From a virus, in the IMG/VR virus record IMGVR_UViG_3300032087_002150, positions 1-64,000 of that record: a DNA stretch of 64,000 bases, one strand, 5' to 3'. Position numbers and translations under genes: made by a program. Within the stretch, counting starts at the first letter, position 1, and every line of letters begins with the position of its first letter. Of this stretch, positions 1-64,000 are shown in pieces. Under the pieces are notes generated by a model. The model ran no database searches, was not told the DNA's origin, and was given only the letters and a program-made list of their open reading frames with translations.

Positions 1-68
1 CCCCCCCCCCCCCCCCCCCCCCCCCACGACAGTGCACACTCTTTCCCTACACGACGCTCTTCCGATCT
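1..68 (+). other. Sequencing artefact: poly-C, 8-nt index, Illumina TruSeq read-1 adapter
   Basis: ACACTCTTTCCCTACACGACGCTCTTCCGATCT at 36-68, preceded by CAC+GACAGTGC and 25 C (reverse complement of two-colour poly-G). Confidence 0.98.
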
Positions 69-470
69 CGGAGTGAGAGGTAATTATTCGCTCAACTAAC
101 GTAGAGCCAGTGCGAGGCAAACCTATTATAAAAATAGCTTGTTCGCCGCGCTCCATACCAGCTTGACTGTGACTAAACAGCTCAGCTTTATACACCTCTT
201 CAATTCGCCTCATGAATCTAACATCTTCAAATACATCATATTGGAATCTCTTTCGATATAGGGCTGCACCTTTAGACCGCCAACTAAAACTTTGCTGATA
301 ATTCTTACAGTCTTCAAGTTCTTTAGCTAGTGCATAACATCCCATAACTTTCGCCAAAGAGCTTTCTGGTTGTCGCTCGATAAATTCCTTCAATTGTTCA
401 ATATGATTGCTTGCAAGCGATTGCTTAAATAGGTTAGATCGCAGAAAGATGGCTTCGTGATGGTCTGGGT
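69..470 (-). other. Foreign bacterial TPR/sulfotransferase gene fragment (probable chimeric join)
   Basis: Reads ...AIFIIGLPRTGSTLVERIITSHSE (PAPS-binding motif) into the adapter; ~10 RGCY sites in 410 bp whereas the phage DNA avoids them. Confidence 0.75.
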
Positions 471-711
471 CAAGCTCTAATACTCGCGGATGTGCTTTCG
501 GTTCTTTGCCAGCACTTCGCTTCGCGCGAGCGAGCGCGAGACGCTCTACCGCTGCCTCACGTTGCTCCGGAGTCATAGGTTTGCGCTTGCGCTTAACCTT
601 CTTGGGAGTGGTATCCACGCCCATCTGTTCGAGCATAGACTTTTTCTTTGCTTCCATAGTTTTTGCTCTTTTTTGAGCAGGTGTTAGCAAATGGTCCATA
701 TCATTGCTCAT
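471..711 (-). CDS. N-terminal part of a basic phage hypothetical protein (truncated by the join; not in ORF track)
   Basis: ATG at 711: MSNDMDHLLTPAQKRAKTMEAKKK...KRKPMTPEQREAAVERLALARAKR; frame stays open to the window start. Confidence 0.65.
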
Positions 712-982
712 TGCGCTTTCCTCCGTTGTACTCGGTTAACTGTCTGTGGTCAAACTCAGTCCATCTAGAAGCATCGTTGTCCCAGACTTGGATAATATTT
801 TTATCCTTGTTTTCCTCTGGGCGGTATGCTGTTGTGTCCCAACTTTTTAGAGTTGCGTTCAACTCAACTTCCTCGCCTTCTTTGAGATACTTTAAGTTGA
901 CAACGCCATTTTTAAGATGCCTCATGATAACAGGATACATGGGTCTCGCGAAAGAAAATGGGGGTATTGGTTTCTTTTTCAT
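701..982 (-). CDS. Small SH3/WYL-like hypothetical protein
   Basis: 93 aa; ELNATL...IQVWDNDASRW pattern typical of T4-like WYL-like proteins. Confidence 0.5.
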   Translation of the reverse strand: MKKKPIPPFSFARPMYPVIMRHLKNGVVNLKYLKEGEEVELNATLKSWDTTAYRPEENKDKNIIQVWDNDASRWTEFDHRQLTEYNGGKRNEQ

Positions 983-1503
983 TTGTAGAAAATGTGATTA
1001 TCAATCACAGTTGTCCTATTAAGTGAATCTGCCCAAAAGGGATGTACATAGTCTGCGTGATACCAAAGAGCACCATCGGTGAAGTCTGTCCAGTAGGGTG
1101 ATGACTGTGCCTCAAGTACAGTCTCTGCTATACGCAATGACTGCTCCCATGTAACACTGTCGACTGGTTTGTCCGACTTACCGTCACAGTACCAACTAAA
1201 CTGGCACTTGTTGCGCAAAGGGACTTCTCTGCCCTGAGACAAATGCCACTCGCTGAGGTGTCCCTGATAAATGACGCCGCAAACTGAATCAGGAAAGTTT
1301 CTATCAACCACTCGATTCAGTACAACTTGAGATACGGCAATCTTGCCAGCGAGTGACTGATTACCTGCCTCAAAATAAATGTTTTGTGCCATACAAAACC
1401 TTGCTCCGTCTTCATCAGAACTTATTGCTGGCGCTGACCAAACAGCGATGACTAGCAATGAGAAAATGAAAAACGCAGTCAATAATGTTGGTCGAGGATC
1501 CAT
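979..1503 (-). CDS. SleB-like cell wall hydrolase (Hydrolase_2)
   Basis: N-terminal TM; CMAQNIYFEA, VVLNRV, FPDSVCGVIYQ, CQFSWYCDG, ALWYHA, HIFY; start moved to TAATG overlap. Confidence 0.92.
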   Translation of the reverse strand: MDPRPTLLTAFFIFSLLVIAVWSAPAISSDEDGARFCMAQNIYFEAGNQSLAGKIAVSQVVLNRVVDRNFPDSVCGVIYQGHLSEWHLSQGREVPLRNKCQFSWYCDGKSDKPVDSVTWEQSLRIAETVLEAQSSPYWTDFTDGALWYHADYVHPFWADSLNRTTVIDNHIFYK

Positions 1504-2009
1504 TACGCTGCCTCCGCAGGAGCGTATCGCTCCAACCAAGCAGGAAGATCAGCGAAAGCAACCACATCGCCATTGATCATCTCATAGGAGACACCGTTAG
1601 ACACGACCTCACCGTCGTCCATGACGTCATGTGCGTCAAACTGCTTTGCGATTTCCTTGCGCAAGTAACCGAACTCCGTGTTGTTGGTAGTGCGATGAAA
1701 AGAGACGCGATCTTCCTTGACCGTGCCATAATAGGGAGCATCCCACTCAGCACAGTGGTCGGCAACGTTGAAGTCGACATCATCGACAACAGTCTCGCCT
1801 ATTGAGACCTCCTCGAAGTACTCGCTCTTGCTAGTGCAAGCAGCTTCGACACGCTCCCACCACTTGGAATCCATGTTCTCCTCGATGGAGCAGGTGAAAA
1901 TATAGGTGTTGCCACCCTTGGGTTTCCAGTACTGCGGGCACTCGCCAGTACCGTCCCAGTCATGGGCACCATAGTTTTCATAGTGTTGAGTTTGGATAAC
2001 TGCAAACAT
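1503..2009 (-). CDS. Hypothetical early protein
   Basis: TQHYENYGAHDWDG..CPQYWKPKGG motif seen in marine T4-like phages; downstream of early promoter. Confidence 0.75.
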   Translation of the reverse strand: MFAVIQTQHYENYGAHDWDGTGECPQYWKPKGGNTYIFTCSIEENMDSKWWERVEAACTSKSEYFEEVSIGETVVDDVDFNVADHCAEWDAPYYGTVKEDRVSFHRTTNNTEFGYLRKEIAKQFDAHDVMDDGEVVSNGVSYEMINGDVVAFADLPAWLERYAPAEAA

Positions 2010-2010
2010 C

Positions 2011-2211
2011 TTACCACTCCTTGAAGTTGTTGATTGCTTCGTTCGCTTGGAAACCTGCCATGTACTCAGCGATCTCTCGCTTGGTCATGTTTTCCTCAAG
2101 CACTTCCTCACTGGTGTAAGTATCACCTTTGAAGAAGTGAGGGCGAGGACCACGCTGGTAGTAAGAGTCAGCAGCGCCACGATCGTAAGGACCACCATGT
2201 CTTTTGTTCAT
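2011..2211 (-). CDS. Hypothetical early protein
   Basis: HGGPYDRGAADSYY motif; AAGGA SD; first gene after promoter. Confidence 0.75.
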   Translation of the reverse strand: MNKRHGGPYDRGAADSYYQRGPRPHFFKGDTYTSEEVLEENMTKREIAEYMAGFQANEAINNFKEW

Positions 2212-2241
2212 TGCTTTGTTCCTTTATCAACCTATGAGACT

Positions 2242-2302
2242 ATTATGCCTAAAATTGAGTGAAAAAGCAAATCGAAAAAACTATAATAAAATCAATAACT
2301 TA
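2242..2302 (-). promoter_or_regulatory. Early sigma70 promoter with upstream IHF box
   Basis: TTGCTT-17-CATAAT; AATCAATAACTTA (WATCAANNNNTTR) at 2290-2302. Confidence 0.8.
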
Positions 2303-2929
2303 CGTTTTGGTTATCACTTCCACGTTCTCTGGGAGCGATATTTTAGCGTTGGGGTGCTTATGGTATAGGACGAATTTGACCTCAGGAAACTCCTTGAAGA
2401 TGTTGAACCAAATCGGTCTCCAGATATCAAGAAGTCGGTGGTTGTTGTTATCGGATCTGTCACTATTTAGGACGGTGTCAGTGTACGATCTCATATTACG
2501 GTCAAAAATTGAATCGAAACCATACATATGGATTTCGTCTGGTTTGTGTTTACGAGCACTGTAATGCGCCGCCATATGTCCACAGTTGAAATTTGTGGCA
2601 GCTGTTGCAGCGTCGGGTCCACAGTATTTTGGAACATCAGTATAAAACTCTCGAATGTGTCCAGAGTGTTTCATGTAAAACGCTGGGTTTTGATCGCACC
2701 AAATCTTAGGGCGATTACCTAACACCCAATAATATTGATCGAGTACGATAGAACCCTCGGTCAATGCTTGCATCATTTTAAAGTCAACCATCACCGTAGC
2801 ATACACATTATGTACTTCAAAGGGTGGTTGATTACAAATTAAAAGTTTACCATCACGCTCATAACGCCACTTCTCAGGCATCATCTGCGCCATGTCGCCA
2901 TTACCAAGTATGTGTACTTTCTTAGTCAT
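2300..2929 (-). CDS. Glycosyltransferase-like (GT29/Maf-like fold)
   Basis: ILGNG...LICN...NCGH...IHMYGFD motifs. Confidence 0.55.
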   Translation of the reverse strand: MTKKVHILGNGDMAQMMPEKWRYERDGKLLICNQPPFEVHNVYATVMVDFKMMQALTEGSIVLDQYYWVLGNRPKIWCDQNPAFYMKHSGHIREFYTDVPKYCGPDAATAATNFNCGHMAAHYSARKHKPDEIHMYGFDSIFDRNMRSYTDTVLNSDRSDNNNHRLLDIWRPIWFNIFKEFPEVKFVLYHKHPNAKISLPENVEVITKT

Positions 2930-3573
2930 AGTCCAATTTGTTTTTTAATCTCAAGTTTGCCTTTCTGTCCAGTCCAGTGCATAATCACTGGATTTTTAGG
3001 GACATTGTTATCAATAATGTCGATACGAAGCACATTAAACTTATGCGGTGCTTCACAAATATGTATAGTCTTTTGCATCAGGTCGCCACCGAGCAAAGAA
3101 TGAAGTGCTTCTTGATCTCCAACGTGCCTACCAGTTTTACATTCCGCATACCACTGCTCAAGTATCAGCGGACTGTTTTGAAAGGCGACTACTCCGGAGT
3201 TGTACCAGTGACCCAACTCTGGTCTGCGCTTGCTCCATGGATGGTCAATCACCATTGTGAGTTTATTAGGTTCTACCCAGTTGAAAATACTAGAAGGATC
3301 TGCCCGAACTTCGCAGTCAGTATCCAACCAGCAATAACTTCCTTGGTACAAAGTGCGAAGTTTGAGCATTGCTTCTACTTTGGTAAACCAACCATTGGAC
3401 TTACACTTCATAACGTGTACTGAGTTTTCTTGAGCGAACTCAAGCATTCTTTCAGTCATACCAAAGTCAGCGATGACCAAGTCTTCATCACAATGATGAT
3501 GAAAGTTTTTCACAAACCAAGGTAACTGCCATTCGGTATTTGAGTCACATCCTGTGAGGAAATATTTTCTCAT
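2926..3573 (-). CDS. GT-A glycosyltransferase
   Basis: WLDTD (DxD), YNSGV, GDQEAL, IMHWTG. Confidence 0.8.
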   Translation of the reverse strand: MRKYFLTGCDSNTEWQLPWFVKNFHHHCDEDLVIADFGMTERMLEFAQENSVHVMKCKSNGWFTKVEAMLKLRTLYQGSYCWLDTDCEVRADPSSIFNWVEPNKLTMVIDHPWSKRRPELGHWYNSGVVAFQNSPLILEQWYAECKTGRHVGDQEALHSLLGGDLMQKTIHICEAPHKFNVLRIDIIDNNVPKNPVIMHWTGQKGKLEIKKQIGL

Positions 3574-4220
3574 AGTATTTTATAACTCTTTTCATCTTTC
3601 TGGTAACTATGCTTGGCGAGGCAACCTGTAACAGTTTGTATACTTGTGAAACTATCCCTCGCTTCAACTGGCCATGGATAATATTCTTTGATGAACTCAA
3701 AGTGCTTATTACAAAGGTACAGATCAGTCGGACATGCTCTGGAAGTAGCACGGCGAATCAATATATCCGCAGCATCAGGAGATACCCCATACGCATGCGC
3801 GCCAGGAAGGTATTCCTTAGAACACAACCGATTAACGCCGAGTTGAGGTGGAGTACGAAACTGACCATAACTAGGTGCCCCATAAGAAAGAACACCCTGT
3901 ACAGGAATGTTTGGGATTGCGTCAACGAAGTATGCATCATGTTCAAGTACAACCAAAGATTGCTTCTCTTTAAAACATTTTTTCCACAAGCGATAATGTG
4001 AGGTAAAAGCGGCGATGCAATTATCGAAGCGTGAATAAACTTCTTTAAAGTCTACTGTGCTAATGCCTTCCTCTAGTAAATACTGAGCAGGATTATCTGC
4101 TGGGGTGGTAGCAGGAAACATCTCAACCTCAAACCCAACTCGCTCAGCAGACTTTATACAGCGTTCCGCTGATTTAACAGACTCAGGTAAGTCCATTATT
4201 GTGATCACATATCCTTTCAT
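3570..4220 (-). CDS. Glycosyltransferase family 25-like
   Basis: SHYRLWKKC, VLEHDA, GAHAY; start MKGYVIT. Confidence 0.8.
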   Translation of the reverse strand: MKGYVITIMDLPESVKSAERCIKSAERVGFEVEMFPATTPADNPAQYLLEEGISTVDFKEVYSRFDNCIAAFTSHYRLWKKCFKEKQSLVVLEHDAYFVDAIPNIPVQGVLSYGAPSYGQFRTPPQLGVNRLCSKEYLPGAHAYGVSPDAADILIRRATSRACPTDLYLCNKHFEFIKEYYPWPVEARDSFTSIQTVTGCLAKHSYQKDEKSYKIL

Positions 4221-4222
4221 AG

Positions 4223-4951
4223 TCAAATTGCCGTGGTTGTAGATACACCTTGCTCTACGTTGGTGTAGTATGGGTACACTACTTTTAAGTCCATAGGAAA
4301 TAGTTGACGGCACATAACAGCATCGTTCGGCCACATTCCTATACGTTCAACTTCCGCAAGTAACATTTTAGCAAACGCAGGTTTAATCGCGTATGCGCTG
4401 TTTCCAGCAAGTCCCATCGGTAAAGGAGGATCAGTCGGTTCGTCGATGATGGGTACTCGGTGTATGCCTTCCCCACACGATGCGACTAAATCATGGAACT
4501 TACGTCCCTTGCGAGTATTACCTCTCGGGTCATTCAACCCAACTGCACCCCAATTTTTTATATCCAAGTCTGACGGATCAAACTTTCGGATAAATCTTGC
4601 ATCGTGCTCAAGCACGAGAATAGGTTCATCTAAATCGACACATTTTTTCCAAAGGCGAAAATGACTCAAGGCGCAGGCAATAACCCTCCTCTGGTCTTTC
4701 GCTACATATGCCTTCTTATACAAACCAGTAGACATATCTATACATTCTCCGTGGTACGAACTTGGCCAACTCCAAGGTATCTCTTTACCGAATACTTCAA
4801 TACAATCTTCTTTAGTTGTATCTGGTAATGACGCTCTAAAAGTAGTTGTGTCTTGTAGATCGGTGTATTCTGCAACTGAAGCAATGGCACGAACTGCTCT
4901 GGCAAGAGAGTCCGGATCGTCCAACATTGTTATGACAAAAACCTTATTCAT
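4223..4951 (-). CDS. Glycosyltransferase family 25-like
   Basis: CALSHFRLWKKC, VLEHDA, GNSAY, PND. Confidence 0.8.
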   Translation of the reverse strand: MNKVFVITMLDDPDSLARAVRAIASVAEYTDLQDTTTFRASLPDTTKEDCIEVFGKEIPWSWPSSYHGECIDMSTGLYKKAYVAKDQRRVIACALSHFRLWKKCVDLDEPILVLEHDARFIRKFDPSDLDIKNWGAVGLNDPRGNTRKGRKFHDLVASCGEGIHRVPIIDEPTDPPLPMGLAGNSAYAIKPAFAKMLLAEVERIGMWPNDAVMCRQLFPMDLKVVYPYYTNVEQGVSTTTAI

Positions 4952-5823
4952 ATTTTGTTATAGACCTTTCTATCGTCTATGCACCAGATGGGCATGTCTG
5001 GAATTGCCTCAGCGATTCCCCGCGACTGTTTCACACTACTCTCAACATACATTGAAATATATGTTTTAAACTGATTGATTTTACGAACTTTGTGTTGTAC
5101 ATGCCCTTCCCTTTCATCCTCTTTCATTATCAATTCTTTATACTTAACATTATGTTTATCTAGCCACTCCTCTGTGTAAGGACGGTTTCTTTCCAATCTG
5201 TTAGTGATAATAAATCCAATTTCTTTAGAAGGTATAAACTTGGGTTGAGCATTTAGGTAATACTCTATTAATCTCTTACCCTTATCATTTTCATGACTCG
5301 TAGGGTCGCGGCAAAGAACACCATCCATGTCAAATGCCATATTGTTAACACGCCCTATCTTCCAAATATTCCATTCAAACACACGAGGTTTCGGGCAAAC
5401 TCCGGAAAAAATTTCTGTTTTCTGTTCCTTTTTTTCAGATGTCCAAACACAATATCTTACGATTTCATGATTCGGCCATGCGTTTTGTAATTTTCTACGT
5501 GCTAGATCCATGGATTCGCCTCTACTCAACGTATCGTCGACGAGCAAGACTCTAGCATTTTCCGGAACGTCAACTGTACCGTTATGAGTAATTGCAATTC
5601 TTTTTTTAGTGAATAACTCAAGGTCAGCATAAGGTATACCACCCATCATGATAGAGAGATTCACTGCTGGTGTTATACCAGACCTTGGCACGCCCACTAT
5701 GAAGTCATATGGTCCTTTACTTTTTATGAGAGGCAGTGTGTCCGTGATAGATTGAAATAAATCGTCATAGGTGCGAAACCGTATTCTTTTACCAGGAGCA
5801 ACATGCATATGCTTATCAATCAT
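4948..5823 (-). CDS. Phosphoribosyltransferase fused to HAD phosphatase
   Basis: VGVPRSG and VLLVDDTLSRGES (PRPP loop); FDMDGVLC and ITNR (HAD). Confidence 0.8.
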   Translation of the reverse strand: MIDKHMHVAPGKRIRFRTYDDLFQSITDTLPLIKSKGPYDFIVGVPRSGITPAVNLSIMMGGIPYADLELFTKKRIAITHNGTVDVPENARVLLVDDTLSRGESMDLARRKLQNAWPNHEIVRYCVWTSEKKEQKTEIFSGVCPKPRVFEWNIWKIGRVNNMAFDMDGVLCRDPTSHENDKGKRLIEYYLNAQPKFIPSKEIGFIITNRLERNRPYTEEWLDKHNVKYKELIMKEDEREGHVQHKVRKINQFKTYISMYVESSVKQSRGIAEAIPDMPIWCIDDRKVYNKI

Positions 5824-6425
5824 GCTTTAGTACCTATCACGCCAAGGTTTATCCAACCATGTTTTTTAATATTATCAGGAACAGTATTTTCGCGCTCTTT
5901 CATAACTCTAACATCAACTAGACCTGCTTCTTTGAACAATTCAGTTAGAAGTTTTGGCGTTAGCATAGATCGATGTAGGTGGTAATCGAAGTCTTTGTTC
6001 CTGTCAAGGGTGTAGTTATAAAGTTTTCCCTGTAACCATAATTGTGGATGACTTTTGGTCAAATTTGAACGCCACCCCAAATTTAGATGTTGCGATATTT
6101 CCTTACCCTCTTCCCATTCTAGAAGGCATTTCATAACCTTAGCACCATCAACTGTATGGACTTCTAACTTCCCACCTGGTTTTAAAATCCTTGTCCAACC
6201 TTTTATAGTATCGTGTAGATCATACCAATGCATATGTTCTATACAATGGGAAGAATATACATGCTCGAACTCTTCTCCAAATCTACTGAGATCTCTGGCG
6301 TCTCCTACATGGTTAGAGTCGCTCCCATCTGAACGATTTTCTTTTCCAAGATTAAAGGTTTCCCATCCAGCACCCAGTGCACGGTACGACCCTTTTCCTG
6401 GTCCTATTTCTAATTTTCTTCCCAT
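5820..6425 (-). CDS. Class I SAM methyltransferase
   Basis: LEIGPG, YSSHCIEH, RILKPGG. Confidence 0.85.
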   Translation of the reverse strand: MGRKLEIGPGKGSYRALGAGWETFNLGKENRSDGSDSNHVGDARDLSRFGEEFEHVYSSHCIEHMHWYDLHDTIKGWTRILKPGGKLEVHTVDGAKVMKCLLEWEEGKEISQHLNLGWRSNLTKSHPQLWLQGKLYNYTLDRNKDFDYHLHRSMLTPKLLTELFKEAGLVDVRVMKERENTVPDNIKKHGWINLGVIGTKA

Positions 6426-7096
6426 GATCCTATGCTCATTTTTAAATTTTTTGCCATACCAAAATAATCTGGGGCGGCATATTGTAATCGAACATTGTAA
6501 CTGTTAGTCGTCATATCGCCTTGCTCGCAACCGCTCTGTTTTACAGCATCAATTAATTTGCGCGCACCAGCAGGTGTGATCGCATATGACCCAAGTCCTG
6601 GTGGTATGTAAGCGCCAATCCAGTCGTTATCAAAATAATATGTCAAGTTTGAGCGATAAGAATGCACCCCTTCCTTAAAATCATATTTCTTTACGTGATC
6701 AAAACAGGGTTGATTGAATCCACTCACTGGGTTTAATATTAGAAACTCATCAAACTCAGGCGAATCCCATTCCCTAACGCACCGAGCGTCGTGCTCCAAG
6801 CAAACAATGGGTTCGTTTAACTCCAAACATTTATTCCAGAGACGAACTTGATTCGTTAAACATGCTTTCTTAGTCCAATAAACATCGCTTGACTCTGCGC
6901 GAAAACGTTCTATTCTAGACCTTGGTTTATCTACAAGAAGATAAGGGTATTTCGTAGTCCATTTTTTAACAGTGTCTTTCGTTGCTCCGACAAATAGTTC
7001 TGCGGAGAAGTTTTTACCCTCGCAAGAACTTAGTGCCTCCTCAGCATATCTTTCGGACTTATCATGCCCCTGCACATATATGATATAGGTTTTCAT
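6410..7096 (-). CDS. Glycosyltransferase family 25-like
   Basis: RLWNKC, CLEHDA, YAITPAGARKL. Confidence 0.78.
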   Translation of the reverse strand: MKTYIIYVQGHDKSERYAEEALSSCEGKNFSAELFVGATKDTVKKWTTKYPYLLVDKPRSRIERFRAESSDVYWTKKACLTNQVRLWNKCLELNEPIVCLEHDARCVREWDSPEFDEFLILNPVSGFNQPCFDHVKKYDFKEGVHSYRSNLTYYFDNDWIGAYIPPGLGSYAITPAGARKLIDAVKQSGCEQGDMTTNSYNVRLQYAAPDYFGMAKNLKMSIGSWEEN

Positions 7097-7809
7097 TTCT
7101 TCGCCCAGTAATTGCGCGTTGCACCAGTATCGAAATCATAACCCCAAAAGTCAATATCTTCTTTGTACCAGTCGGCAATTAGTTGAATAGTATGCGGCGT
7201 GTAAAGATCTTTATATGTGCCTTTATTTAACGCAGTGACATTCCTCGCGCGAGTCATCTTAGGTATATTGAAATATGCCTCTAGATCTTTATTCAGTTCT
7301 TCAAATCGAATAATGTCGCAACGGAGATTACCTTTAGTGTCGGTAACATAGTCTAAGGTTGGTCCCCAATATCGAATAGCACGATGATGTAAATATTCCT
7401 GTCCAATCCATTGATCGTACTCTTCGAGGAAATGCTCGAAAGAATTAATTTTATATTTCCCAACAGGATACTTCTTCTCTACTTCAATAACTTTCTTTGC
7501 GAAGAAGTAACGGGAAACAGTCCTATCCCATGGGTTACGCGCAACTGCGAAAGCATCCATAGAATTGCGAAAAGAAGGTTTAACGTCGCGCCAACGAGCA
7601 TGTCCAATCCCAAGTTCCGCTTCAGTCGGCGCACTACTGAGATTCTCAATCTCAGTCATCTTATTAACCATGTTTTCTGCGTATTCTTGTGAGGCAAGAT
7701 GATGAAGTGCATGAATGCGAGAAAACTTGCCTTTTAACGCATCAGAAAATAAAATAGTACATCCTGCGTTTTTGGGAATATGAATAAAAAGTTTTTCAGT
7801 GCCGAACAT
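7093..7809 (-). CDS. Sulfotransferase (Sulfotransfer_2)
   Basis: FIHIPKNAG, RNPWDRTVS. Confidence 0.85.
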   Translation of the reverse strand: MFGTEKLFIHIPKNAGCTILFSDALKGKFSRIHALHHLASQEYAENMVNKMTEIENLSSAPTEAELGIGHARWRDVKPSFRNSMDAFAVARNPWDRTVSRYFFAKKVIEVEKKYPVGKYKINSFEHFLEEYDQWIGQEYLHHRAIRYWGPTLDYVTDTKGNLRCDIIRFEELNKDLEAYFNIPKMTRARNVTALNKGTYKDLYTPHTIQLIADWYKEDIDFWGYDFDTGATRNYWAKK

Positions 7810-7811
7810 AG

Positions 7812-8534
7812 TCAATCCAAAATATGATGTTTCGGTTGCCAACCGTATTGTTTTAGTATGGTAGGATCAGCGCAGGTGACTTCTCGTTCTCCTGTTACTT
7901 GCCTTGTAGGTAAGTTATTTCCTGGCCAAACTTTATCGGCAAGTTGCCTAACAGAAACTGGTTCACCGTTGCCAACGTCAATCGCAACGTGTTGCTTCAA
8001 CTCATTAAAGTTTTGTATACAGATATCTATAGCGTCACAAACATCCTCCACATGAGTCCAATCGCGAAGGTGGTTAGTGATATAAGTCACATCTTTTTTT
8101 AACAACTTATCATACAGCATATCAGTACGACTATTGGGTCCATAGACTGTATGGAACCTCAACCCTAATGCGTTAGAAGGTGCGATACATTCCATGAACC
8201 ACTTGGTACTGGCGTATGGCGACAACCACCACTCGTAGATAGAAGAGGAAGAGGCATATATAATCGGAATCCGCTGTGCTTCGCACTGCTTAAAGATTAG
8301 TTGTGATGCCTTTACGTTGACATCCCAAAACTCAGTTGGGATCTCGTGAGAACGACGAACACCTGCGAGTGCCGCAAGGTGTACAACCATGTCATAGTCG
8401 AACATATTGACGTCAAAGTTTCGGATGTCGCCGTCATACTCAAAGATATTATATTTGTCTTTGTACATCCGGAGGAAGTTGCCGCCAATAAATCCTGGGC
8501 GATACCCTCTAGTCCCTGTCAATAATATGTTCAT
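7812..8534 (-). CDS. NAD-dependent nucleotide-sugar epimerase/dehydratase
   Basis: TG...GFIG, HLAA, ASSSSIY, YASTK, LRFHTVYGP. Confidence 0.9.
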   Translation of the reverse strand: MNILLTGTRGYRPGFIGGNFLRMYKDKYNIFEYDGDIRNFDVNMFDYDMVVHLAALAGVRRSHEIPTEFWDVNVKASQLIFKQCEAQRIPIIYASSSSIYEWWLSPYASTKWFMECIAPSNALGLRFHTVYGPNSRTDMLYDKLLKKDVTYITNHLRDWTHVEDVCDAIDICIQNFNELKQHVAIDVGNGEPVSVRQLADKVWPGNNLPTRQVTGEREVTCADPTILKQYGWQPKHHILD

Positions 8535-9328
8535 ATTTTTTCCATCAACGCTTCTACGTTCTCGCCGTTCTGAGGCAACTTATCTTTCAGATAAAAGTGT
8601 ATGAAGTCGCACTTCTCAATGTTATCGCCCCAAAGTGAACCGTAGAGTCCATTGTATTTCCAATCAAGATGCTTAACTGGTATCTTGTCTTTCTTCAACC
8701 AGTAGTTGAGTAGAGTCTGATCGGTGGACCACTTATAGTATCCAACGCCATCAAGCATGTCTTGGAACTCAGGACGCATCAAAAACTCACGTGGCGATTG
8801 TCCACGTAGAAATGGTTTTATAGTTGCAGTATTTAATAGCATCATTCCCATGTTAAAAAACTCAAGACCACCCCAGTCAGAGTATCGCCAACCCGTTATT
8901 TGAGATGTGACCTTTTGATACTGCATATGAGAATAGTTTTTGATCTTGATCGAGTGTTCGCCAGTGATTGGCATATCACACTCGCACACACCACCGAAAG
9001 CATACTCAGGTTCAAGTTCTTTAAAGATACAAGATGCGGTTGGGCGAATGTAGATATCTGCGTCGAGGATCAAAATCTGATCATATTCATCAAAGTAATT
9101 GAACGCATTTTCTTTTTCAAAGATAGGTAGATAACCCAACTTCTTCCAACCGCCACACTTACCTTCGCGATCAGTGCGGAACACATCGGGAGCGATGCGC
9201 AGGATAGGTTGGCGTTGAACGATGTGATCCGCGCCAACCTTCTCAGCATATTCTGCTGCTGACTGAATACAGTGTTCGTAGAGTTTAGATTGTGGTCCAA
9301 CCGCAACCTGATAGATTAACTTTTTCAT
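8531..9328 (-). CDS. GT8-like glycosyltransferase
   Basis: ILDAD, FFNMG, DQTLLN; paralog of next gene. Confidence 0.8.
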   Translation of the reverse strand: MKKLIYQVAVGPQSKLYEHCIQSAAEYAEKVGADHIVQRQPILRIAPDVFRTDREGKCGGWKKLGYLPIFEKENAFNYFDEYDQILILDADIYIRPTASCIFKELEPEYAFGGVCECDMPITGEHSIKIKNYSHMQYQKVTSQITGWRYSDWGGLEFFNMGMMLLNTATIKPFLRGQSPREFLMRPEFQDMLDGVGYYKWSTDQTLLNYWLKKDKIPVKHLDWKYNGLYGSLWGDNIEKCDFIHFYLKDKLPQNGENVEALMEKI

Positions 9329-10128
9329 ATTGTAGCAATTGCTTCTGCCAATTCTTCAATGTTCTCTCCGTTATTAGGCAACTTGTGTCGCATAAAGAAG
9401 TGAACGAAATGCGCTTCGGCAATCTTACCTTTCTCTAGCGCACTAAAAAGTGCATTAAACTTCCAATCAACGTGTTGAATAGACAGGTTGTCTTTCTTCG
9501 CCCAATAGTTTAGCATGATCTGATCAGTTTGCCAGCGGAATGGACCAATGCCGTCTATGAAGTCTCGGAAGTATGTGCGATTCATAAACTGTTTTGGCGT
9601 TGTGTTACCAAGAACCTCAAGCATCTTGTCGCAGTTATAAACGATCATACCTGAGTTAAAGAACTCGCCCCCATGTGGGTGATTGAAGTCCCAGTCAAAC
9701 TGCTTACAAACTGAGTTAGTCAACTGCTCGCGCGAGTAGTTATTAATCTGTCGACTGTATCTTTCGTTTACTGGTAGTTCGCGCTCAAACTGAGCAGCGA
9801 AGTGATAATCGGTACTGACGTCAGTGAATACATCGGGTGCATCAGGTTTGATAAAAATATCTGCGTCGATAACTGCAACTTGGTCATAATCCTTAAAGTG
9901 TTCAAAGACGTTCTCCTTCTCAAAGATTGGCAAGAAACCGCCATACTTTTCGTACGACTCTTTGCTACGTTGCCCAGTAAACGGATCAGGTTTAATCCAT
10001 AACTTCGGTTGAGTTTGTACAATGTGGTCGACGCCAATACTCTCGGCATATGCCTTCACACTCGCAACGCAATATTTGTACAGTTTCGACTGTGGTCCGA
10101 CTGCTACTTGATAGATTGCTCGCTTCAT
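9325..10128 (-). CDS. GT8-like glycosyltransferase
   Basis: VIDAD, FFNSG, DQIMLN; shares IYQVAVGPQSKLY with previous gene. Confidence 0.8.
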   Translation of the reverse strand: MKRAIYQVAVGPQSKLYKYCVASVKAYAESIGVDHIVQTQPKLWIKPDPFTGQRSKESYEKYGGFLPIFEKENVFEHFKDYDQVAVIDADIFIKPDAPDVFTDVSTDYHFAAQFERELPVNERYSRQINNYSREQLTNSVCKQFDWDFNHPHGGEFFNSGMIVYNCDKMLEVLGNTTPKQFMNRTYFRDFIDGIGPFRWQTDQIMLNYWAKKDNLSIQHVDWKFNALFSALEKGKIAEAHFVHFFMRHKLPNNGENIEELAEAIATI

Positions 10129-10712
10129 ACATTATGTTCCGCAGATGTACCAACCGCATAGTTCACTAACTGGAAGCAACTGGCAAACTTTAACTGATTG
10201 GGTTCAAACTCTTCCTCAGTTTGATTTAGTAATCTTTTTGCAGTTTGATACAAGAATCCGTCAACGTTCTCAGTGATTGGTTTGGCAACCGCCCAATCGC
10301 GAAGTATGCTTGCGCTGGTTCTGTTCACAAAGTAACCAGATCCTGGCGAGATACTTTCTACTCGTTTTCTCCAAGCATTATCATTGCGAGGAAAAGTTGA
10401 AAAGAATCCAATTTGTTCTTCAAACTTTGGTATCTTCTTATACGGATAAGTGTCGTGTTCTATGATGTAAGTCGGTTGCTTTACCTGCTTCCATAGATTA
10501 TAGTGACTGTACCAAATCGCTTTTTCTATTTCGGTAAACTTGTTACCATTAAACTTTCTGTCAGCAAATGGCAGATCGTTACCGAGAGTTGAAGGTGTTG
10601 TACCTTCCTTCTTTATAATAGTATAACCTAAATTGTGCCATTGGTCAAGGCACATGGAGGAATAGTATTCTGACTTAGGATCGCTTGATACAACGATCAT
10701 CCAGATGTTCAT
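10125..10712 (-). CDS. Glycosyltransferase family 25-like
   Basis: YSHYNLW, IIEHD, NVDG. Confidence 0.65.
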   Translation of the reverse strand: MNIWMIVVSSDPKSEYYSSMCLDQWHNLGYTIIKKEGTTPSTLGNDLPFADRKFNGNKFTEIEKAIWYSHYNLWKQVKQPTYIIEHDTYPYKKIPKFEEQIGFFSTFPRNDNAWRKRVESISPGSGYFVNRTSASILRDWAVAKPITENVDGFLYQTAKRLLNQTEEEFEPNQLKFASCFQLVNYAVGTSAEHNV

Positions 10713-12235
10713 GACGTGAAGACTTTGACGTTATACTTGTCTTCGAAACGCCATGCGTCATCTATATTGTTGACCATGGGTTTGCCGCGGATGTTAAGAG
10801 AGGTGTTTAATAGCATCGGAATGCCTGTCTTTTCGTAATAGCATTCCAAGATTTGACGGAAAACTGTTTTGGAGTTTTCAGGGACTAATTGTACTCTCCC
10901 CGACCCATCAACGTGAGTCACTGAAGAATAGTCGTGTTTTGCCTGAGCAGTATACTGCATCCATTCATTCATATGTCCGTCAAAGTATTCCTCGGCATGT
11001 TCTGCTAAGATTGCTGGTGCGAAGGGACGGAACTTCTGTCGCTGTTTTATTTCGTTGACAGTATCTTTGACGTCATACCGTACATCAGCGATAAGAGAAC
11101 GGTTCCCGTATGCGCGATACGAAAACTCAGCAGGACCATTTGCCACGCCAGCAACTTTATGTTCCATGATATACTTCACTACAACTTCTGGGTCAAGGTC
11201 GCCAGTAATATCATAACCCAAGAACGGATGCTCCCAGTTGATTCTGTCAGCACCAGTATCCTGCATATAATAATATGCGGCGGCACCCAAAGAGGCACCA
11301 CCGTCGCCAGGATTCAGGTCAATCCAAACATCATCGAATAACTCGCGGAAGCGATTGTTCGCCATGATATTTTGCGCGACACCTCCGCTATAGCACAACT
11401 TACTACCGTGCTTTCTAGCAGACTTCATGTAATCATAAATGACTTCTTCAGTCATTCTTTGTAGTGAGGCAGCTGCATCTTCTTTATTTTTAGTGGATGT
11501 ATACAAATGTTTGATCAACTTGTTCAAGAACAGTCTCTTCATTTTGTATTTCCACTGCCAATGAATGTTCTCGAGTCCATCCTGATCTTCCATGGTCCAT
11601 TCAGGAATACATTTGAACATTTCGTATGCCGACTCCCAAGCAGTAGGTTCGCCGTAACAGGATAAACCCATGACAACGTATTCGTCCTCGTTAGATTTCA
11701 ATCCTTGTATACTGTCTGTGAAGTTAGCATACAAATATCCGAGAGACTTAGGGAAGTTGGTTTCTTCAATCAAATTGAAGTTGTGATCGTAAGTAGCACT
11801 ACTGCGCATCTCGCCTACGCCATCAATGGTAACGATGACGCAATCTTCTTTGTCAAAATGCTTTGGTCTTGTAGCGAATGCCGCTGCTGCGTGTGCTATG
11901 TGATGATCGGTGTATCGTAGTTCTGGACGAGCAGATGGATGCCTGCCCCACCAATCTCGATTGAGATCCCAGCGATGGGGCATATCCCTTTTTGATTCGT
12001 CAGTAAAGTTATTGCGAAACTCGAGTCTGTACTTCCAGTTCTCGTTCATTACTGCTTCGCAGTTTTCGTATTGATTCCAATACTCACTAAGGAATTCTTG
12101 ACTAGGACATCCGTCGTGTTTCCTGCCAGAAAACCTTTCGTATAAAGTGGCAAACTTTATGTTACCTTTGTCATCGATGATGGTGATGCCTGAATCGTGC
12201 AGCATCTCACCACCAACTCCATAATAATGTTTCAT
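10709..12235 (-). CDS. Carbamoyltransferase (NodU/CmcH family)
   Basis: HDSG, HHIAHAA, DGVGE, VMGL, SGGVAQN, GNRSL, FRPFAP, HVDG, LNTSLN. Confidence 0.93.
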   Translation of the reverse strand: MKHYYGVGGEMLHDSGITIIDDKGNIKFATLYERFSGRKHDGCPSQEFLSEYWNQYENCEAVMNENWKYRLEFRNNFTDESKRDMPHRWDLNRDWWGRHPSARPELRYTDHHIAHAAAAFATRPKHFDKEDCVIVTIDGVGEMRSSATYDHNFNLIEETNFPKSLGYLYANFTDSIQGLKSNEDEYVVMGLSCYGEPTAWESAYEMFKCIPEWTMEDQDGLENIHWQWKYKMKRLFLNKLIKHLYTSTKNKEDAAASLQRMTEEVIYDYMKSARKHGSKLCYSGGVAQNIMANNRFRELFDDVWIDLNPGDGGASLGAAAYYYMQDTGADRINWEHPFLGYDITGDLDPEVVVKYIMEHKVAGVANGPAEFSYRAYGNRSLIADVRYDVKDTVNEIKQRQKFRPFAPAILAEHAEEYFDGHMNEWMQYTAQAKHDYSSVTHVDGSGRVQLVPENSKTVFRQILECYYEKTGIPMLLNTSLNIRGKPMVNNIDDAWRFEDKYNVKVFTS

Positions 12236-12250
12236 AGCAAAGTTTGCCTT

Positions 12251-12697
12251 TTAGACGTTTTCCATTCTTGTCATTAAACGTTCCGCTCTATTAGTAACCT
12301 GACGATACCAAAGACTATCTCTACCTTCGACTGCTGCCTTCTTCCAATCATGGTCAGCGATCGCGGCATTAAAGTTCTTAAACTTACTTAGTCGCGTCCT
12401 TCCCATGTTGAACATCATATTAACCAAGATCTGCTGGACCTCATCGGGTAGGTCTCCAAAGTTCCCTTTTCCGTATAGGTGCTCACACTCTCCGATGGCG
12501 AGATCGAGGTCGTGCTCGAAACACTCCTTAACTCTTTCTTCCGAGATTCGAGTACCAATTGGTTGTCCGTGCTCTGGGTCACTTTCGAGGACAAGGTGAC
12601 CAACTCCAAACGTGGCGTAACCGAGGTGATCGTTGTAGATTTCATATTCTACTCCTTCGTCGATCTTAAGTTGCTCGTATACTGCTTCTCTGTTCAT
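12251..12697 (-). CDS. T4-type lysozyme (endolysin, GH24)
   Basis: DEG...YNDHLGYATFGVGHL, NMMFNMG, SLWYRQVTNRA. Confidence 0.92.
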   Translation of the reverse strand: MNREAVYEQLKIDEGVEYEIYNDHLGYATFGVGHLVLESDPEHGQPIGTRISEERVKECFEHDLDLAIGECEHLYGKGNFGDLPDEVQQILVNMMFNMGRTRLSKFKNFNAAIADHDWKKAAVEGRDSLWYRQVTNRAERLMTRMENV

Positions 12698-13404
12698 TGA
12701 TTGCTCCTAGAAAGCATTTCTTTTGTCATTATGTAATCACGCACAAAATCAGAACGAATGATATCTTCCCAACCAAACTCAATTATTGAAAAATTCTTCA
12801 TTACTTCTATTATAGATAGGAACTCTTGTATACCATTCCTATCAGATTGTTTCGTAAAATCCGACTGATAAAAATCTCCCGCGAAGATTATGCGAGAGTC
12901 CAGTCCGACCCTTGTAATCACTGAGTCCAGTTCATGGAACGTCAGATTCTGCATCTCATCTACAATGATAATGCTGTTATCAAAAGTCGTACCTCTTATA
13001 TAGGAAGTTGAGTAGAACTCAATGATACGTTGCTCTACCAACTGTTGATAACTTCCACCGAAGTTGAATAGGTCGTCGCATATCCCAATGTAGGGTGCTA
13101 TGAACGGCGCAAGTTTTTCGTCAGCGGTTCCTGGGAGGAAACCCATGTCGCGAGTAGCAACTACTGAGCGAACGAGGACCACCTTTTCCCATGGAGTACT
13201 CTTATCTAGTACATCTTGCAATGCTAGATATAATGCAGTAAAAGTTTTTCCTGTTCCTGCGCTACCATTGAGTACGAGGTGATGTCCGTCTTTCCATTCA
13301 TCCCATGCTACTTGCTGATTATTGGTTAACGGATCGAAGGTGCAAAGATTATCTATACGGATTTTAAAGTTAGACTCTTGTCTATGTCTTTTTGTTTGTG
13401 TCAT
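12694..13404 (-). CDS. phoH: PhoH-like ATPase
   Basis: GSAGTGKT, GFLPG, RGTTF, IIVDEMQN. Confidence 0.95.
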   Translation of the reverse strand: MTQTKRHRQESNFKIRIDNLCTFDPLTNNQQVAWDEWKDGHHLVLNGSAGTGKTFTALYLALQDVLDKSTPWEKVVLVRSVVATRDMGFLPGTADEKLAPFIAPYIGICDDLFNFGGSYQQLVEQRIIEFYSTSYIRGTTFDNSIIIVDEMQNLTFHELDSVITRVGLDSRIIFAGDFYQSDFTKQSDRNGIQEFLSIIEVMKNFSIIEFGWEDIIRSDFVRDYIMTKEMLSRSNQ

Positions 13405-13652
13405 ACTTTGATGGTGTTGCCGCGACCTGAGTTCTTCTTAATGTTCTTTAATAAATCTTTATAACCATCAGGTGCTTTGGAGAGTGTACCACCAACCCCA
13501 GTGACTAGATTAGCAGAAGAATTTCTATGTATGAGTTGCCATTCTCCTGATTTAACATTTTCTTCCATTGTAGAGATAGAACAGAATACTTCTTTCTCTT
13601 CTCCATCCTTAGTTTTTACATCATATGTTGGCATAATATTCCCACTGGGCAA
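13401..13652 (-). CDS. Hypothetical protein (FmdB-like, upstream of phoH)
   Basis: MPTYDVK...DGYKDLLKNIKK pattern of T4-like phoH neighbours. Confidence 0.6.
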   Translation of the reverse strand: MPSGNIMPTYDVKTKDGEEKEVFCSISTMEENVKSGEWQLIHRNSSANLVTGVGGTLSKAPDGYKDLLKNIKKNSGRGNTIKV

Positions 13653-13709
13653 CGATAGCTCTTATTTTAATGAATTTATACAAAATGTCAAGCCATAAAA
13701 TAGACGATA

Positions 13710-13727
13710 CCCCCACCGAAGTGGGGG
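13710..13727 (-). terminator. GC hairpin with CUUCGG loop
   Basis: CCCCCACTTCGGTGGGGG; weak U-tract. Confidence 0.6.
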
Positions 13728-13749
13728 CACGAGATAGGATCACCTTCCT

Positions 13750-13923
13750 TTAATTAACCGTGAGGGAGTCTTGGAGTTCAGAGATATAATCGTTAAGATA
13801 ATCTCTTTTTCTTTCCACCTTGTGTGCTAGAGTAGTTTTACCTTTCTTATTCAGTTTATGAATGTAATGTTGTAACTCAGCGCTGTCCTTGCGTAATCGT
13901 TCCAATTGATTTGTAGTTACCAT
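13750..13923 (-). CDS. 57-aa helical hypothetical protein (not in track)
   Basis: AGGAG SD; MVTTNQLERLRKDSAELQHYIHKLNKKGK...TVN*. Confidence 0.7.
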   Translation of the reverse strand: MVTTNQLERLRKDSAELQHYIHKLNKKGKTTLAHKVERKRDYLNDYISELQDSLTVN

Positions 13924-14003
13924 AGGCGACTCCTAAAAAATGTTAAAGTTTAGCATACCATAACAACAATGTTCCTCACGGTTATCTCGTAATGATTATC
14001 CTC

Positions 14004-14453
14004 CTATGCAGGCAACAACTGAGGTGCCGCTTCCTTTACGACTTTCTCAGTTAGTCCTTTACAGTCAGTTCTCTTAGCGAGCATCATTACTAGAATCTCT
14101 GCGTCGCGGGGATGTACTGATTCCAGAACGCCAATAAACATTGTTTCCCTTTTAAGTTCATGAACGTTGGGACCACCCTTAACGAAATATTTTAGTTTCA
14201 TGTGCTGCTTGTGCCACGTGGAAGGAACGTGTTCTTCGTCAGCAAGGTCAAATGGGGGTCTACTTTCAGGGAGCAGAAAGTTAATGCGGGGGTCAAAGAC
14301 ACATCGCAGATAATCAGCAAATGCTTGGTACGTATCTACATACGACTTCACTAGATCAATCTTATCCTTTCTCGAAGAAGTTTTCGCAATGTTTTCTAGC
14401 ATTTCATATAGTTCAGGGCGAGACTTCTTACCCTGTTGTTGCTCAGTAATCAT
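14004..14453 (-). CDS. Conserved T4-like hypothetical protein
   Basis: KRETMFIGVLESVHPRDAEIL motif; ACTAAATA late-like promoter at 14475-14482. Confidence 0.7.
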   Translation of the reverse strand: MITEQQQGKKSRPELYEMLENIAKTSSRKDKIDLVKSYVDTYQAFADYLRCVFDPRINFLLPESRPPFDLADEEHVPSTWHKQHMKLKYFVKGGPNVHELKRETMFIGVLESVHPRDAEILVMMLAKRTDCKGLTEKVVKEAAPQLLPA

Positions 14454-14485
14454 ACATCACCTCTATCATAAAAATATTTAGTATT

Positions 14486-14896
14486 TCACTTATTGGCACT
14501 CAAGTGCTTTCTCGATATCCTACAATTAATTATACCATTGTAATAGTCGTCCCTTAGCAGCACTTCACGGTCAAACTGTTCTTTGGTTTCATAGTATGCA
14601 CAGTCTCCCTTCGTCTTGCACAGGTGAAGTATCTCACGGGTAAAGGCGTCTAACCCCTTCGACTCTATCAACTCTTGCACGCGCTCTGAGGAACCACAGT
14701 AGGTCTTCCAGTCGCTCTCCACTAGAGTTTTCTTACGTCGTTTGCGGGTTTTAGTTATGGGGAGGGTTTTGGTTCGGTAGAAGAACTTCTTACCGACATA
14801 CTTCATGTCTGTTTCTTTTTCAGTGATAACATAAACAAAGCCATAATAATCTTCAGGCAATGTGTCAAATATCTCACCGTTATATGTCCAAGACAT
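14486..14896 (-). CDS. GIY-YIG endonuclease
   Basis: GFVY...YVGKK, YCGSS, YYN. Confidence 0.8.
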   Translation of the reverse strand: MSWTYNGEIFDTLPEDYYGFVYVITEKETDMKYVGKKFFYRTKTLPITKTRKRRKKTLVESDWKTYCGSSERVQELIESKGLDAFTREILHLCKTKGDCAYYETKEQFDREVLLRDDYYNGIINCRISRKHLSANK

Positions 14897-15021
14897 TACT
14901 CTACTTCTATAGGGGAAGCGCACATTGGACAGAAGGCAGGTATCTCATCAACCTCTTGTACAATCACTTGACACTCAGTCTCGCAGAGGTCACAGGTTAT
15001 ATAAAATGTTTCATCATCCAT
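14896..15021 (-). CDS. 41-aa zinc-ribbon protein (not in track)
   Basis: CDLC...FCPMC; TAATG coupling on both sides. Confidence 0.7.
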   Translation of the reverse strand: MDDETFYITCDLCETECQVIVQEVDEIPAFCPMCASPIEVE

Positions 15022-15584
15022 TATGCTTGTCCCCCTGCTTCTGATAATAACGCTGGTCTGACCATACTTATAGAAACTCTAGAGTCAGAAAGCAGGTTCA
15101 CTCTATGCGTAATAAAGGAAGGCATCACCACCATATTTTTATTTGCTTCAACGATAATACTTTTGACTTTGCCTTCCACCAAATCAAACCATTCCCATTC
15201 TGTAGTCCCTTCTAAGTTAAAGGCATAGACGTTGTATCCGTCCATATGCCATTGTAAGGTGCCATGACTCCCGTCTGGGAGACTACAAAAAGCAGAAATG
15301 TTTTGACAACCAAGTTCTTTCATGATATCAGCGAAAACTTTAGGGCACCACCTACCATGATCTGCTTCAACCAAGTCATAATGCCTATGTACACATCTTG
15401 GTGGATTGACCCTTCTGTTTACGCTGGTCGACCAACCTTGGGGAGTTTTACTGCACATTATGAGAAAATCGTCAGCACTAGGAAACCTGTCAAGATAGTC
15501 TTTTGGAATATCTTGCGAGAATGGACTGTGATTTACGATTTCTCGTGTCAGTTTTTTCAAGCTGCGCCCCAAACCTCTTTCCAA
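15021..15584 (-). CDS. JmjC/cupin 2OG-Fe(II) oxygenase-like
   Basis: WHMD, LEGTTEW, THRV; start uncertain. Confidence 0.7.
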   Translation of the reverse strand: MERGLGRSLKKLTREIVNHSPFSQDIPKDYLDRFPSADDFLIMCSKTPQGWSTSVNRRVNPPRCVHRHYDLVEADHGRWCPKVFADIMKELGCQNISAFCSLPDGSHGTLQWHMDGYNVYAFNLEGTTEWEWFDLVEGKVKSIIVEANKNMVVMPSFITHRVNLLSDSRVSISMVRPALLSEAGGQA

Positions 15585-16534
15585 TCACCAGACAAGGCAC
15601 CGCGAGCGTAATCGGTAGCACGATTCTCAAAGAAGTTTGTATGAGTTGGCGCATTGATCATTTCCTCCACCCAAGGGAGAGGGTTTCGCTTCGCTTTAAA
15701 AATACCTTTCATACCCAATGAAATAAGTCGTCGGTCACATATATAGCGAATGTATTTTTTAACATCTTCTGGTGTTAAATTGTCCATCGGACCCATAGCG
15801 AAAGCGAGGTCAATAAACTTGTCTTCAAGTTCCACCATCTTCTCAGCGATAGTATAGATTGAAGATTTGAGTTCATCGTTCCAAATCTCAAGATTTTCTT
15901 CAACGTAGGTGCGGAACAACTTAATCATAGACTCAGCGTGCATCGTTTCGTCGACGATTGACCAAGTTACGATCTGACCCATACCCTTCATCTTACCATG
16001 ACGTGGGAAGTTGAGTAGCATGATGAAAGATGAAAATAATTGCATACCTTCAGTAAACGCTGAGAAGGCAGCGATGTTAGTAGCAACCGACTGAGTAGTG
16101 CCGTTCCTAGAAGAGAGATCAAGGAAGTACTCGTGCTTCTCACGCATCGCCTCGTACTCCAGGAACTCGTTATATGTTGACTCGGGCATACCCAAGGTCT
16201 CGATGAGATGAGAGTATGCAGCGACGTGCAACGCCTCTCGTGCCGCGAAACCAGATAACATCATCCTTACTTCAGGTTGCTTGAAGTATGGTAGATAGTT
16301 ATTAACATATCCACCAGCAACGTCGATATCGCCCTGAGTAAAGAATCTAAAAATATTTGTGAGGAATGCTTTTTCCTCATGTGTGAGTTTACGCTGCCAA
16401 TCCTTGACGTCCTCTGCCATTGGCACTTCCGTGTGCAACCAATGTGATTGTTCGTGTTTTAACCATGACTCATATGCCCATGGATAATTGAATGGTTTGA
16501 AGTATTCTCGTTCGTTGGTCAAACTAGGACGCAT
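15557..16534 (-). CDS. nrdB: Ribonucleotide reductase class Ia beta subunit
   Basis: FFTQGD, EALHVAAY, FTEG, DETMH, NFFENRATDY. Confidence 0.97.
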   Translation of the reverse strand: MRPSLTNEREYFKPFNYPWAYESWLKHEQSHWLHTEVPMAEDVKDWQRKLTHEEKAFLTNIFRFFTQGDIDVAGGYVNNYLPYFKQPEVRMMLSGFAAREALHVAAYSHLIETLGMPESTYNEFLEYEAMREKHEYFLDLSSRNGTTQSVATNIAAFSAFTEGMQLFSSFIMLLNFPRHGKMKGMGQIVTWSIVDETMHAESMIKLFRTYVEENLEIWNDELKSSIYTIAEKMVELEDKFIDLAFAMGPMDNLTPEDVKKYIRYICDRRLISLGMKGIFKAKRNPLPWVEEMINAPTHTNFFENRATDYARGALSGDWKEVWGAA

Positions 16535-17107
16535 TTATTTTTCCTCGTGAGTAGGTACTCTTTCTCCGTTTTTAAACCAAGTAATCAACACAGTTCTGGA
16601 TCCCTCATACACTCTAGAAACACCGTGGTGCAGGTCAGGTCCATATATCATACTTTCGCCATCTTGTAATGGAACAACATCTGGAATGATTGGTCGCCCG
16701 TATGGGGGATCATTATGTTCTCGATCTGTTCGAGCACAATGCAAATCTGGCGGTCTACTTCTAGTTTCATAGATCGCTTGTACTACAGCATCGCCGCCAA
16801 TTAAGTCAGTTGAGTCTAATAATGTAACAATAGTTAAGTCAGACTGATTGTCTTGATGTACTCTACAAAAAGAACCAGGAACATACTTAAGAAGGTATGA
16901 TCCTATGTTGTGACTTTTCCTAGAGTATGTATGTAGTTCTTTTATGAATCCCAGATTTTGAAATTCTTCGAATGGCAAATCATATCGAAAACAATCGAAA
17001 AGATTGTAATACTGGTAAACTCCGTACCAATCAACAGTCGAGGCATACTCTCGCGCCTCTTTCAATGCTTTTTCAGAAAGAACTATATCCTTTATGTATC
17101 CTTCCAT
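16535..17107 (-). CDS. 2OG-Fe(II) oxygenase
   Basis: HQD...GG...HHGV...RTVLITW. Confidence 0.8.
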   Translation of the reverse strand: MEGYIKDIVLSEKALKEAREYASTVDWYGVYQYYNLFDCFRYDLPFEEFQNLGFIKELHTYSRKSHNIGSYLLKYVPGSFCRVHQDNQSDLTIVTLLDSTDLIGGDAVVQAIYETRSRPPDLHCARTDREHNDPPYGRPIIPDVVPLQDGESMIYGPDLHHGVSRVYEGSRTVLITWFKNGERVPTHEEK

Positions 17108-18910
17108 TTACCCCTCGCATGCAATACATTCATCATCATTAACCATTGCGCTCATATCTATTTCTTTAATAACTTCGCGCTCAATCCGCTTTGATACTCT
17201 GTCTGCCTTACCGAGTTTCTCAGACCGACAGTAGTACAAAGTCTTCATGCCTTTCTTCCATGCTAAAAAGTGTACTGCGTGCAAGTATACAATATTTGTA
17301 TCAGGACGGAAAAATAAATTAATTGATTGAGATTGATCAATGAAGTTTTGTCGATCAGCAGCGTGCTCAACAACCCAACGTTGATCAATCTCCATTGACG
17401 TTTTGAAAACGTCACGCTCATCTTCAGTCAAAAACCTTAGATGTTGCGCAGAACCATCGTTAGCAATAATGCTAGACCAGATTTCATCATAGTCCTGCTT
17501 TGTCTCACCCGACTCAATCTTAGATTTAATCAGTTGATCTAAATAGCGGTTCTTGTTAAGATACGCTCCAGAAAGGGTATCCTGTCTGTAAGCATTTGCT
17601 CGATATGGTTCAACACTTGGAGAAGTATTGCCCATGATGATGCTACTGCTAGCATTAGGAGCAATAGCCATGACGTGAGAAAAGCGTCTGCCAGTGCCTG
17701 CGGCGTCAGGTGCTTCTCCCCGTTCTTTACCCAGTTCCATATTTGCTTCATCGAGTTTCCTCCTTATCAAAGAAAAGATTCGATTATTTGTTACCTTCGC
17801 CATTGCGCAGTCGAAAGGCAACATTTTCTTTTGAAGATAAGCATGGAACCCAAGGGCACCGATGCCGATACTTCGTTCCCTCATAGCAGAAAACTTAGCA
17901 CGGGACACCGTGTCGGGTGCTTTATCAATAAAGAACTGAAGAACATTATCCAGCATCTCTGCCATGTCCCTCAGAAACATATCGTTCTTGCTCCAAGCAT
18001 CATAGTGCTCAAGGTTTACTGACGATAAGCAGCAAACAGCAGTGCGTTCCTCGTTAGTCGGCAAAATGATTTCGGAACAAAGGTTGGACTGATGAATCTT
18101 TAGTCCAAGGTCTTTTTGAAACTCTGGCATCAACCGATTACTGGTGTCGATAAAGTGAAGGTATGGTTCACCAGTTTCCATACGCAACTCTAGAATCTTT
18201 TGCCAAAGTGCCTTAGCAGATACTGTGTCGCGGATCTCGCCTGAGTGTGGATCTATTAAGTTCCAACCATCGTCAGCGTCAGCATCTTGCATACAACGTT
18301 CGATAAGTTCCATAAACCTATCGCTGATATTGATGCCGTGGTGTAAGTTTAAACAACGACGATTCTGATCGCCTGTTGGTTTTCGCATCTCAAGGAACTC
18401 AGTAATGTCTGGGTGAGAGATGTCAAGATATGCCGCATAGGAACCACGGCGAGTTTTGCCCTGACGATACGCCAAGGAAGATGCGTCATAAGTTTTAAGG
18501 TGCGGAATAACACCAGTAGACTTTTCGTCCGAGGAACGGATACCGAAACCAATGCCGACACCGCCACCCATCATGGACAACCAGTTCGTTTCGGATAAGT
18601 TTTCTACAAGACCTTCAGCGGTATCTTCAATGTAGTTCAGAAAGCATGAGATTGGCATACCCTTTCCCGTGCGTCCATACGCGAGGATAGGAGTAGAGTA
18701 GGATAACCAGTGCTTAGATGCGTAGTCATAAAGACGTTGAGCATGTTCTGGGTCTGAGGCGAAGGTAGTTGAAACGAAAGCAAAGCGATGTTGAGGGGAC
18801 TCTTCATCTTCCCTCATATAACTTTCGCGTAATCTTTGTAGACCTAGTTTATCGAAGAGTTCATCGCGGGAGAGATCGATCTCGATCCCACGGTATACTT
18901 GCTTTGCCAT
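17108..18910 (-). CDS. nrdA: Ribonucleotide reductase class Ia alpha subunit (no ATP cone)
   Basis: ISCF, SNLCSEI, APNASSS, KTLYY, C-terminal CIACEG. Confidence 0.97.
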   Translation of the reverse strand: MAKQVYRGIEIDLSRDELFDKLGLQRLRESYMREDEESPQHRFAFVSTTFASDPEHAQRLYDYASKHWLSYSTPILAYGRTGKGMPISCFLNYIEDTAEGLVENLSETNWLSMMGGGVGIGFGIRSSDEKSTGVIPHLKTYDASSLAYRQGKTRRGSYAAYLDISHPDITEFLEMRKPTGDQNRRCLNLHHGINISDRFMELIERCMQDADADDGWNLIDPHSGEIRDTVSAKALWQKILELRMETGEPYLHFIDTSNRLMPEFQKDLGLKIHQSNLCSEIILPTNEERTAVCCLSSVNLEHYDAWSKNDMFLRDMAEMLDNVLQFFIDKAPDTVSRAKFSAMRERSIGIGALGFHAYLQKKMLPFDCAMAKVTNNRIFSLIRRKLDEANMELGKERGEAPDAAGTGRRFSHVMAIAPNASSSIIMGNTSPSVEPYRANAYRQDTLSGAYLNKNRYLDQLIKSKIESGETKQDYDEIWSSIIANDGSAQHLRFLTEDERDVFKTSMEIDQRWVVEHAADRQNFIDQSQSINLFFRPDTNIVYLHAVHFLAWKKGMKTLYYCRSEKLGKADRVSKRIEREVIKEIDMSAMVNDDECIACEG

Positions 18911-18980
18911 TTCGCTTCCTTAACGAATTAATTTTGAGGGTAATGTTATATATTATATTCAGAACTGTAGACAAAGCAAG

Positions 18981-19142
18981 TTATTTTTGAATCTTACGCA
19001 TTCTCCCCATAACTTCAATGAAGCGTCTGGTAATCGGGTATCGCTTCTTTTTACGAGGTCCCATATTAGCGGTGTCTTGAGGGATGCCAGCGTCAGCAGT
19101 AGTCATTGCGTCCTCAGCGGCAAATTCCTTAAACTTTTTCAT
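18981..19142 (-). CDS. 53-aa putative internal head protein (not in track)
   Basis: MKKFKEFAAE resembles T4 capsid-targeting sequence MKTYQEFIAE. Confidence 0.65.
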   Translation of the reverse strand: MKKFKEFAAEDAMTTADAGIPQDTANMGPRKKKRYPITRRFIEVMGRMRKIQK

Positions 19143-19720
19143 TTCCTGAGTTCTCCCACAGCAACATACAGTTGCTTCGCCGTTCGTTCGTGCGTGACCT
19201 CAAAGATGTCTACGCCAAGTATGTTTCCTTCTGGGTAGGTGTTGTCAAAGACTCGTACCTTGTCGCCCTTCTTACAAACTTCTTCGCAGGTGGTATTAAG
19301 CATTTTATCATTGGCAAGGCGATACATTCCTGGTGACAACATACCATCTTTAGTACAGAACCATGAGGTATCTTCGTTAAGTCGCTCCAGAGGGTCTATA
19401 TCACACGCCTCAACAATCTTCTCAATGGAGGAGTCCGTTAGGTTTAGTTGTTCTTTTATCAGGAACAGTGCCGCTGCATAGGAAGCAAGTTTGCTACCGC
19501 CACCAGGAACCTTGGCGAGAAGTTTTTTGAGATTAAAAACCAAACGATGAAATGCATTGTAAGCACTTCTCTCTTCAGAAGTATCTGGTTTTTTGATTTT
19601 CTTACCGTCTTTGTCGATCAGACCAAGTTTAAACGCAGTGGTATCTTCAAACTTGGTTGTAAGCAGACGAAGGAATCGAAGGGTGTAGACGAGGTCGCCT
19701 GTTCTAGATAATAGTCCCAT
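19139..19720 (-). CDS. Conserved T4-like hypothetical protein
   Basis: AFKLGLIDKDG...AYNAFHRLVFNLKKLL; start MGLLSR. Confidence 0.7.
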   Translation of the reverse strand: MGLLSRTGDLVYTLRFLRLLTTKFEDTTAFKLGLIDKDGKKIKKPDTSEERSAYNAFHRLVFNLKKLLAKVPGGGSKLASYAAALFLIKEQLNLTDSSIEKIVEACDIDPLERLNEDTSWFCTKDGMLSPGMYRLANDKMLNTTCEEVCKKGDKVRVFDNTYPEGNILGVDIFEVTHERTAKQLYVAVGELRK

Positions 19721-20082
19721 TAGATGTTTTCCAATTTTTGGACCACCCATGGGTCCGATTCTATTCCTTCTAGATCCCCTTCTTTCAGAGCTTTCAAGTA
19801 TTGAAGGAAGGGTTTTAAAATAGGAAGATTGTTCCCCCCAACCTTAAACACTAACATCAATATAGCAGGTTCGTTACCGAATACATTTAGGAGGATGGTG
19901 ATATGATTCAAGATCAATCGTTCTTGAAGATCGCCTCCTCTAGTGTATCTGTTGAACAATCGCTTTAAATACTTAAAGCGGTTCAACTCCTGATAAAACT
20001 CATCTGCGTCTAAGCAGCGAGGACTGTAATAGTTCTTCGCTGCATAGAGGAAAAAGTTTTCTTCGTTTATCTCAACATTCAT
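19720..20082 (-). CDS. Conserved T4-like hypothetical protein
   Basis: RFKYLKRLF...ERLILNHI..L.NVFG motif. Confidence 0.7.
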   Translation of the reverse strand: MNVEINEENFFLYAAKNYYSPRCLDADEFYQELNRFKYLKRLFNRYTRGGDLQERLILNHITILLNVFGNEPAILMLVFKVGGNNLPILKPFLQYLKALKEGDLEGIESDPWVVQKLENI

Positions 20083-20110
20083 ACAGATTATATAGTTGAG
20101 ATATTATGAA

Positions 20111-20425
20111 TCACTTTTCCTTGACGCTAGATTGCAACTCTTTGATCATGTTATCTTTGGTCTTGCGCTTATCAAGTTCAACACCAAGTTCACGACCAAG
20201 TTCTTCCAACTTTGCTTTAGTCAGTTTTTTCAGGTCATCAACAGAAGGCAAATTGTCCAGTGCTTCTTTCACGTCTTCTTTAACGTCTTCAACCACCTCT
20301 TCAATTTTGTCTTCAATTTCTTCAACTGTTTGTTCGACTTCTTTGGGGTTCATTACCCACCAAGCAGCAATAACAACAGCAGCCACAACACCTAGAATTA
20401 CCAATTCCATTATAACATACTCCAA
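20111..20425 (-). CDS. Membrane-anchored protein with Rho-N/HeH-like C-terminus
   Basis: N-terminal TM, acidic coil, LKKLTKAKLEELGRELGVELDKRKTKDNMI. Confidence 0.65.
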   Translation of the reverse strand: MEYVIMELVILGVVAAVVIAAWWVMNPKEVEQTVEEIEDKIEEVVEDVKEDVKEALDNLPSVDDLKKLTKAKLEELGRELGVELDKRKTKDNMIKELQSSVKEK

Positions 20426-20429
20426 TGTA

Positions 20430-21080
20430 TTATGAATTATCTTTTACTTTCTCTGGACTCTTTGAGTCACCGTTACCGAGATTGTCACCGCGACGGGAAG
20501 ATGCTTGAGATTTCACTGCCCTTCCTGCCTTTGACACGTCATCATGCCCTTGCTCTTCTTTGTCTTCGATTTCTTTGTCAGACTTTTTGTGCATGTCCAT
20601 GAATTCTTTTGACTTCGGGGATTCCTTATCAGCAATCCCTTCAGGATCTGTAGCACCTTTGGTGTGCTTTTTATCAGGCGAAGCAACAGCACGCTCAAGA
20701 ACTTCAGCAAACTCGCGAGTCAACTCTGGATAATCTTGCGCCATTGACTTGTCGCCGTTCTTCTTGTCACCCTTACGAGCAGGAGCACCTTTAATAGGAT
20801 CAGCAGGTGCTTCTTCCTTTATGTGATAACCTTTGCCATCACAGTGGTCGCAACCTTCACCCTTACACTTTGGGCATTCCATTTTTGCTTCTTTCTTCAT
20901 ACGGTCTTTGCCGCAAGAAGATTCGTCTTTCTGCGCCTTCTTGGCACGGAGGGCAGCGAGGTCGTCACCTTCGATATCCCCGTCCTTGTCGACGTCTAAT
21001 TGCTTTTGCTTAGGAGAAAGTTTCTTCTCGGTTACTTCGAGATATCTCTCCCAAACTTTTTTCATGGAATCTAAGTCCAT
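20430..21080 (-). CDS. Putative internal virion protein (EF-hand-like and CxxCxGxG motifs)
   Basis: DVDKDGDIEGDD; CPKCKGEGCDHCDGKG; TATAAATA at 21115-21122. Confidence 0.6.
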   Translation of the reverse strand: MDLDSMKKVWERYLEVTEKKLSPKQKQLDVDKDGDIEGDDLAALRAKKAQKDESSCGKDRMKKEAKMECPKCKGEGCDHCDGKGYHIKEEAPADPIKGAPARKGDKKNGDKSMAQDYPELTREFAEVLERAVASPDKKHTKGATDPEGIADKESPKSKEFMDMHKKSDKEIEDKEEQGHDDVSKAGRAVKSQASSRRGDNLGNGDSKSPEKVKDNS

Positions 21081-21085
21081 CTTTA

Positions 21086-21502
21086 TTACTCCTGATCAGT
21101 AGAGTTAGTATCGTTATTTATATTCTTTTTAGTTTGCGCTGTGATCTGTTCTTCATAATAAATGATGATTGCCTTTTGTTGCTCAAGATATCTACGGATA
21201 TCTGCAAGGTTCAATGACAGGTTCTCATAATGCGGTACAGACAACGCAAAGAAAACTAAATCGCCGTTGGCGTTTTCAAACCTTTCCTCAAACTCATGAA
21301 TGTTGTCAGTGGTAACTGTGTACCAGTTAACATCAACCATGTTGATGGGACGAGGAGGAGATCTTAAAGGAATATCGGGAGTTTGTACTACCGTCCTAGT
21401 GACAACAACCTCTTCAGGTTTTAGGAAACTACATCCCGTTGTCAGCAGGAGCAGGCTTGCCACTAATAGTTTCAATCCCGTCGAATGCTTTCTTAGTTCC
21501 AT
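21086..21502 (-). CDS. Outer-membrane spanin (Rz1-like lipoprotein)
   Basis: Lipobox LTTGC, Pro-rich stretch, C-terminal helix; overlaps i-spanin. Confidence 0.75.
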   Translation of the reverse strand: MELRKHSTGLKLLVASLLLLTTGCSFLKPEEVVVTRTVVQTPDIPLRSPPRPINMVDVNWYTVTTDNIHEFEERFENANGDLVFFALSVPHYENLSLNLADIRRYLEQQKAIIIYYEEQITAQTKKNINNDTNSTDQE

Positions 21503-21818
21503 TGTTTATTCTCTTTTCAATCAATCCTGGTTTTTTCAGCGCGAGTCGAGTGAGGTCGTGATTGCCAAACACCTCAATCAATCTGTTTCTACTTTCTTCC
21601 GACTTCGCTAAATCTGCTTCTAACTTTAACTGTAACTCTGCGGTCTTTGCAGCGTTCTCTACCATAGTATCTATAGTCCGCTGATTATCTTCTACAGCGA
21701 TCTTTAGTTGTGCATTGTTTGCTTCAAGTTGACGAATCGTGCTTTGAGTATCAACATAATAGAAGTACCCACCGCCAGCAATGGAACCAAATAGTAATAA
21801 TATAAGGAGGATTGGCAT
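21429..21818 (-). CDS. Inner-membrane spanin (Rz-like)
   Basis: N-terminal TM plus coiled coil, KPGLIEKRINNGT. Confidence 0.75.
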   Translation of the reverse strand: MPILLILLLFGSIAGGGYFYYVDTQSTIRQLEANNAQLKIAVEDNQRTIDTMVENAAKTAELQLKLEADLAKSEESRNRLIEVFGNHDLTRLALKKPGLIEKRINNGTKKAFDGIETISGKPAPADNGM

Positions 21819-21819
21819 C

Positions 21820-23379
21820 TTATTTCGCTTTCGCCCTCAATGATTTGATTAACATGATTTTAAACTTTCGCTTGTCGACTGGTTTCTGAATACTGTCGTG
21901 TCGCTTCAAGAGCATATCAATCTGCGATGGAGTCAGCGTTACTTTCTTACCAGTAGGGGATACGGTGATCGCCTGCTTACCGCCACGGTCTTGCGCTTTG
22001 CGTAACTGCATGAAGATGTTACGATCTGCTGGATCAGCGGAACCAGTGCGAACCTTACCCTTTGAAGTTTTAGATACAGGTTTCGCTGGTACTGCTTTCT
22101 TCGTTTCCTTGTCTTTTTTCAGTTCCGCTTTTGCCATTGCTTTATATTTGCGCAGGTCAGCAGCAGTCATTTTCTTCACACCATCTTTATCGGCGAGCGC
22201 ACGAACTTTGTCTTGCATTACTTTGGACATTGCTTCGTTGACGGACTCTTTCATCGCTTCGCGTTCTTTAGAGTGACGGTTCTTGAGATTTTCTTTTTCT
22301 TTGGCATGCTTCAACTTCAAACGTGCACGTGCTTCAGCGTCTTCTTTCTTGGTGCCATACTTCGTCGCTATCGCCTTTGACAGTGCTCCTGCTGCTCGAC
22401 GAGAAGCAGCAGGATCCTTATCTCTGATCATGCGACCCTTTGAGTCAAGACCGGAAGTCGTCTTAGGTTTGCTAGGCGAATCGCTGGTACGACCATACAT
22501 TTTATTGGCAGCACTACGTTGCGCAGCAGAAGCGCGAGGATTGTACGCTTCGTCCTTTGGTTTTTCGCCACGCTCTTTTTTAGAGATAGCAATTGCTGCC
22601 TGTTGAGCAGGAGACACTGCTTCTCGTTGCTGTGCTGCACGCTTTTCTCTTTCGCGGCGCATCATATCAGCAACCTTACCCATCTTATGTTGGTCGGAGG
22701 TGGACATACCTGCTCGTTGCTTCTTAGCACGAATCGCTGCTTGCGATTGTCCATAGGCAGCAGTAGATTCAAGTTTCTTATCCAACTTTTGACCAGCACG
22801 AGCAACACCAGCATATCGCTTATCTTGCTTCGTCGCTGAATCATTAGGATTAGGTTTTGATGCCTTGCGTCGATAGTTGTTAAGAGTCTTTACGCTCAAC
22901 TCATTAACTGATTCTGGAACACAATTAGGAACTGACTTGCCATCTTTCTTTTTCATACCTACCTGCTTATATCCGTCCCAGCAACCCTCTTTCTTTTCTC
23001 CGCGCTTGGCGTCAAGATAAGCAGCGATTGCCATTTCTTTTCGTTTTTCTTTTGACTTGCCCTGAAACTGCGGAGCATCTGATTTTTGGAAATCGTCGAT
23101 GTATTTTTTGACTCCCATTGAAGGATCTAACTTTTCGTTCTGTACGTCTTTATGTACAGGGACCATGCGAGTCTTGCGCTTGCCAGTGACAGGATCGGTA
23201 TAATCTTGAGGTTTCTTAGCAGCAGCATTGGTGTGACCAGTCGTATCAGTTTGCTGATCATCTTCCCTTTGTTGTTTGCCTTTGTGCTTCATATATCCTC
23301 GCTTATCGTCCTTCTTGCGGTCTCGCATTGGACCACCCTTATTAAACTTTCTGGCATGTTTTGCTACTGGATTTTTCAT
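21820..23379 (-). CDS. Modular basic protein, probable processed internal head protein
   Basis: Very K/R/A-rich; short modules (CWDGYKQVGMKKK..VPNCVP; VSPAQQAAIAI) bounded by xxE sites. Confidence 0.6.
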   Translation of the reverse strand: MKNPVAKHARKFNKGGPMRDRKKDDKRGYMKHKGKQQREDDQQTDTTGHTNAAAKKPQDYTDPVTGKRKTRMVPVHKDVQNEKLDPSMGVKKYIDDFQKSDAPQFQGKSKEKRKEMAIAAYLDAKRGEKKEGCWDGYKQVGMKKKDGKSVPNCVPESVNELSVKTLNNYRRKASKPNPNDSATKQDKRYAGVARAGQKLDKKLESTAAYGQSQAAIRAKKQRAGMSTSDQHKMGKVADMMRREREKRAAQQREAVSPAQQAAIAISKKERGEKPKDEAYNPRASAAQRSAANKMYGRTSDSPSKPKTTSGLDSKGRMIRDKDPAASRRAAGALSKAIATKYGTKKEDAEARARLKLKHAKEKENLKNRHSKEREAMKESVNEAMSKVMQDKVRALADKDGVKKMTAADLRKYKAMAKAELKKDKETKKAVPAKPVSKTSKGKVRTGSADPADRNIFMQLRKAQDRGGKQAITVSPTGKKVTLTPSQIDMLLKRHDSIQKPVDKRKFKIMLIKSLRAKAK

Positions 23380-23684
23380 CGCTTCTCGCTATCTGGCGTA
23401 ACAACAACAACATTAGTAGCAGTAAACTTGATCGGTTGCGATCCAGATATAAACCTTCTTGTGCTGTTAGCTGGCAAGTTATATGTTTGACCAACAACCA
23501 TTGAAACTGGAGTTCCGCTGTCCAACTCAAGACTCCATCCAGAACCAGAGTCTAAAAGAAGATTACGCTCTTTCGCGTCATCAGTCCAACTCCAAGTATC
23601 AGTGTTAGTGCCAGTGAATGTTAAAGCAGTAGCAGAATCAATTTCTACCTGCGTTATTTCTCCAATAGCATTTATACTAGACAT
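23376..23684 (-). CDS. Hypothetical beta-rich protein
   Basis: 102-aa ORF, GAGGA SD, coupled to neighbours. Confidence 0.6.
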   Translation of the reverse strand: MSSINAIGEITQVEIDSATALTFTGTNTDTWSWTDDAKERNLLLDSGSGWSLELDSGTPVSMVVGQTYNLPANSTRRFISGSQPIKFTATNVVVVTPDSEKR

Positions 23685-23694
23685 TTATTCTTCC

Positions 23695-24051
23695 TCACCA
23701 TGCCTTACAAGACCAGTAACGTGCTTTCGTCTTTGGTCCTGGATTGTCGCAATTATGCCGAGCACGAAAAGACTTGCGGCGAGCAGGAATATTCTTTTTA
23801 ATCCGCATATTCTTATCACCGAAGTTTACCTTCTTGACGTTACCAGTCTTTGGATCTTTTACATATACTTTTGACTTGGCAACATCTCCTGGCATTGGTT
23901 TGTTCAGAGTTACTTTCCTTCCTTGGTACTCTGCTTCAGAAAATTGCTTAAACCTCAACATTTTCTTTTTACCCTCGTTTGGCGTCTTTTCCCTGGCATA
24001 TTTATCGGAGGCATTAGTTCCCCACTCATGTTTTTGCGGATTATATTTCAC
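23695..24051 (-). CDS. Conserved viral basic protein
   Basis: VKKVNFG...RRKSFRARHNC...ARYWSC motif shared by phages and NCLDV; GTG start. Confidence 0.7.
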   Translation of the reverse strand: MKYNPQKHEWGTNASDKYAREKTPNEGKKKMLRFKQFSEAEYQGRKVTLNKPMPGDVAKSKVYVKDPKTGNVKKVNFGDKNMRIKKNIPARRKSFRARHNCDNPGPKTKARYWSCKAW

Positions 24052-24284
24052 GCTAAATCCTGATCGTGGTTTAACTTAACACCTTTTTTCTTTTTAACTA
24101 TGAATGCGTTGACACGTGCCATGCCCCATTGAGATGGCGTAGTTCCTGGGCGGTGACCTGTTCTCCATGCGGCGACACCGCGATTGTAAACCTTTCGCAG
24201 CGTACCAACGGAAATGCCAGACTTGTCTGCTTTTTTAGCGAGACCCTTAGAGACGTCCTCTGCGATATAGTCCAAAAACTTCAT
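24048..24284 (-). CDS. C-terminal half of a DUF5824-like domain with capsid-targeting-like leader
   Basis: MKFLDYIAE; VYNRGVAAWRTGHRPG...WGMARV. Confidence 0.65.
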   Translation of the reverse strand: MKFLDYIAEDVSKGLAKKADKSGISVGTLRKVYNRGVAAWRTGHRPGTTPSQWGMARVNAFIVKKKKGVKLNHDQDLA

Positions 24285-24315
24285 TTGGCAGTACCATTTT
24301 AGATTATAGTACTGT

Positions 24316-24323
24316 TATTTATA
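24316..24323 (-). promoter_or_regulatory. T4-type late promoter
   Basis: TATAAATA 32 nt upstream of ATG 24284. Confidence 0.75.
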
Positions 24324-24343
24324 CCGCAGAGGAGTTTAGATTT

Positions 24344-24673
24344 TTACTTTTTTCCGCTCCATGCTTGAGCGCCAAAGAATGCTGCAACTAAACCAGCGAC
24401 AGCGACGAAGTAGGTTGGTGCCATATCGCCGAGAACGTCTGATGCTTTTTCTAAACCAACCACATCAGTGCATATTACAAGGACTGGATAGAGTAACATA
24501 CCAGCGAGAGCAAACCAAGTCATACTACGCTGAGCATCACGCATCGCGTCTTGATCTTCAAGTTCCTTTCTCTTAAACTCCATATACATAGCATGTTCTT
24601 CTTCAGATACCTTACCATCACCATTGGTGTCCGCTGGGTGATAACCTGCTGCTTTTACTTCTTCTTCTGACAT
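24344..24673 (-). CDS. Two-TM membrane protein with EF-hand-like loop (holin-like)
   Basis: DTNGDGKVSEEE; two hydrophobic helices. Confidence 0.55.
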   Translation of the reverse strand: MSEEEVKAAGYHPADTNGDGKVSEEEHAMYMEFKRKELEDQDAMRDAQRSMTWFALAGMLLYPVLVICTDVVGLEKASDVLGDMAPTYFVAVAGLVAAFFGAQAWSGKK

Positions 24674-24682
24674 AACTTCCCC

Positions 24683-25162
24683 CTATGGATTGTTGAGTGG
24701 ATTGTCGAGAATGATCTGCATTTTTTCTTCGAGTTCTTTTCTCGTATCTCGCAGATCTTGATCGAGTGTTCTCATTCGTTCGTTAACACGAATCTCAATA
24801 GCATAAACATCATCGCGCAATTCACGTTGAGTAGTTGCAGTTTGATCGTCAACTCGACGAGCAAGTGCTTCCACTTTATCCATATCCTCAGTCATATCTT
24901 CTTTCAATAAATCAATTTTTGTTGAGAGAGCAGATAAACCAGAATTCAAAGATTCCATAGTTTCTTTTTGTACTGCTAACTCTTGTTCTATGTGCGACAG
25001 ATCAGGAGCAACATAACTCTCAATCTGTTCTTTCATATTACGGTAATCGTTATAAAACTCGAATGCACCCCATGCACCGCCACCGAGCGTTGAGAGCGCG
25101 GTAAGAATCACAACCATCTTACCGCCACGGAAAGTCATGCCAGCGAATTCAAATTCTGCCAT
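24683..25162 (-). CDS. TM-anchored coiled-coil protein
   Basis: One TM then ~110 aa heptad coil. Confidence 0.7.
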   Translation of the reverse strand: MAEFEFAGMTFRGGKMVVILTALSTLGGGAWGAFEFYNDYRNMKEQIESYVAPDLSHIEQELAVQKETMESLNSGLSALSTKIDLLKEDMTEDMDKVEALARRVDDQTATTQRELRDDVYAIEIRVNERMRTLDQDLRDTRKELEEKMQIILDNPLNNP

Positions 25163-25247
25163 CTTTCTTTGCCTTTTCTGCTATTTCCCTATCAGTTGTT
25201 CTGACAATGATATATCCCTTATCATCGTATACCGTATACCATCTCAT
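25149..25247 (-). CDS. 32-aa peptide (not in track)
   Basis: MRWYTVYDDKGYIIVRTTDREIAEK...; fills gap with ATGA overlap. Confidence 0.5.
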   Translation of the reverse strand: MRWYTVYDDKGYIIVRTTDREIAEKAKKDGRI

Positions 25248-25705
25248 ATGATACTCGCAAATCCTCCGATAACTACACCTACAAATACTAGAAACCCCAG
25301 TATTGCTATGCCGTCTATGATATTTGCTCTTTTGCGCGCTGCCTTTTCTGCTGCGGCAATTCTTCTTTGTCGAATGACACGACGCTCTTTCATCATATCG
25401 TCGTAAAACTGTTGTTGACCAGTATACAGCAAGTATTCGTATAGTTCTTTTTCGAGTTGCTTTATCTTGTGCCTTGCTGCGGTGACTTGTAGTGCCTGCG
25501 CTTCCACACTGTTGCCACCGAAAAGAGAACCCACCATCGATGGATTCTTTGCATGTTGATCTGCCTCTGCGAGTGCTTCTTTAGCATCAAAAAACTGAGC
25601 AAACTGTGCGTACATATCTTGTACTTCACGCCCTTGTTCGATTGCCCCTTTTAACATTTTAAAAGCAGAGCCTGCCATTGACAATGCTGCTGCTACTTCT
25701 ATCAT
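25244..25705 (-). CDS. Helical protein with C-terminal TM
   Basis: 153 aa, amphipathic N-terminus, C-terminal TM. Confidence 0.7.
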   Translation of the reverse strand: MIEVAAALSMAGSAFKMLKGAIEQGREVQDMYAQFAQFFDAKEALAEADQHAKNPSMVGSLFGGNSVEAQALQVTAARHKIKQLEKELYEYLLYTGQQQFYDDMMKERRVIRQRRIAAAEKAARKRANIIDGIAILGFLVFVGVVIGGFASII

Positions 25706-25706
25706 G

Positions 25707-26219
25707 TTATTCCTCTTTTGGCGGTCCTGCTACTAAACTTGGTGCCATTGGGTTCCCAGATCCTTCAAACTTTAACTGTCGCAGGTTTACTATCTCCTGC
25801 TGTAGTTTCATAACTTCTAATCGTTTCTTTTCCAATTCTAATTGATACAACGCATTACAATTTAATCTTTGCTTTGGTGCGCCAATCGGGATAGTAATCT
25901 TCCCGTACACACCAATATCTCGCAAGAACTCATTCGTATTATAACGGTTGTACATATATGGATCTTGAGAAGCAAGATTGTAGATTGGATCTTCTTGATT
26001 CAAAATACCAACTACACCAAACTCTACGTTTGTAGATGACCCGATTGCTGCTGAGCATTCGACGTCACCTGCCCTAACTCTGTCTGATTGGAAGGACTGA
26101 GGAGTTTGCGGTATCGCAATGTTTATTCCACTATTCTGCCCATAAGCAGCACCGCACCACAATCCGACCACAAAATAAACTGTTAACAATAATATTCTAT
26201 TCATAGTATTTTCGAACAT
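25707..26219 (-). CDS. Exported protein with Cys-flanked beta-hairpin and coiled coil
   Basis: Signal peptide; VECS..NVEFGVVG / IGVYGKITIPIG..LNC. Confidence 0.65.
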   Translation of the reverse strand: MFENTMNRILLLTVYFVVGLWCGAAYGQNSGINIAIPQTPQSFQSDRVRAGDVECSAAIGSSTNVEFGVVGILNQEDPIYNLASQDPYMYNRYNTNEFLRDIGVYGKITIPIGAPKQRLNCNALYQLELEKKRLEVMKLQQEIVNLRQLKFEGSGNPMAPSLVAGPPKEE

Positions 26220-26575
26220 ATCCGAGAAGATACAACAGTCTTGCTTATATCTCCTTGTAAAATCATTGACCGACTACAAATATAAACTGAACGAAGGTAG
26301 TCTGCCTCTTTTAAATAAATTACCACTTCTTTCTTTTTTAAATAATCTAACTGTATCGTTCTTTGTGCTGTAGCAAACGGTACAGATTTAAACTCCTCAT
26401 CAAACACTTCAAATGTATAATACGAGACATCCTCTCTCGAATTAAACAAGTACATCTTTGCTTGATATATCCCAGGAACAAATGAACCAGTTACCTTGGG
26501 ATATGTGGGCGTCCACTGGTGAGCATTAACTTGCGCGCACAGCAGACACCCGAGTATCATCATAACGAAGCGCAT
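26201..26575 (-). CDS. Single-domain PapD-like periplasmic chaperone
   Basis: Signal peptide; TPT...LFN...YTFEVFD...PF pattern; C-terminal Cys pair. Confidence 0.5.
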   Translation of the reverse strand: MRFVMMILGCLLCAQVNAHQWTPTYPKVTGSFVPGIYQAKMYLFNSREDVSYYTFEVFDEEFKSVPFATAQRTIQLDYLKKKEVVIYLKEADYLRSVYICSRSMILQGDISKTVVSSRICSKIL

Positions 26576-26578
26576 TGT

Positions 26579-27076
26579 TTATAGTGCTATACAATTCGCT
26601 TCAACGATAGCAGTGTAAGTACCGCCAGGAAGTGCCTTGTTAACACCATAGTCTGCTGTTGATGAAACAGCAAACCAAGTGCTACCAGTGAACTCAAGGT
26701 CGATCTCTGTGGTGCTATCATATGTGATTTTCGTTGTGTCATATGCTGACATCTGAGCATCAGAGACCGCATCTACAGCAGTAGATCCATTCCATGTTAC
26801 AGTGTCATTCAACGCAGGACTCTGAGAGAAAGACGATGGATGCGTGATAACCGCCTTGTATGAATCAGCGATAACTACATCGTATCGAATCACTGGAGCA
26901 ACTCCACCGTCAACAGCATCAGTGCTTAATTCACTAGATGTTGGGTTTCCATAGACACCCTGTTTGTCGAGAGTTACAACACACTTTGACTCTACATTAC
27001 CTACAATTGGTGCATCAAGAGCGAATGCATTCACCGAAATAAACGCAATCGAAGCAGCCAAAATTTTCTTGAACAT
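26579..27076 (-). CDS. Fimbrial subunit-like exported protein
   Basis: Signal peptide ending AFA; GNVESKC; all-beta, S/T/D-rich; ends LPGGTYTAIVEANC. Confidence 0.55.
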   Translation of the reverse strand: MFKKILAASIAFISVNAFALDAPIVGNVESKCVVTLDKQGVYGNPTSSELSTDAVDGGVAPVIRYDVVIADSYKAVITHPSSFSQSPALNDTVTWNGSTAVDAVSDAQMSAYDTTKITYDSTTEIDLEFTGSTWFAVSSTADYGVNKALPGGTYTAIVEANCIAL

Positions 27077-27966
27077 TACTGTTCTCCTTTGTATTGAGAT
27101 TTTACTAATTTTTCATGAAGTAAGTCTTGCGCAAACTGTAATCTACGACCCCGATTATTCCTCGGGAGTCTAGAATCCTTTAGGACTACCGTGTCCTCTA
27201 TTTTCGTATCAGGCAGAGTTGTGAAATATATTGAAGAAAAAGTATTTAATGCCATCATCTGCTGTTGTTTAGCAGTGTCCTCGGCATTTTGTAGTGACCT
27301 GTTAACTATACCCAAAATATTTTCTAGGTCAACTTCCTCTTCATCTTCTTCTTTTTCTTCCGCGACTCTTAATCTTTCTTGTTCTTCTTCGTCATCCTCG
27401 TCGCGCATAGTCATCTCACGATCGAGTTCGTTTTGTATTACGTCGTCAGCGAGTGGATCAACTGGTTCGACGTTTGGTATGTCTGGCACTTCAGGTTTAT
27501 ATCCTGGGCACTCTGGATCGGATTGTGGGTCGAAGCAAGTGTCATACTGATACGTGTATGCTACAAATGGTTCAACAACTTCACCTTTCCCTTCCCATTC
27601 AATACTACCGTCGCCCCAACGTTCGATTGGAACCTGACCGACTCGTATAACCTTATTTATAGTATTTCCTGGAATACCTGTCCAGTCATCCTTTTCACGA
27701 AAAATGTACTGCCCTTCGTTTTGTGCGTCTTCATTCTGCACATAAACTACCATGGCATCTTGTTCGTTTTTGATAGTCGTGTAACTATAAATCACATTAC
27801 TAACAGTCAACCCTGTCGCCTGAGGCAACACATTGGACATAACCCAATTAAGACCAGCATCCGCTGCATTGGTTGTTGTACCAAATACTTGCTCAGAGTA
27901 GGAGTAAGAGTGCCAACAACCCAGCAACACCGCCACTAGCAGCTGCTGTGCTCTTTGTAGTCTCAT
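27076..27966 (-). CDS. Exported protein: beta domain, CxxPxxDPxCPG motif, acidic stalk
   Basis: Signal peptide, CFDPQSDPECPGY, E-rich region. Confidence 0.65.
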   Translation of the reverse strand: MRLQRAQQLLVAVLLGCWHSYSYSEQVFGTTTNAADAGLNWVMSNVLPQATGLTVSNVIYSYTTIKNEQDAMVVYVQNEDAQNEGQYIFREKDDWTGIPGNTINKVIRVGQVPIERWGDGSIEWEGKGEVVEPFVAYTYQYDTCFDPQSDPECPGYKPEVPDIPNVEPVDPLADDVIQNELDREMTMRDEDDEEEQERLRVAEEKEEDEEEVDLENILGIVNRSLQNAEDTAKQQQMMALNTFSSIYFTTLPDTKIEDTVVLKDSRLPRNNRGRRLQFAQDLLHEKLVKSQYKGEQ

Positions 27967-28495
27967 CTAATCCTTCCTTCGGGACTTCTGGTTGATTTTC
28001 CATCTCACCTGACGCCAACCATGCTGCCTTTGCCTCATCGCCGATTAATCCGTCATATGGGCATGGCGTTCCTGCGTTCATCATCGCCGTAAACACTCGC
28101 TCGTCTTGACACATCATAGAAACAGCAGCGACCTTCATACCCATGTCGTACAAAGTCTTTGCGTTCTTGAGTCGTTCACAGTTTTCGTCTGTAAACTGCG
28201 TACCAGTAGAGATACCAAGGATTTGAGTTTGAACAGCACCAGCAACTCCGAAAGTACAGAGGTCAGAGTTTGATGTGTTAATGGTTGGTGTAATCGCCGA
28301 TGCAGGTGGCGATTTTATTGTTGTGGTGGTAGCACCATTCGTTGTGATTGTACTGTTGACTTCCGACTTAGTTTCTACCAAATTGGGGTTAACAGCATCT
28401 TCCTGCGCATATAATGCGGGAGCAATGGAGAATGCAAAAATAATAATGCATCCAATCAGCACAATCTTTATAAGACTCGAGTCTAACTTATCCAT
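27893..28495 (-). CDS. Exported Cys-rich protein with Gly-rich beta-hairpin and C-terminal TM anchor
   Basis: Signal peptide; DLC..GVAGAVQTQILGISTG..DENCERLK..MC..TPCP; SGGVAGLLALLLLL. Confidence 0.7.
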   Translation of the reverse strand: MDKLDSSLIKIVLIGCIIIFAFSIAPALYAQEDAVNPNLVETKSEVNSTITTNGATTTTIKSPPASAITPTINTSNSDLCTFGVAGAVQTQILGISTGTQFTDENCERLKNAKTLYDMGMKVAAVSMMCQDERVFTAMMNAGTPCPYDGLIGDEAKAAWLASGEMENQPEVPKEGLDETTKSTAAASGGVAGLLALLLLL

Positions 28496-28500
28496 CGTAC

Positions 28501-28571
28501 AATTCCTAATGTAATGAATCTAACAAATCAAATCAGATTTGCATTTTATTATTCAATATTACAAAGGAATT
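28501..28571 (-). promoter_or_regulatory. Long AU-rich 5'-UTR hairpin occluding the RBS
   Basis: AATTCCT/AGGAATT, TGTAAT/ATTACA, GAAT/ATTC, CAAATC/GATTTG nested pairs; ACTAAATA at 28615-28622. Confidence 0.65.
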
Positions 28572-28621
28572 AAAAAGTTAACACCCAGATCAAAACATGC
28601 TATGTACCGAAAGGTATTTAG

Positions 28622-29758
28622 TCAATCCTTTCCGTACATCTTAGAAAATGCTTTTGTGTACTTAGATGGTTTAGTTTTTGCGGTTGCATCACCAGGAGCT
28701 TTCTTATATGCTGCTGGATTGTTGTCGTCCATATCTTGCCCTTTCTTAAAATGGGCATCGCGACGTTTCTTGATTGCTTTTGATAGACCCTTGTGGTATG
28801 CCTTTGGTTGAGAACCTTCACGGTCTTTGATGTCTGGATCTTGTGCTGCTTTATACTTCTTATCTTTTTCTGCTTTCAGAGTTGCGTATCTTTTCCCGCC
28901 AGTAGGCGAAGGAATAAACTCTGCACTAGAAACATACTCATCTAACTTTTCAATGGCATCTAACCATTTACGCACAACCTTATCTTCGCTCAGTTGAACG
29001 ATAACATAGTTGCTGCCCAGATGGGTAATAGTACCGACCTCTTCAGATTCTTTTACAACAACCTGATCGCCGACTTCGAACAACTCTCCTTTTACAAACT
29101 TCTCGCGAGTCTCTGATACAGGATCAAGTTCTACGTGACGTTTGAATACAGTTTCTTCTTTGATTCCCATACCGTTGCGCACATCAACGAACAACTTCTT
29201 CGCGTCCTTGTTACTCATAGATCCGAGACCTTGTGAGAAACTTGCGAAGTCATTATCTGCTGCGAACGCACGGAGTTTAGAAGCAGACATACCCTCTACA
29301 CCTTCGGCATCAGGGTCGCGTGCTCCAGCAGAAACTACTTGGATGTTCTTGAAGTTATAAAAACCGTGACGTCCTTTCTCGCCGTTGTACTTGTCGAGCA
29401 ATGTTTTAAACTCTCTTACACGGTCAGAACCTACGACCATGACCAAGTTCTTAAAACCTTGCTCATACAGATATGATGCTGCATCAAAGGCAGTACGAAT
29501 CTTCTTGTTGATTAGAACACGTCGTGCGTGACGAGGAAACATCTTACGAACATGTTTTACCTTCGAACCATAGTCGAGAGGATTTTTCTTGGCATCTTGT
29601 GACTGCGACAAGAAAACGAAATAAGGGTTCTTGCCTGCATTTTTTGCGAGCATGTCCAACAACTTCTGATGCCCAGAAGTTGGGGGGTTCATACGACCGA
29701 AGGTAAAGTAAGCGACCTTTGCTTCTTCTACCAGATAGTCATTGAACGACTTTATCAT
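28622..29758 (-). CDS. HIGH-superfamily nucleotidyltransferase (cytidylyltransferase/NMNAT-like) with SH3-like domain and basic tail
   Basis: FGRMNPPTSGH, VVGSDR, MSASKLR; leader MIKSFNDYLVEE. Confidence 0.85.
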   Translation of the reverse strand: MIKSFNDYLVEEAKVAYFTFGRMNPPTSGHQKLLDMLAKNAGKNPYFVFLSQSQDAKKNPLDYGSKVKHVRKMFPRHARRVLINKKIRTAFDAASYLYEQGFKNLVMVVGSDRVREFKTLLDKYNGEKGRHGFYNFKNIQVVSAGARDPDAEGVEGMSASKLRAFAADNDFASFSQGLGSMSNKDAKKLFVDVRNGMGIKEETVFKRHVELDPVSETREKFVKGELFEVGDQVVVKESEEVGTITHLGSNYVIVQLSEDKVVRKWLDAIEKLDEYVSSAEFIPSPTGGKRYATLKAEKDKKYKAAQDPDIKDREGSQPKAYHKGLSKAIKKRRDAHFKKGQDMDDNNPAAYKKAPGDATAKTKPSKYTKAFSKMYGKD

Positions 29759-29786
29759 CGTCGTCTCCCTACGATTACATTACGAA

Positions 29787-30275
29787 TTATTTCGCTGATT
29801 GCGCTGCTTTCTTTCGTTCTCTATCAGCTTTCCGAACATCAGGGATTAACCTTCTGGCAATGCGATCAATGCGAGGACCCATCTTATCAAGTTTCTTTTC
29901 ATATGCTTGACGTTGCGCAAAACCTAACTCTGACTTAGATTTGCCTCTGGTCAATCTTTTCAGAATCATGAGTCTTGCTTTTTTCTTTGCTCGCTTTTTG
30001 ATAACATCCATAGTTGGTGTTCTTCGCATTGCGCGAATCCTACCAAGTTTGATACGTGCCTTCATCTTCTTCATTTGAACACGTCGCTTGATGCGCTGAG
30101 CATGCGTCAGTGCTTCTTCTATCTTCTCACCTTCAGGTTGATAAGAAGCATACTCAGCATTGCTGCCAGCACCTTGTTGCTTATGTCGCTTGTGCGCCTG
30201 ATAGTTGATATACTCTCCAGTTCCTGGGACGTAATCAACGACGACGAAGTCTTTAAATGAGAGCGGTTTTGCCAC
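29787..30275 (-). CDS. Basic putative internal protein
   Basis: LSFKDF leader, IEE-ALT, Arg/Lys-rich helices; GTG start. Confidence 0.65.
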   Translation of the reverse strand: MAKPLSFKDFVVVDYVPGTGEYINYQAHKRHKQQGAGSNAEYASYQPEGEKIEEALTHAQRIKRRVQMKKMKARIKLGRIRAMRRTPTMDVIKKRAKKKARLMILKRLTRGKSKSELGFAQRQAYEKKLDKMGPRIDRIARRLIPDVRKADRERKKAAQSAK

Positions 30276-30277
30276 GT

Positions 30278-31513
30278 TTAGTTCCTACTAGGTTTATCCC
30301 ATCCTTTCAATATATCTGGTGAAAAGTTGTTATATGAAAACTCCATACGATCAACTAACTTCACCGCATCACCACCAAGTTTGTCGATAGCAACAAATCC
30401 TTCTTGACCTGTTACTTTGTAACCCTTGCGTGTTTTGACAAAAGTGCCTATATTCGCAAGAGCGTTTAGTTTATTTATAAGCATTAGTTTCGCCAATACA
30501 ATATTCTTTTGCAGTTCAAACATAGCGATCAATGATGCGGTGTTTTGCTTCGAGAAGAACGCCATAATTCTGTTGAGTTTTTCTCTTTGCGTTTTCTTAC
30601 CACGCTCCGTGGATCGCTTGTCCATCTCTGCTTTGTACTTTGTGCGCAACCAACGCTGTAACGCGATTACGTGTCTGCGCGAGTCTTGTATCACCATACC
30701 CTTACGAACGAAAGTGTTGTTAAACTGTTCGATCAACTGAGCGAGTTCTTGGTTCGCTTCAAGTTGCCGCAGGGTGCTACCAGCAATCTTCTGGAATATC
30801 TTACCAGCAGTTGACAAATACTCAGTGACTTCTTTTGTTTGACGAGCAGTCAAAGTGGCAGTCGTCACGTCACGGAGCATAGCATCCTGACTCCAAACCT
30901 TACGACTGTTCTTCAGAGCACCAACGTTGACGCCGAATGATGCTCGCATACTTTCAAACGTATCACCAGTGTATGTTGTATGCCACACGATACCGATACG
31001 AGCAGTCTTCACTTCTTTCGCCGCAGCACTACCAGTAGGCAAAGCATACACGATAGTGTTGGGATGAAACGTGACATAACTATCGCCGCCAATATTCTTG
31101 GTCGTTACATCGCCAGGACCAAACAAGAAGTCTCCCTGTATGACACCCTTGATGCCAAGAGCAGGAAGTTCCTCAAGAGCAGCGTTGAGTTTTACGTTCA
31201 AGTCGCCGGAAGTGTCGGCGTCGACATCTGCCTTCGTCTTGTACACTTTAGGATTCTTGTTGAAGATACCCTTCTTCGCCACGAAGAACTTACCGTCGCG
31301 AGGGTCTATGCCTGCGAAGATAGCAGGGGCACCGTCCCACTTGACGGAGATATCGCCCTTATGTTTGCCAGCAAGCATATCGCGCAGGGAACGAAGTGCG
31401 TTGATCGCCTGACGAGTTCCCTCAACCCCACCGTAGAGGACTTTGTCCTCGATGTGAGTCATGTGAGTGTTCTTCGCCTCAGAGAGCATTTGATGTGTCA
31501 TAAACGATTTCAT
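30278..31513 (-). CDS. ATP-dependent ligase-fold protein (DUF6267-like)
   Basis: NTHMTHIED; SVKWDG (motif I), QGDFLF, EGFV (IV), VKLVDR (V). Confidence 0.7.
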   Translation of the reverse strand: MKSFMTHQMLSEAKNTHMTHIEDKVLYGGVEGTRQAINALRSLRDMLAGKHKGDISVKWDGAPAIFAGIDPRDGKFFVAKKGIFNKNPKVYKTKADVDADTSGDLNVKLNAALEELPALGIKGVIQGDFLFGPGDVTTKNIGGDSYVTFHPNTIVYALPTGSAAAKEVKTARIGIVWHTTYTGDTFESMRASFGVNVGALKNSRKVWSQDAMLRDVTTATLTARQTKEVTEYLSTAGKIFQKIAGSTLRQLEANQELAQLIEQFNNTFVRKGMVIQDSRRHVIALQRWLRTKYKAEMDKRSTERGKKTQREKLNRIMAFFSKQNTASLIAMFELQKNIVLAKLMLINKLNALANIGTFVKTRKGYKVTGQEGFVAIDKLGGDAVKLVDRMEFSYNNFSPDILKGWDKPSRN

Positions 31514-31519
31514 ACGCGC

Positions 31520-31584
31520 ATTGTACTATATCTGGACACAAAAGTAAAGGATTGTTTTGCTATATGCATATAACTTTTAGTTAT
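31520..31584 (-). promoter_or_regulatory. Sigma70 promoter with upstream LysR-type box
   Basis: TTTACT-17-TACAAT; ATAAC-N5-GTTAT (T-N11-A) at 31570-31584. Confidence 0.55.
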
Positions 31585-31593
31585 TTCCAGTTA

Positions 31594-32400
31594 TCATTGC
31601 TGTACTAAAATTCCTTCAGCAAATACTGATCCAAAAGTAGAACCTGACAAAGACCTTAACTGCATTTCAATGTCGGTTTTTTCGTCGTACTTAAACGGTG
31701 CCTGTCTTACAATGTTCATGTTCTCAAAAAATGTGGTGTCAGCAACTCTAAGTTCACGAGCAGAAGCATTATTGGACACCAAGAAGTTTCTAAATCGTGC
31801 TGCTTTACCACCGTTCGCATCCGTACAGAATGCGTCAATACGAGTCAGAAAGAAACAGTATCCCGCAGGAACAGTGTAAACTGCCTTTTGACATCTACCG
31901 TTACCCGCTAGAATAACCGCATAGTTGTTTACGCCATCACCCAAAGTGACATTTCCTGTCGCATTGCCCGAGATGATTATCATATCGTTCACACGAAGAT
32001 AAGAATTTGAAGTGGTTATGGGCGTTGTTCCTGTGAGAGTCTTTGTCTCACTGACTGAAAGAAAGTTCTCGTCCAAACCTTGAATCAATACAACAGCTGT
32101 TGTGTCACCGATTGCACTACTCACAAGACTGAGAGTAGATGCTGACGATGGGAAAGTGTAGTTGCTCGCTTCTTCCCAAGGAGTTCGAAACTCTGTGGTA
32201 ACGATATTAGCGGCACCTCCCGTAGTTCCAAAGATGTTACGAACTGAGTACCCTTCAACTGTTCCATCTGCAATAGGAATATTTGCAGACGAACCAAATG
32301 AGTTGATGATATTGCCGTCTTTGTCAGCAAGCATCTGGACTTCATAGATGTCCTCGTTGTTGCCGAGCATGCGTTGAAATAGTTTGTTCCACTGTGCCAT
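31594..32400 (-). CDS. Putative virion structural protein (beta-rich)
   Basis: IQGLDENF...ETKTLTGTT...YLRVN, YTVPAG motifs; S/T/G-rich. Confidence 0.6.
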   Translation of the reverse strand: MAQWNKLFQRMLGNNEDIYEVQMLADKDGNIINSFGSSANIPIADGTVEGYSVRNIFGTTGGAANIVTTEFRTPWEEASNYTFPSSASTLSLVSSAIGDTTAVVLIQGLDENFLSVSETKTLTGTTPITTSNSYLRVNDMIIISGNATGNVTLGDGVNNYAVILAGNGRCQKAVYTVPAGYCFFLTRIDAFCTDANGGKAARFRNFLVSNNASARELRVADTTFFENMNIVRQAPFKYDEKTDIEMQLRSLSGSTFGSVFAEGILVQQ

Positions 32401-32401
32401 T

Positions 32402-33664
32402 TTAGTAAACCTTTGCGTATGGTCCTGATAGTTCTGACTCGGATCCAGCATAGTTCACTAGACCTGAGGCGAAACGATCCTTATCTTTCTTTGACATTGA
32501 TTCGACTATGGAAATAAGTTGGGTTGTCATGATCTTAGAGACAAACCAGTTCATATCTTTTTCCATGACTGCTTTATAAAAATCGTACTCGTCCATCTTA
32601 GGTGTATCTGGACAAGCATTGTACCAATCGTAGAACTTTTTGATTGTTTCTTCGTTGCGATCACTAAGTTCTCTTTGAGGTATAAATGTTTTCGATGGTC
32701 CAACGATCATATCGACCAACCCTTTGATCGGACCACCAGACATCTTACCCATGTTCGCGTTCTTACCTTTTAGTTCGCCCTGCCATGTAGTGCCGAACTT
32801 ACGAAACTGCGCTTTCCCACCATTGAAGAAAAGGTATCCATCTCCGGACTCAAAGAATCCACGGAGACCAGTTGTTGTTTTTTCGTATTTGAACGTCGGT
32901 CGTTCCCTACCCAAGTTCAGTTCTTTGTAAGTAACAGTTCCTACACATTTCTTGAGAGAAACACCAACGATATCCTTACTCTTAAAATTCTGAATCAACA
33001 TTTCGTTTAGTTCAACAAAAGTTTTAGCGGAAGTCAGGGGAACGTTCGCTCCTTTTGGTGTGGTCATCCATATGTCAGCAGGACTCCACTTATTCGCGTC
33101 GCCGAACGGTCTACCTGCTTCTCTGTTAAGCAGGTTTACATGCTTATACAACTTGTCGACCCAAGCAGAACCGCGATGATGTGTATAAGATGAGGAAGGG
33201 AACTTCTTCTTCAATTCTTCTGCCACCAACTTGGAAGATGCAATCCAGTCGTCTGGCAGTTTGGTTAGCACGTTGTCGATTTTCTCGTCGACGTCGTACT
33301 TACTGCTGGCACCTTTGAGTCCAGCATGAGTGTATGGTTTCTTGGCGTAGCAAGCAGCGTTATAAACGCATTGAGCAGACTCAGCGAGCTTGGTGATGTC
33401 AGAACCTGCGCCTGATCCCCCGCCACCTTTTATCTTTGCTTCAACGTAATACGTTCCGATTTCGGTACGACCAACAGAGGATGAACCACCTTTGGGGTTG
33501 TACCTTCCCCTCAACTTAGTGGCAATGTTTCTCAATGCACCCTCTCGATCGCCACCCTTTTCGAGTTCGACGACCACCGTGCTTCGAGTCTTGCCTTGCT
33601 TGAGATCTGTGTACCCACACTTGTCGAGTTGGATTTTTAGATCATCTGTTGAACGGATTGCCAT
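32402..33664 (-). CDS. Restriction-endonuclease-fold (PD-(D/E)xK-like) protein
   Basis: AESAQ...NKWSPADIW...GVSLKK; TATAAATA at 33689-33696. Confidence 0.5.
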   Translation of the reverse strand: MAIRSTDDLKIQLDKCGYTDLKQGKTRSTVVVELEKGGDREGALRNIATKLRGRYNPKGGSSSVGRTEIGTYYVEAKIKGGGGSGAGSDITKLAESAQCVYNAACYAKKPYTHAGLKGASSKYDVDEKIDNVLTKLPDDWIASSKLVAEELKKKFPSSSYTHHRGSAWVDKLYKHVNLLNREAGRPFGDANKWSPADIWMTTPKGANVPLTSAKTFVELNEMLIQNFKSKDIVGVSLKKCVGTVTYKELNLGRERPTFKYEKTTTGLRGFFESGDGYLFFNGGKAQFRKFGTTWQGELKGKNANMGKMSGGPIKGLVDMIVGPSKTFIPQRELSDRNEETIKKFYDWYNACPDTPKMDEYDFYKAVMEKDMNWFVSKIMTTQLISIVESMSKKDKDRFASGLVNYAGSESELSGPYAKVY

Positions 33665-33691
33665 AGATACCTTCCCTTTGGATGTATCTAT

Positions 33692-34135
33692 TTATATCTC
33701 TTCTTCCATCCACTTCTTGAAGAGTTTTTCTTCTAGGCGTCTCGCCTCTTTCTCCCAAGGAGTGTCGTTCTCGCCATACTTACCTTTTCCGTAATGAATC
33801 TTCCTGCCTTTCCAACGCGAAACAGGCAGATCCCATTCGTCGGGATGCTGAGTAAGTTCTCTTCGGAGATACTGACGAGCATGCACTAATTCGTGTGCAG
33901 TAGTTTTGAGTTTATCTTCGTAGGAAATAGGTTCGCCGAACTGACGAGTCGCAACCTGTATGGAGATTTCACGAGAATCACCTGTACATAATCCAAACGC
34001 ATTATCTTCTAGTTCGCCGTAGTGCCACCTGAAATCAATCCATCCGCGAAGTTTATCAATACCAAGTTCTTCGCAGCACCATTCAACGAACTCCTCAATG
34101 TACTGAGGAGTCCTCGCATGATAATAGACCAACAT
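33692..34135 (-). CDS. Zincin-like metallopeptidase
   Basis: AHELVHARQ...PWEKEA. Confidence 0.8.
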   Translation of the reverse strand: MLVYYHARTPQYIEEFVEWCCEELGIDKLRGWIDFRWHYGELEDNAFGLCTGDSREISIQVATRQFGEPISYEDKLKTTAHELVHARQYLRRELTQHPDEWDLPVSRWKGRKIHYGKGKYGENDTPWEKEARRLEEKLFKKWMEEEI

Positions 34136-34482
34136 TAGTATCGACCAAGGATCTTGTCTAACTTCCGTCCCATATCATAAATCTTACGATCAATGCCATG
34201 TTGAATAGAAGTTTCGATCTGCCAAGCAGTTCGATCAACAGTTCTCTGAATCACACGATCAGTCGCTGCTTCTACACGACCAGAACGGTCACAACTGTAG
34301 TGATACAGGGTGTTGGTGGATGCGCGATACGAAGGTTCGCGAGCAGATCCATCAGGTTGACAACCCTTGCCGCCATAAACAACTTTGGCGTTTGAGGGGA
34401 TAGTGATATCAGCACTGTGAGTTTCTTGCGAATGAGCGCCGATCACTAAAACTACAAATATTGCAAACAGATACTTTGTCAT
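34135..34482 (-). CDS. Exported hypothetical protein
   Basis: Signal peptide, two Cys, GGAGG SD. Confidence 0.7.
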   Translation of the reverse strand: MTKYLFAIFVVLVIGAHSQETHSADITIPSNAKVVYGGKGCQPDGSAREPSYRASTNTLYHYSCDRSGRVEAATDRVIQRTVDRTAWQIETSIQHGIDRKIYDMGRKLDKILGRY

Positions 34483-34501
34483 AGGATTTCCTCCTTTGCC
34501 C

Positions 34502-34575
34502 TATTTATAAGACTATTATGACTGAAACTGTATACAAAAGCAAATAGAAAAAAGTCATTTAAAATCAATGACTTG
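34502..34575 (-). promoter_or_regulatory. Early promoter with IHF box plus late TATAAATA
   Basis: TTGCTT-17-CATAAT; AATCAATGACTTG 34563-34575; TATAAATA 34502-34509. Confidence 0.8.
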
Positions 34576-34576
34576 T

Positions 34577-34653
34577 GACTGCGACCCCGTCTACACCGCT
34601 CTCCAAAATATGCGGTGGACACATCAGGACATCTCTACCATGCCCTCGCAGTC
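34577..34653 (-). ncRNA. Candidate three-way-junction RNA
   Basis: GACTGCGA/TCGCAGTC enclosing GGGCAT/ATGTCC and CACCGC/GCGGTG stems. Confidence 0.4.
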
Positions 34654-34659
34654 GTACCC

Positions 34660-34926
34660 TTACGTTTCCCTCTTTTGACCGGAACCCTGCTCCTTCCTTG
34701 TTAGCAGGTAATCTACGTGATCGAGATTCAACGGTTCTTCGTCGAACGCTCGCATCATGTTACACATATCTTCATACAACTCATCAGGTATATCACCAAA
34801 TGGACTTATAGGATTAGTCGAATAATATTTGACATTGCCCTTATCATCATAATAGATCTCGTGAATCTGATATCCCAGCAGGGGATCAGTCTTAGGGCGA
34901 TGCGCTATCCTGTAGTTCCAACTCAT
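34660..34926 (-). CDS. Conserved phage hypothetical protein
   Basis: WNYRI...IHEIYYD motif. Confidence 0.7.
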   Translation of the reverse strand: MSWNYRIAHRPKTDPLLGYQIHEIYYDDKGNVKYYSTNPISPFGDIPDELYEDMCNMMRAFDEEPLNLDHVDYLLTRKEQGSGQKRET

Positions 34927-35581
34927 ACTGGTCTCTCAACTTCAAGAACTCACCTACCCATTCGTCACGGTGTTCGATGAATACTTGAGAATCTCCTTCT
35001 TGCGTTGTAATGATTGTGACTAACTGAGTCACAGGTATTCCAGTCATTTCTTCAAACATGACTGCGTATGCAGCTTCCTGCTTGAAGTAGTTATATATCT
35101 TAGATCGAGTCTTTCGCCTCGCAGCAGTTTTCCAGTCAATCACTGAAAGTTTGCCGTCATACTCGGCGACCATATCCACAGTACCTGCTGCTCGCAGATA
35201 CTCAGAATACATTAGTCCCTCAATCAACCTAACATTGTCGATGTGCTCATCAGCAACATCACGCAGGCGACCGAACATGTCGCGAGCGTTTGGCATTATT
35301 ACGCCAGTGGACTCTTTCCCTTGTATGTAGTCCTCTATCAAAGTATGGACTGACGTGCCACGTTGAGTTGCTTGCCGAGATATTTTGTTCGCTTGCTCAG
35401 CACCAACTCGGCGTCGCCATTCATGTAATGCCCTCTTGGTTTTCTTACAAGAGGAAAGGACGGTGGTGACAGAAGGGTACGGAACTGCCTCCCCATCCTC
35501 TTTTACATAATGACGTTTACCGTTGACGGTGACGCGCTTGATCTTGGGTAACTCGATCAAGTCCAAATTAAATTTTTTCAT
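34892..35581 (-). CDS. PD-(D/E)xK exonuclease
   Basis: YPSVTTVL, RGTSVH, AGTVD, IDWKT, QEAAYA. Confidence 0.9.
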   Translation of the reverse strand: MKKFNLDLIELPKIKRVTVNGKRHYVKEDGEAVPYPSVTTVLSSCKKTKRALHEWRRRVGAEQANKISRQATQRGTSVHTLIEDYIQGKESTGVIMPNARDMFGRLRDVADEHIDNVRLIEGLMYSEYLRAAGTVDMVAEYDGKLSVIDWKTAARRKTRSKIYNYFKQEAAYAVMFEEMTGIPVTQLVTIITTQEGDSQVFIEHRDEWVGEFLKLRDQYELELQDSASP

Positions 35582-35583
35582 AA

Positions 35584-35910
35584 CTAAAAAAGTTCGCCAG
35601 AGAAATCCGTGTTCAAAGTTTTACCAAGAATTCTTTTTGCTTTGCCAAGATGCCCCTTGTTGTGTTTAGACCAGTCCCGAGCATGAAGTCCATCACGCCC
35701 AAAGTCTGCTACTGCTAGAGCATACTTATTATTTAATGTGCGCACCATATGCACTTCTACTGGTGCGTCTTTCCAAGTAAACTCCCATGCCCATCTCAAC
35801 TTACCATATGCGTCGTGATCTGCTTGGGCGTCTTGTTCGAAATATGAAGAAAGAAGTTCTACTGCCACTAGAGCAGATGGGTTGACTTCTTCTATATTTT
35901 CAAGTTCCAT
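35584..35910 (-). CDS. Hypothetical protein
   Basis: 108-aa ORF coupled to neighbours. Confidence 0.6.
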   Translation of the reverse strand: MELENIEEVNPSALVAVELLSSYFEQDAQADHDAYGKLRWAWEFTWKDAPVEVHMVRTLNNKYALAVADFGRDGLHARDWSKHNKGHLGKAKRILGKTLNTDFSGELF

Positions 35911-36125
35911 TAAAGTAATCCTGCTACAACCTTAATCGCGTCAATCGCCTTGACTGCTTTGTTCTTAAGATCTTCTGTTTCTAGTTGATCTTGAATACGA
36001 GCGAGGTCAACAATATCTTCGACCAACTCCTCATACTCACCCTGAGTTATGTGTCCAGCGTCCAAGAGTTCTTTGTACTCCCGAACTTTTATTTCCGCTG
36101 CTTTCTGCCAAAGTTCTAAGTTCAT
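35910..36125 (-). CDS. Hypothetical helical protein
   Basis: LLDAGHITQGEYE SHOCT-like motif. Confidence 0.6.
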   Translation of the reverse strand: MNLELWQKAAEIKVREYKELLDAGHITQGEYEELVEDIVDLARIQDQLETEDLKNKAVKAIDAIKVVAGLL

Positions 36126-36496
36126 TTCCTACCCCCGAAAACTTTAAGTGCTGCTTCAGAGGCATCAGCGATACTGCCTCGCTTGATCTTACAGTACACA
36201 TCACTTGGTTCTTCTTTTTCTGCTAGTTCTGACACCAAAGAGTGCAGGTCATTATAGATCCCTTCAATGTTGTCATTCAACCTATACTTTCCATAGAGAA
36301 CCAACTTGGCGCTCTGTCGTTTCATAAACTGTAACTCTCTAGGATTACACCAGTCTTTCGTTGGCATACCAGCAACGACTTGTATTTCCGCTAGAGTATC
36401 AAACTCGTTGTTATCGTACTTACTAGGAACCCATTTTCCAAGTTCCGCACAACCAACGATGAATGTTGTCGCAACTGCAAATACTAGATATCGCAT
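36122..36496 (-). CDS. Lipoprotein
   Basis: Lipobox FIVGC. Confidence 0.7.
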   Translation of the reverse strand: MRYLVFAVATTFIVGCAELGKWVPSKYDNNEFDTLAEIQVVAGMPTKDWCNPRELQFMKRQSAKLVLYGKYRLNDNIEGIYNDLHSLVSELAEKEEPSDVYCKIKRGSIADASEAALKVFGGRK

Positions 36497-36500
36497 ATCT

Positions 36501-36635
36501 CTACCCCATAAGTAGAATTGCTTTCAAGTCCTTTACAGACCACCCACTCATCCTCGCTAGTTGTCGAAGGGTCACATCCCAGTGCGTATCAAAATAATCT
36601 CGCACCCTCTGTTCAGTCCAAACGCCTGACGGCAT
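36501..36635 (-). CDS. 44-aa HTH-like protein (not in track)
   Basis: VTLRQLARMSGWSVKDLKAIL; GGAGG SD. Confidence 0.6.
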   Translation of the reverse strand: MPSGVWTEQRVRDYFDTHWDVTLRQLARMSGWSVKDLKAILLMG

Positions 36636-36638
36636 ACA

Positions 36639-36953
36639 TCACCTCCTCATACGGGCAAGATCTTTCGCTTGCTCGTCGTCAATGACAGGTACAGCGTTCG
36701 ACTTATGCATCGTCGCGATACCCTTGACCAGAGTCCCTGTATACTGTTTCTTCTCAGGAGCAGCGCAGGGACCACCCTTCGTACAGTCTACCGAAGCATA
36801 GACCTGACCTTCATCGCGACGAACAGGACCACTACGGGCAGTCATCTCGGAAAAAGCAGGTCGCTTATATTTAGCGTAGACCTCACCCTTGGGTTTACTT
36901 TTCTTGATCTTACGACCAGTAAAATCGTGAGACATAGAACCATAAATGCGCAT
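36639..36953 (-). CDS. Conserved T4-like early hypothetical protein
   Basis: YTGTLVKGIATMHKSNAVPV motif. Confidence 0.75.
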   Translation of the reverse strand: MRIYGSMSHDFTGRKIKKSKPKGEVYAKYKRPAFSEMTARSGPVRRDEGQVYASVDCTKGGPCAAPEKKQYTGTLVKGIATMHKSNAVPVIDDEQAKDLARMRR

Positions 36954-36974
36954 AGATGCACCTCCTATACTTTT

Positions 36975-37034
36975 ATTATGCCTCAATCAAGGAGGAAAAG
37001 CAAGAGAAAAAACTCTAGTAAGATCAACGACTTG
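36975..37034 (-). promoter_or_regulatory. Early promoter with IHF-like box
   Basis: TTGCTT-17-CATAAT; GATCAACGACTTG 37022-37034. Confidence 0.75.
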
Positions 37035-37635
37035 CTTCGTTCTTGTCCATAGTCATTTTCAAGTTGCCATAATTGAACGAGATAGCAACTCTACTCTTAT
37101 CAGGGTCAACGTCTTTTTGGGGGCGAACCTCATGCTCCAACCAACATGGCCAGCAGTTCAGTTGACCAGTTGTGGGGTAGTGGGTGTACAGCATATCTTC
37201 ACACCTTTCTCCTGGTTCAGAATGAGCAATCAACTGTCCATGAGGATTTCTGTATCTAATCTTAGTTGAGTTTTCGTCCGCATATGGATAATAGGTTCCT
37301 GCGACTAATGCGTATGGATGACTGTGTAATACATGGTCATCACCCTCGTTGTAAACTGAGAACCAATAGTCAAGGAAAGGTGGGCAATCTATTTTTCTTT
37401 TGTCCGCGAAAGTCTTGGCGGCATTCTTCATACAGTTTTCTAATGCGATGCGCCATGGCACTTTTAACTTCATGTACTCATTAAATTTTTTGTCATGATA
37501 ACTTGTATAAGAATTATGTTTAGCAAGAGTCTCCCTAACATAATCACTTATTTCTTCATGAGGCAAATCTACTGTAGTAAACAGTATAGGAATCGGCCAG
37601 ATTTCTTTAAACTCAAAATCCTTGATCATTCTCAT
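37024..37635 (-). CDS. 2OG-Fe(II) oxygenase-like (TIGR02466-type)
   Basis: HSH...AGTYY...WPCWLEHEV...RVAISFN. Confidence 0.8.
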   Translation of the reverse strand: MRMIKDFEFKEIWPIPILFTTVDLPHEEISDYVRETLAKHNSYTSYHDKKFNEYMKLKVPWRIALENCMKNAAKTFADKRKIDCPPFLDYWFSVYNEGDDHVLHSHPYALVAGTYYPYADENSTKIRYRNPHGQLIAHSEPGERCEDMLYTHYPTTGQLNCWPCWLEHEVRPQKDVDPDKSRVAISFNYGNLKMTMDKNEASR

Positions 37636-37900
37636 GTTCCAGATCATGTACGTGCAGAGCAATCAAGGCATAGTGGAGAACCTTCAGCAGATCCTTACGA
37701 TTCTTTCCTTCTTTGTTGCCATAACGCTGAGTGTATTTCAAAATGTTACCAAGGCAGAAACCCTCGCCATGACCACCGTCGATAATAAACTCAGTTGCTT
37801 GGTATTTGTTTTTGGAGTAATGCTCGTCGTAAGTTGAGTTGACATAATCTTCCAACTCACTGATCAACGCAAACTCATTATACCGATAATCAATTCCCAT
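37613..37900 (-). CDS. DUF3310-like protein
   Basis: HY...GFCLGNILKY..RYG.K...DLLK..HY. Confidence 0.8.
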   Translation of the reverse strand: MGIDYRYNEFALISELEDYVNSTYDEHYSKNKYQATEFIIDGGHGEGFCLGNILKYTQRYGNKEGKNRKDLLKVLHYALIALHVHDLEHENDQGF

Positions 37901-38148
37901 CAGTAATCCTCACCATCTTTGTATTGAGTTCGAATGTCTGCAAGAGGATCAAACATTGCGTTCTCTTTAGTCTTACCGCCGATATCCTCAGTGCCGTCAA
38001 CAATGCGTTCCATGTATCCAATCAACGCACTTGCCATAGTTACATCTGCTTCTCCGCAGATTTGTTTAAACTGTGCATGCAGATACTCGGGAACACGAAT
38101 GTTAAACATCCGAGTGTTACCTGATCTGTAACCGTCACCTTTGCTCAT
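37900..38148 (-). CDS. Ribbon-helix-helix DNA-binding protein
   Basis: MFNIRVPEYLHAQFKQIC..VTMASALIGYM. Confidence 0.65.
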   Translation of the reverse strand: MSKGDGYRSGNTRMFNIRVPEYLHAQFKQICGEADVTMASALIGYMERIVDGTEDIGGKTKENAMFDPLADIRTQYKDGEDY

Positions 38149-38354
38149 TTGAATGCCAAAATAATCAGTATGCCCAACAATAAAATATTTGTGAATGCTA
38201 TCTCTACCGCAAGGATAGTATGATACCAAACCCACCTTGCCTGATAAACTTCCTGCACTTGTTCATTATCTGCACCAGGAAGTTTCTCAACGATAACAGT
38301 ATCTATAGGGTTTTTATCAAGGGGAGTTCCCAGTAGTTTCTTAATCCACATCAT
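38145..38354 (-). CDS. Small membrane protein
   Basis: C-terminal TM. Confidence 0.55.
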   Translation of the reverse strand: MMWIKKLLGTPLDKNPIDTVIVEKLPGADNEQVQEVYQARWVWYHTILAVEIAFTNILLLGILIILAFK

Positions 38355-38899
38355 ACGTTCCACCACGCTGGTACTGGTCGCTTTGTCCATTTGGAGAAAC
38401 TTGCCTTCGCTTCTCTGTAATAGTTTCTGTAGGACTCGATGGAGTCTCCTTCCACGATGCATTGAGGGAAGTGCGACATTGCTGGAGGTGGTTCGACAAA
38501 TGGTTTGTCGTCAATATTTTGAGGGGGACGAGATAACGCGACGCCAAGCTTCGACCAAGACATATGAGTTTTTCCATAGCGCCAAGTGTACTCCTCGCAA
38601 AGTTTCGTCCACAACTGATACAACCAATTGTAGTTATTCTTACTTTCGCGAACCCACGCTGCGCTGGGATGATTGATATGACTTGCTTTGTACAGTAGAG
38701 AATCCATAACAGGTTCGGGATGCTTCCATCTTTTGATTCTTCTGCCATTAGCAGTCTTGTCATACCACTCATCCCCGTCGAGTACACGATGTGCAGTCGA
38801 GAGCATCTGTGGATACTCGATGTCCATCTTGACACAGTGCTTGTCGTTGTGCTCTTTGGCGCACTGCTCAGGGTCTTCGTGTAAGTAAAATATATTCAT
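38351..38899 (-). CDS. Pyrimidine-dimer DNA glycosylase-like (DenV/Pyr_excise family)
   Basis: MNIFYL...DKHCVKM..E..QMLST, HINHPS..W, EY..RYGK.H; TTGACA-17-TACACT upstream. Confidence 0.75.
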   Translation of the reverse strand: MNIFYLHEDPEQCAKEHNDKHCVKMDIEYPQMLSTAHRVLDGDEWYDKTANGRRIKRWKHPEPVMDSLLYKASHINHPSAAWVRESKNNYNWLYQLWTKLCEEYTWRYGKTHMSWSKLGVALSRPPQNIDDKPFVEPPPAMSHFPQCIVEGDSIESYRNYYREAKASFSKWTKRPVPAWWNV

Positions 38900-38930
38900 A
38901 GATATAGTGTACCGCTATCTGCGATTAATG

Positions 38931-40037
38931 TCAAGTTTTCTTTTTGTTCCTTCTTTGCCATTCTACCCAACCCTTTCTCACTTTATCAGTTGGATCATCG
39001 GCAAGGTTGATACCGTGCCCGTCATCTTCGGGTTCAGATTCGATTACTTCCATGTCTTCCATTTCTTCAGCAGGAGGCAAATCTTCAATCTCTTCATACT
39101 GCCCCATGACGTTCGCCGCATCATCTACCGCACTAGGGGGAGAAGGTGCATGATCCCAATCTACTTTAGTCTCTACCACATTTGGTGGATCAAAACTAGG
39201 AGTTGGTGTTTCAGGCAGTAACTCTTCTACATCAACAACGTTCTCTCGGTCAACCTTTAGATTCCCATCATCGGTGAACATCCTAGACTGCTTACGGGTG
39301 GAGAAACCCATGGTTGCGGCGAGGAGGAGGATGACTGCGAGAGGATCGAATACAGTAACAAGAAGGATAATAACGAACCTAACAGCACGATCGAAATGGT
39401 TTTTAGCATCGTCTTCTCCATAGATTAACTCAGCAATATATTTAAGTGGCCCGACTTCAACTTCAATCGCCAGCGATTCTTGCTGGAGCGGTGAGAGGTC
39501 CTCTTGGATTTCGTCAATTCGTGTGTACGCAGCATCGATCGTCTCGTTGAGTGCTTGCCTCTCACTTGATTGACTTTCGCGTACCGCAATCGAACCTGTA
39601 GGGCCACGAATTCTGTCATACTCAATGAGTACAGAGACTTGTTGGTCCAGTTGCGTGAGAACCGTTTCTGCATCTGCAATGATTGATTGCTGGCGTGCAA
39701 TCTGCTTTTCCAAGTTGCTGATTTGAAGTGCATTATTGCCCCCAATTGATATCGAATGTTCCAAGTGTGCCTTCGACAAGAAACCGAAGATGCCCAAGGA
39801 AGTGATCACCATTAACACAAACACTGCTGATGTAAGATAAGTCTTCATCAACAGTGGTACTTTCTTCCAGTTGGCGTGTAACCATGCAGCAGTTACCAGT
39901 TTGCCAACTTCCAATACACCACCCATAATGGCGATCGCTATCGCCGCACCCGAGAAGATTGCCATGAGTCCTACGATACTATACCACGCAGCGACTCCAG
40001 CAATCGACAATGATGTGAGCAATGTTATCCAGTGCAA
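38931..40037 (-). CDS. Multi-TM coiled-coil membrane protein
   Basis: 3 N-terminal TMs, LEVGKLV, coil, EVGPLKYIAE, FDPLAV. Confidence 0.75.
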   Translation of the reverse strand: MHWITLLTSLSIAGVAAWYSIVGLMAIFSGAAIAIAIMGGVLEVGKLVTAAWLHANWKKVPLLMKTYLTSAVFVLMVITSLGIFGFLSKAHLEHSISIGGNNALQISNLEKQIARQQSIIADAETVLTQLDQQVSVLIEYDRIRGPTGSIAVRESQSSERQALNETIDAAYTRIDEIQEDLSPLQQESLAIEVEVGPLKYIAELIYGEDDAKNHFDRAVRFVIILLVTVFDPLAVILLLAATMGFSTRKQSRMFTDDGNLKVDRENVVDVEELLPETPTPSFDPPNVVETKVDWDHAPSPPSAVDDAANVMGQYEEIEDLPPAEEMEDMEVIESEPEDDGHGINLADDPTDKVRKGWVEWQRRNKKKT

Positions 40038-40313
40038 TTAGTCCTCGCTTGATGACTCCACGATCATCCCTACCTTTTTCAGATCTTCTTGTTCGCCTGA
40101 CATTTTAAAGATACGACCATCTGCTGTTGCTACTGAAATGACCTTCTTCAACATGCGAACATTCCCAGAAGGGTATTTAGGATCTTTTGGATACGGCCAG
40201 CGAAACCCTACGTGGACAACTTCACCATACATTCGATCTGAGTTCAGACTGGGTTTCCAAGAAACCTTTCTGCCAGGAACATCAACTGGGGGTGGGATCT
40301 GCTTCTTTCTCAT
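40038..40313 (-). CDS. Hypothetical protein
   Basis: 91-aa ORF in early operon. Confidence 0.55.
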   Translation of the reverse strand: MRKKQIPPPVDVPGRKVSWKPSLNSDRMYGEVVHVGFRWPYPKDPKYPSGNVRMLKKVISVATADGRIFKMSGEQEDLKKVGMIVESSSED

Positions 40314-40485
40314 CTTCTACCTCTACAATAAAATCACAGTTGGTGATAAAGTTGCCTGTGTTGTACGAATCCATCGTAGCAACATAACACTCGTGGTCCC
40401 CTACGCGGAGTAAGGGGAAAGATTCTCCTATCTTGTTAGCATACCACTTGCTGCTATCGTCACAAGAAATAACTTTTAGTCTCAT
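40282..40485 (-). CDS. Hypothetical protein
   Basis: WYANKIGE SH3-like motif. Confidence 0.55.
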   Translation of the reverse strand: MRLKVISCDDSSKWYANKIGESFPLLRVGDHECYVATMDSYNTGNFITNCDFIVEVEDEKEADPTPS

Positions 40486-40748
40486 GCCAAAAATATCTCC
40501 AAGTTGAAAGGTCGGGTCATGTACGGTTTTACGAATTCAGTAGGGAGTGGTTCGCGAAGTTCTTTGAACGTGCGATGCTTTTTGCTGAAAGGCAACAACT
40601 TGGTAAACTTCTCCCAATCTTTAGAACCTTTTTTACGCATCGCGATCAGGCGACCGCCATGACCACCCTCTATGAGATAATCATGCTGAGGAACTTCGTA
40701 ATCGACTTTCGAATACGTTGTCGTTTCTCTCAATATTTTCATCATCAA
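40482..40748 (-). CDS. Hypothetical protein
   Basis: ILRETT...FSKKHRTF motif. Confidence 0.6.
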   Translation of the reverse strand: MMMKILRETTTYSKVDYEVPQHDYLIEGGHGGRLIAMRKKGSKDWEKFTKLLPFSKKHRTFKELREPLPTEFVKPYMTRPFNLEIFLA

Positions 40749-40971
40749 ACCTTCTTGCTATGTGCTTTTGCCTACGATCATCCCAGATATAGTATAAACT
40801 AGGACGACCATTAATGTCAAATGATACCGCAGACTTGTAACCCATCTTCTCCATGTGCGGTGTGCCCTCATGAAGAAACTTCACAGGATCCGCCCATTCT
40901 AGAGTTTCGGTCGGGATAGTATCAAGGACTTCGCTTTCAGGAACAACGTCCGCAAACATTCGGAGCATCAT
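40681..40971 (-). CDS. Hypothetical protein
   Basis: TAATG coupling at 40971. Confidence 0.45.
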   Translation of the reverse strand: MMLRMFADVVPESEVLDTIPTETLEWADPVKFLHEGTPHMEKMGYKSAVSFDINGRPSLYYIWDDRRQKHIARRFDDENIERNDNVFESRLRSSSA

Positions 40972-41309
40972 TAAAGATACTCCGGACCAGTCCAACGAAC
41001 CCAAGAGAAGTCTCCATCGAGGATGTTTCCTCGCGCTTGGTTGCGGGCAGGTGCTGCCCAAGATGCTGCTTTCAGGATATCGCCAGCACGGAACTTCTTG
41101 TCATCTTTTTTGACAATGAAACCCCAAACCATCTCTTGACTGCCCAACTTCTTGACAATCTTGAGATACTTACGACCTTCTTCAACGTGCAGGTTATCGA
41201 CCATTTCGCCGTAGTCGTTCTCGCTACCGTACTCACCACGGGCACGCCAAGCAGCGAAGTCCTTACCAATCGCGTCGAACAAGTTGTTAATAGCAATATC
41301 AATCATCAT
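40971..41309 (-). CDS. Conserved early hypothetical protein
   Basis: GRKYLKI...GDILKAASWAAPA...RGNI. Confidence 0.8.
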   Translation of the reverse strand: MMIDIAINNLFDAIGKDFAAWRARGEYGSENDYGEMVDNLHVEEGRKYLKIVKKLGSQEMVWGFIVKKDDKKFRAGDILKAASWAAPARNQARGNILDGDFSWVRWTGPEYL

Positions 41310-41336
41310 TTCATCTCCGTTATCAACCATACAGTT

Positions 41337-41397
41337 ATTATGCTTGAAACGGGTATCAAAGTAAAGTCTAAAAAACTTTAGGAAAATCAATAACTTA
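41337..41397 (-). promoter_or_regulatory. Early promoter with IHF box
   Basis: TTTACT-17-CATAAT; AATCAATAACTTA 41385-41397. Confidence 0.8.
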
Positions 41398-42243
41398 GGA
41401 ATACAGCAGAATCTCCCTCGCCTTTTTCGCTTCATAACCTTCTTCAGTTTTCTTTCTCCTGCCAGCAGTGTAGGTTACAGGAAAATATTTGTACGACAAC
41501 TTTCCGCATTTGTCTTCAAACCAGTTGTCGTCAGCACGATTACTGTGATATGTGATCGGTTTATCTTGACAGAAATCAATCAGTTCTAGGCATTGGTCAT
41601 CAGTAAACGCATTACCATAATCAGCAATGCTGTTTCGATAAGGCGGATCGAAGAAAAAATAACAACCTTCACTTGCTTTTTCGGCACATTGTTTCCAGTC
41701 AACGGACGAGAACTCGGCAATCTTTAGTGCATCATGCCACCAAGATAGATCTCCTCTGTTATAGATTGAGTCTGTTTGATTTAATAAACCACTAGGTGTG
41801 CCATAACGACCATTGGTGTTTTTGTTGATCTGGAAGATACCGTTAAACCCAGTCTTCATAAGAAAATACAAAGTCGCTGATTCTTCAACATCATTCCACT
41901 TCTCGTAATCCCAAGCATGCTCCTCTCGTACATCGTAATAAAACTTCTTACGATCTTCTTTGTCCAGTGGAAGATACTTTGCTTCCAGCGAATCTAAACG
42001 GAAAGTGAACTCAGACAAGTTGTCTCTGATTGATGTGTAGATCCTAACGATATCTGGATTGATATCATTCAAAAATGCTTTTTTGATTGGATAGTTTGAC
42101 ATAGCATGTATGAACATTGCACCACCACCAAAAAATGGTTCGCAATATTCAGTCGGAGGATCAATACGAGAAGGAAGGAGAGGCAGATAATGCCTCAACA
42201 TTTTGTTCTTACCACCTGCCCATATAAACAACGGTTTAGGCAC
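41395..42243 (-). CDS. D12-class N6-adenine DNA methyltransferase
   Basis: WAGGK, EPFFGGGA, NDIN, FNG, DPPY. Confidence 0.92.
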   Translation of the reverse strand: MPKPLFIWAGGKNKMLRHYLPLLPSRIDPPTEYCEPFFGGGAMFIHAMSNYPIKKAFLNDINPDIVRIYTSIRDNLSEFTFRLDSLEAKYLPLDKEDRKKFYYDVREEHAWDYEKWNDVEESATLYFLMKTGFNGIFQINKNTNGRYGTPSGLLNQTDSIYNRGDLSWWHDALKIAEFSSVDWKQCAEKASEGCYFFFDPPYRNSIADYGNAFTDDQCLELIDFCQDKPITYHSNRADDNWFEDKCGKLSYKYFPVTYTAGRRKKTEEGYEAKKAREILLYS

Positions 42244-42754
42244 TTACATACTCCAAAACTTCACGCATAATCTTCTCCACCTCTTCATTATTATATCCAT
42301 CTTCGCTGAGATAGCAAGAGTTTTTATTTTCCACAAACTTATTGAATCCATCAAGGTGTGCAACATTAAGCGTTTTTTCTAAGACGTGATCTGGTCGAGC
42401 ACCCTCCCCACTACAGAAAGTCACATAACAAACATCGGGATTGATCAGTCGACAAATGTAATTGTTTTTGAACCATCTTTCTATGGCATTACCGCCAGTC
42501 CCCTGCTTTTTCGCTTCGAAGACAGCAACAACTTTTCCATCTCGCAACCAAACGCCACCGTCAGGTTCACAGGCACCTTTATTACCAGGGATTTGATCTT
42601 TGGTAAGTTTGCGCTGAAGTTGTAGGGCAGGAAACTCTTCCGCGAGTTTATCCTTTAGTGTTTTACATTGTTCGTCTAACTTACGAGCAGCTGCATCAGT
42701 AGCGCACATTCCTTTCTGAATACCGCCACGAAAACCATTTTCCCTTTGACTCAT
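42236..42754 (-). CDS. EcoRI-like restriction endonuclease
   Basis: PDGG...EAKKQG...GNAIER..KN. Confidence 0.7.
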   Translation of the reverse strand: MSQRENGFRGGIQKGMCATDAAARKLDEQCKTLKDKLAEEFPALQLQRKLTKDQIPGNKGACEPDGGVWLRDGKVVAVFEAKKQGTGGNAIERWFKNNYICRLINPDVCYVTFCSGEGARPDHVLEKTLNVAHLDGFNKFVENKNSCYLSEDGYNNEEVEKIMREVLEYVSA

Positions 42755-42789
42755 ATCACATTAACTCCATAAAACACATTATTATGATC

Positions 42790-42850
42790 ATTATACTCGC
42801 AAGTTAATGGAATAGCAAACAAAAGAAACTATAGTTAAATCAATAACTTA
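42790..42850 (-). promoter_or_regulatory. Early promoter with IHF box
   Basis: TTGCTA-17-TATAAT; AATCAATAACTTA 42838-42850. Confidence 0.8.
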
Positions 42851-42967
42851 CGATTGTTCTTTGCCGATGTCTTTGGTTGCTTCGTATGAATAAACGAGTG
42901 TGACGCCGATTGCTACAGGAGCAATCATCATCACAGCGCCGATTCCAATGATAGGTATTAGTTCCAT
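42848..42967 (-). CDS. 39-aa single-TM peptide (not in track)
   Basis: AAGGA SD; MELIPIIGIGAVMMIAPVAIGVTLVYS... Confidence 0.5.
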   Translation of the reverse strand: MELIPIIGIGAVMMIAPVAIGVTLVYSYEATKDIGKEQS

Positions 42968-42982
42968 TTACACGGTTCCTTG

Positions 42983-43005
42983 AAAGGGGAGACCGAAGTC
43001 TCCCC
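42983..43005 (-). terminator. Intrinsic terminator with CUUCGG loop
   Basis: GGGGAGACTTCGGTCTCCCC-TTT. Confidence 0.8.
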
Positions 43006-43011
43006 GAGTGT

Positions 43012-43206
43012 TTATGCCTTGTTATTTTCTACTTTGCGCTCTTCCACATAGTGCCAGTCACCAGTCTTTGGATCCTGCACGTGGTTCTCTGCTAGTTTGA
43101 TCATAACGATACGAGTATGCCTCGCCTTGACGACGACTTCCTCGATGTCACTTGCAGTTGCGAAAGTAGAAAAGAAACACAAGGCAACGATTGCCAAGTT
43201 TTTCAT
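43012..43206 (-). CDS. Small exported protein with TonB-box-like motif
   Basis: Signal peptide then SDIEEVVVKAR. Confidence 0.65.
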   Translation of the reverse strand: MKNLAIVALCFFSTFATASDIEEVVVKARHTRIVMIKLAENHVQDPKTGDWHYVEERKVENNKA

Positions 43207-43207
43207 T

Positions 43208-43654
43208 TCAGTCCTCAGTTAAAAGTTGCTTCTTACCCTTGGTTTTACCGATTGGGATAGCGCGAGGCAGCTTCTCTTTTGGGATCTCTACTTTCAGGTC
43301 AATGACCAGTAGTCCATCCACAAAATCCGCTCCGCTTACAACAACGTGTTCTGACAACCTAAATGTTCGTGTAAACTTCTTAGAAGAAATACCACGGTGT
43401 AGATACTCACGTTCTTCGCTTGACTTGTCACCAGCTACAACTAGGATGCCGTCCTTCACTTCAACAGTGAGGTCGTCTTTGCTGTAACCTGCCAAGGCAA
43501 GTTCTACGGTGAAGTTAACATCATCGTGCTTGACTACGTTATGGGGAGGATAGAGTTTGTTGTCTGCCATGTCTGACAGTCTTTCAATCTCATTCCAAAC
43601 GTGATCGAAACCAATGAAGTGTGAACGTGGAAAAGAAAATGCTTTAGATACCAT
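43208..43654 (-). CDS. Small heat shock protein (Hsp20/IbpA-like)
   Basis: FIGFD, YPPHNVV, ELALAGY, YLHRGIS...F.L, DGLLVIDL. Confidence 0.95.
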   Translation of the reverse strand: MVSKAFSFPRSHFIGFDHVWNEIERLSDMADNKLYPPHNVVKHDDVNFTVELALAGYSKDDLTVEVKDGILVVAGDKSSEEREYLHRGISSKKFTRTFRLSEHVVVSGADFVDGLLVIDLKVEIPKEKLPRAIPIGKTKGKKQLLTED

Positions 43655-43659
43655 AACGG

Positions 43660-43760
43660 ATCTCCTTATTTAAAAGCAAGATTGTTGTTATACTCTACCA
43701 GACCATTCTGCGTAGAGAACTGATGACCTGTATCCCACAGTATCATCGGTATTATTTATA
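43660..43760 (-). promoter_or_regulatory. Late promoter plus ROSE-like RNA thermometer leader
   Basis: TATAAATA 43753-43760; two 5' hairpins; AUCUUGCUU-uuaaau-AAGGAGAU. Confidence 0.7.
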
Positions 43761-43894
43761 GTATAATATTTCGCTATGAAAGTAAAGTGGAATATTTACT
43801 GATACTATATAATATTGCAGTAATAAAACTGTAATAAAAACGTAATATTTCGCCGTGAGGCGACGGAGCGTCGTGATGACGCAAGGAGAAATCC

Positions 43895-44170
43895 ATGAAA
43901 AAGATAGCACTCATGTTGCTACTAATCCCTGCTATTGCTAACGCAGATGTGATTCCTACTAGAACACTCGAACCAGTTGTTCGAATCGTCGAAGACACAA
44001 TCTATGTCACTGACAAAAAAGGCAACGACTGGGCGATTGTGACTAACTGTCAAATCAATGCTCGAGAGATCAAAGAGTTCACTGTCCGTGGCAAGGTATT
44101 GAGGTCTGGCAGGGTTGTAAAACTCAGCGACCAGAAGCACTGCGAAATCGAGACTATTCAGGCGGCATAA
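43895..44170 (+). CDS. Exported hypothetical protein (only credible + strand gene)
   Basis: AAGGAG SD, signal peptide ending ANA, two Cys. Confidence 0.75.
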   Translation: MKKIALMLLLIPAIANADVIPTRTLEPVVRIVEDTIYVTDKKGNDWAIVTNCQINAREIKEFTVRGKVLRSGRVVKLSDQKHCEIETIQAA

Positions 44171-44504
44171 AACTGTTGTTCTGATTGTATCGATCTAACT
44201 TGGGTTCACCGCCATCTGGCATAGTGCAGGTGATGTTTGCTTTCCTGCCTTCAATGTATCTGACTTGGTACACAAACCAACTGAACGGTTCATTGCAGGC
44301 AGGTTCATAACATCGCCCTGCCATAAAGTATCTGTTTTGTCCAGTAAACCCAATCCTGTCATGAGTATTAAGATAGATGCGTTTGGTGGGATACTCGCTC
44401 TTGATCAAATCCCAACAAGTATCTTTCGCGACTTCGTACATATCGTCCTGCGCATGCGCATGGAATGCACATGCAACAAGGATTGTCGCACTAAACTTTT
44501 TCAT
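44154..44504 (-). CDS. Exported hypothetical protein
   Basis: Signal peptide MKKFS...AHA, four Cys. Confidence 0.6.
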   Translation of the reverse strand: MKKFSATILVACAFHAHAQDDMYEVAKDTCWDLIKSEYPTKRIYLNTHDRIGFTGQNRYFMAGRCYEPACNEPFSWFVYQVRYIEGRKANITCTMPDGGEPKLDRYNQNNSFMPPE

Positions 44505-45087
44505 AACCAAATATTTCAAAGTCTTGAGCGAACCTTTCGTTGATAAGTTTAACTGACTTATCGGTTAAAAAGTTCAATGCTTTTTCCACATCCCAACCTA
44601 TGGTGTAGTTGAAGTCGTAGTCGTAATCTATCATATCAAACCCCAACTTCTTTAAATCTTCTTCTAGGTTTTCTTGGCGGATAATATCAGGTTCAGTCAG
44701 CAACCCTTCATACCAGTAATAACAAGGTCTCCAAGGTTCCCAATATCCTGGGTGATTAACAATCTTGTCTAGGTAACTCGCAAAATCTTGAGCAGGGTTT
44801 CCTTTCTTTTGTTTTTGTTTAACATCGTATGCCCACATAGAACATACTCTAGGATATGGGTGCCTGACAGGCAATATACAAGGGAAATCTAAACCAAGTC
44901 CATAGAACTTTAATGGGCAATGTTTATCCCAGGATGACGATTGTTTTTCTATGTATTCCCTCATCGGGGAAGTTACCATATGAATATCAGGAAAAATATA
45001 TTCGTGCCTACAAGGATCGTGATCTAATATTATCGCCTTTATTGTTGCCCCTGCTGTTTTGGGAGGATGAAGTAAAAGTTTGGTCAC
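44491..45087 (-). CDS. Sulfotransferase-like
   Basis: HPPKTAG, VRHPYPRVCS. Confidence 0.75.
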   Translation of the reverse strand: MTKLLLHPPKTAGATIKAIILDHDPCRHEYIFPDIHMVTSPMREYIEKQSSSWDKHCPLKFYGLGLDFPCILPVRHPYPRVCSMWAYDVKQKQKKGNPAQDFASYLDKIVNHPGYWEPWRPCYYWYEGLLTEPDIIRQENLEEDLKKLGFDMIDYDYDFNYTIGWDVEKALNFLTDKSVKLINERFAQDFEIFGYEKV

Positions 45088-46079
45088 GCGAAGCTCGCAA
45101 TGATATTCTGCTCCAAAGAGAAGTTAGTTCCCAGCATATGTTTCGTTCTGGCATCAGGGTCATTAGACCAAACCAACACTTCGGGATCATCATAAAGGAA
45201 GTCGCAGTTCTTGCAATATTCAATGTCATCAAACCGTTCTTCTTCGTGCGCCTTACGCAACTCATTATACTTTTCGCCCCAGAAGATTTCCTCGAATGTT
45301 TGATCCTCGAAGTGTCCAAGTACAGACTTTGCCTCGTTGGGTGGACCAAGTGTTTGGCAGCAAGGTGTCATCGCGCCAGTCTTGCCGTTGCCTCCTGCGC
45401 GAATAGTAATCTCTGGTCCAAATGGTCGTCCGCAAGTTTTACGAACATCGCCTATCCTAGCATTCCCATTCGGATCATAGTTTCCTGACCAGTTGTGCAT
45501 CTTCCATATGTATGCCTTACATCCAACGTGTTTAATAAAGTTGCCGTTGTACTCACTGATCTCGTACTTTATTTGATTGTTGTCTGTGATGAGGTGATAC
45601 GAACTTACTTCTACAGGTGCCCTAGTGGTAAAAGAGTAATCCATGGTGTCCATTAGATTGGATCTGACTCTGTAAAAGTTATCACAATCCATCCACTTCT
45701 TATATTTTTCTGCATCATAACCAATGACACTGCAACGAATAAAGTCAATTCCCTCATCGACGATACGCTTCATGTAATCGCCGCGAAGGTTGTACCCATT
45801 AGTGTAGATGTAGCACTTGAGTCCTCGCTTCTTTACTTCACGCACGTATTTGTGTAGGTCTTTCGCGAGCGTGGGTTCGCCCGAACCCTCCAGATTGATT
45901 TGAGGAGTCCCGTATTTCGGAACGATTTGGTCAAGGATATTTGTAAATTGTTTGAGCGGCATCTTCCTAGTCCAGTCTTTACCGCGACCAGGATTCGTTT
46001 GTGGGCACATTTGACAGGTGTAGTTGCACCCACCGATTACTTCTAGTACAACCCTTTCTAGGTTTACATCAAACGACAT
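45084..46079 (-). CDS. Radical SAM protein with SPASM/Twitch domain
   Basis: CNYTCQMC, GEP, YTNG; C-terminal C..PF, PCC, CKNC. Confidence 0.92.
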   Translation of the reverse strand: MSFDVNLERVVLEVIGGCNYTCQMCPQTNPGRGKDWTRKMPLKQFTNILDQIVPKYGTPQINLEGSGEPTLAKDLHKYVREVKKRGLKCYIYTNGYNLRGDYMKRIVDEGIDFIRCSVIGYDAEKYKKWMDCDNFYRVRSNLMDTMDYSFTTRAPVEVSSYHLITDNNQIKYEISEYNGNFIKHVGCKAYIWKMHNWSGNYDPNGNARIGDVRKTCGRPFGPEITIRAGGNGKTGAMTPCCQTLGPPNEAKSVLGHFEDQTFEEIFWGEKYNELRKAHEEERFDDIEYCKNCDFLYDDPEVLVWSNDPDARTKHMLGTNFSLEQNIIASFA

Positions 46080-46779
46080 TAAATCTGCTCTTTTCAAATG
46101 GCACTGTATTCTTCTCATCATCTGGGTCTTTATAGATGAACCAACCAGTGATGATGTATTTAAACTGCCCCAAGTCAGGGGAAGATCTGTGTGGATGAGT
46201 GTATGCCGCTGGCCAAATAACCAAGTCACCAACACTTGGTTTGATTCTCATGTTTTGATTGGGAAAATCTGTTGTTCCCCCATCGTCAACAGTGTTTAAG
46301 TACAGCATCCATACGCCGAATCTTCTTGAGGTGAAGTAGTCCGGACCTTGCTCAAAATGCATTTGACAAAATCCTCCACCAGGAGGAGTTCTCTGCATTT
46401 TACATTGAATGCGCTCCATGTGTTTCCAACTCCAACCCATCTTGGAACCAGGATCATTCCCTTCCATATGTTTACCCCATACTTCATTATCGTATAGGAT
46501 TAGGCATTGTTGTAGTGCGCTCTTTAGTTCTTCTTCATATCCTTGCAGGGAACCGAACCTTTCCATTAATAGACTGGTGTCTATTCGTTTTTCGTTTTTC
46601 CGAAAAGAAATCCCCATCCACTCACTGTTACCATCGTGATCATCTGGTAAGCAATTTTCGGCGTGTTCTATTTTCTCATTCATCAGTTTCCTGACTTGGT
46701 AGCACCACTGTTCGTCAAAGACTTTTTTAAAGACTCCAACGTTATCAGTCAACATCTGTAATGCGATTTGATTTATCAT
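46069..46779 (-). CDS. 2OG-Fe(II) oxygenase
   Basis: HFE...MLYLN...GG.T.F...WPAAYTHPHR...KYIITGW. Confidence 0.88.
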   Translation of the reverse strand: MINQIALQMLTDNVGVFKKVFDEQWCYQVRKLMNEKIEHAENCLPDDHDGNSEWMGISFRKNEKRIDTSLLMERFGSLQGYEEELKSALQQCLILYDNEVWGKHMEGNDPGSKMGWSWKHMERIQCKMQRTPPGGGFCQMHFEQGPDYFTSRRFGVWMLYLNTVDDGGTTDFPNQNMRIKPSVGDLVIWPAAYTHPHRSSPDLGQFKYIITGWFIYKDPDDEKNTVPFEKSRFNVV

Positions 46780-46780
46780 C

Positions 46781-47671
46781 CTACACCTCGAATAGCAAGT
46801 GCTTGGTGTGCCTTGCTAATCTGTAATTGTGATAACTGTGCGCAAGTTCTTGCTCCCTTACAAGAAATCCTTCTTCATATGCACAGTTATGTATAAAGCG
46901 ATAGAACTGTTCCGGAAGTCGAAACACTGGGGCATGAGGATTTGTGACTTGATGTGCTACAGTCATATCAGTTGTAGCAGTGATGAATAGTTTACCGAAG
47001 TTCTTTGCCACTACATGCCACATACCGTCATATCCTATACAAAATGCACATTCGCGAATATGTTCATAGACATCACGGAAGTCATCTCTGTATGTGAGTT
47101 TTACAATCTCGTAATCTGGGAACATGTACCCCAAAGAGTTGTGAAGATCTTGCCAGTGCGCTACACTCAAAGGATGATTTTTATAATCTTTAATCTCTTC
47201 AGCATTTTGATTGGGAGACCAAATACAGATTTTCTTTTCCATAGTTGGCAAATCATCCCAGCGCCACTCTGGACCACAGTATTTATGAAACGGAATACCC
47301 TCCTTCATATCTTCAATGTTGCCGCTCTCTACGATCCAACGTTTCGGTCTATGCTTTCTCCTCAATGCGTTGTCTTCCATCAACAAGTCAACATATGAAA
47401 ACATGTCTGATGCCCACACGTTTTCGTATGAGAACATATCATTCTTCCAGAGTCTTTCATAGACGTGACGATAGCGATCCTCGATGGATTCTGGATCATC
47501 GGGCATTACTTTATAATCGCCAGTGAGTGGATTGCCGTGTCGATCCTTGCCCCAGTGAAGACAAATATGTACATGTCGATTGTAGTGTGCCGCCCATGCC
47601 GCTGCTACATTCAACGCACCAATAATGTCACCTGCGCCTTCGCCGCCTCGTGTATGGATTAGTTCTTCCAT
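46781..47671 (-). CDS. GT-B-like glycosyltransferase/hypothetical
   Basis: GAGDII...CIGYDGMWH (GT9-like). Confidence 0.5.
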   Translation of the reverse strand: MEELIHTRGGEGAGDIIGALNVAAAWAAHYNRHVHICLHWGKDRHGNPLTGDYKVMPDDPESIEDRYRHVYERLWKNDMFSYENVWASDMFSYVDLLMEDNALRRKHRPKRWIVESGNIEDMKEGIPFHKYCGPEWRWDDLPTMEKKICIWSPNQNAEEIKDYKNHPLSVAHWQDLHNSLGYMFPDYEIVKLTYRDDFRDVYEHIRECAFCIGYDGMWHVVAKNFGKLFITATTDMTVAHQVTNPHAPVFRLPEQFYRFIHNCAYEEGFLVREQELAHSYHNYRLARHTKHLLFEV

Positions 47672-47835
47672 TATCCGAAGTGATCTAACTTTTCAGATTT
47701 TTCTATGAGTTCCTGTAGTACACGAACAGCATCGCGAATCTGCGCTTCTTGATGAGTAATGTTGTCGTCTCGGTTAGTTTGCGGGATGGGACCAAGTTTC
47801 ACACATATATGATAAAGTGCCTCACGTGGCGTCAT
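47671..47835 (-). CDS. 54-aa hypothetical (not in track)
   Basis: MTPREALYHIC...; fills gap with overlaps. Confidence 0.5.
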   Translation of the reverse strand: MTPREALYHICVKLGPIPQTNRDDNITHQEAQIRDAVRVLQELIEKSEKLDHFG

Positions 47836-48176
47836 TTTGTATTACCCTCGCACATGTGTCTCATGTTCTTAACTATATTCCTCAGTTCACCTGCCATATC
47901 AAAGAGAGGTGGTTCATACTGGACTGCTTGATTCGCCCATAGGTGATCAAGCATATCGTCAAATATATCTAGGGTCTTTTCTAAACGCACCCAGTCGGCG
48001 TAGGTTGGGGCATCTTCCATATCAAGAGAGAACTTCGTGTTCTCATAAAATGAAGTGAGATCATCGATGAGTTGTTCCAATCCCAACTTATCGATGATCC
48101 CTTGTACTTCTTCCTCTTTCTTTTGCTTGAAAGATTCTATTGATACAACATTGCTGTCACTATCCACACTGTCCAT
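47832..48176 (-). CDS. Hypothetical protein
   Basis: 114-aa ORF. Confidence 0.6.
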   Translation of the reverse strand: MDSVDSDSNVVSIESFKQKKEEEVQGIIDKLGLEQLIDDLTSFYENTKFSLDMEDAPTYADWVRLEKTLDIFDDMLDHLWANQAVQYEPPLFDMAGELRNIVKNMRHMCEGNTK

Positions 48177-48477
48177 TGACTTTTTCCAGTACCTTTAGTC
48201 TGCATACATTACTTAGATTGATATGCGTCTTATGCTCATGCTGTATAAACTCGCCTGTGATTGTATCCAGTTGTAGTTCATATCCAACAATGAAACGCAA
48301 TCCATCACCATGATAAAACTCATGCTTCGCAATGTCGTACATGCTTTCCCAGATCTTATAGAGTTTGATTGAACCACCACCAAACTCGATCTCTACATGA
48401 CGATAAGCATCATCATCCTTAGATGAGACTTCATAGGTTTGCACGGTCATGTCCCATAACTTATAATTCGTTTTCAT
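48160..48477 (-). CDS. Hypothetical protein
   Basis: 105-aa ORF directly after TTGCGT-16-TATAAT (possibly leaderless). Confidence 0.6.
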   Translation of the reverse strand: MKTNYKLWDMTVQTYEVSSKDDDAYRHVEIEFGGGSIKLYKIWESMYDIAKHEFYHGDGLRFIVGYELQLDTITGEFIQHEHKTHINLSNVCRLKVLEKVNGQCG

Positions 48478-49147
48478 ATATTATATTATACGCGACTTTG
48501 ACAAAGACGCAATACCCTGCGAAAATTTTTTTCTGAACACGTTTTGAAAACTCGCACAGTTTCAGGCGAACATGAGTGCCAGTATTCCTAACGCACAAAA
48601 CGTCAGGAACACATACCACACGATTTTAAAAACGAAGGGCACGATAAGATTCAGTGCCCATACCATCACTCCTACGACTGCCAGTAACACCAGTACATAT
48701 GGAGTTGCTATGATGACAGCTGCGAGATCCATTACGAGTTAAGTCTCTTCTCCAATACGGCGATCTCTTTCTGCTGCCGCTCATTTGGTTCTTGCACCTT
48801 CCGCAGTCGCTCCAGTGCACCCTGCCGTCTATTACGGACGTTCTTCTTGTGTACCATCGGTACTCTCCTCTTCATTACATCCATACTCAATGTATGGACA
48901 CTCATTGGTTCGGTTTGGCATTTCAGTCTCGACGTATGTCATCCAGACTGCGAGTAACACCACGAAACCCCACATTACACTCCCTCCGGATTTAACCAGT
49001 GAGACACTTCATGCTGTGCCTCGTCTAGACTGAGATAGCGACACAACTTGCGCATCACTGCCTCCACGCTTTCATGCTCAAGGCACTCTAGTTGGTCCAA
49101 AACCCACTCGCCCATTGTACCACGAGCATACCATTTCACTTCACTCA

Positions 49148-49333
49148 TCACAATCTCCTTGCTTCAATTGAACTCATACTCACACCCGAATAACGACTTG
49201 CGCTACCGAACGTGTTGTAGTATTTCTTTTCGGCACTATACTTTGACATAGCAGTGACCATGATATCAGTTGAAATCCCATCGACAAAGATTAAGTAACG
49301 ATAGAACATCATTCGAAGAACTCTCCTGTCCAA
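49148..49333 (-). CDS. Hypothetical protein
   Basis: Small ORF in chain of coupled genes. Confidence 0.5.
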   Translation of the reverse strand: MDRRVLRMMFYRYLIFVDGISTDIMVTAMSKYSAEKKYYNTFGSASRYSGVSMSSIEARRL

Positions 49334-49539
49334 ACATCATAGTGATGCCAATCACGTGTATTGACTGCTTTCTGACGCTCTTTACTGATCAATCTTCGTA
49401 GTGCTTGCTCAAACTCTTGCTCTTTACCATTGAGTACAGGAGTCCCATCTCTACGAACGATAATCCAGTGATCAAGAAACATATCAATGTCATCGGGTAA
49501 ACGAGGATCATTGTTTACCTTAATCAACGCATCATGCAT
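49309..49539 (-). CDS. Hypothetical protein
   Basis: AGGAG SD, 76 aa. Confidence 0.6.
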   Translation of the reverse strand: MHDALIKVNNDPRLPDDIDMFLDHWIIVRRDGTPVLNGKEQEFEQALRRLISKERQKAVNTRDWHHYDVWTGEFFE

Positions 49540-49689
49540 TTTTCTCTCCTAAAATAGATGAGTAGTGAGGTGTCATTATCATATACACCGTTCGAGGGGA
49601 TACAGGTGGTGTCAGTCCCTGCCTCACTACTCGCCCCCATTGAGCAACAACGTCTCGTCACCCATCCTGCGCAGGATACTTTGAAAACT

Positions 49690-49810
49690 GTAGGAGTCCC
49701 GTTGTTCGTTTTGTTCGCGCAGTGAAACATTGGGGGGACCCTAAACCTTGACCCCATTTTGAGTAGGAGTCCCGTGTGACCAATACCCCCCATAGGTTTG
49801 GGGGGGGGGG
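49690..49810. repeat. 13-bp direct repeat plus C6/G11 hairpin
   Basis: GTAGGAGTCCCGT at 49690 and 49763; CCCCCC..GGGGGGGGGGG at 49786-49810. Confidence 0.7.
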
Positions 49811-49821
49811 TCATACTATGA

Positions 49822-50043
49822 TCACTCCTCGTCATCGGTACTCTTACGGAGTCTCTCTTTCATCCAGTCCTTAAGACCAGACTCTCCTCCTAGGCACTTG
49901 ACCTCTAAGGAATATTTCTCTGAGATTTTCTCTACTAGATTAGCACTCGAGAGAACATAGAAATCACTAGGATGTAGCAGTATGTTCTTTGCTTTACCAG
50001 ATGTTGCCCATCTCTCTATGCGTTCAGCAAGAGGTGTTGTCAT
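49822..50043 (-). CDS. Hypothetical protein
   Basis: ORF from MTTPLAER. Confidence 0.5.
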   Translation of the reverse strand: MTTPLAERIERWATSGKAKNILLHPSDFYVLSSANLVEKISEKYSLEVKCLGGESGLKDWMKERLRKSTDDEE

Positions 50044-50233
50044 TGTCAGTAGCACTATTGCTCTCCTCAAATTGATACAAAATACCATACACTAGATCAT
50101 ATGCCTGTTGTATCTCACTCAGGCGAATACGATTCTCATCAGATGGGTTATACTCAACAGCACGTTTTGCTGATTCAAGTCTCCCATGGAATGTGCCTTC
50201 TAGATGTGCACATAATGCGGATGTGCTGATCAT
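50024..50233 (-). CDS. Hypothetical protein
   Basis: ORF from MISTSAL, ATGA overlap. Confidence 0.45.
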   Translation of the reverse strand: MISTSALCAHLEGTFHGRLESAKRAVEYNPSDENRIRLSEIQQAYDLVYGILYQFEESNSATDNDNTSC

Positions 50234-50740
50234 ATGGCCAACCCCATCATGACGCCGAGTATGACACCCAACGTGGCACATACGAGGATGCCTGACATGA
50301 CGTCCTCATCGGTGTTGGTCTCACGCTTCTTATGCGCATAGTCCTTATACGGTTTCATCAAACTCCTCCATCAGAGCACAAATCTCTTCATGACTTTTAT
50401 GAGGATACAAATCGCGCATATCGTCATAGACACTGTCATATGAGCAGTATACATGATCCCCATAACGAAACGAGTGATTGTAGAAGATTTCCTCGATCTG
50501 AGTCATTATGCTGCCTCCCTCTGTACATCTGCTTCCATGGCCATCAGTTCAGCGAGGATGATGATTCGCTCATCACGGTCAATCAGACCTGCTTTGAAAT
50601 CATCATTTGCTTTCTGCTTACGGCGAGCGATCAGGCGAAGTACAGTAGAAACGGTCATATTCATCTCCAAGAGGGGAAGGTCATTCAGTTAAGTCTAAGA
50701 GGATCATCCTCACCAGTCGACACTTCACCCTACAATACCT

Positions 50741-50799
50741 ATTATACTGATTTCTCAATCAAAGTAAAGCGAAAAAACTCCTGAAAAAACAGCGACTTA
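50741..50799 (-). promoter_or_regulatory. Early promoter with degenerate IHF box
   Basis: TTTACT-16-TATAAT; AAACAGCGACTTA. Confidence 0.65.
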
Positions 50800-51033
50800 C
50801 ACAACCCCATAGCAATCATTAGCAATTTTCGTGGTTTTTCAGTCGCCCAAGCACCAACTAACGTTCCTGGAGTGCCTCCCATGCCCGATGATCAAGATAT
50901 CGCCTATGAGCAGCGAGGGTATTAGAGGAGAATGCACCAGGAGATTCCAAGAGGAAGTTCTCTAAGTCATTGAAAGTCATACCTAAAAACTCACATTCCT
51001 TATAGAGAATGGTCATAGCACTCTTAAGAGTCA

Positions 51034-51255
51034 TTATGCTACCTCCGCAAAAGCAAGATGAAGATCAATGAGTTCAGCATAGTAACCATAGAATGCTTCG
51101 AGCGAACCCATCTCTTCGATGACACGATCAACACCAAGATGCATCATGATGTCAGCTTCAACGAAGTCCCAGTCAGTATTGCCATCAACGACGTTCTCAG
51201 GATGATCAACATAGTGACGGAACAGTTCAGCGATTTCAGCGCGAATATTTGACAT
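51034..51255 (-). CDS. Early hypothetical protein
   Basis: PENVVDG..DWDFVEAD motif; GGAGG SD. Confidence 0.7.
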   Translation of the reverse strand: MSNIRAEIAELFRHYVDHPENVVDGNTDWDFVEADIMMHLGVDRVIEEMGSLEAFYGYYAELIDLHLAFAEVA

Positions 51256-51458
51256 TATTGTGCCTCCTTCAAGACAGAGAAAAGACAGTTCTGAGCAGCG
51301 ATGCCCCAAGCGAACTGACGAAAAGTCTTAGTTGCTTCAGGACCAAACGCTGCTTGGTATTCCATGAAGTTTGCTCGACAGTTCAACCACTCGTTTTCAG
51401 ACCAAGAGGTGAGTTTTCGCTCAATCATTTCGTCAGTTACTAGGTCAAATGCTTTCAT
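51255..51458 (-). CDS. Early hypothetical protein
   Basis: GGAG SD, follows promoter. Confidence 0.65.
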   Translation of the reverse strand: MKAFDLVTDEMIERKLTSWSENEWLNCRANFMEYQAAFGPEATKTFRQFAWGIAAQNCLFSVLKEAQ

Positions 51459-51483
51459 ATCCAACTCCCTATTCAATATAATC

Positions 51484-51544
51484 ATTATACTGGTTATGAG
51501 GAGCAAAGTAAAGACTGATTTTCTCTATATGAATCAGTGAGTTA
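51484..51544 (-). promoter_or_regulatory. Early promoter with IHF-like box
   Basis: TTTACT-17-TATAAT; AATCAGTGAGTTA 51532-51544. Confidence 0.75.
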
Positions 51545-52012
51545 TGAAGAGTAGGGGATGAGTGGCAGGTTACTGATAATGCTTGACTTTTTCGACAGGA
51601 TAGGGGTTCGGACCCTCCTCTCCGCTATAAAGGTTATTTTCACCTATAAATCCCACACCGTATATGCTTTCGCCCTATTATGAGGCGACGATGAGTGAAA
51701 TCCGCCTATATGATGCTAAACTCTTGTTTTTCCTAGAGTTTTCGCGATATTTTTTAGATTTCACTATAGATTGTAGGATGAATACACGATAATAGACGTA
51801 TGAGTAAGTAAGAGACTGTATAGGAGTTATTTTCACTATACTTTACACATTTTTATTGATTTTCAATAGTGTTCATGCACGAGTATTTACGGTTTGACCT
51901 CGTTTGTTCCTATAGTAAAAGAACATATATGCATAATACATCGCCTGTTTAGGATGATGTACTGGATCCGCTTTAGGATATTGTCTTAAAAACTCTTTCC
52001 AGAGGTCATCAT

Positions 52013-52390
52013 TCATGATAGGAAGTTCAGTATAGCGATTGAGAGTAATACGAGTGAAACACCGTTCAGTAGGATTAACGCTCTATCTTTCCATAGGATA
52101 CTGACTGCTAACCAACCTACAATACCGAACCATCCAAAGGCGATATCATAAGAGTAGTAATCAGGTCCAGCAGAACGAAAGGTCAGCGAAATAAGAATCA
52201 GAACAGATGATATCCATTTAAGATACCAGTCAAATGTACCTTTAGGAGTAACTGATTTCTGTATTCGATTACTATGTTCTATCTCTCCTACAGTGTATTC
52301 CTGACCTGTAGGTTCATTAGTGATCGTTTCTTCAGGTGCTATCAGAGAACCTTTTAGGTTCTCCTTTTCGAGTTCACTCGTATCGTTCAC
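52013..52390 (-). CDS. Three-TM membrane protein
   Basis: DWYLKW...WKDRALILLN. Confidence 0.7.
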   Translation of the reverse strand: MNDTSELEKENLKGSLIAPEETITNEPTGQEYTVGEIEHSNRIQKSVTPKGTFDWYLKWISSVLILISLTFRSAGPDYYSYDIAFGWFGIVGWLAVSILWKDRALILLNGVSLVLLSIAILNFLS

Positions 52391-52598
52391 GGAAGAATCT
52401 CCTTATACGCATTTTACGATATACAGATAAAGCAAAGAAAGTAGCAGTAAAATAGACAGTGATTTCTAGAGCACTCCAGTCTAGATTTACAGCAATAGAC
52501 GCCAATACAAAGTTAATAGGAACACCGATAAGAGTCCCTGCTACGGTATCAGTGAATGCTTCTTTAAAGTCAAGGGTTGTTTTCATAACTGTATCCAA
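52374..52598 (-). CDS. Two-TM membrane protein
   Basis: EAFTDT..G...N; basic tail RRFF. Confidence 0.6.
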   Translation of the reverse strand: MDTVMKTTLDFKEAFTDTVAGTLIGVPINFVLASIAVNLDWSALEITVYFTATFFALSVYRKMRIRRFFRERYE

Positions 52599-53130
52599 GG
52601 GTTGCTATATCAGCAGCATGCCGTTTCGCGACCTCTTTATACGTTTCAGTGGTATAATACTCAGTGTAGTGTTTGTGCTCGGTAGAGTTCTTGACTCCGA
52701 GCGGTTCGTTACAGTTACAGAGTTCTTGTATCTTAGAAAAGTCAGTGGCGAGATTCTCGAAACGTAATATCAATGCGTTTGGCGGGAAGAAAGACGTTTG
52801 ACGTCTCTTCGCATTTCCCCAAGACGTGTTCATGACAAACTCGTGAAAGTCATCGCTCACCCAGGACGCATTACGAAGGCGATAGTACGCCCAAGTAGAC
52901 ACGAGTCTATCCCAGGGATTGCGAACGACCACTACCACGGTTCCTGGATTCAGACGTCTAGCACGCATATGCGATTTGACTTTAGAGAACTCCCAGTGCT
53001 TACTTCCGAATGAGAGTGGCATATAGTCGGTGCCGTGTGCGTGGGTTTTTAACCACGAGGAAACGGCGGATCCGGCAGTTTTCGGGATGTGAACGAAGGT
53101 GAGTGGAATGTCAGGACAATATACTGCCAT
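52570..53130 (-). CDS. Sulfotransferase (Sulfotransfer_2)
   Basis: FVHIPKTAGS, VRNPWDRLVS. Confidence 0.85.
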   Translation of the reverse strand: MAVYCPDIPLTFVHIPKTAGSAVSSWLKTHAHGTDYMPLSFGSKHWEFSKVKSHMRARRLNPGTVVVVVRNPWDRLVSTWAYYRLRNASWVSDDFHEFVMNTSWGNAKRRQTSFFPPNALILRFENLATDFSKIQELCNCNEPLGVKNSTEHKHYTEYYTTETYKEVAKRHAADIATLGYSYENNP

Positions 53131-53606
53131 TATCTATCTGCCTTAAAACCAAAGGAACAACCAACACGAGGTTCAGTCAATGTAACAACTTCATGTATCG
53201 TGTTCGCAGGAAAGTAAATCGCGTCATTTTCAGAGAGTTTATACTTCATTCCATCTATTTCCCATACTGTCGAACCAACACACTGTATGTATAAAATATC
53301 AGTCTCATCAGAGTGTGCGCCAAATCCAACGAAGTCTGTATCGTAGGCGACATAGAAGTGCGCATCACAGTGAGGAGAATGCGTAGCACTCATTATCTGA
53401 GCACAGAATCGTTTAACGGATTCAGTCGTAATGTAAGCAGTCTGACTACAGTAACCGTGATCGTACAGTTTTATGTTATCAACCGAACGAGCGTAGGTAG
53501 CATCTGCTTCAGCGTCTTCGAGTGTAATGTTCAGATCGTAAAAGTTCGGGAGATATATTACTTCTTCGTTGCGTATCGCAGTTTGTAGATCAAGTGAGAA
53601 GTTCAT
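53130..53606 (-). CDS. JmjC/cupin oxygenase
   Basis: HSD..D...QCVG...W, HEV, PRVGCSF. Confidence 0.75.
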   Translation of the reverse strand: MNFSLDLQTAIRNEEVIYLPNFYDLNITLEDAEADATYARSVDNIKLYDHGYCSQTAYITTESVKRFCAQIMSATHSPHCDAHFYVAYDTDFVGFGAHSDETDILYIQCVGSTVWEIDGMKYKLSENDAIYFPANTIHEVVTLTEPRVGCSFGFKADR

Positions 53607-54456
53607 AGTTCCTCAACAGGAGTTCCTTACGATTCTTTTCATCCTCGCGATAGTTCTTACCTGAATGTAGTGTGTAGGTCAGATCAAAGGTGTGTTGCTG
53701 CCAGTCATGATACATTGTTTTCAGCAACTCATTGTTATCGTAGGAGATCATCATGTTAGATTTACAGTAAGAAACCTGCGTATGAAACTCCACGTGATCG
53801 AAGTTCTTATGCATGTCACCGTTACGACCGTACAGGAACGATGTACCGTCCTTTCCTACTTTCGCATAGGGTGGATCGAGATAGATAAACGTGTTAGGAT
53901 CATCAATGAGACAGTCAGAGTAGTCAACGTTGGTAATCTTCCAGTTCTTGATATGCTCTCCGTAAAGTAACAGCGAGCGAATGTTATTCTCACTGAAGTT
54001 TGATACGGATGCCTGCTCACTGAAACCTGATGATTCACCCAGACCTGAGAAGGAACACTTGTTACATACCCACCAGCGCCAACCAATATCAAACTTATTG
54101 TTCCATGGTTGACCGCAATCTATTTTCAGTAAATATGCCTTACAGTCCTCGAACAGTTTACGATGACCCACTGCGTCCCTCGCGTCACTTTTGACCTTCA
54201 GAAGCGTTTCTACGAGGTCTGAGGGAGAGTCACGGAGTGTAATCCAGAAGCAATATAGGTTATAATACTTGTCATTGATGTGAATAGGAACGTGAGGGAA
54301 CTGACGTGAAAAGGCGAATGCCATTGACCCGCCACCCACGAAAGGTTCAACGTATTTTCCTATCAGAGAGTTAGGCAGGAACTGAAGCAACGTCTTGGTT
54401 GCTCGAGACTTCCCGCCCATGTATCGAATCGGAGTTTTTAGTTTTCTCGGTAGCAT
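53590..54456 (-). CDS. Dam-like (D12) adenine methyltransferase
   Basis: RYMGGKS, EPFVGGGS, IND, YLDPPY; TTGACA-16-TATAAT upstream. Confidence 0.92.
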   Translation of the reverse strand: MLPRKLKTPIRYMGGKSRATKTLLQFLPNSLIGKYVEPFVGGGSMAFAFSRQFPHVPIHINDKYYNLYCFWITLRDSPSDLVETLLKVKSDARDAVGHRKLFEDCKAYLLKIDCGQPWNNKFDIGWRWWVCNKCSFSGLGESSGFSEQASVSNFSENNIRSLLLYGEHIKNWKITNVDYSDCLIDDPNTFIYLDPPYAKVGKDGTSFLYGRNGDMHKNFDHVEFHTQVSYCKSNMMISYDNNELLKTMYHDWQQHTFDLTYTLHSGKNYREDEKNRKELLLRNYELLT

Positions 54457-54488
54457 AATATAATATTATACTCAGGAAGGGTCAAATG

Positions 54489-54755
54489 TCAACCCATATA
54501 CAGTTTATCAATGTGATCCGAAAATGCTTCAATCTTAGTCAGACGCTCTGGCCAGTAGATATAGTCGCGCTCAGGGTCTTTCTTAAGATTGTTTAGAAGT
54601 GGTTGGATTGCCTTGTAGATGCTGTCGAGTCGTGCTTTAATCTCGTCTGCTTCTGCTGTGGTCGACTCCAACTTGGCGGTAGTCTCTTGGATAACCTCAA
54701 GTTCGTCGAGTGTAACTGCTGTAAAACCAAAGTCAAAGATGTCTTCACTCATCAT
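54489..54755 (-). CDS. Conserved T4-like hypothetical protein
   Basis: FDFGFTAV...PLLNNL..P..DYIYWP.R. Confidence 0.75.
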   Translation of the reverse strand: MMSEDIFDFGFTAVTLDELEVIQETTAKLESTTAEADEIKARLDSIYKAIQPLLNNLKKDPERDYIYWPERLTKIEAFSDHIDKLYMG

Positions 54756-54969
54756 CTTCCTCCCATGCTCCGCAATAGTTACAGGTTTCGTTTTTACCGA
54801 TCCACATTACACCCATTTCTACAGTGCAAGAATGCTGCCACATATTGTCATAGTTGACTTCGTGTAGCATAGTGGGTTTCTTAGGTTTACTGAAAATACG
54901 ATCCCAGTTAGATTCAAAAGTTTCTCTATCCACCGAGAAAGGTCTCGGCGTATCACCCTTTCCGTTCAT
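54745..54969 (-). CDS. Hypothetical protein with Zn-binding tail
   Basis: GKGD.PRP...NWDRIF; HSC...CNYC. Confidence 0.65.
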   Translation of the reverse strand: MNGKGDTPRPFSVDRETFESNWDRIFSKPKKPTMLHEVNYDNMWQHSCTVEMGVMWIGKNETCNYCGAWEEDDE

Positions 54970-55238
54970 TGTAAAATGATTCCGCTAGTTTGCTGTTGCC
55001 ATGCTTTTTCAAGTTCAGGTGCAGTTGCAACTACAGCAACAATGCTACCCTTGTAGAATACACCACCAGTCGGATCCTTGATACCTGTCATACAAATACC
55101 AGGAGCGAGACCAGCACCCTCCGATTGATTGACGAACAAACGGGGATCTGCTAGTTCAATAGAATCTACGGTCTCTTCAACAACACGACCAATGATTTCA
55201 CCGATATGAGTCACCAATGTTACAACGTCACCTTTCAT
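54966..55238 (-). CDS. Sm/LSm-fold-like small protein
   Basis: GDVVTL...GEIIGR...L.DP pattern. Confidence 0.55.
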   Translation of the reverse strand: MKGDVVTLVTHIGEIIGRVVEETVDSIELADPRLFVNQSEGAGLAPGICMTGIKDPTGGVFYKGSIVAVVATAPELEKAWQQQTSGIILQ

Positions 55239-55483
55239 AATTTATCACCTCTATTCACGTAATTTTCTCTGTTTTGCATAATCCAACGATCAAGAGCATC
55301 TTCAAGATCTTCTTGATCAAAAGTACCTTCTTCATGAAGGATTTTAATTATTTTCATGCCACCTTCAGCAGACCCATCTTGATATCCTAGTCGGAAACCT
55401 ACCTGTCCTCCTAGTAATCTACCTATGTAATATGCTCCTGCTAATAAGATTGTGGCGATGAAAGTATGAGTTATAGGATCCAA
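55235..55483 (-). CDS. Single-TM hypothetical protein
   Basis: N-terminal TM, GFRLGYQDG; TTG start. Confidence 0.55.
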   Translation of the reverse strand: MDPITHTFIATILLAGAYYIGRLLGGQVGFRLGYQDGSAEGGMKIIKILHEEGTFDQEDLEDALDRWIMQNRENYVNRGDKL

Positions 55484-55485
55484 GG

Positions 55486-55701
55486 TTATACGCCAAGGAA
55501 ACTTTGAATGGAAGGTAACACTTGAAGTATTACTAAACCACCGAGCACCATGTAAGTTATGCGCTCAACTCGTACGAGACGAGTTTCGATATCATCCAAC
55601 TGTCGCTTTAGCGAGTGTATGGACTCATCGATGTGTTCGATTTTAGTTTTCAACACTGCTACCTCAACCTGTAGTTCAACTTCTGAATCGTCTTGTAACA
55701 T
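55486..55701 (-). CDS. Coiled coil plus C-terminal TM (XhlA-like)
   Basis: Heptads then TM; CTAAATA late-like promoter at 55734-55740. Confidence 0.55.
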   Translation of the reverse strand: MLQDDSEVELQVEVAVLKTKIEHIDESIHSLKRQLDDIETRLVRVERITYMVLGGLVILQVLPSIQSFLGV

Positions 55702-55736
55702 AATAGGGTTCCGAGAAAGAAATTATGTCACTTTAT

Positions 55737-57152
55737 TTAGGCGATTTGAAATCCCTCAGCACTGATTTTCTTCCCTGAAGAAGTCATATCAAACACAGGA
55801 ACGTCCTCAGTCGGTATCTTTTTACCTGAAGCGACATCTTGAACGAGGTCATGTTCCGCGTCTTCAATGTCAAACAGTTTCATTTTACTTCGATCAATGC
55901 CGATTACGAACCTCTTATGCATGTTAGGATCGCTGTAACGATTCTTCAACTGTTTGACCATAACCTGATTCAACGCATTTAGTTCATCATTTGATACCAA
56001 GGCAAGCATCAGGTCAGCAGTAGCAGGTAGACCAAACGACTCACTTGTATCCTCGAGACCAGGATCGGATGACCCATAACCCGATCGCGTAGTTTGTGTT
56101 GCTGACATGATAGGCAGGTTAAACTCAACCGCCAGTCCACGTAACTCCTCAGCGATTGCCTTCACGAAAGTGTATGAGTTGACTGCACCGCCAACAGATT
56201 TTACTCGTGAAGAAGCACAAATATTCAAATAGTCTATAAAGACTACATCAGGCACGAACTTCTTTTTCAGTTTGAGTTCATTCAACAGAGCACGGAAGTG
56301 ACCAGAATGTGCCTGGGAAGTAGGATACTCTTTGATGACCAGAGTGCCTTGTGTTTTCTCTGCTAGTTTCTGTACCTTACCGACGAACATATCCTTGGAC
56401 AGCGTAGTAATCTGATCCAACGACACGTCCAACAGATTGGCGTCGATACGTTCAGCGATACGCTCCTCTGCCATTTCCATAGTTACATACAACACGTTCT
56501 TGCCTTGACTTAACGCTGCTGCTGCACAATGACACATGAACAGCGACTTACCAACACCTGTACCAGCAAGAATAATGTTCAACGACTTGTTAGGCAACCC
56601 ACCCTTGGTGATCTTGTTCAGATAATCAAGGTCAAAGGGGATACGCTCTTCAACTGTATGATAGAACTCATATCGCTCCTCAGCGTCCTGCAAATAGTCG
56701 TGACCGATATTAGTATCGAAAGTCACCGCAAGTGCCTTTGACAAAATATCTGGCAATGCATTCTTCGTCAGAGTTTGATGCTTACCGTCGATGATAGAGA
56801 TGGACTCCATCACTGCGTTGAACAACGCACGGTCCTGACACCAACTTTCAGTGTTAGAAATCAACCAATCAAGATTAGTCTCAGTATCCTCAACAAAGAG
56901 ATCAGGCAGAATATCCATAGCATGCCTGAATGCTTCTTCGGAGAAACTTTCCTCGCTTTCCTGCACCGAGATACGGAAGGCATCGAGAGAAGGAACGCCA
57001 TTATACTTGGCAACATACTTCGCAAACTCTTTGAAGAGTTGTTGATGCACACCTTCAAAATACTTTGGTTCCATGAAAGGTACAACCCTTCGCATATAAT
57101 CTTCGTTGGTGAAGAAAGAGCGGAGGATCATATTTTGCATGTCTAGATTCAT
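55737..57152 (-). CDS. gp41: T4 gp41-like replicative helicase
   Basis: AGTGVGKS, TMEMAEERI, IDYLNIC, ATQTTR, SESFGLPATAD, KNRY. Confidence 0.96.
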   Translation of the reverse strand: MNLDMQNMILRSFFTNEDYMRRVVPFMEPKYFEGVHQQLFKEFAKYVAKYNGVPSLDAFRISVQESEESFSEEAFRHAMDILPDLFVEDTETNLDWLISNTESWCQDRALFNAVMESISIIDGKHQTLTKNALPDILSKALAVTFDTNIGHDYLQDAEERYEFYHTVEERIPFDLDYLNKITKGGLPNKSLNIILAGTGVGKSLFMCHCAAAALSQGKNVLYVTMEMAEERIAERIDANLLDVSLDQITTLSKDMFVGKVQKLAEKTQGTLVIKEYPTSQAHSGHFRALLNELKLKKKFVPDVVFIDYLNICASSRVKSVGGAVNSYTFVKAIAEELRGLAVEFNLPIMSATQTTRSGYGSSDPGLEDTSESFGLPATADLMLALVSNDELNALNQVMVKQLKNRYSDPNMHKRFVIGIDRSKMKLFDIEDAEHDLVQDVASGKKIPTEDVPVFDMTSSGKKISAEGFQIA

Positions 57153-57556
57153 TCAGTTATTTCTCTTGTCTTTAAAGCACCGTCTTTTTGCCACTCACCA
57201 AGTGCGGTGGTCAGGCAAGAAGTCAGAGTGTTCAGGAAGTGTGTATGGTCAGTGACTACTGTTTCTTTGGGTTCGTAGATCTTGTAGTAATCATATTGTA
57301 GACCATCACCTTCCATCATAATATTTTGAAACTTAACAAGGATATCGGTGTACGGTTCCTTCAATAACAGCATGCACCACTCATCAGCTGCTGATGGATT
57401 AGAACTATCCCTTGCTGCTTCCGGATCAGGCAAAATCAAATAATCATCATACTCACCAACCTCAAATGACTCGATGTCTTTATCTGCCATAATAGTGAGT
57501 GAGTTGAGGTGAGGATACTTGTCAAGGTAATCCTCCATTGCTGCTTTATCAGACAT
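57149..57556 (-). CDS. Hypothetical protein at the gp40 position
   Basis: Acidic ORF between uvsX and gp41; start uncertain. Confidence 0.55.
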   Translation of the reverse strand: MSDKAAMEDYLDKYPHLNSLTIMADKDIESFEVGEYDDYLILPDPEAARDSSNPSAADEWCMLLLKEPYTDILVKFQNIMMEGDGLQYDYYKIYEPKETVVTDHTHFLNTLTSCLTTALGEWQKDGALKTREITE

Positions 57557-57959
57557 CAATAAACTCTCGATTCTTGATATGTTGTTCGGCAATCTCATCT
57601 TTAGATTGTCCATGATATTCAACAGCGATATGCTTTTCAATCATCATAGCATTAACGCTGCGATATGAGTCAGTCTCACCGTCATAGATCATAAACTCAC
57701 CAAGGATGCGACCGAACTTACCACGACCATCCTTCTTTGTACGGATGATACCTGTTTTACCAAGTGCGTTCTTCAGATAGTTCTTGGCATACAGTCCATA
57801 CTTCTTTTCTTCTTTGTCACGAGTGCGCGACTCAGGCGTGTCGATACCATACAGTCGGATACGTTGGTCTCGTAGGACAACATCGAATCCTAGATCAATA
57901 TCAACATCGACTGTGTCACCGTCAACTACCTTGACAATTTTACATTGATACTCAAACAT
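57549..57959 (-). CDS. Staphylococcal nuclease-like (SNase) protein
   Basis: VVDGDT, RLYGIDTPE, GKFGRIL. Confidence 0.9.
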   Translation of the reverse strand: MFEYQCKIVKVVDGDTVDVDIDLGFDVVLRDQRIRLYGIDTPESRTRDKEEKKYGLYAKNYLKNALGKTGIIRTKKDGRGKFGRILGEFMIYDGETDSYRSVNAMMIEKHIAVEYHGQSKDEIAEQHIKNREFIDV

Positions 57960-59004
57960 GTTCTTCCTCTAGTTCTAGTTCAAGTTCTTCGATTTCCCCA
58001 CCAATCTGGTAGGACTTTCTTACGAAATCTTTGAAGTCAGATTCGGTAAGGAGCGGTTCCCAGAAAGTATCTGTTCTTGTGTCTTTCTCTCTGACTTTGT
58101 TGCCAACGAGTTGTCCAGTGCTCTTATCAACAAGTTGATACCACCCGTTGCTAGGTTTAATAACATACCCACCAGCAAGAGCAACATCCAAAAGACCAGA
58201 GTAACGCTCAATACCACCTTCCCAACTAACTGAGACAGGAACTTTCGACTTCTCTCTAACATAACGCGACTTCTCCACGTTGATTATAAAATCGTAACCA
58301 GTGACTTCAGTACCAGTCTTGTTCTGGCGACGACCAATGATCCACACATTATCAGCAGAGTACATGATACCTGTGCCACCTGATACAATATCTTTCGGGA
58401 ACAATCCAATCTCTTTGTATGTGTGATTGATAGCAAGCATCGGGATATCTTTCATAGTCAGATATGGCGTGACCATACGGAACAGACCCTTCAATGCTTT
58501 CGCTCTTGACATATCTGCGACTGACTTCTCATTGATAGCATCCTCAAGTTCTTTCTTCGATGCTAGATTGCCGATAGAGTCAATCACGATTACCACATCG
58601 TCGGTTGCTTCAAGTGCTTCCAACTGAGCAATCAAGTCAAACTTCAACTCCTCGACGTTAGCGATAGGAGTATGCAGTACACGATCAGTGTCGATACCGA
58701 ACGTCTTGAAATATGCTTGGGGTGAACCAAACTCTGAATCATAGAATAACACGACTGACTCAGGTTTCGCTTTCTGATATGCTGCTGCCATCAACAAAGC
58801 GAACGAAGTCTTGAAGTGTTTACTTGGTCCAGCAAGCACAGTCAACCCAGAGGATAGTCCACCGTCAATATCGCCGCTCAAGGCAACGTTGACCATTGGT
58901 ACGCCTGTGTTGATCAGTTCTTTTTCTACGAAGAACTTGGAATCAGACAACGTCTCCGCTGCCTTGATCTTGCTGTTCTTCTTCAGTTTATCCATTACAC
59001 TCAT
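57952..59004 (-). CDS. uvsX: UvsX RecA-like recombinase
   Basis: AGPSKHFKT, YDSEFG, IDSIGNLASKKE, DMSRAK. Confidence 0.96.
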   Translation of the reverse strand: MSVMDKLKKNSKIKAAETLSDSKFFVEKELINTGVPMVNVALSGDIDGGLSSGLTVLAGPSKHFKTSFALLMAAAYQKAKPESVVLFYDSEFGSPQAYFKTFGIDTDRVLHTPIANVEELKFDLIAQLEALEATDDVVIVIDSIGNLASKKELEDAINEKSVADMSRAKALKGLFRMVTPYLTMKDIPMLAINHTYKEIGLFPKDIVSGGTGIMYSADNVWIIGRRQNKTGTEVTGYDFIINVEKSRYVREKSKVPVSVSWEGGIERYSGLLDVALAGGYVIKPSNGWYQLVDKSTGQLVGNKVREKDTRTDTFWEPLLTESDFKDFVRKSYQIGGEIEELELELEEEHV

Positions 59005-60089
59005 GCTGCATCCTCATCAAACATATCAACCTGACCTGTTGTATCCAACACGTCTTCTTCATTCAACACTTCATCAATGTCGTTGCTTACAATCTCAACT
59101 TCTTCTTCTTTGAACCTGACGTTGGCAACTTTCTCACGGTCATCAAGTTCATACTCACTACGGAGTTCCTTGTTGATTTCCTGCACAGTTTCGAGCAGAG
59201 TCATCTTGTCAGTGTAGTTGACGAAAGCAGACAAGTCTTTCGGGAAACAAGCACCACCAAACCCTCGCTTGTTATCTGGACCAGGAACTCGCCAATGAGT
59301 TGGACCAAGTCTTGGTTCATGAGACAATGCCTTTATGACTTCCATCGGATTAACAGACAGGGTCTCATCTTCCAATGCCTTGTACAGTTGATTGAAGAAT
59401 GTCACTTTCATTGCCAAGAAAGTATTGATAGCATACTTGATAAATGATGCTTCAACTGGATGGCAAGTAGTGACCTTGTTGGGATCATTCGGGAACTTCA
59501 TGTAAGTGTTTGATCTATAAAACTCCATCAACTGTTGAGTTGAGTCTGGCAATCCACCCAGCACCATGTACTCGGGATTACAAAACTCATGATCAGCATT
59601 TTTCTCAGTCAAAAACTCCGGAGAGTAGATGAAGCGAGAAGCTGCCTCGGCACCTTCAACTGACCGACAAATCTTATCAATGACGTCAGGCGTAACAGTA
59701 GACTTCAAAACCACAGCAGATTTAGTCAATCGAATCAACTTCAAGACTGCATCAATGGTGACTGCTGCATCAATCCTACCGTTATTCAACACTGGGGTAG
59801 GAGTACAGACAAAACAAAGAGCAGGTTCCTGCTCGATCAACTGGTCGATGTTAGTTTTGTAGTTGGGATCAACTAGGAATCTCTCAATATTCTCATTGAA
59901 TGATCGCTCAACTGCCTTACCCACGAATCCATGACCCACGATACCAACCAAAGGTTTATCACCTTTGCCGTAATCAGGATCAGTGGGGAAGAAGGAAGGT
60001 CTTTCTTGTTCTTGCTCTGCTTGCTGCTGTTGCATTCGAATCATTTCTGCCTGCTGCAAGAGACGCTGTTGTTCTTCAGTTAGTTCCAT
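59001..60089 (-). CDS. UDP-glucose/GDP-mannose dehydrogenase family (short form)
   Basis: GHGFVG, CTPTP, KSTV, PEFL, KYAIN, GFGGACFPKD. Confidence 0.9.
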   Translation of the reverse strand: MELTEEQQRLLQQAEMIRMQQQQAEQEQERPSFFPTDPDYGKGDKPLVGIVGHGFVGKAVERSFNENIERFLVDPNYKTNIDQLIEQEPALCFVCTPTPVLNNGRIDAAVTIDAVLKLIRLTKSAVVLKSTVTPDVIDKICRSVEGAEAASRFIYSPEFLTEKNADHEFCNPEYMVLGGLPDSTQQLMEFYRSNTYMKFPNDPNKVTTCHPVEASFIKYAINTFLAMKVTFFNQLYKALEDETLSVNPMEVIKALSHEPRLGPTHWRVPGPDNKRGFGGACFPKDLSAFVNYTDKMTLLETVQEINKELRSEYELDDREKVANVRFKEEEVEIVSNDIDEVLNEEDVLDTTGQVDMFDEDAA

Positions 60090-60133
60090 TTGATACTCTC
60101 CATAACAATACACATATTGTACTATAAACTGAT

Positions 60134-60598
60134 TTATTTGTCAAGCGGTACCATCTCTACAGTTACACCGCTCTTTTCAAGGAAATCCAATCCGGATCCT
60201 ATGCTGGCATCATATGTTTGGGCGACATACACCTCTTTGATACCAGACTGATAGATCAGTTTGGCACACTCGATGCATGGGGTGTGAGTGCAGAACAGTG
60301 AAGCACCCTCGCTACTTTCACTGCTCCTTGCTATTTTTGCGATAGCATTCTCTTCAGCGTGGATCACTTCAGGTTTGGTGCGATAGGACAGATCTGGTTC
60401 CCACTCGCCCTCAGACCATTCAGGTGCCTCGCACTCGTTATCCCAACCAGTTGGAGTACCGTTGTATCCTATGCTGATTATACGTTCATCTTTGACTACG
60501 ATAGCACCAACCTTGAGTTTCTTGGCATGACTCAGATTAGCAAAGGTGTGTGCCACCTCCATAAATGCGTTTTTAAACTTATCTTTCATATCTTTCAT
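60134..60598 (-). CDS. dCMP deaminase
   Basis: GYNG, HAEENAI, PCIEC. Confidence 0.95.
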   Translation of the reverse strand: MKDMKDKFKNAFMEVAHTFANLSHAKKLKVGAIVVKDERIISIGYNGTPTGWDNECEAPEWSEGEWEPDLSYRTKPEVIHAEENAIAKIARSSESSEGASLFCTHTPCIECAKLIYQSGIKEVYVAQTYDASIGSGLDFLEKSGVTVEMVPLDK

Positions 60599-61101
60599 TT
60601 CTTCTTTAGCGCAACCAAGGTGCCTACTTGATCTACTACATCATAAAAGTCCAAAATTCTGTCGTACCTAGGACGCTTCATGCCACTACCATCAACAATA
60701 GGACCCCAATCGTGGACAAGCACAATGGAGGTTTCGTCGATCACATTCTGAACTGACTCGGCGACCCATTGCCTAGCGCGACCATCTATAAAGACTACGT
60801 CAAACTTTCTGTTCTGTGTCTTTGGCCAGTCGATGTACTTCGCGAACAAATCCCTTGGAGCGGGTTTAACATTTTTTGTTGGTATGGCAACGTATTCCAC
60901 GTTGGAGAGGTTTCGTATTTTATTTTTGACAACCTTCACCCAGTGTTTATTGTGCTCAATCGACGTCAAGTGCTTTACCTTCTCAGCGAAATACGCGGTG
61001 CTGGCGCCAGAACCATACTCCAACATGGTAGTATCTTGATCGAGGTATTGCTCGATCAGTTCTATTTCGTTTGAATGCATCAGGGGCGTGCTCATATTCA
61101 T
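60595..61101 (-). CDS. Class I SAM methyltransferase-like
   Basis: LEYGSGAST, SIEH, FIDGR, VHD. Confidence 0.8.
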   Translation of the reverse strand: MNMSTPLMHSNEIELIEQYLDQDTTMLEYGSGASTAYFAEKVKHLTSIEHNKHWVKVVKNKIRNLSNVEYVAIPTKNVKPAPRDLFAKYIDWPKTQNRKFDVVFIDGRARQWVAESVQNVIDETSIVLVHDWGPIVDGSGMKRPRYDRILDFYDVVDQVGTLVALKKK

Positions 61102-61298
61102 GAGTCTAGAATCTTATCGACACCTTCAACCATTTCGAGAGCATGAACATACTTGTCTACCTGCGCTTCAACCGATTCGACGATGTCAGGATGTTCGCCG
61201 ATACCTACAGCATTATTGTAAACTTCAATGTTTACCAGTGCTTCTTCCATGATCGCCGCGTGCTTTGCTCTCACTGCTTTTAATAGTTTCTCTTTCAT
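61098..61298 (-). CDS. Conserved hypothetical protein
   Basis: NIEVY..AVGIGEHPDI motif. Confidence 0.75.
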   Translation of the reverse strand: MKEKLLKAVRAKHAAIMEEALVNIEVYNNAVGIGEHPDIVESVEAQVDKYVHALEMVEGVDKILDS

Positions 61299-61364
61299 GT
61301 TTGTAACACCTCCGACAGTTACAACCCTTTATATATTTCCAAATGATGTGATTTTCCCACCACA

Positions 61365-61931
61365 TTAAAATCCTGCGATCCTATGGTTCACCTTGCTGTG
61401 CTTCGCTTCATCTGCCCGCACATATTTTACCATGTCTGATAACATAGCATCCTCGAGCAGTCCATAATACTCAATAGCAAGTTGCGGGGCAGGTACGTTC
61501 TCTATCTCGCCTGACTCAATCAACTCAAGATACTCAGTGTAGGAACGAACTGCCTCCTCCTCAAAATATGCGATCATCTTATGCGCAGTCTTTGGAGCGA
61601 GAATATAGAATACAAGGTAGAAGTGCCAAAAGATAAACTGGGCAATCATAATCAACCTTCGCTCAAACCAGTTTGGTTTGGCGATTTCAATGAAAAACAT
61701 CAAATGCTTGCGTTCGTTCTCTGCCTCTTCCAGCATCTCATGAATCATTGTACCGTTACCACGTTCCATCTTGCGTAGACTACGGAGATGAATCAGCATA
61801 CCAGCAACCATACCAGGAACACCAGCGATAGTTTCTAGTACCACCGCACGGTGTCCGTATCGTTTAGCAAAGAACGTATCGGCGAAGAACCGAAAGAACT
61901 TTGTCATTGATCTAGCAAACCAGTCTCTCAT
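61365..61931 (-). CDS. aox: Alternative oxidase (ubiquinol oxidase)
   Basis: LETIAGVPGM, NERKHL, FEEEA..SY, RADEAKH di-iron motifs. Confidence 0.95.
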   Translation of the reverse strand: MRDWFARSMTKFFRFFADTFFAKRYGHRAVVLETIAGVPGMVAGMLIHLRSLRKMERGNGTMIHEMLEEAENERKHLMFFIEIAKPNWFERRLIMIAQFIFWHFYLVFYILAPKTAHKMIAYFEEEAVRSYTEYLELIESGEIENVPAPQLAIEYYGLLEDAMLSDMVKYVRADEAKHSKVNHRIAGF

Positions 61932-62371
61932 AGCGTTGCAATGTACTCCGCAAGATCGTTCATGTCTTGATCAGATAGTCCTGCTGCCTGACCCCACATG
62001 AGGTTGCTTTGATTACCGACCTTCTCGCCTGCCTTGTATTGATTGAGTCGACCAACGATGTACTCTACAGTCTGACCCGCCAACGCAGGACCAACACCTC
62101 CACCACCTTGCGCGCCATGACACGCACCACAAGCAGCATACTTTGCCTCACCAGGAAGTGCGGCAACTGGTACTACAGCCGTGACTCCATCTACCATTAC
62201 AACGCTAAATGGTTTGATGCGTTCTTCGATAGCGGCACGTTGATCTTTTGTGATACTAATCTTCTTTGCTAGACCAGGATCATTCTGACCACATCCTGCC
62301 AACAGAATGACAGACACAATCGCTATCAATAACAACAAACTTCTTGTTGGAAAACAACTATAAAATTTCAT
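61928..62371 (-). CDS. Lipid-anchored class I cytochrome c
   Basis: Lipobox LLAGC; CGACH; PALAGQ; axial Met in NLMW. Confidence 0.9.
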   Translation of the reverse strand: MKFYSCFPTRSLLLLIAIVSVILLAGCGQNDPGLAKKISITKDQRAAIEERIKPFSVVMVDGVTAVVPVAALPGEAKYAACGACHGAQGGGGVGPALAGQTVEYIVGRLNQYKAGEKVGNQSNLMWGQAAGLSDQDMNDLAEYIATL

Positions 62372-62520
62372 CCGAACTTTGCTCCTGAGTTAACTCCGTC
62401 TTTTTTCTTTTGCCATGGTGGTGTGTACTCACCATCAAGGTAATCTCCATAGAGCATACCAAAGAACATGATCAACGGTGCCGCAATCCAAAATACTACA
62501 AATACATCAAGCAGTGTCAT
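62368..62520 (-). CDS. Single-TM peptide
   Basis: MTLLDVFVVFWIAAPLIMFFG. Confidence 0.45.
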   Translation of the reverse strand: MTLLDVFVVFWIAAPLIMFFGMLYGDYLDGEYTPPWQKKKDGVNSGAKFG

Positions 62521-62719
62521 TTGACTTCGCCCTCTTTCTACAATACGTGTATGGTTCTTCCCTGATGATTGTACCCTGCATCGGATAAGGCAATCGTTCT
62601 CTTCTCTCGATAATCTCAGTTGTCCACTCAAGGCAAGGTGCCTTCTCTTCTTCAATAGAGGTACAACCAGATAGTAAAATCAGAAGGACTATCCCTCCTT
62701 TTCCAAATCCCATACACAC
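62507..62719 (-). CDS. Small lipoprotein
   Basis: LLSGC lipobox; start uncertain. Confidence 0.5.
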   Translation of the reverse strand: MCMGFGKGGIVLLILLSGCTSIEEEKAPCLEWTTEIIERRERLPYPMQGTIIREEPYTYCRKRAKSNDTA

Positions 62720-63027
62720 CTCCTATCTTTGACATCAGGTAAAGGAGTTCTCTTTACCCAAAGATGTCCGTTCTTCTCAGCATCTTGAAAAGTGAGTGCT
62801 GTTATGAAGAATGCGCCAATAACAAGTAAGTGTGCCCCAACACTACCGATTCCGAAATAAATTGTGTACCCAGTCCAAATAGTAAACACAACAGTCCACA
62901 TTACTGACAGATAGAACATCAGAATAAACTGTGTGAATGCGTTTGGAATGTGTCGCAGTGGATTGACCTTCAAACTAAAAAAGAAGTTGTACAGATCATA
63001 AATCCAAAAACCAATTGATTTAAACAT
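62689..63027 (-). CDS. Small membrane protein
   Basis: NPLRHIP then two TMs; TAATG-coupled to aceA. Confidence 0.7.
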   Translation of the reverse strand: MFKSIGFWIYDLYNFFFSLKVNPLRHIPNAFTQFILMFYLSVMWTVVFTIWTGYTIYFGIGSVGAHLLVIGAFFITALTFQDAEKNGHLWVKRTPLPDVKDRRCVWDLEKEG

Positions 63028-64000
63028 TAGAACTGCTCCGCTTCAGTTGAACCTGACAAGGCAGCGGTAGAACTACCAAGTGCCTCAGTGATCACATCAA
63101 AATATCCTACGCCAACTTCTCTTTGATGCTTTGTGCTTGTGTAACCAAACTGCTCTGCGGCAAACTCCTCTTCCTGTAACCAAGAGTATGCCAGCATGCC
63201 ATGCTTCTTGTACGAACGAGCGAACTGAAACACTGCGTTGTTCGTGGCATGGAAACCAGCGAGCGTGATAAACTGAAACTTGAATCCCATCTTGCTCAAC
63301 TCCCACTGGAAGTCAGCAAGTTCTTGATCACCTGGGATGCTCTTGCGCCAGTTGAATGATGGCGAGCAGTTATACGCGAGCATCGCGTCAGGGACAGCAC
63401 CCCTCACCGCATCAGCAAACTGCTTCGCTTCTTTCAGACAAGGTTTTGAGGTTTCGCACCATACTAGATCAGCATACTCTGCATATCGCTGACCGCGTTC
63501 ACAACCGAACTCTAGTCCACGTCCTTCTTGGATGGAGTAGAATCCTTCTGGGGAACGATCTCCGGTGAGGAACTTACGGTCAAGATCGTCGACATCGGTC
63601 GCAAGGAACTTGGCAGATTCTGCGTCCGTTCGAGCAATAACAAGAGTGTCGGTCCCAGCAACATCACTAGCGAGACGAGCAGCATTAAGATTACGAATGG
63701 CTTGGGAGGTTGGGATGAGAACCTTTCCTCCGAGGTGTCCGCACTTTTTTTCTGAGGAGACTTGGTCTTCGAAGTGAACGGCTGCTGCGCCTGCCTCAAT
63801 AAGATTTCGTGCCAGTTCGTAAGCATTTAAGACTCCTCCGAATCCTGCTTCTGCATCCGCGATGATAGGAGCGAACGGAAACCCTTCTCCACCTTCAGAT
63901 ACAGAGATTTGATCTTGTCGGCGAAAACTATTATTGATATTCCTAACGACATCAGGAACAGAGTTAACAGGGTAGAGACTCTGGTCAGGATAAGTTTCCA
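63027..64000 (-). CDS. aceA: Isocitrate lyase (5' end outside the window)
   Basis: Open frame: [74 protein letters not shown]. Confidence 0.96.

Follow-up and report, generated by a model that had tools for sequence, protein, structure and literature searches.

A block of minus-strand genes in a common, uncultured marine phage of the T4-like type (IMG/VR record IMGVR_UViG_3300032087_002150; 151,660 bases, 151.7 kb) raises the question of whether a phage can carry a fimbria-like assembly system that works without an usher. An earlier note on this DNA had read positions 24344-28495 of the window (the whole stretch analysed, positions 1 to 64,000 of the record) in this way, as nine coupled genes. 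Eight minus-strand ORFs fill the entire interval; the observation of a real cassette is upheld, with its gene number corrected from nine to eight.

Gene organization and operon control

The cassette begins with g200 (27893-28495, 200 aa) and g296 (27076-27966; 296 aa, or 286 aa in the version of the gene caller), which overlap by 74 nt. A 1-nt overlap leads to g165 (26579-27076; 165 aa, mature 146 aa), a gap of 3 nt to g124 (26201-26575; 124 aa, mature 106 aa), and an ATGA overlap to g170 (25707-26204; 165 aa from its corrected start). The start listed for g170, at 26219, is too long and was rejected, because relatives exhibit a stop codon within the extension. Further downstream are the accessory member g153 (25244-25705, 153 aa) after 1 nt, g159 (24683-25162, 159 aa) after 81 nt and, after 9 nt, g109 (24344-24673, 109 aa), a loosely attached passenger of which the position varies among relatives.

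In the operon leader (28496..28622, minus strand), ACTAAATA precedes the g200 start by about 125 nt, a spacing of about 129-131 nt in close relatives. In most relatives the T4-type late promoter box is perfect (TATAAATA) and lies 76-91 nt upstream; in this window the motif is imperfect. A hairpin predicted in the leader is not exceptional (z -1.31). Another TATAAATA box on the minus strand (24316..24323), just past the g109 stop, opens the following late unit, which puts the 3' boundary of the cassette there. These signals suggest late expression of the operon.

Envelope-directed products

The N-termini of g200, g296, g165, g124 and g170 all open with a basic residue, which is followed by a hydrophobic stretch and then by a small-x-small site. 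Cysteines invariant across relatives were identified in each of the five: C80/C106/C129/C145 in g200, C144/C153 in g296, C32/C162 in g165, C100/C120 in g124 and C50/C116 in g170. The five consecutive signal peptides with paired cysteines, and the three membrane proteins after them, described in the earlier note are thus found. Hydrophobic segments are present in g153 (a C-terminal anchor at 127-153 behind a helical, cytoplasmic N-part), in g159 (a Gly/Ala-rich N-terminal membrane anchor followed by a coiled-coil-like periplasmic part and a C-terminal DNPL motif) and in g109 (two membrane segments, with a weak EF-hand-like N-terminus). Judged from their sequences, the cassette products are sent to the envelope, as exported or membrane proteins.

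Behind its signal peptide, g200 exhibits a Thr/Ser-rich linker, a four-cysteine domain (residues about 60-160) and, after an acidic linker, a hydrophobic tail at the C-terminus (GG..LLALLLLL); it matches phrog_20531 (E-value = 3.8e-17). The g296 product, read in the earlier note as a possible adhesin or stalk, has a signal peptide and a beta-rich N-domain with a Cys loop, which a strongly acidic linker joins to a C-terminal region that is basic and conserved; none of its 640 relatives has a Pfam family, and hhalign finds it unrelated to g165 or g124. In g170, the signal peptide is followed by two Gly-rich amphipathic stretches bracketed by the Cys pair and by a short C-terminal coiled-coil-like helix. 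It is a candidate outer-membrane-proximal component, and searches of PDB, Pfam and Atlas gave no lead. The Cys-clamped pattern noticed earlier in g170 and g200 is there, cysteines flanking Gly-rich hydrophobic stretches in both; a CsgG-like channel made of their hairpins would be pure inference.

A PapD-type domain and its predicted docking on an Ig-like subunit

The AF2 model of g124 (pLDDT 89.6) is a single PapD/MSP-type Ig domain, of which the first mature residue is an invariant histidine and the C-terminal strand (SSRICSK) is conserved. Its top Foldseek matches are Caf1M, DraB, PapD, CsuC, FaeE and FimC (E-values 4.5e-4 to 5e-3, TMq up to 0.73). An independent all-against-all comparison with VIA likewise gives SafB and FimC (Z 10.7, 97-98 of 106 residues, rmsd 2.5-2.7), YadV (10.0), PapD (9.8) and CsuC (9.0). 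The proposed likeness to one PapD-type Ig domain is thus borne out by chaperones at the top of both fold searches (Z at most 10.7). A second chaperone domain is absent; PapD Pfam models do not match g124, and the PapD_N profile has no match anywhere in the virus record.

The model of g165 (pLDDT 93.5) is an Ig-like beta-sandwich. The two motifs that had suggested a chaperone-usher pilin are present: the first strand contains IVGNVESKC and the last PGGTYTAIVEANC, each of these strands harboring one invariant cysteine. The pilin assignment is upheld only as far as the sandwich, pilins not being the best structural match: MSCRAMM adhesin domains (Z 7.4, the maximum) score slightly above pilins (PapG pilin domain, Z 5.2), CanA cannulae give Z 6.0-6.2 over 123-124 of 146 residues, and all of these values are in the noise band. 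Chaperone-usher pilins do occur among the Foldseek matches (probability 0.9-1.0). Pilin Pfam families do not match g165, and an ESM feature search leads to an SCPU-bearing cluster (score 0.94).

Complex prediction for g124 and g165, the pilin-chaperone pairing suggested by the earlier note, scores 0.70 against 0.00 for the best control, a mark that 58 of 80 solved complexes attain but only 2 of 110 mismatched pairs; since chaperone-subunit complexes are in the training data, this pass may reflect likeness only. The runs have at least 98% of contacts in common, with a partner pLDDT of at least 88. Residues 97-104 of g124 pair with residues 138-146 of g165 at a constant offset of 42, so that the two last strands are parallel; g124 also contacts residues 13-15 of g165 in the opposite direction, and its invariant K104 is near the C-terminus of g165. 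Residues 1-9 of g165 are outside the interface. In both families, conservation is highest in the strands that form this interface. We predict that g124 docks on g165 in the geometry of chaperone-subunit donor-strand complementation.

Would this pair build a fimbria? On such a reading g165 polymerises, the g124 strand being swapped for the N-terminal stretch of the next subunit, and the fibre exits through a ring of hairpins of g170 and/or g200 that replaces the usher; surface fibres would then serve cell aggregation, grazer deterrence or a block of superinfection. The predicted docking favours it by leaving free a conserved N-terminal stretch of g165 (LDAPIVGNVESK; P-I-x-G-x-V-x-S-K, with small and hydrophobic residues alternating), as do the pilin matches in Foldseek and the match to the CanA cannulae, which self-assemble by donor strands. 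The two amphipathic Gly-rich stretches of g170, closed by the Cys pair and followed by a coiled coil, would suit a ring, and its homologue in phage PS14A.1 has a possible lipobox (VLAAC). A precedent is found in the partial fibre-secretion genes, CsgG and CsgF, of pelagimyophages and phage Melnitz (PMC9004378). Against these points, the cassette has one subunit type only, the fold matches of g165 to pilins are weak, and g170 is without any structural or family lead. We know of no precedent for a pore of 140-residue subunits that passes folded Ig domains. Moreover, a true groove may be absent from g165, because its Cys pair joins the ends of the strands that flank the donor strand. As the earlier note observed for the window, an usher is lacking: PF00577 has no match in the window or in the whole virus record. 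We regard a true usher-less fimbria as unlikely.

Two modules that also occur apart

The block g200-g296-g165-g124-g170-(g153)-g159 recurs in 31 IMG/VR loci (viral contigs) with differing flanks, which is more than chance, and the co-conservation proposed earlier is thereby confirmed. One diverged contig keeps the six core genes in a changed order, and g153 is missing from the diverged cassettes L030-L033 and L035. Each family has from hundreds to about 1,800 metagenomic relatives (982 for g165, 1,776 for g124).

The cassette had been taken for a single unit; homologues in other phages point instead to a composite of module A (g200, g296, g159) and module B (g165, g124, g170), which occur separately. 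This composite nature is new here, with the trio alone in cultured Vibrio phages and the g200 and g159 families elsewhere without the trio. In 29 Vibrio phage records, distant homologues of g170 adjoin genes resembling g165 and g124. The trio stands in a row in the T5-like phage Bennett and in PS14A.1 (E-value = 6e-9 for g165, 1e-10 for g170; for g124, 1e-6 in Bennett only). In the KVP40-like phage 1.081.O, a g170 homologue (E-value = 1.4e-8) is flanked by genes that are g124-like and g165-like by eye only. Conversely, podoviruses of SAR11 and roseobacters harbor the 200-aa and 159-aa families, in some cases adjoining endolysin genes. Sixteen phage records have the g200 domain on its own, among them SAR11 podoviruses, roseobacter phages, the N4-like JWAlpha and RSP15; g159 homologues were identified in podovirus HTVC115P (gp49, E-value = 3.5e-35) and in CRP-810 (gp51, E-value = 5e-8).

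These neighbourhoods bear on a second reading, a spanin-like complex that breaches the envelope and destroys the outer membrane after endolysin action, with g159 anchored in the inner membrane, its coiled coil spanning the periplasm to g170, g200 and g296, and the Ig-fold pair as structural padding or regulator. The N-terminal anchor and coiled coil of g159 are the layout of an i-spanin. The outer-membrane step of lysis is unassigned in this phage, since Rz (PF03245) and T4 holin profiles have no match anywhere in the record. In the podovirus HTVC023P, a g200-like gene and the genes for a large, acidic secreted protein and for a small protein with anchor and coil directly precede an M15 endolysin; in Bennett a small lipoprotein gene overlaps the end of the trio, with a holin and an M15 endolysin after it. 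The g159 homologue of CRP-810, about 630 nt (one gene) downstream of a g200-like gene, is annotated "lysozyme", and being that homologue itself it is no separate lysis neighbour. Late promoter boxes upstream in relatives also speak for this reading. However, the window's cassette encodes no lipobox protein, the phage lysozyme gene (12251-12697) is 12 kb off, and the neighbours in this phage and in most T4-like relatives are metabolic rather than lysis genes, with genes for 2OG oxygenase, PhoH and exonuclease at the flanks in the T4-like relatives. Module A adjoins the terminase gene, not lysis genes, in Baldr and HTVC202P, and six to eight proteins including a chaperone-like pair far exceed the need of any known spanin. 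A lysis-related reading is kept because cassette parts adjoin lysis genes in other phages, with a probability that we consider small.

Less probable still is superinfection exclusion, in which the exported proteins coat or plug host receptors so that infected cells and debris stop adsorbing phages. Every product is envelope-directed, the cassette moves as accessory modules between unrelated phage lineages, and two large genes (~820 aa), perhaps for tail or receptor-binding proteins, stand ahead of the trio in Bennett and PS14A.1; llp and cor hold such a position, after tail/receptor-binding genes, in T5-like and T1-like phages. Those large genes gave no family, however, the cassette proteins exhibit no similarity to known exclusion proteins or PADLOC models, and known receptor blockers are single small lipoproteins. 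That the products are ordinary virion or assembly proteins with hydrophobic N-termini mistaken for signal peptides is very improbable, the late promoter typical of structural genes and the g109 homologues amid baseplate genes (between tape-measure and baseplate-hub genes in HTVC008M and Melnitz) being outweighed by the canonical signal peptides of five products in a row, of which the cleavage motifs are conserved, the invariant Cys pairs, the periplasmic chaperone fold of g124 and the lack of any match of the cassette proteins to PHROG structural categories.

A tentative model

We tentatively favour, as somewhat less than an even case, a late envelope operon that combines an usher-less chaperone-subunit module B with module A and delivers its product at the end of infection. 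Six to eight of its proteins would enter the infected cell's envelope, where module B would correspond in its action to the periplasmic half of the chaperone-usher pathway. Once Sec had exported the proteins and their disulfides had formed, the single Ig domain of g124 would cap g165, its last strand (TVVSSRICSK) inserting between the first and last strands of g165, parallel to the last, and leaving the conserved N-terminal stretch free. In place of an usher, small phage proteins may then receive the pair, namely g170 and module A; g170, with its hairpin and coiled coil, is probably at the outer membrane, and module A would be inner-membrane-anchored. The product would be an envelope-bound assembly. 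Its most likely job is an end-of-infection envelope function, either to cover receptors or to help breach or remodel the outer layers; a long pilus of the classical kind seems less likely. The earlier interpretation is thus supported in part, namely as to co-conservation, export, the g124 fold, the predicted docking and the missing usher.

Comparison with known systems

Compared with the chaperone-usher complexes PapD-PapK, FimC-FimA, Caf1M-Caf1, SafB-SafA and CsuC-CsuA/B, g124 and g165 are likewise encoded by adjacent genes, Sec-exported and provided with disulfides. The fold of g124 is that of the chaperone first domain (Z 9.0-10.7), and the predicted docking reproduces the parallel last strands beside the first strand of the subunit, the invariant lysine at the subunit C-terminus and the free N-terminal stretch. 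In contrast, g124 is a single 106-residue domain where the chaperones have two domains of about 200-220 residues, neither protein has a Pfam match, and the phage lacks an usher. The sole subunit type, g165, has closest folds that are not pilins and an N-to-C disulfide that is absent from pilins; the carrier is a lytic phage, and four to six more proteins of no assigned family share the block.

With spanins and phage lysis cassettes (lambda Rz/Rz1, T4 PseT.3/PseT.2), the block shares its putative late timing, its envelope-directed products, the anchor and periplasmic coiled coil of g159, and, in HTVC023P and Bennett, parts that adjoin an endolysin or holin gene. It differs in lacking an outer-membrane lipoprotein partner, a PF03245 match and, in this phage, adjacency to the lysozyme gene, and in its far more numerous components, including Ig-fold proteins.

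The receptor-masking lipoproteins, Llp of T5 and Cor of T1, phi80 and N15, are phage-encoded envelope proteins that protect infected cells or progeny. The position of the trio after putative tail/receptor-binding genes in Bennett and PS14A.1 recalls theirs; Llp and Cor are, however, single small lipoproteins that have no fold or sequence in common with the cassette proteins.

In usher-less donor-strand fibres that assemble by themselves (TasA of Bacillus, archaeal bundling pili and CanA cannulae), the subunits resemble g165 as Ig-like or jelly-roll proteins of about 150 residues that Sec exports, and their N-terminus supplies the donor strand; unlike the cassette, those systems have no PapD-like partner. 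Finally, pelagimyophages and the Methylophilales phage Melnitz possess the partial curli secretion genes CsgG/CsgF, for which roles in lysis timing or "sibling capture" have been proposed (PMC7029224, PMC9004378). No sequence relation was found between these genes and the cassette. The likeness is that these related marine T4-like phages bear fragments of a bacterial surface-fibre pathway absent from their hosts; the phage curli genes encode recognisable pore homologues and miss the fibre subunit, whereas the cassette misses the pore and encodes the chaperone-like and subunit-like parts.

Source genome and gene layout

The record, of which the window is the first 64 kb, is 151,660 bases long and 84% complete. 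It exhibits genes for a UvsX-like recombinase, a DnaB/gp41-type helicase and NrdA/NrdB, and a short stretch of it is similar to the Kyanoviridae phages HTVC008M and Melnitz. By this gene content and likeness, the source is an uncultured marine T4-like myophage. The sequence is real and recurrent, as near-identical DNA is present in seawater metagenomes and viromes from seven studies or more.

The cassette (24344-28495, minus strand) is filled by eight ORFs, one fewer than the nine coupled genes counted in the earlier note. Their products are named here by length in amino acids: g200, g296, g165, g124, g170, g153, g159 and g109. The ORFs overlap or lie 1-9 nt apart, with the sole exception of an 81-nt gap before g159. 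The listed start of g170 (26219) is wrong, because the extension contains a stop codon in six relatives; the gene begins at 26204 and overlaps g124 there by ATGA. As the earlier note had it, five consecutive products carry signal-peptide-like N-termini and paired cysteines; these cysteines (four in g200, two each in g296, g165, g124 and g170) are invariant in all aligned relatives. Three membrane proteins indeed follow: g153 with a C-terminal anchor, g159 with an N-terminal anchor and coiled-coil-like sequence, and g109 with two membrane segments. The small g109, which has a weak EF-hand-like motif, exhibits homologues (68-73% identity) in HTVC008M and Melnitz, where they lie among baseplate genes, between a putative tape-measure gene and baseplate-hub assembly genes and far from exported-protein cassettes.

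Conservation of the cassette

The predicted co-conservation of the genes is borne out by the block g200-g296-g165-g124-g170-(g153)-g159, found in 31 IMG/VR loci with 36-96% protein identity. Many of these loci have quite other neighbours (2OG oxygenase, PhoH, exonucleases), and in the one locus examined for this, L003, the flanking genes are on the opposite strand. g153 is absent from the most diverged loci, and g109 is moved or absent. We conclude firmly that the cassette encodes exported proteins kept together by selection.

Relatives are numerous (982 clusters at 90% identity for g165, 640 for g296 and 1,776 for g124), with no Pfam domain and no name among them. Searches of Pfam, PHROGs, NCBIfam and PADLOC were uninformative for all eight products, giving only unnamed PHROGs and coiled-coil noise. 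Profile searches of PDB sequences with g165, g124, g296, g170 and g200 gave nothing below an E-value of 0.2, and the ESM Atlas returned only unnamed viral clusters for g170. A pattern scan for g170 in 185,579 bacterial and archaeal species genomes hit a single 4.3-kb MAG contig, which is probably binned phage DNA; within the limits of such a pattern-based scan, this distribution fits a phage-borne family.

Promoters, leader and borders

A perfect T4-type late box is located 76-91 nt before the g200 start in most relatives, and the window sequence upstream of g200 reads ACTAAATA. From these sequences we infer that the cassette would be expressed late. The window contains seven TATAAATA boxes versus 2.1 expected, all on the minus strand. 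The one directly after g109 opens the next unit and marks the cassette border; another perfect copy, a candidate internal late promoter of the trio g165-g124-g170, is found inside g296 (27654-27661, minus strand). Contigs from a 90-95% similar relative covering g124, g165, g296 and g200 were found in one metatranscriptome library; they are no proof of transcription and give neither strand nor timing.

In the leader (28485-28612, minus strand), AAUUCCU can pair with AGGAAUU just before the g200 start codon. A hairpin of special significance was rejected here, the fold energy (-24.3 kcal/mol) being ordinary (z -1.31; 22 of 200 shuffles as good).

The cassette is flanked by two halves of one domain family. 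Just downstream, a 78-aa gene (24048-24284, minus strand) matches DUF5824 over its C-terminal half (positions 64-126 of a 127-position profile, E-value = 4e-19); just upstream, the C-terminus of a 378-aa cytidylyltransferase-like gene (28622-29758, minus strand) weakly matches the N-terminal half of DUF5824 (positions 1-53, E-value = 0.003). In a relative (G001) whose cassette is located elsewhere, about 0.8 kb still separates the two halves, so that a simple insertion of the cassette between them is not shown.

A half-size PapD-like domain in g124

The AlphaFold2 model of mature g124 (pLDDT 89.6) is a single Ig-like domain of 106 residues. A PapD-type Ig domain had been proposed for this gene at 26201; in agreement with the proposal, the model most resembles the first domain of chaperones from chaperone-usher systems. 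Foldseek places Caf1M, DraB, PapD, CsuC, FaeE and FimC on top (E-values 4.5e-4 to 5e-3, TMq 0.55-0.73). An independent all-against-all fold search gives SafB and FimC (Z 10.7), YadV (10.0), PapD (9.8), FaeE (9.7), CfaA (9.4) and CsuC (9.0), together with the related eukaryotic MSP domains (9.1-9.7), all higher than the Z of 7-8 typically reached by unmatched models. The Ig fold of the PapD N-terminal domain is thus common to g124 and the chaperones of chaperone-usher systems. PapD-like chaperones are two-domain boomerangs of about 200-230 residues with N and C domains, whereas g124 has one domain only. Its 1,776 relatives all fall within the searched range of 67-233 aa, the listed ones being 118-138 aa long. 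PF00345 (PapD_N) had no match at E-values up to 1, either in the g124 protein or in the six-frame translation of the whole record. A His-brace copper site, as in CopC and LPMOs, was considered for the invariant N-terminal histidine of mature g124 and rejected: there is no second invariant histidine, and the Vibrio phage homologues begin with leucine.

The Ig-like partner g165

Mature g165 is modelled with high confidence (pLDDT 93.5) as an Ig-like sandwich with its first 12 residues outside the strands. The gene at 26579 had been read as a chaperone-usher pilin. The closest folds of the sandwich are not pilins, and there is no pilin Pfam match. In the all-against-all fold search the best matches, weak and mixed, are staphylococcal MSCRAMM adhesin domains (Z 7.1-7.4, SdrD 7.4), followed by CanA cannula subunits, aligned over 123-124 residues (Z 6.0-6.2), and then by the PapG pilin domain (Z 5.2). 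Foldseek lists several chaperone-usher pilins (E-values 4e-3 to 2e-2, TM 0.38-0.46), and an ESM feature search (score 0.94, 173 shared features) leads to a cluster with SCPU domains in 15% of its members. No fimbrial or SCPU family of Pfam or NCBIfam matches g165 or its most distant relatives. A search of viral structures (BFVD) gave nothing below 2e-3 and nothing usefully named, and tblastn of g165 against GenBank phage records gave no match. On these models, g165 is adhesin- or pilin-like in a broad sense, its membership of the chaperone-usher pilins not being established. Its conserved free N-terminal stretch, LDAPIVGNVESK, is suggestive of the extension with which a pilin completes its neighbour during polymerisation by donor-strand exchange.

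Predicted docking of g165 and g124

A pilin-chaperone multimer was proposed as a check, and the predicted g165-g124 complex passes it with a score of 0.70 (runs of 0.72, 0.70 and 0.65; best of three controls 0.00). The pass mark is reached by 58 of 80 solved complexes and by 2 of 110 mismatched pairs. The runs have at least 98% of contacts in common, with partner pLDDT of at least 88. In the model, residues 97-104 of mature g124 (VSSRICSK) contact residues 138-146 of mature g165 (IVEANCIAL) with a constant offset of 42, so that the g124 strand runs parallel to the last strand of g165; the same g124 residues also contact g165 13-15 in the opposite sense. The near-invariant K104 of g124 touches g165 residue 145, one before the C-terminus, and the near-invariant R100 is on the same strand. 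Residues 1-9 of g165 stay outside the interface.

In donor-strand complementation (PapD-PapK, FimC-FimH, Caf1M-Caf1), the chaperone first domain has its last strand parallel to that of the subunit, whose C-terminal carboxylate is bound by a basic residue and whose N-terminal extension is left free. In PapD, Arg8 and Lys112 are the conserved basic pair that anchors this carboxylate. The strand geometry predicted for g165-g124 is that of donor-strand complementation, with K104 and R100 as candidates for the basic anchor, and no part of either family is more conserved than the interface strands. Because such complexes are in the training data, the pass would indicate likeness rather than binding, and may partly come from solved complexes already known to the predictor. 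The invariant cysteine pair of g165 links the two strands flanking the donated strand, and may close the donor-strand groove so as to leave no real groove. A PapD-type domain beside an Ig-fold partner is well supported.

Two modules in other phages

The cassette is composite, a point new relative to the earlier reading. The tblastn search with g170 gave weak matches in 29 Vibrio phage records; the Vibrio phage homologues came to light by this route alone, followed up with profiles. Adjacent homologues of g165 (E-value = 6e-9) and g170 (1e-10 and 1e-9) are carried by the T5-like phage Bennett and by the siphovirus PS14A.1; g124 is matched in Bennett only (1e-6). The KVP40-like Vibrio phage 1.081.O has a g170 homologue (1.4e-8), whose neighbours are g124- and g165-like by eye only. 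g200, g296 and g159 are not near the g165-g124-g170 trio in these three phages. In Bennett two large genes come first, then the trio, a small lipoprotein gene that overlaps it, and genes for a holin and an M15 endolysin. This lipoprotein gene, gp151 (L038:4242-4445), is a 67-aa ORF with the lipobox LIISGC; it shares DNA with the 3' end of the g170-like gene, read in another frame, and the holin and endolysin genes follow after about 400 nt. The layout is reminiscent of overlapped spanin gene pairs.

The other genes have their own distribution. In 16 phage records the g200 domain (phrog_20531) is found and the trio is not. The SAR11 phages HTVC023P, HTVC115P, Baldr, Mosig and HTVC202P (loci L041 and L044-L047), podoviruses and the myophage Mosig and thus of different morphotypes, exhibit a conserved, recurrent three-gene set: a g200-like secreted protein with four cysteines, an acidic one (430-610 aa) that is likewise secreted, and a small protein of the anchor-plus-coil type. 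The set directly precedes the M15 endolysin in HTVC023P and the terminase in Baldr and HTVC202P, and may be an envelope or lysis module that has escaped recognition. A clear homologue of g159 is HTVC115P gp49 (E-value = 3.5e-35). Another is Roseobacter phage CRP-810 gp51 (L043:3719-4141; E-value = 5e-8), with a membrane anchor and a coiled coil; annotated as 'lysozyme', it matches no lysozyme family, and the label is probably wrong or a guess at a lysis gene. The 'OmpA family' label on CRP-810 gp53 is likewise unsupported by Pfam.

The acidic proteins are related to one another. No homology of g296 to them is detectable (E-values above 0.6), the likeness being in architecture only; a second pilin- or chaperone-like protein in g296 was rejected (hhalign probability about 1%). 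The more diverged contig L035 keeps six genes plus a 51-aa ORF, in the order g200, g296, 51-aa ORF, g159, g165, g124, g170, which looks like two modules placed end to end.

Usher, lysis and function

The absence of an usher, noted earlier for the window, extends to the whole record, where PF00577 is unmatched at E-values up to 1. PapD_N, Rz (PF03245) and the T4 holin (PF11031) also have no match in the record, although missing PF11031 and PF03245 matches do not show a phage without holin or spanin.

Our best reading, held tentatively, is a late envelope-bound assembly in which chaperone-usher-like capping ends on small phage proteins, with no usher. The alternatives of a fimbria, a spanin-like device and masking differ from one another mainly in the final product and its purpose. 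A full fimbria, in which pilin, PapD-type chaperone and CsgG-like hairpin pore would work as first proposed, is unlikely; the fold and docking of g124 accord with it, and no cassette product matches the curli families CsgG, CsgF or CsgE in Pfam or NCBIfam. We give a spanin-like lysis device the same low standing. It is favoured by the lysis genes found alongside in other phages and by the absence of a recognisable spanin from the record, and also by the i-spanin-like layout of g159 (N-terminal anchor and putative periplasmic coiled coil), whose matches are coiled-coil noise without PF03245. However, the neighbours in T4-like phages are metabolic, the lysozyme gene is 12 kb away and the lipoprotein is missing. 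Two-component spanins have a small outer-membrane lipoprotein gene within, overlapping or beside the i-spanin gene, whereas no conserved lipobox occurs among the eight products, and the gene after g159 is g109. Receptor masking is the least probable of these.

A bolder scheme is improbable, somewhat more so than the fimbria. The trio would be a self-contained, minimal donor-strand assembly and secretion system, phage-invented or phage-kept, with a half-size chaperone and a small oligomeric outer-membrane pore of g170 in place of the 800-residue usher, building fibres or a coat on dying cells; g200, g296 and g159 would be an as yet unrecognised envelope-breaching set of SAR11-type phages.

Either outcome would be informative: a new small route across the outer membrane, or a new late envelope function, possibly the missing outer-membrane lysis step in marine phages without a recognisable spanin. 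In seawater the cassette families are very common, each with clusters (at 90% identity) that number from hundreds to about 1,800, yet no library names them. As the trio, or what looks like it, is present in the cultured Vibrio phages Bennett, PS14A.1 and 1.081.O, the question is open to bench work at once.

Comparison with known systems

Chaperone-usher assembly is considered a pathway of bacteria, built of three fixed parts, of which the usher is an outer-membrane protein of about 800 aa. Chaperone-usher systems have an usher, whereas none is matched in the 84% complete record that carries the cassette; the largest cassette product is 296 aa. We found no description of such a cassette in the literature. 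In print, the closest parallel is the partial curli pore (CsgG/CsgF) that pelagimyophages and Melnitz carry; proposals for its purpose are lysis timing and 'sibling capture' (PMC9004378). Because its remaining proteins belong to no known family, the system described here could as a whole be something new. What we report is predicted chaperone-subunit capping without an usher, by a half-size chaperone, in lytic phages and tied to these proteins of no known family. Only the periplasmic logic of the chaperone-usher pathway seems to be retained, namely the capping of an Ig-fold subunit with a strand given by a PapD-type domain.
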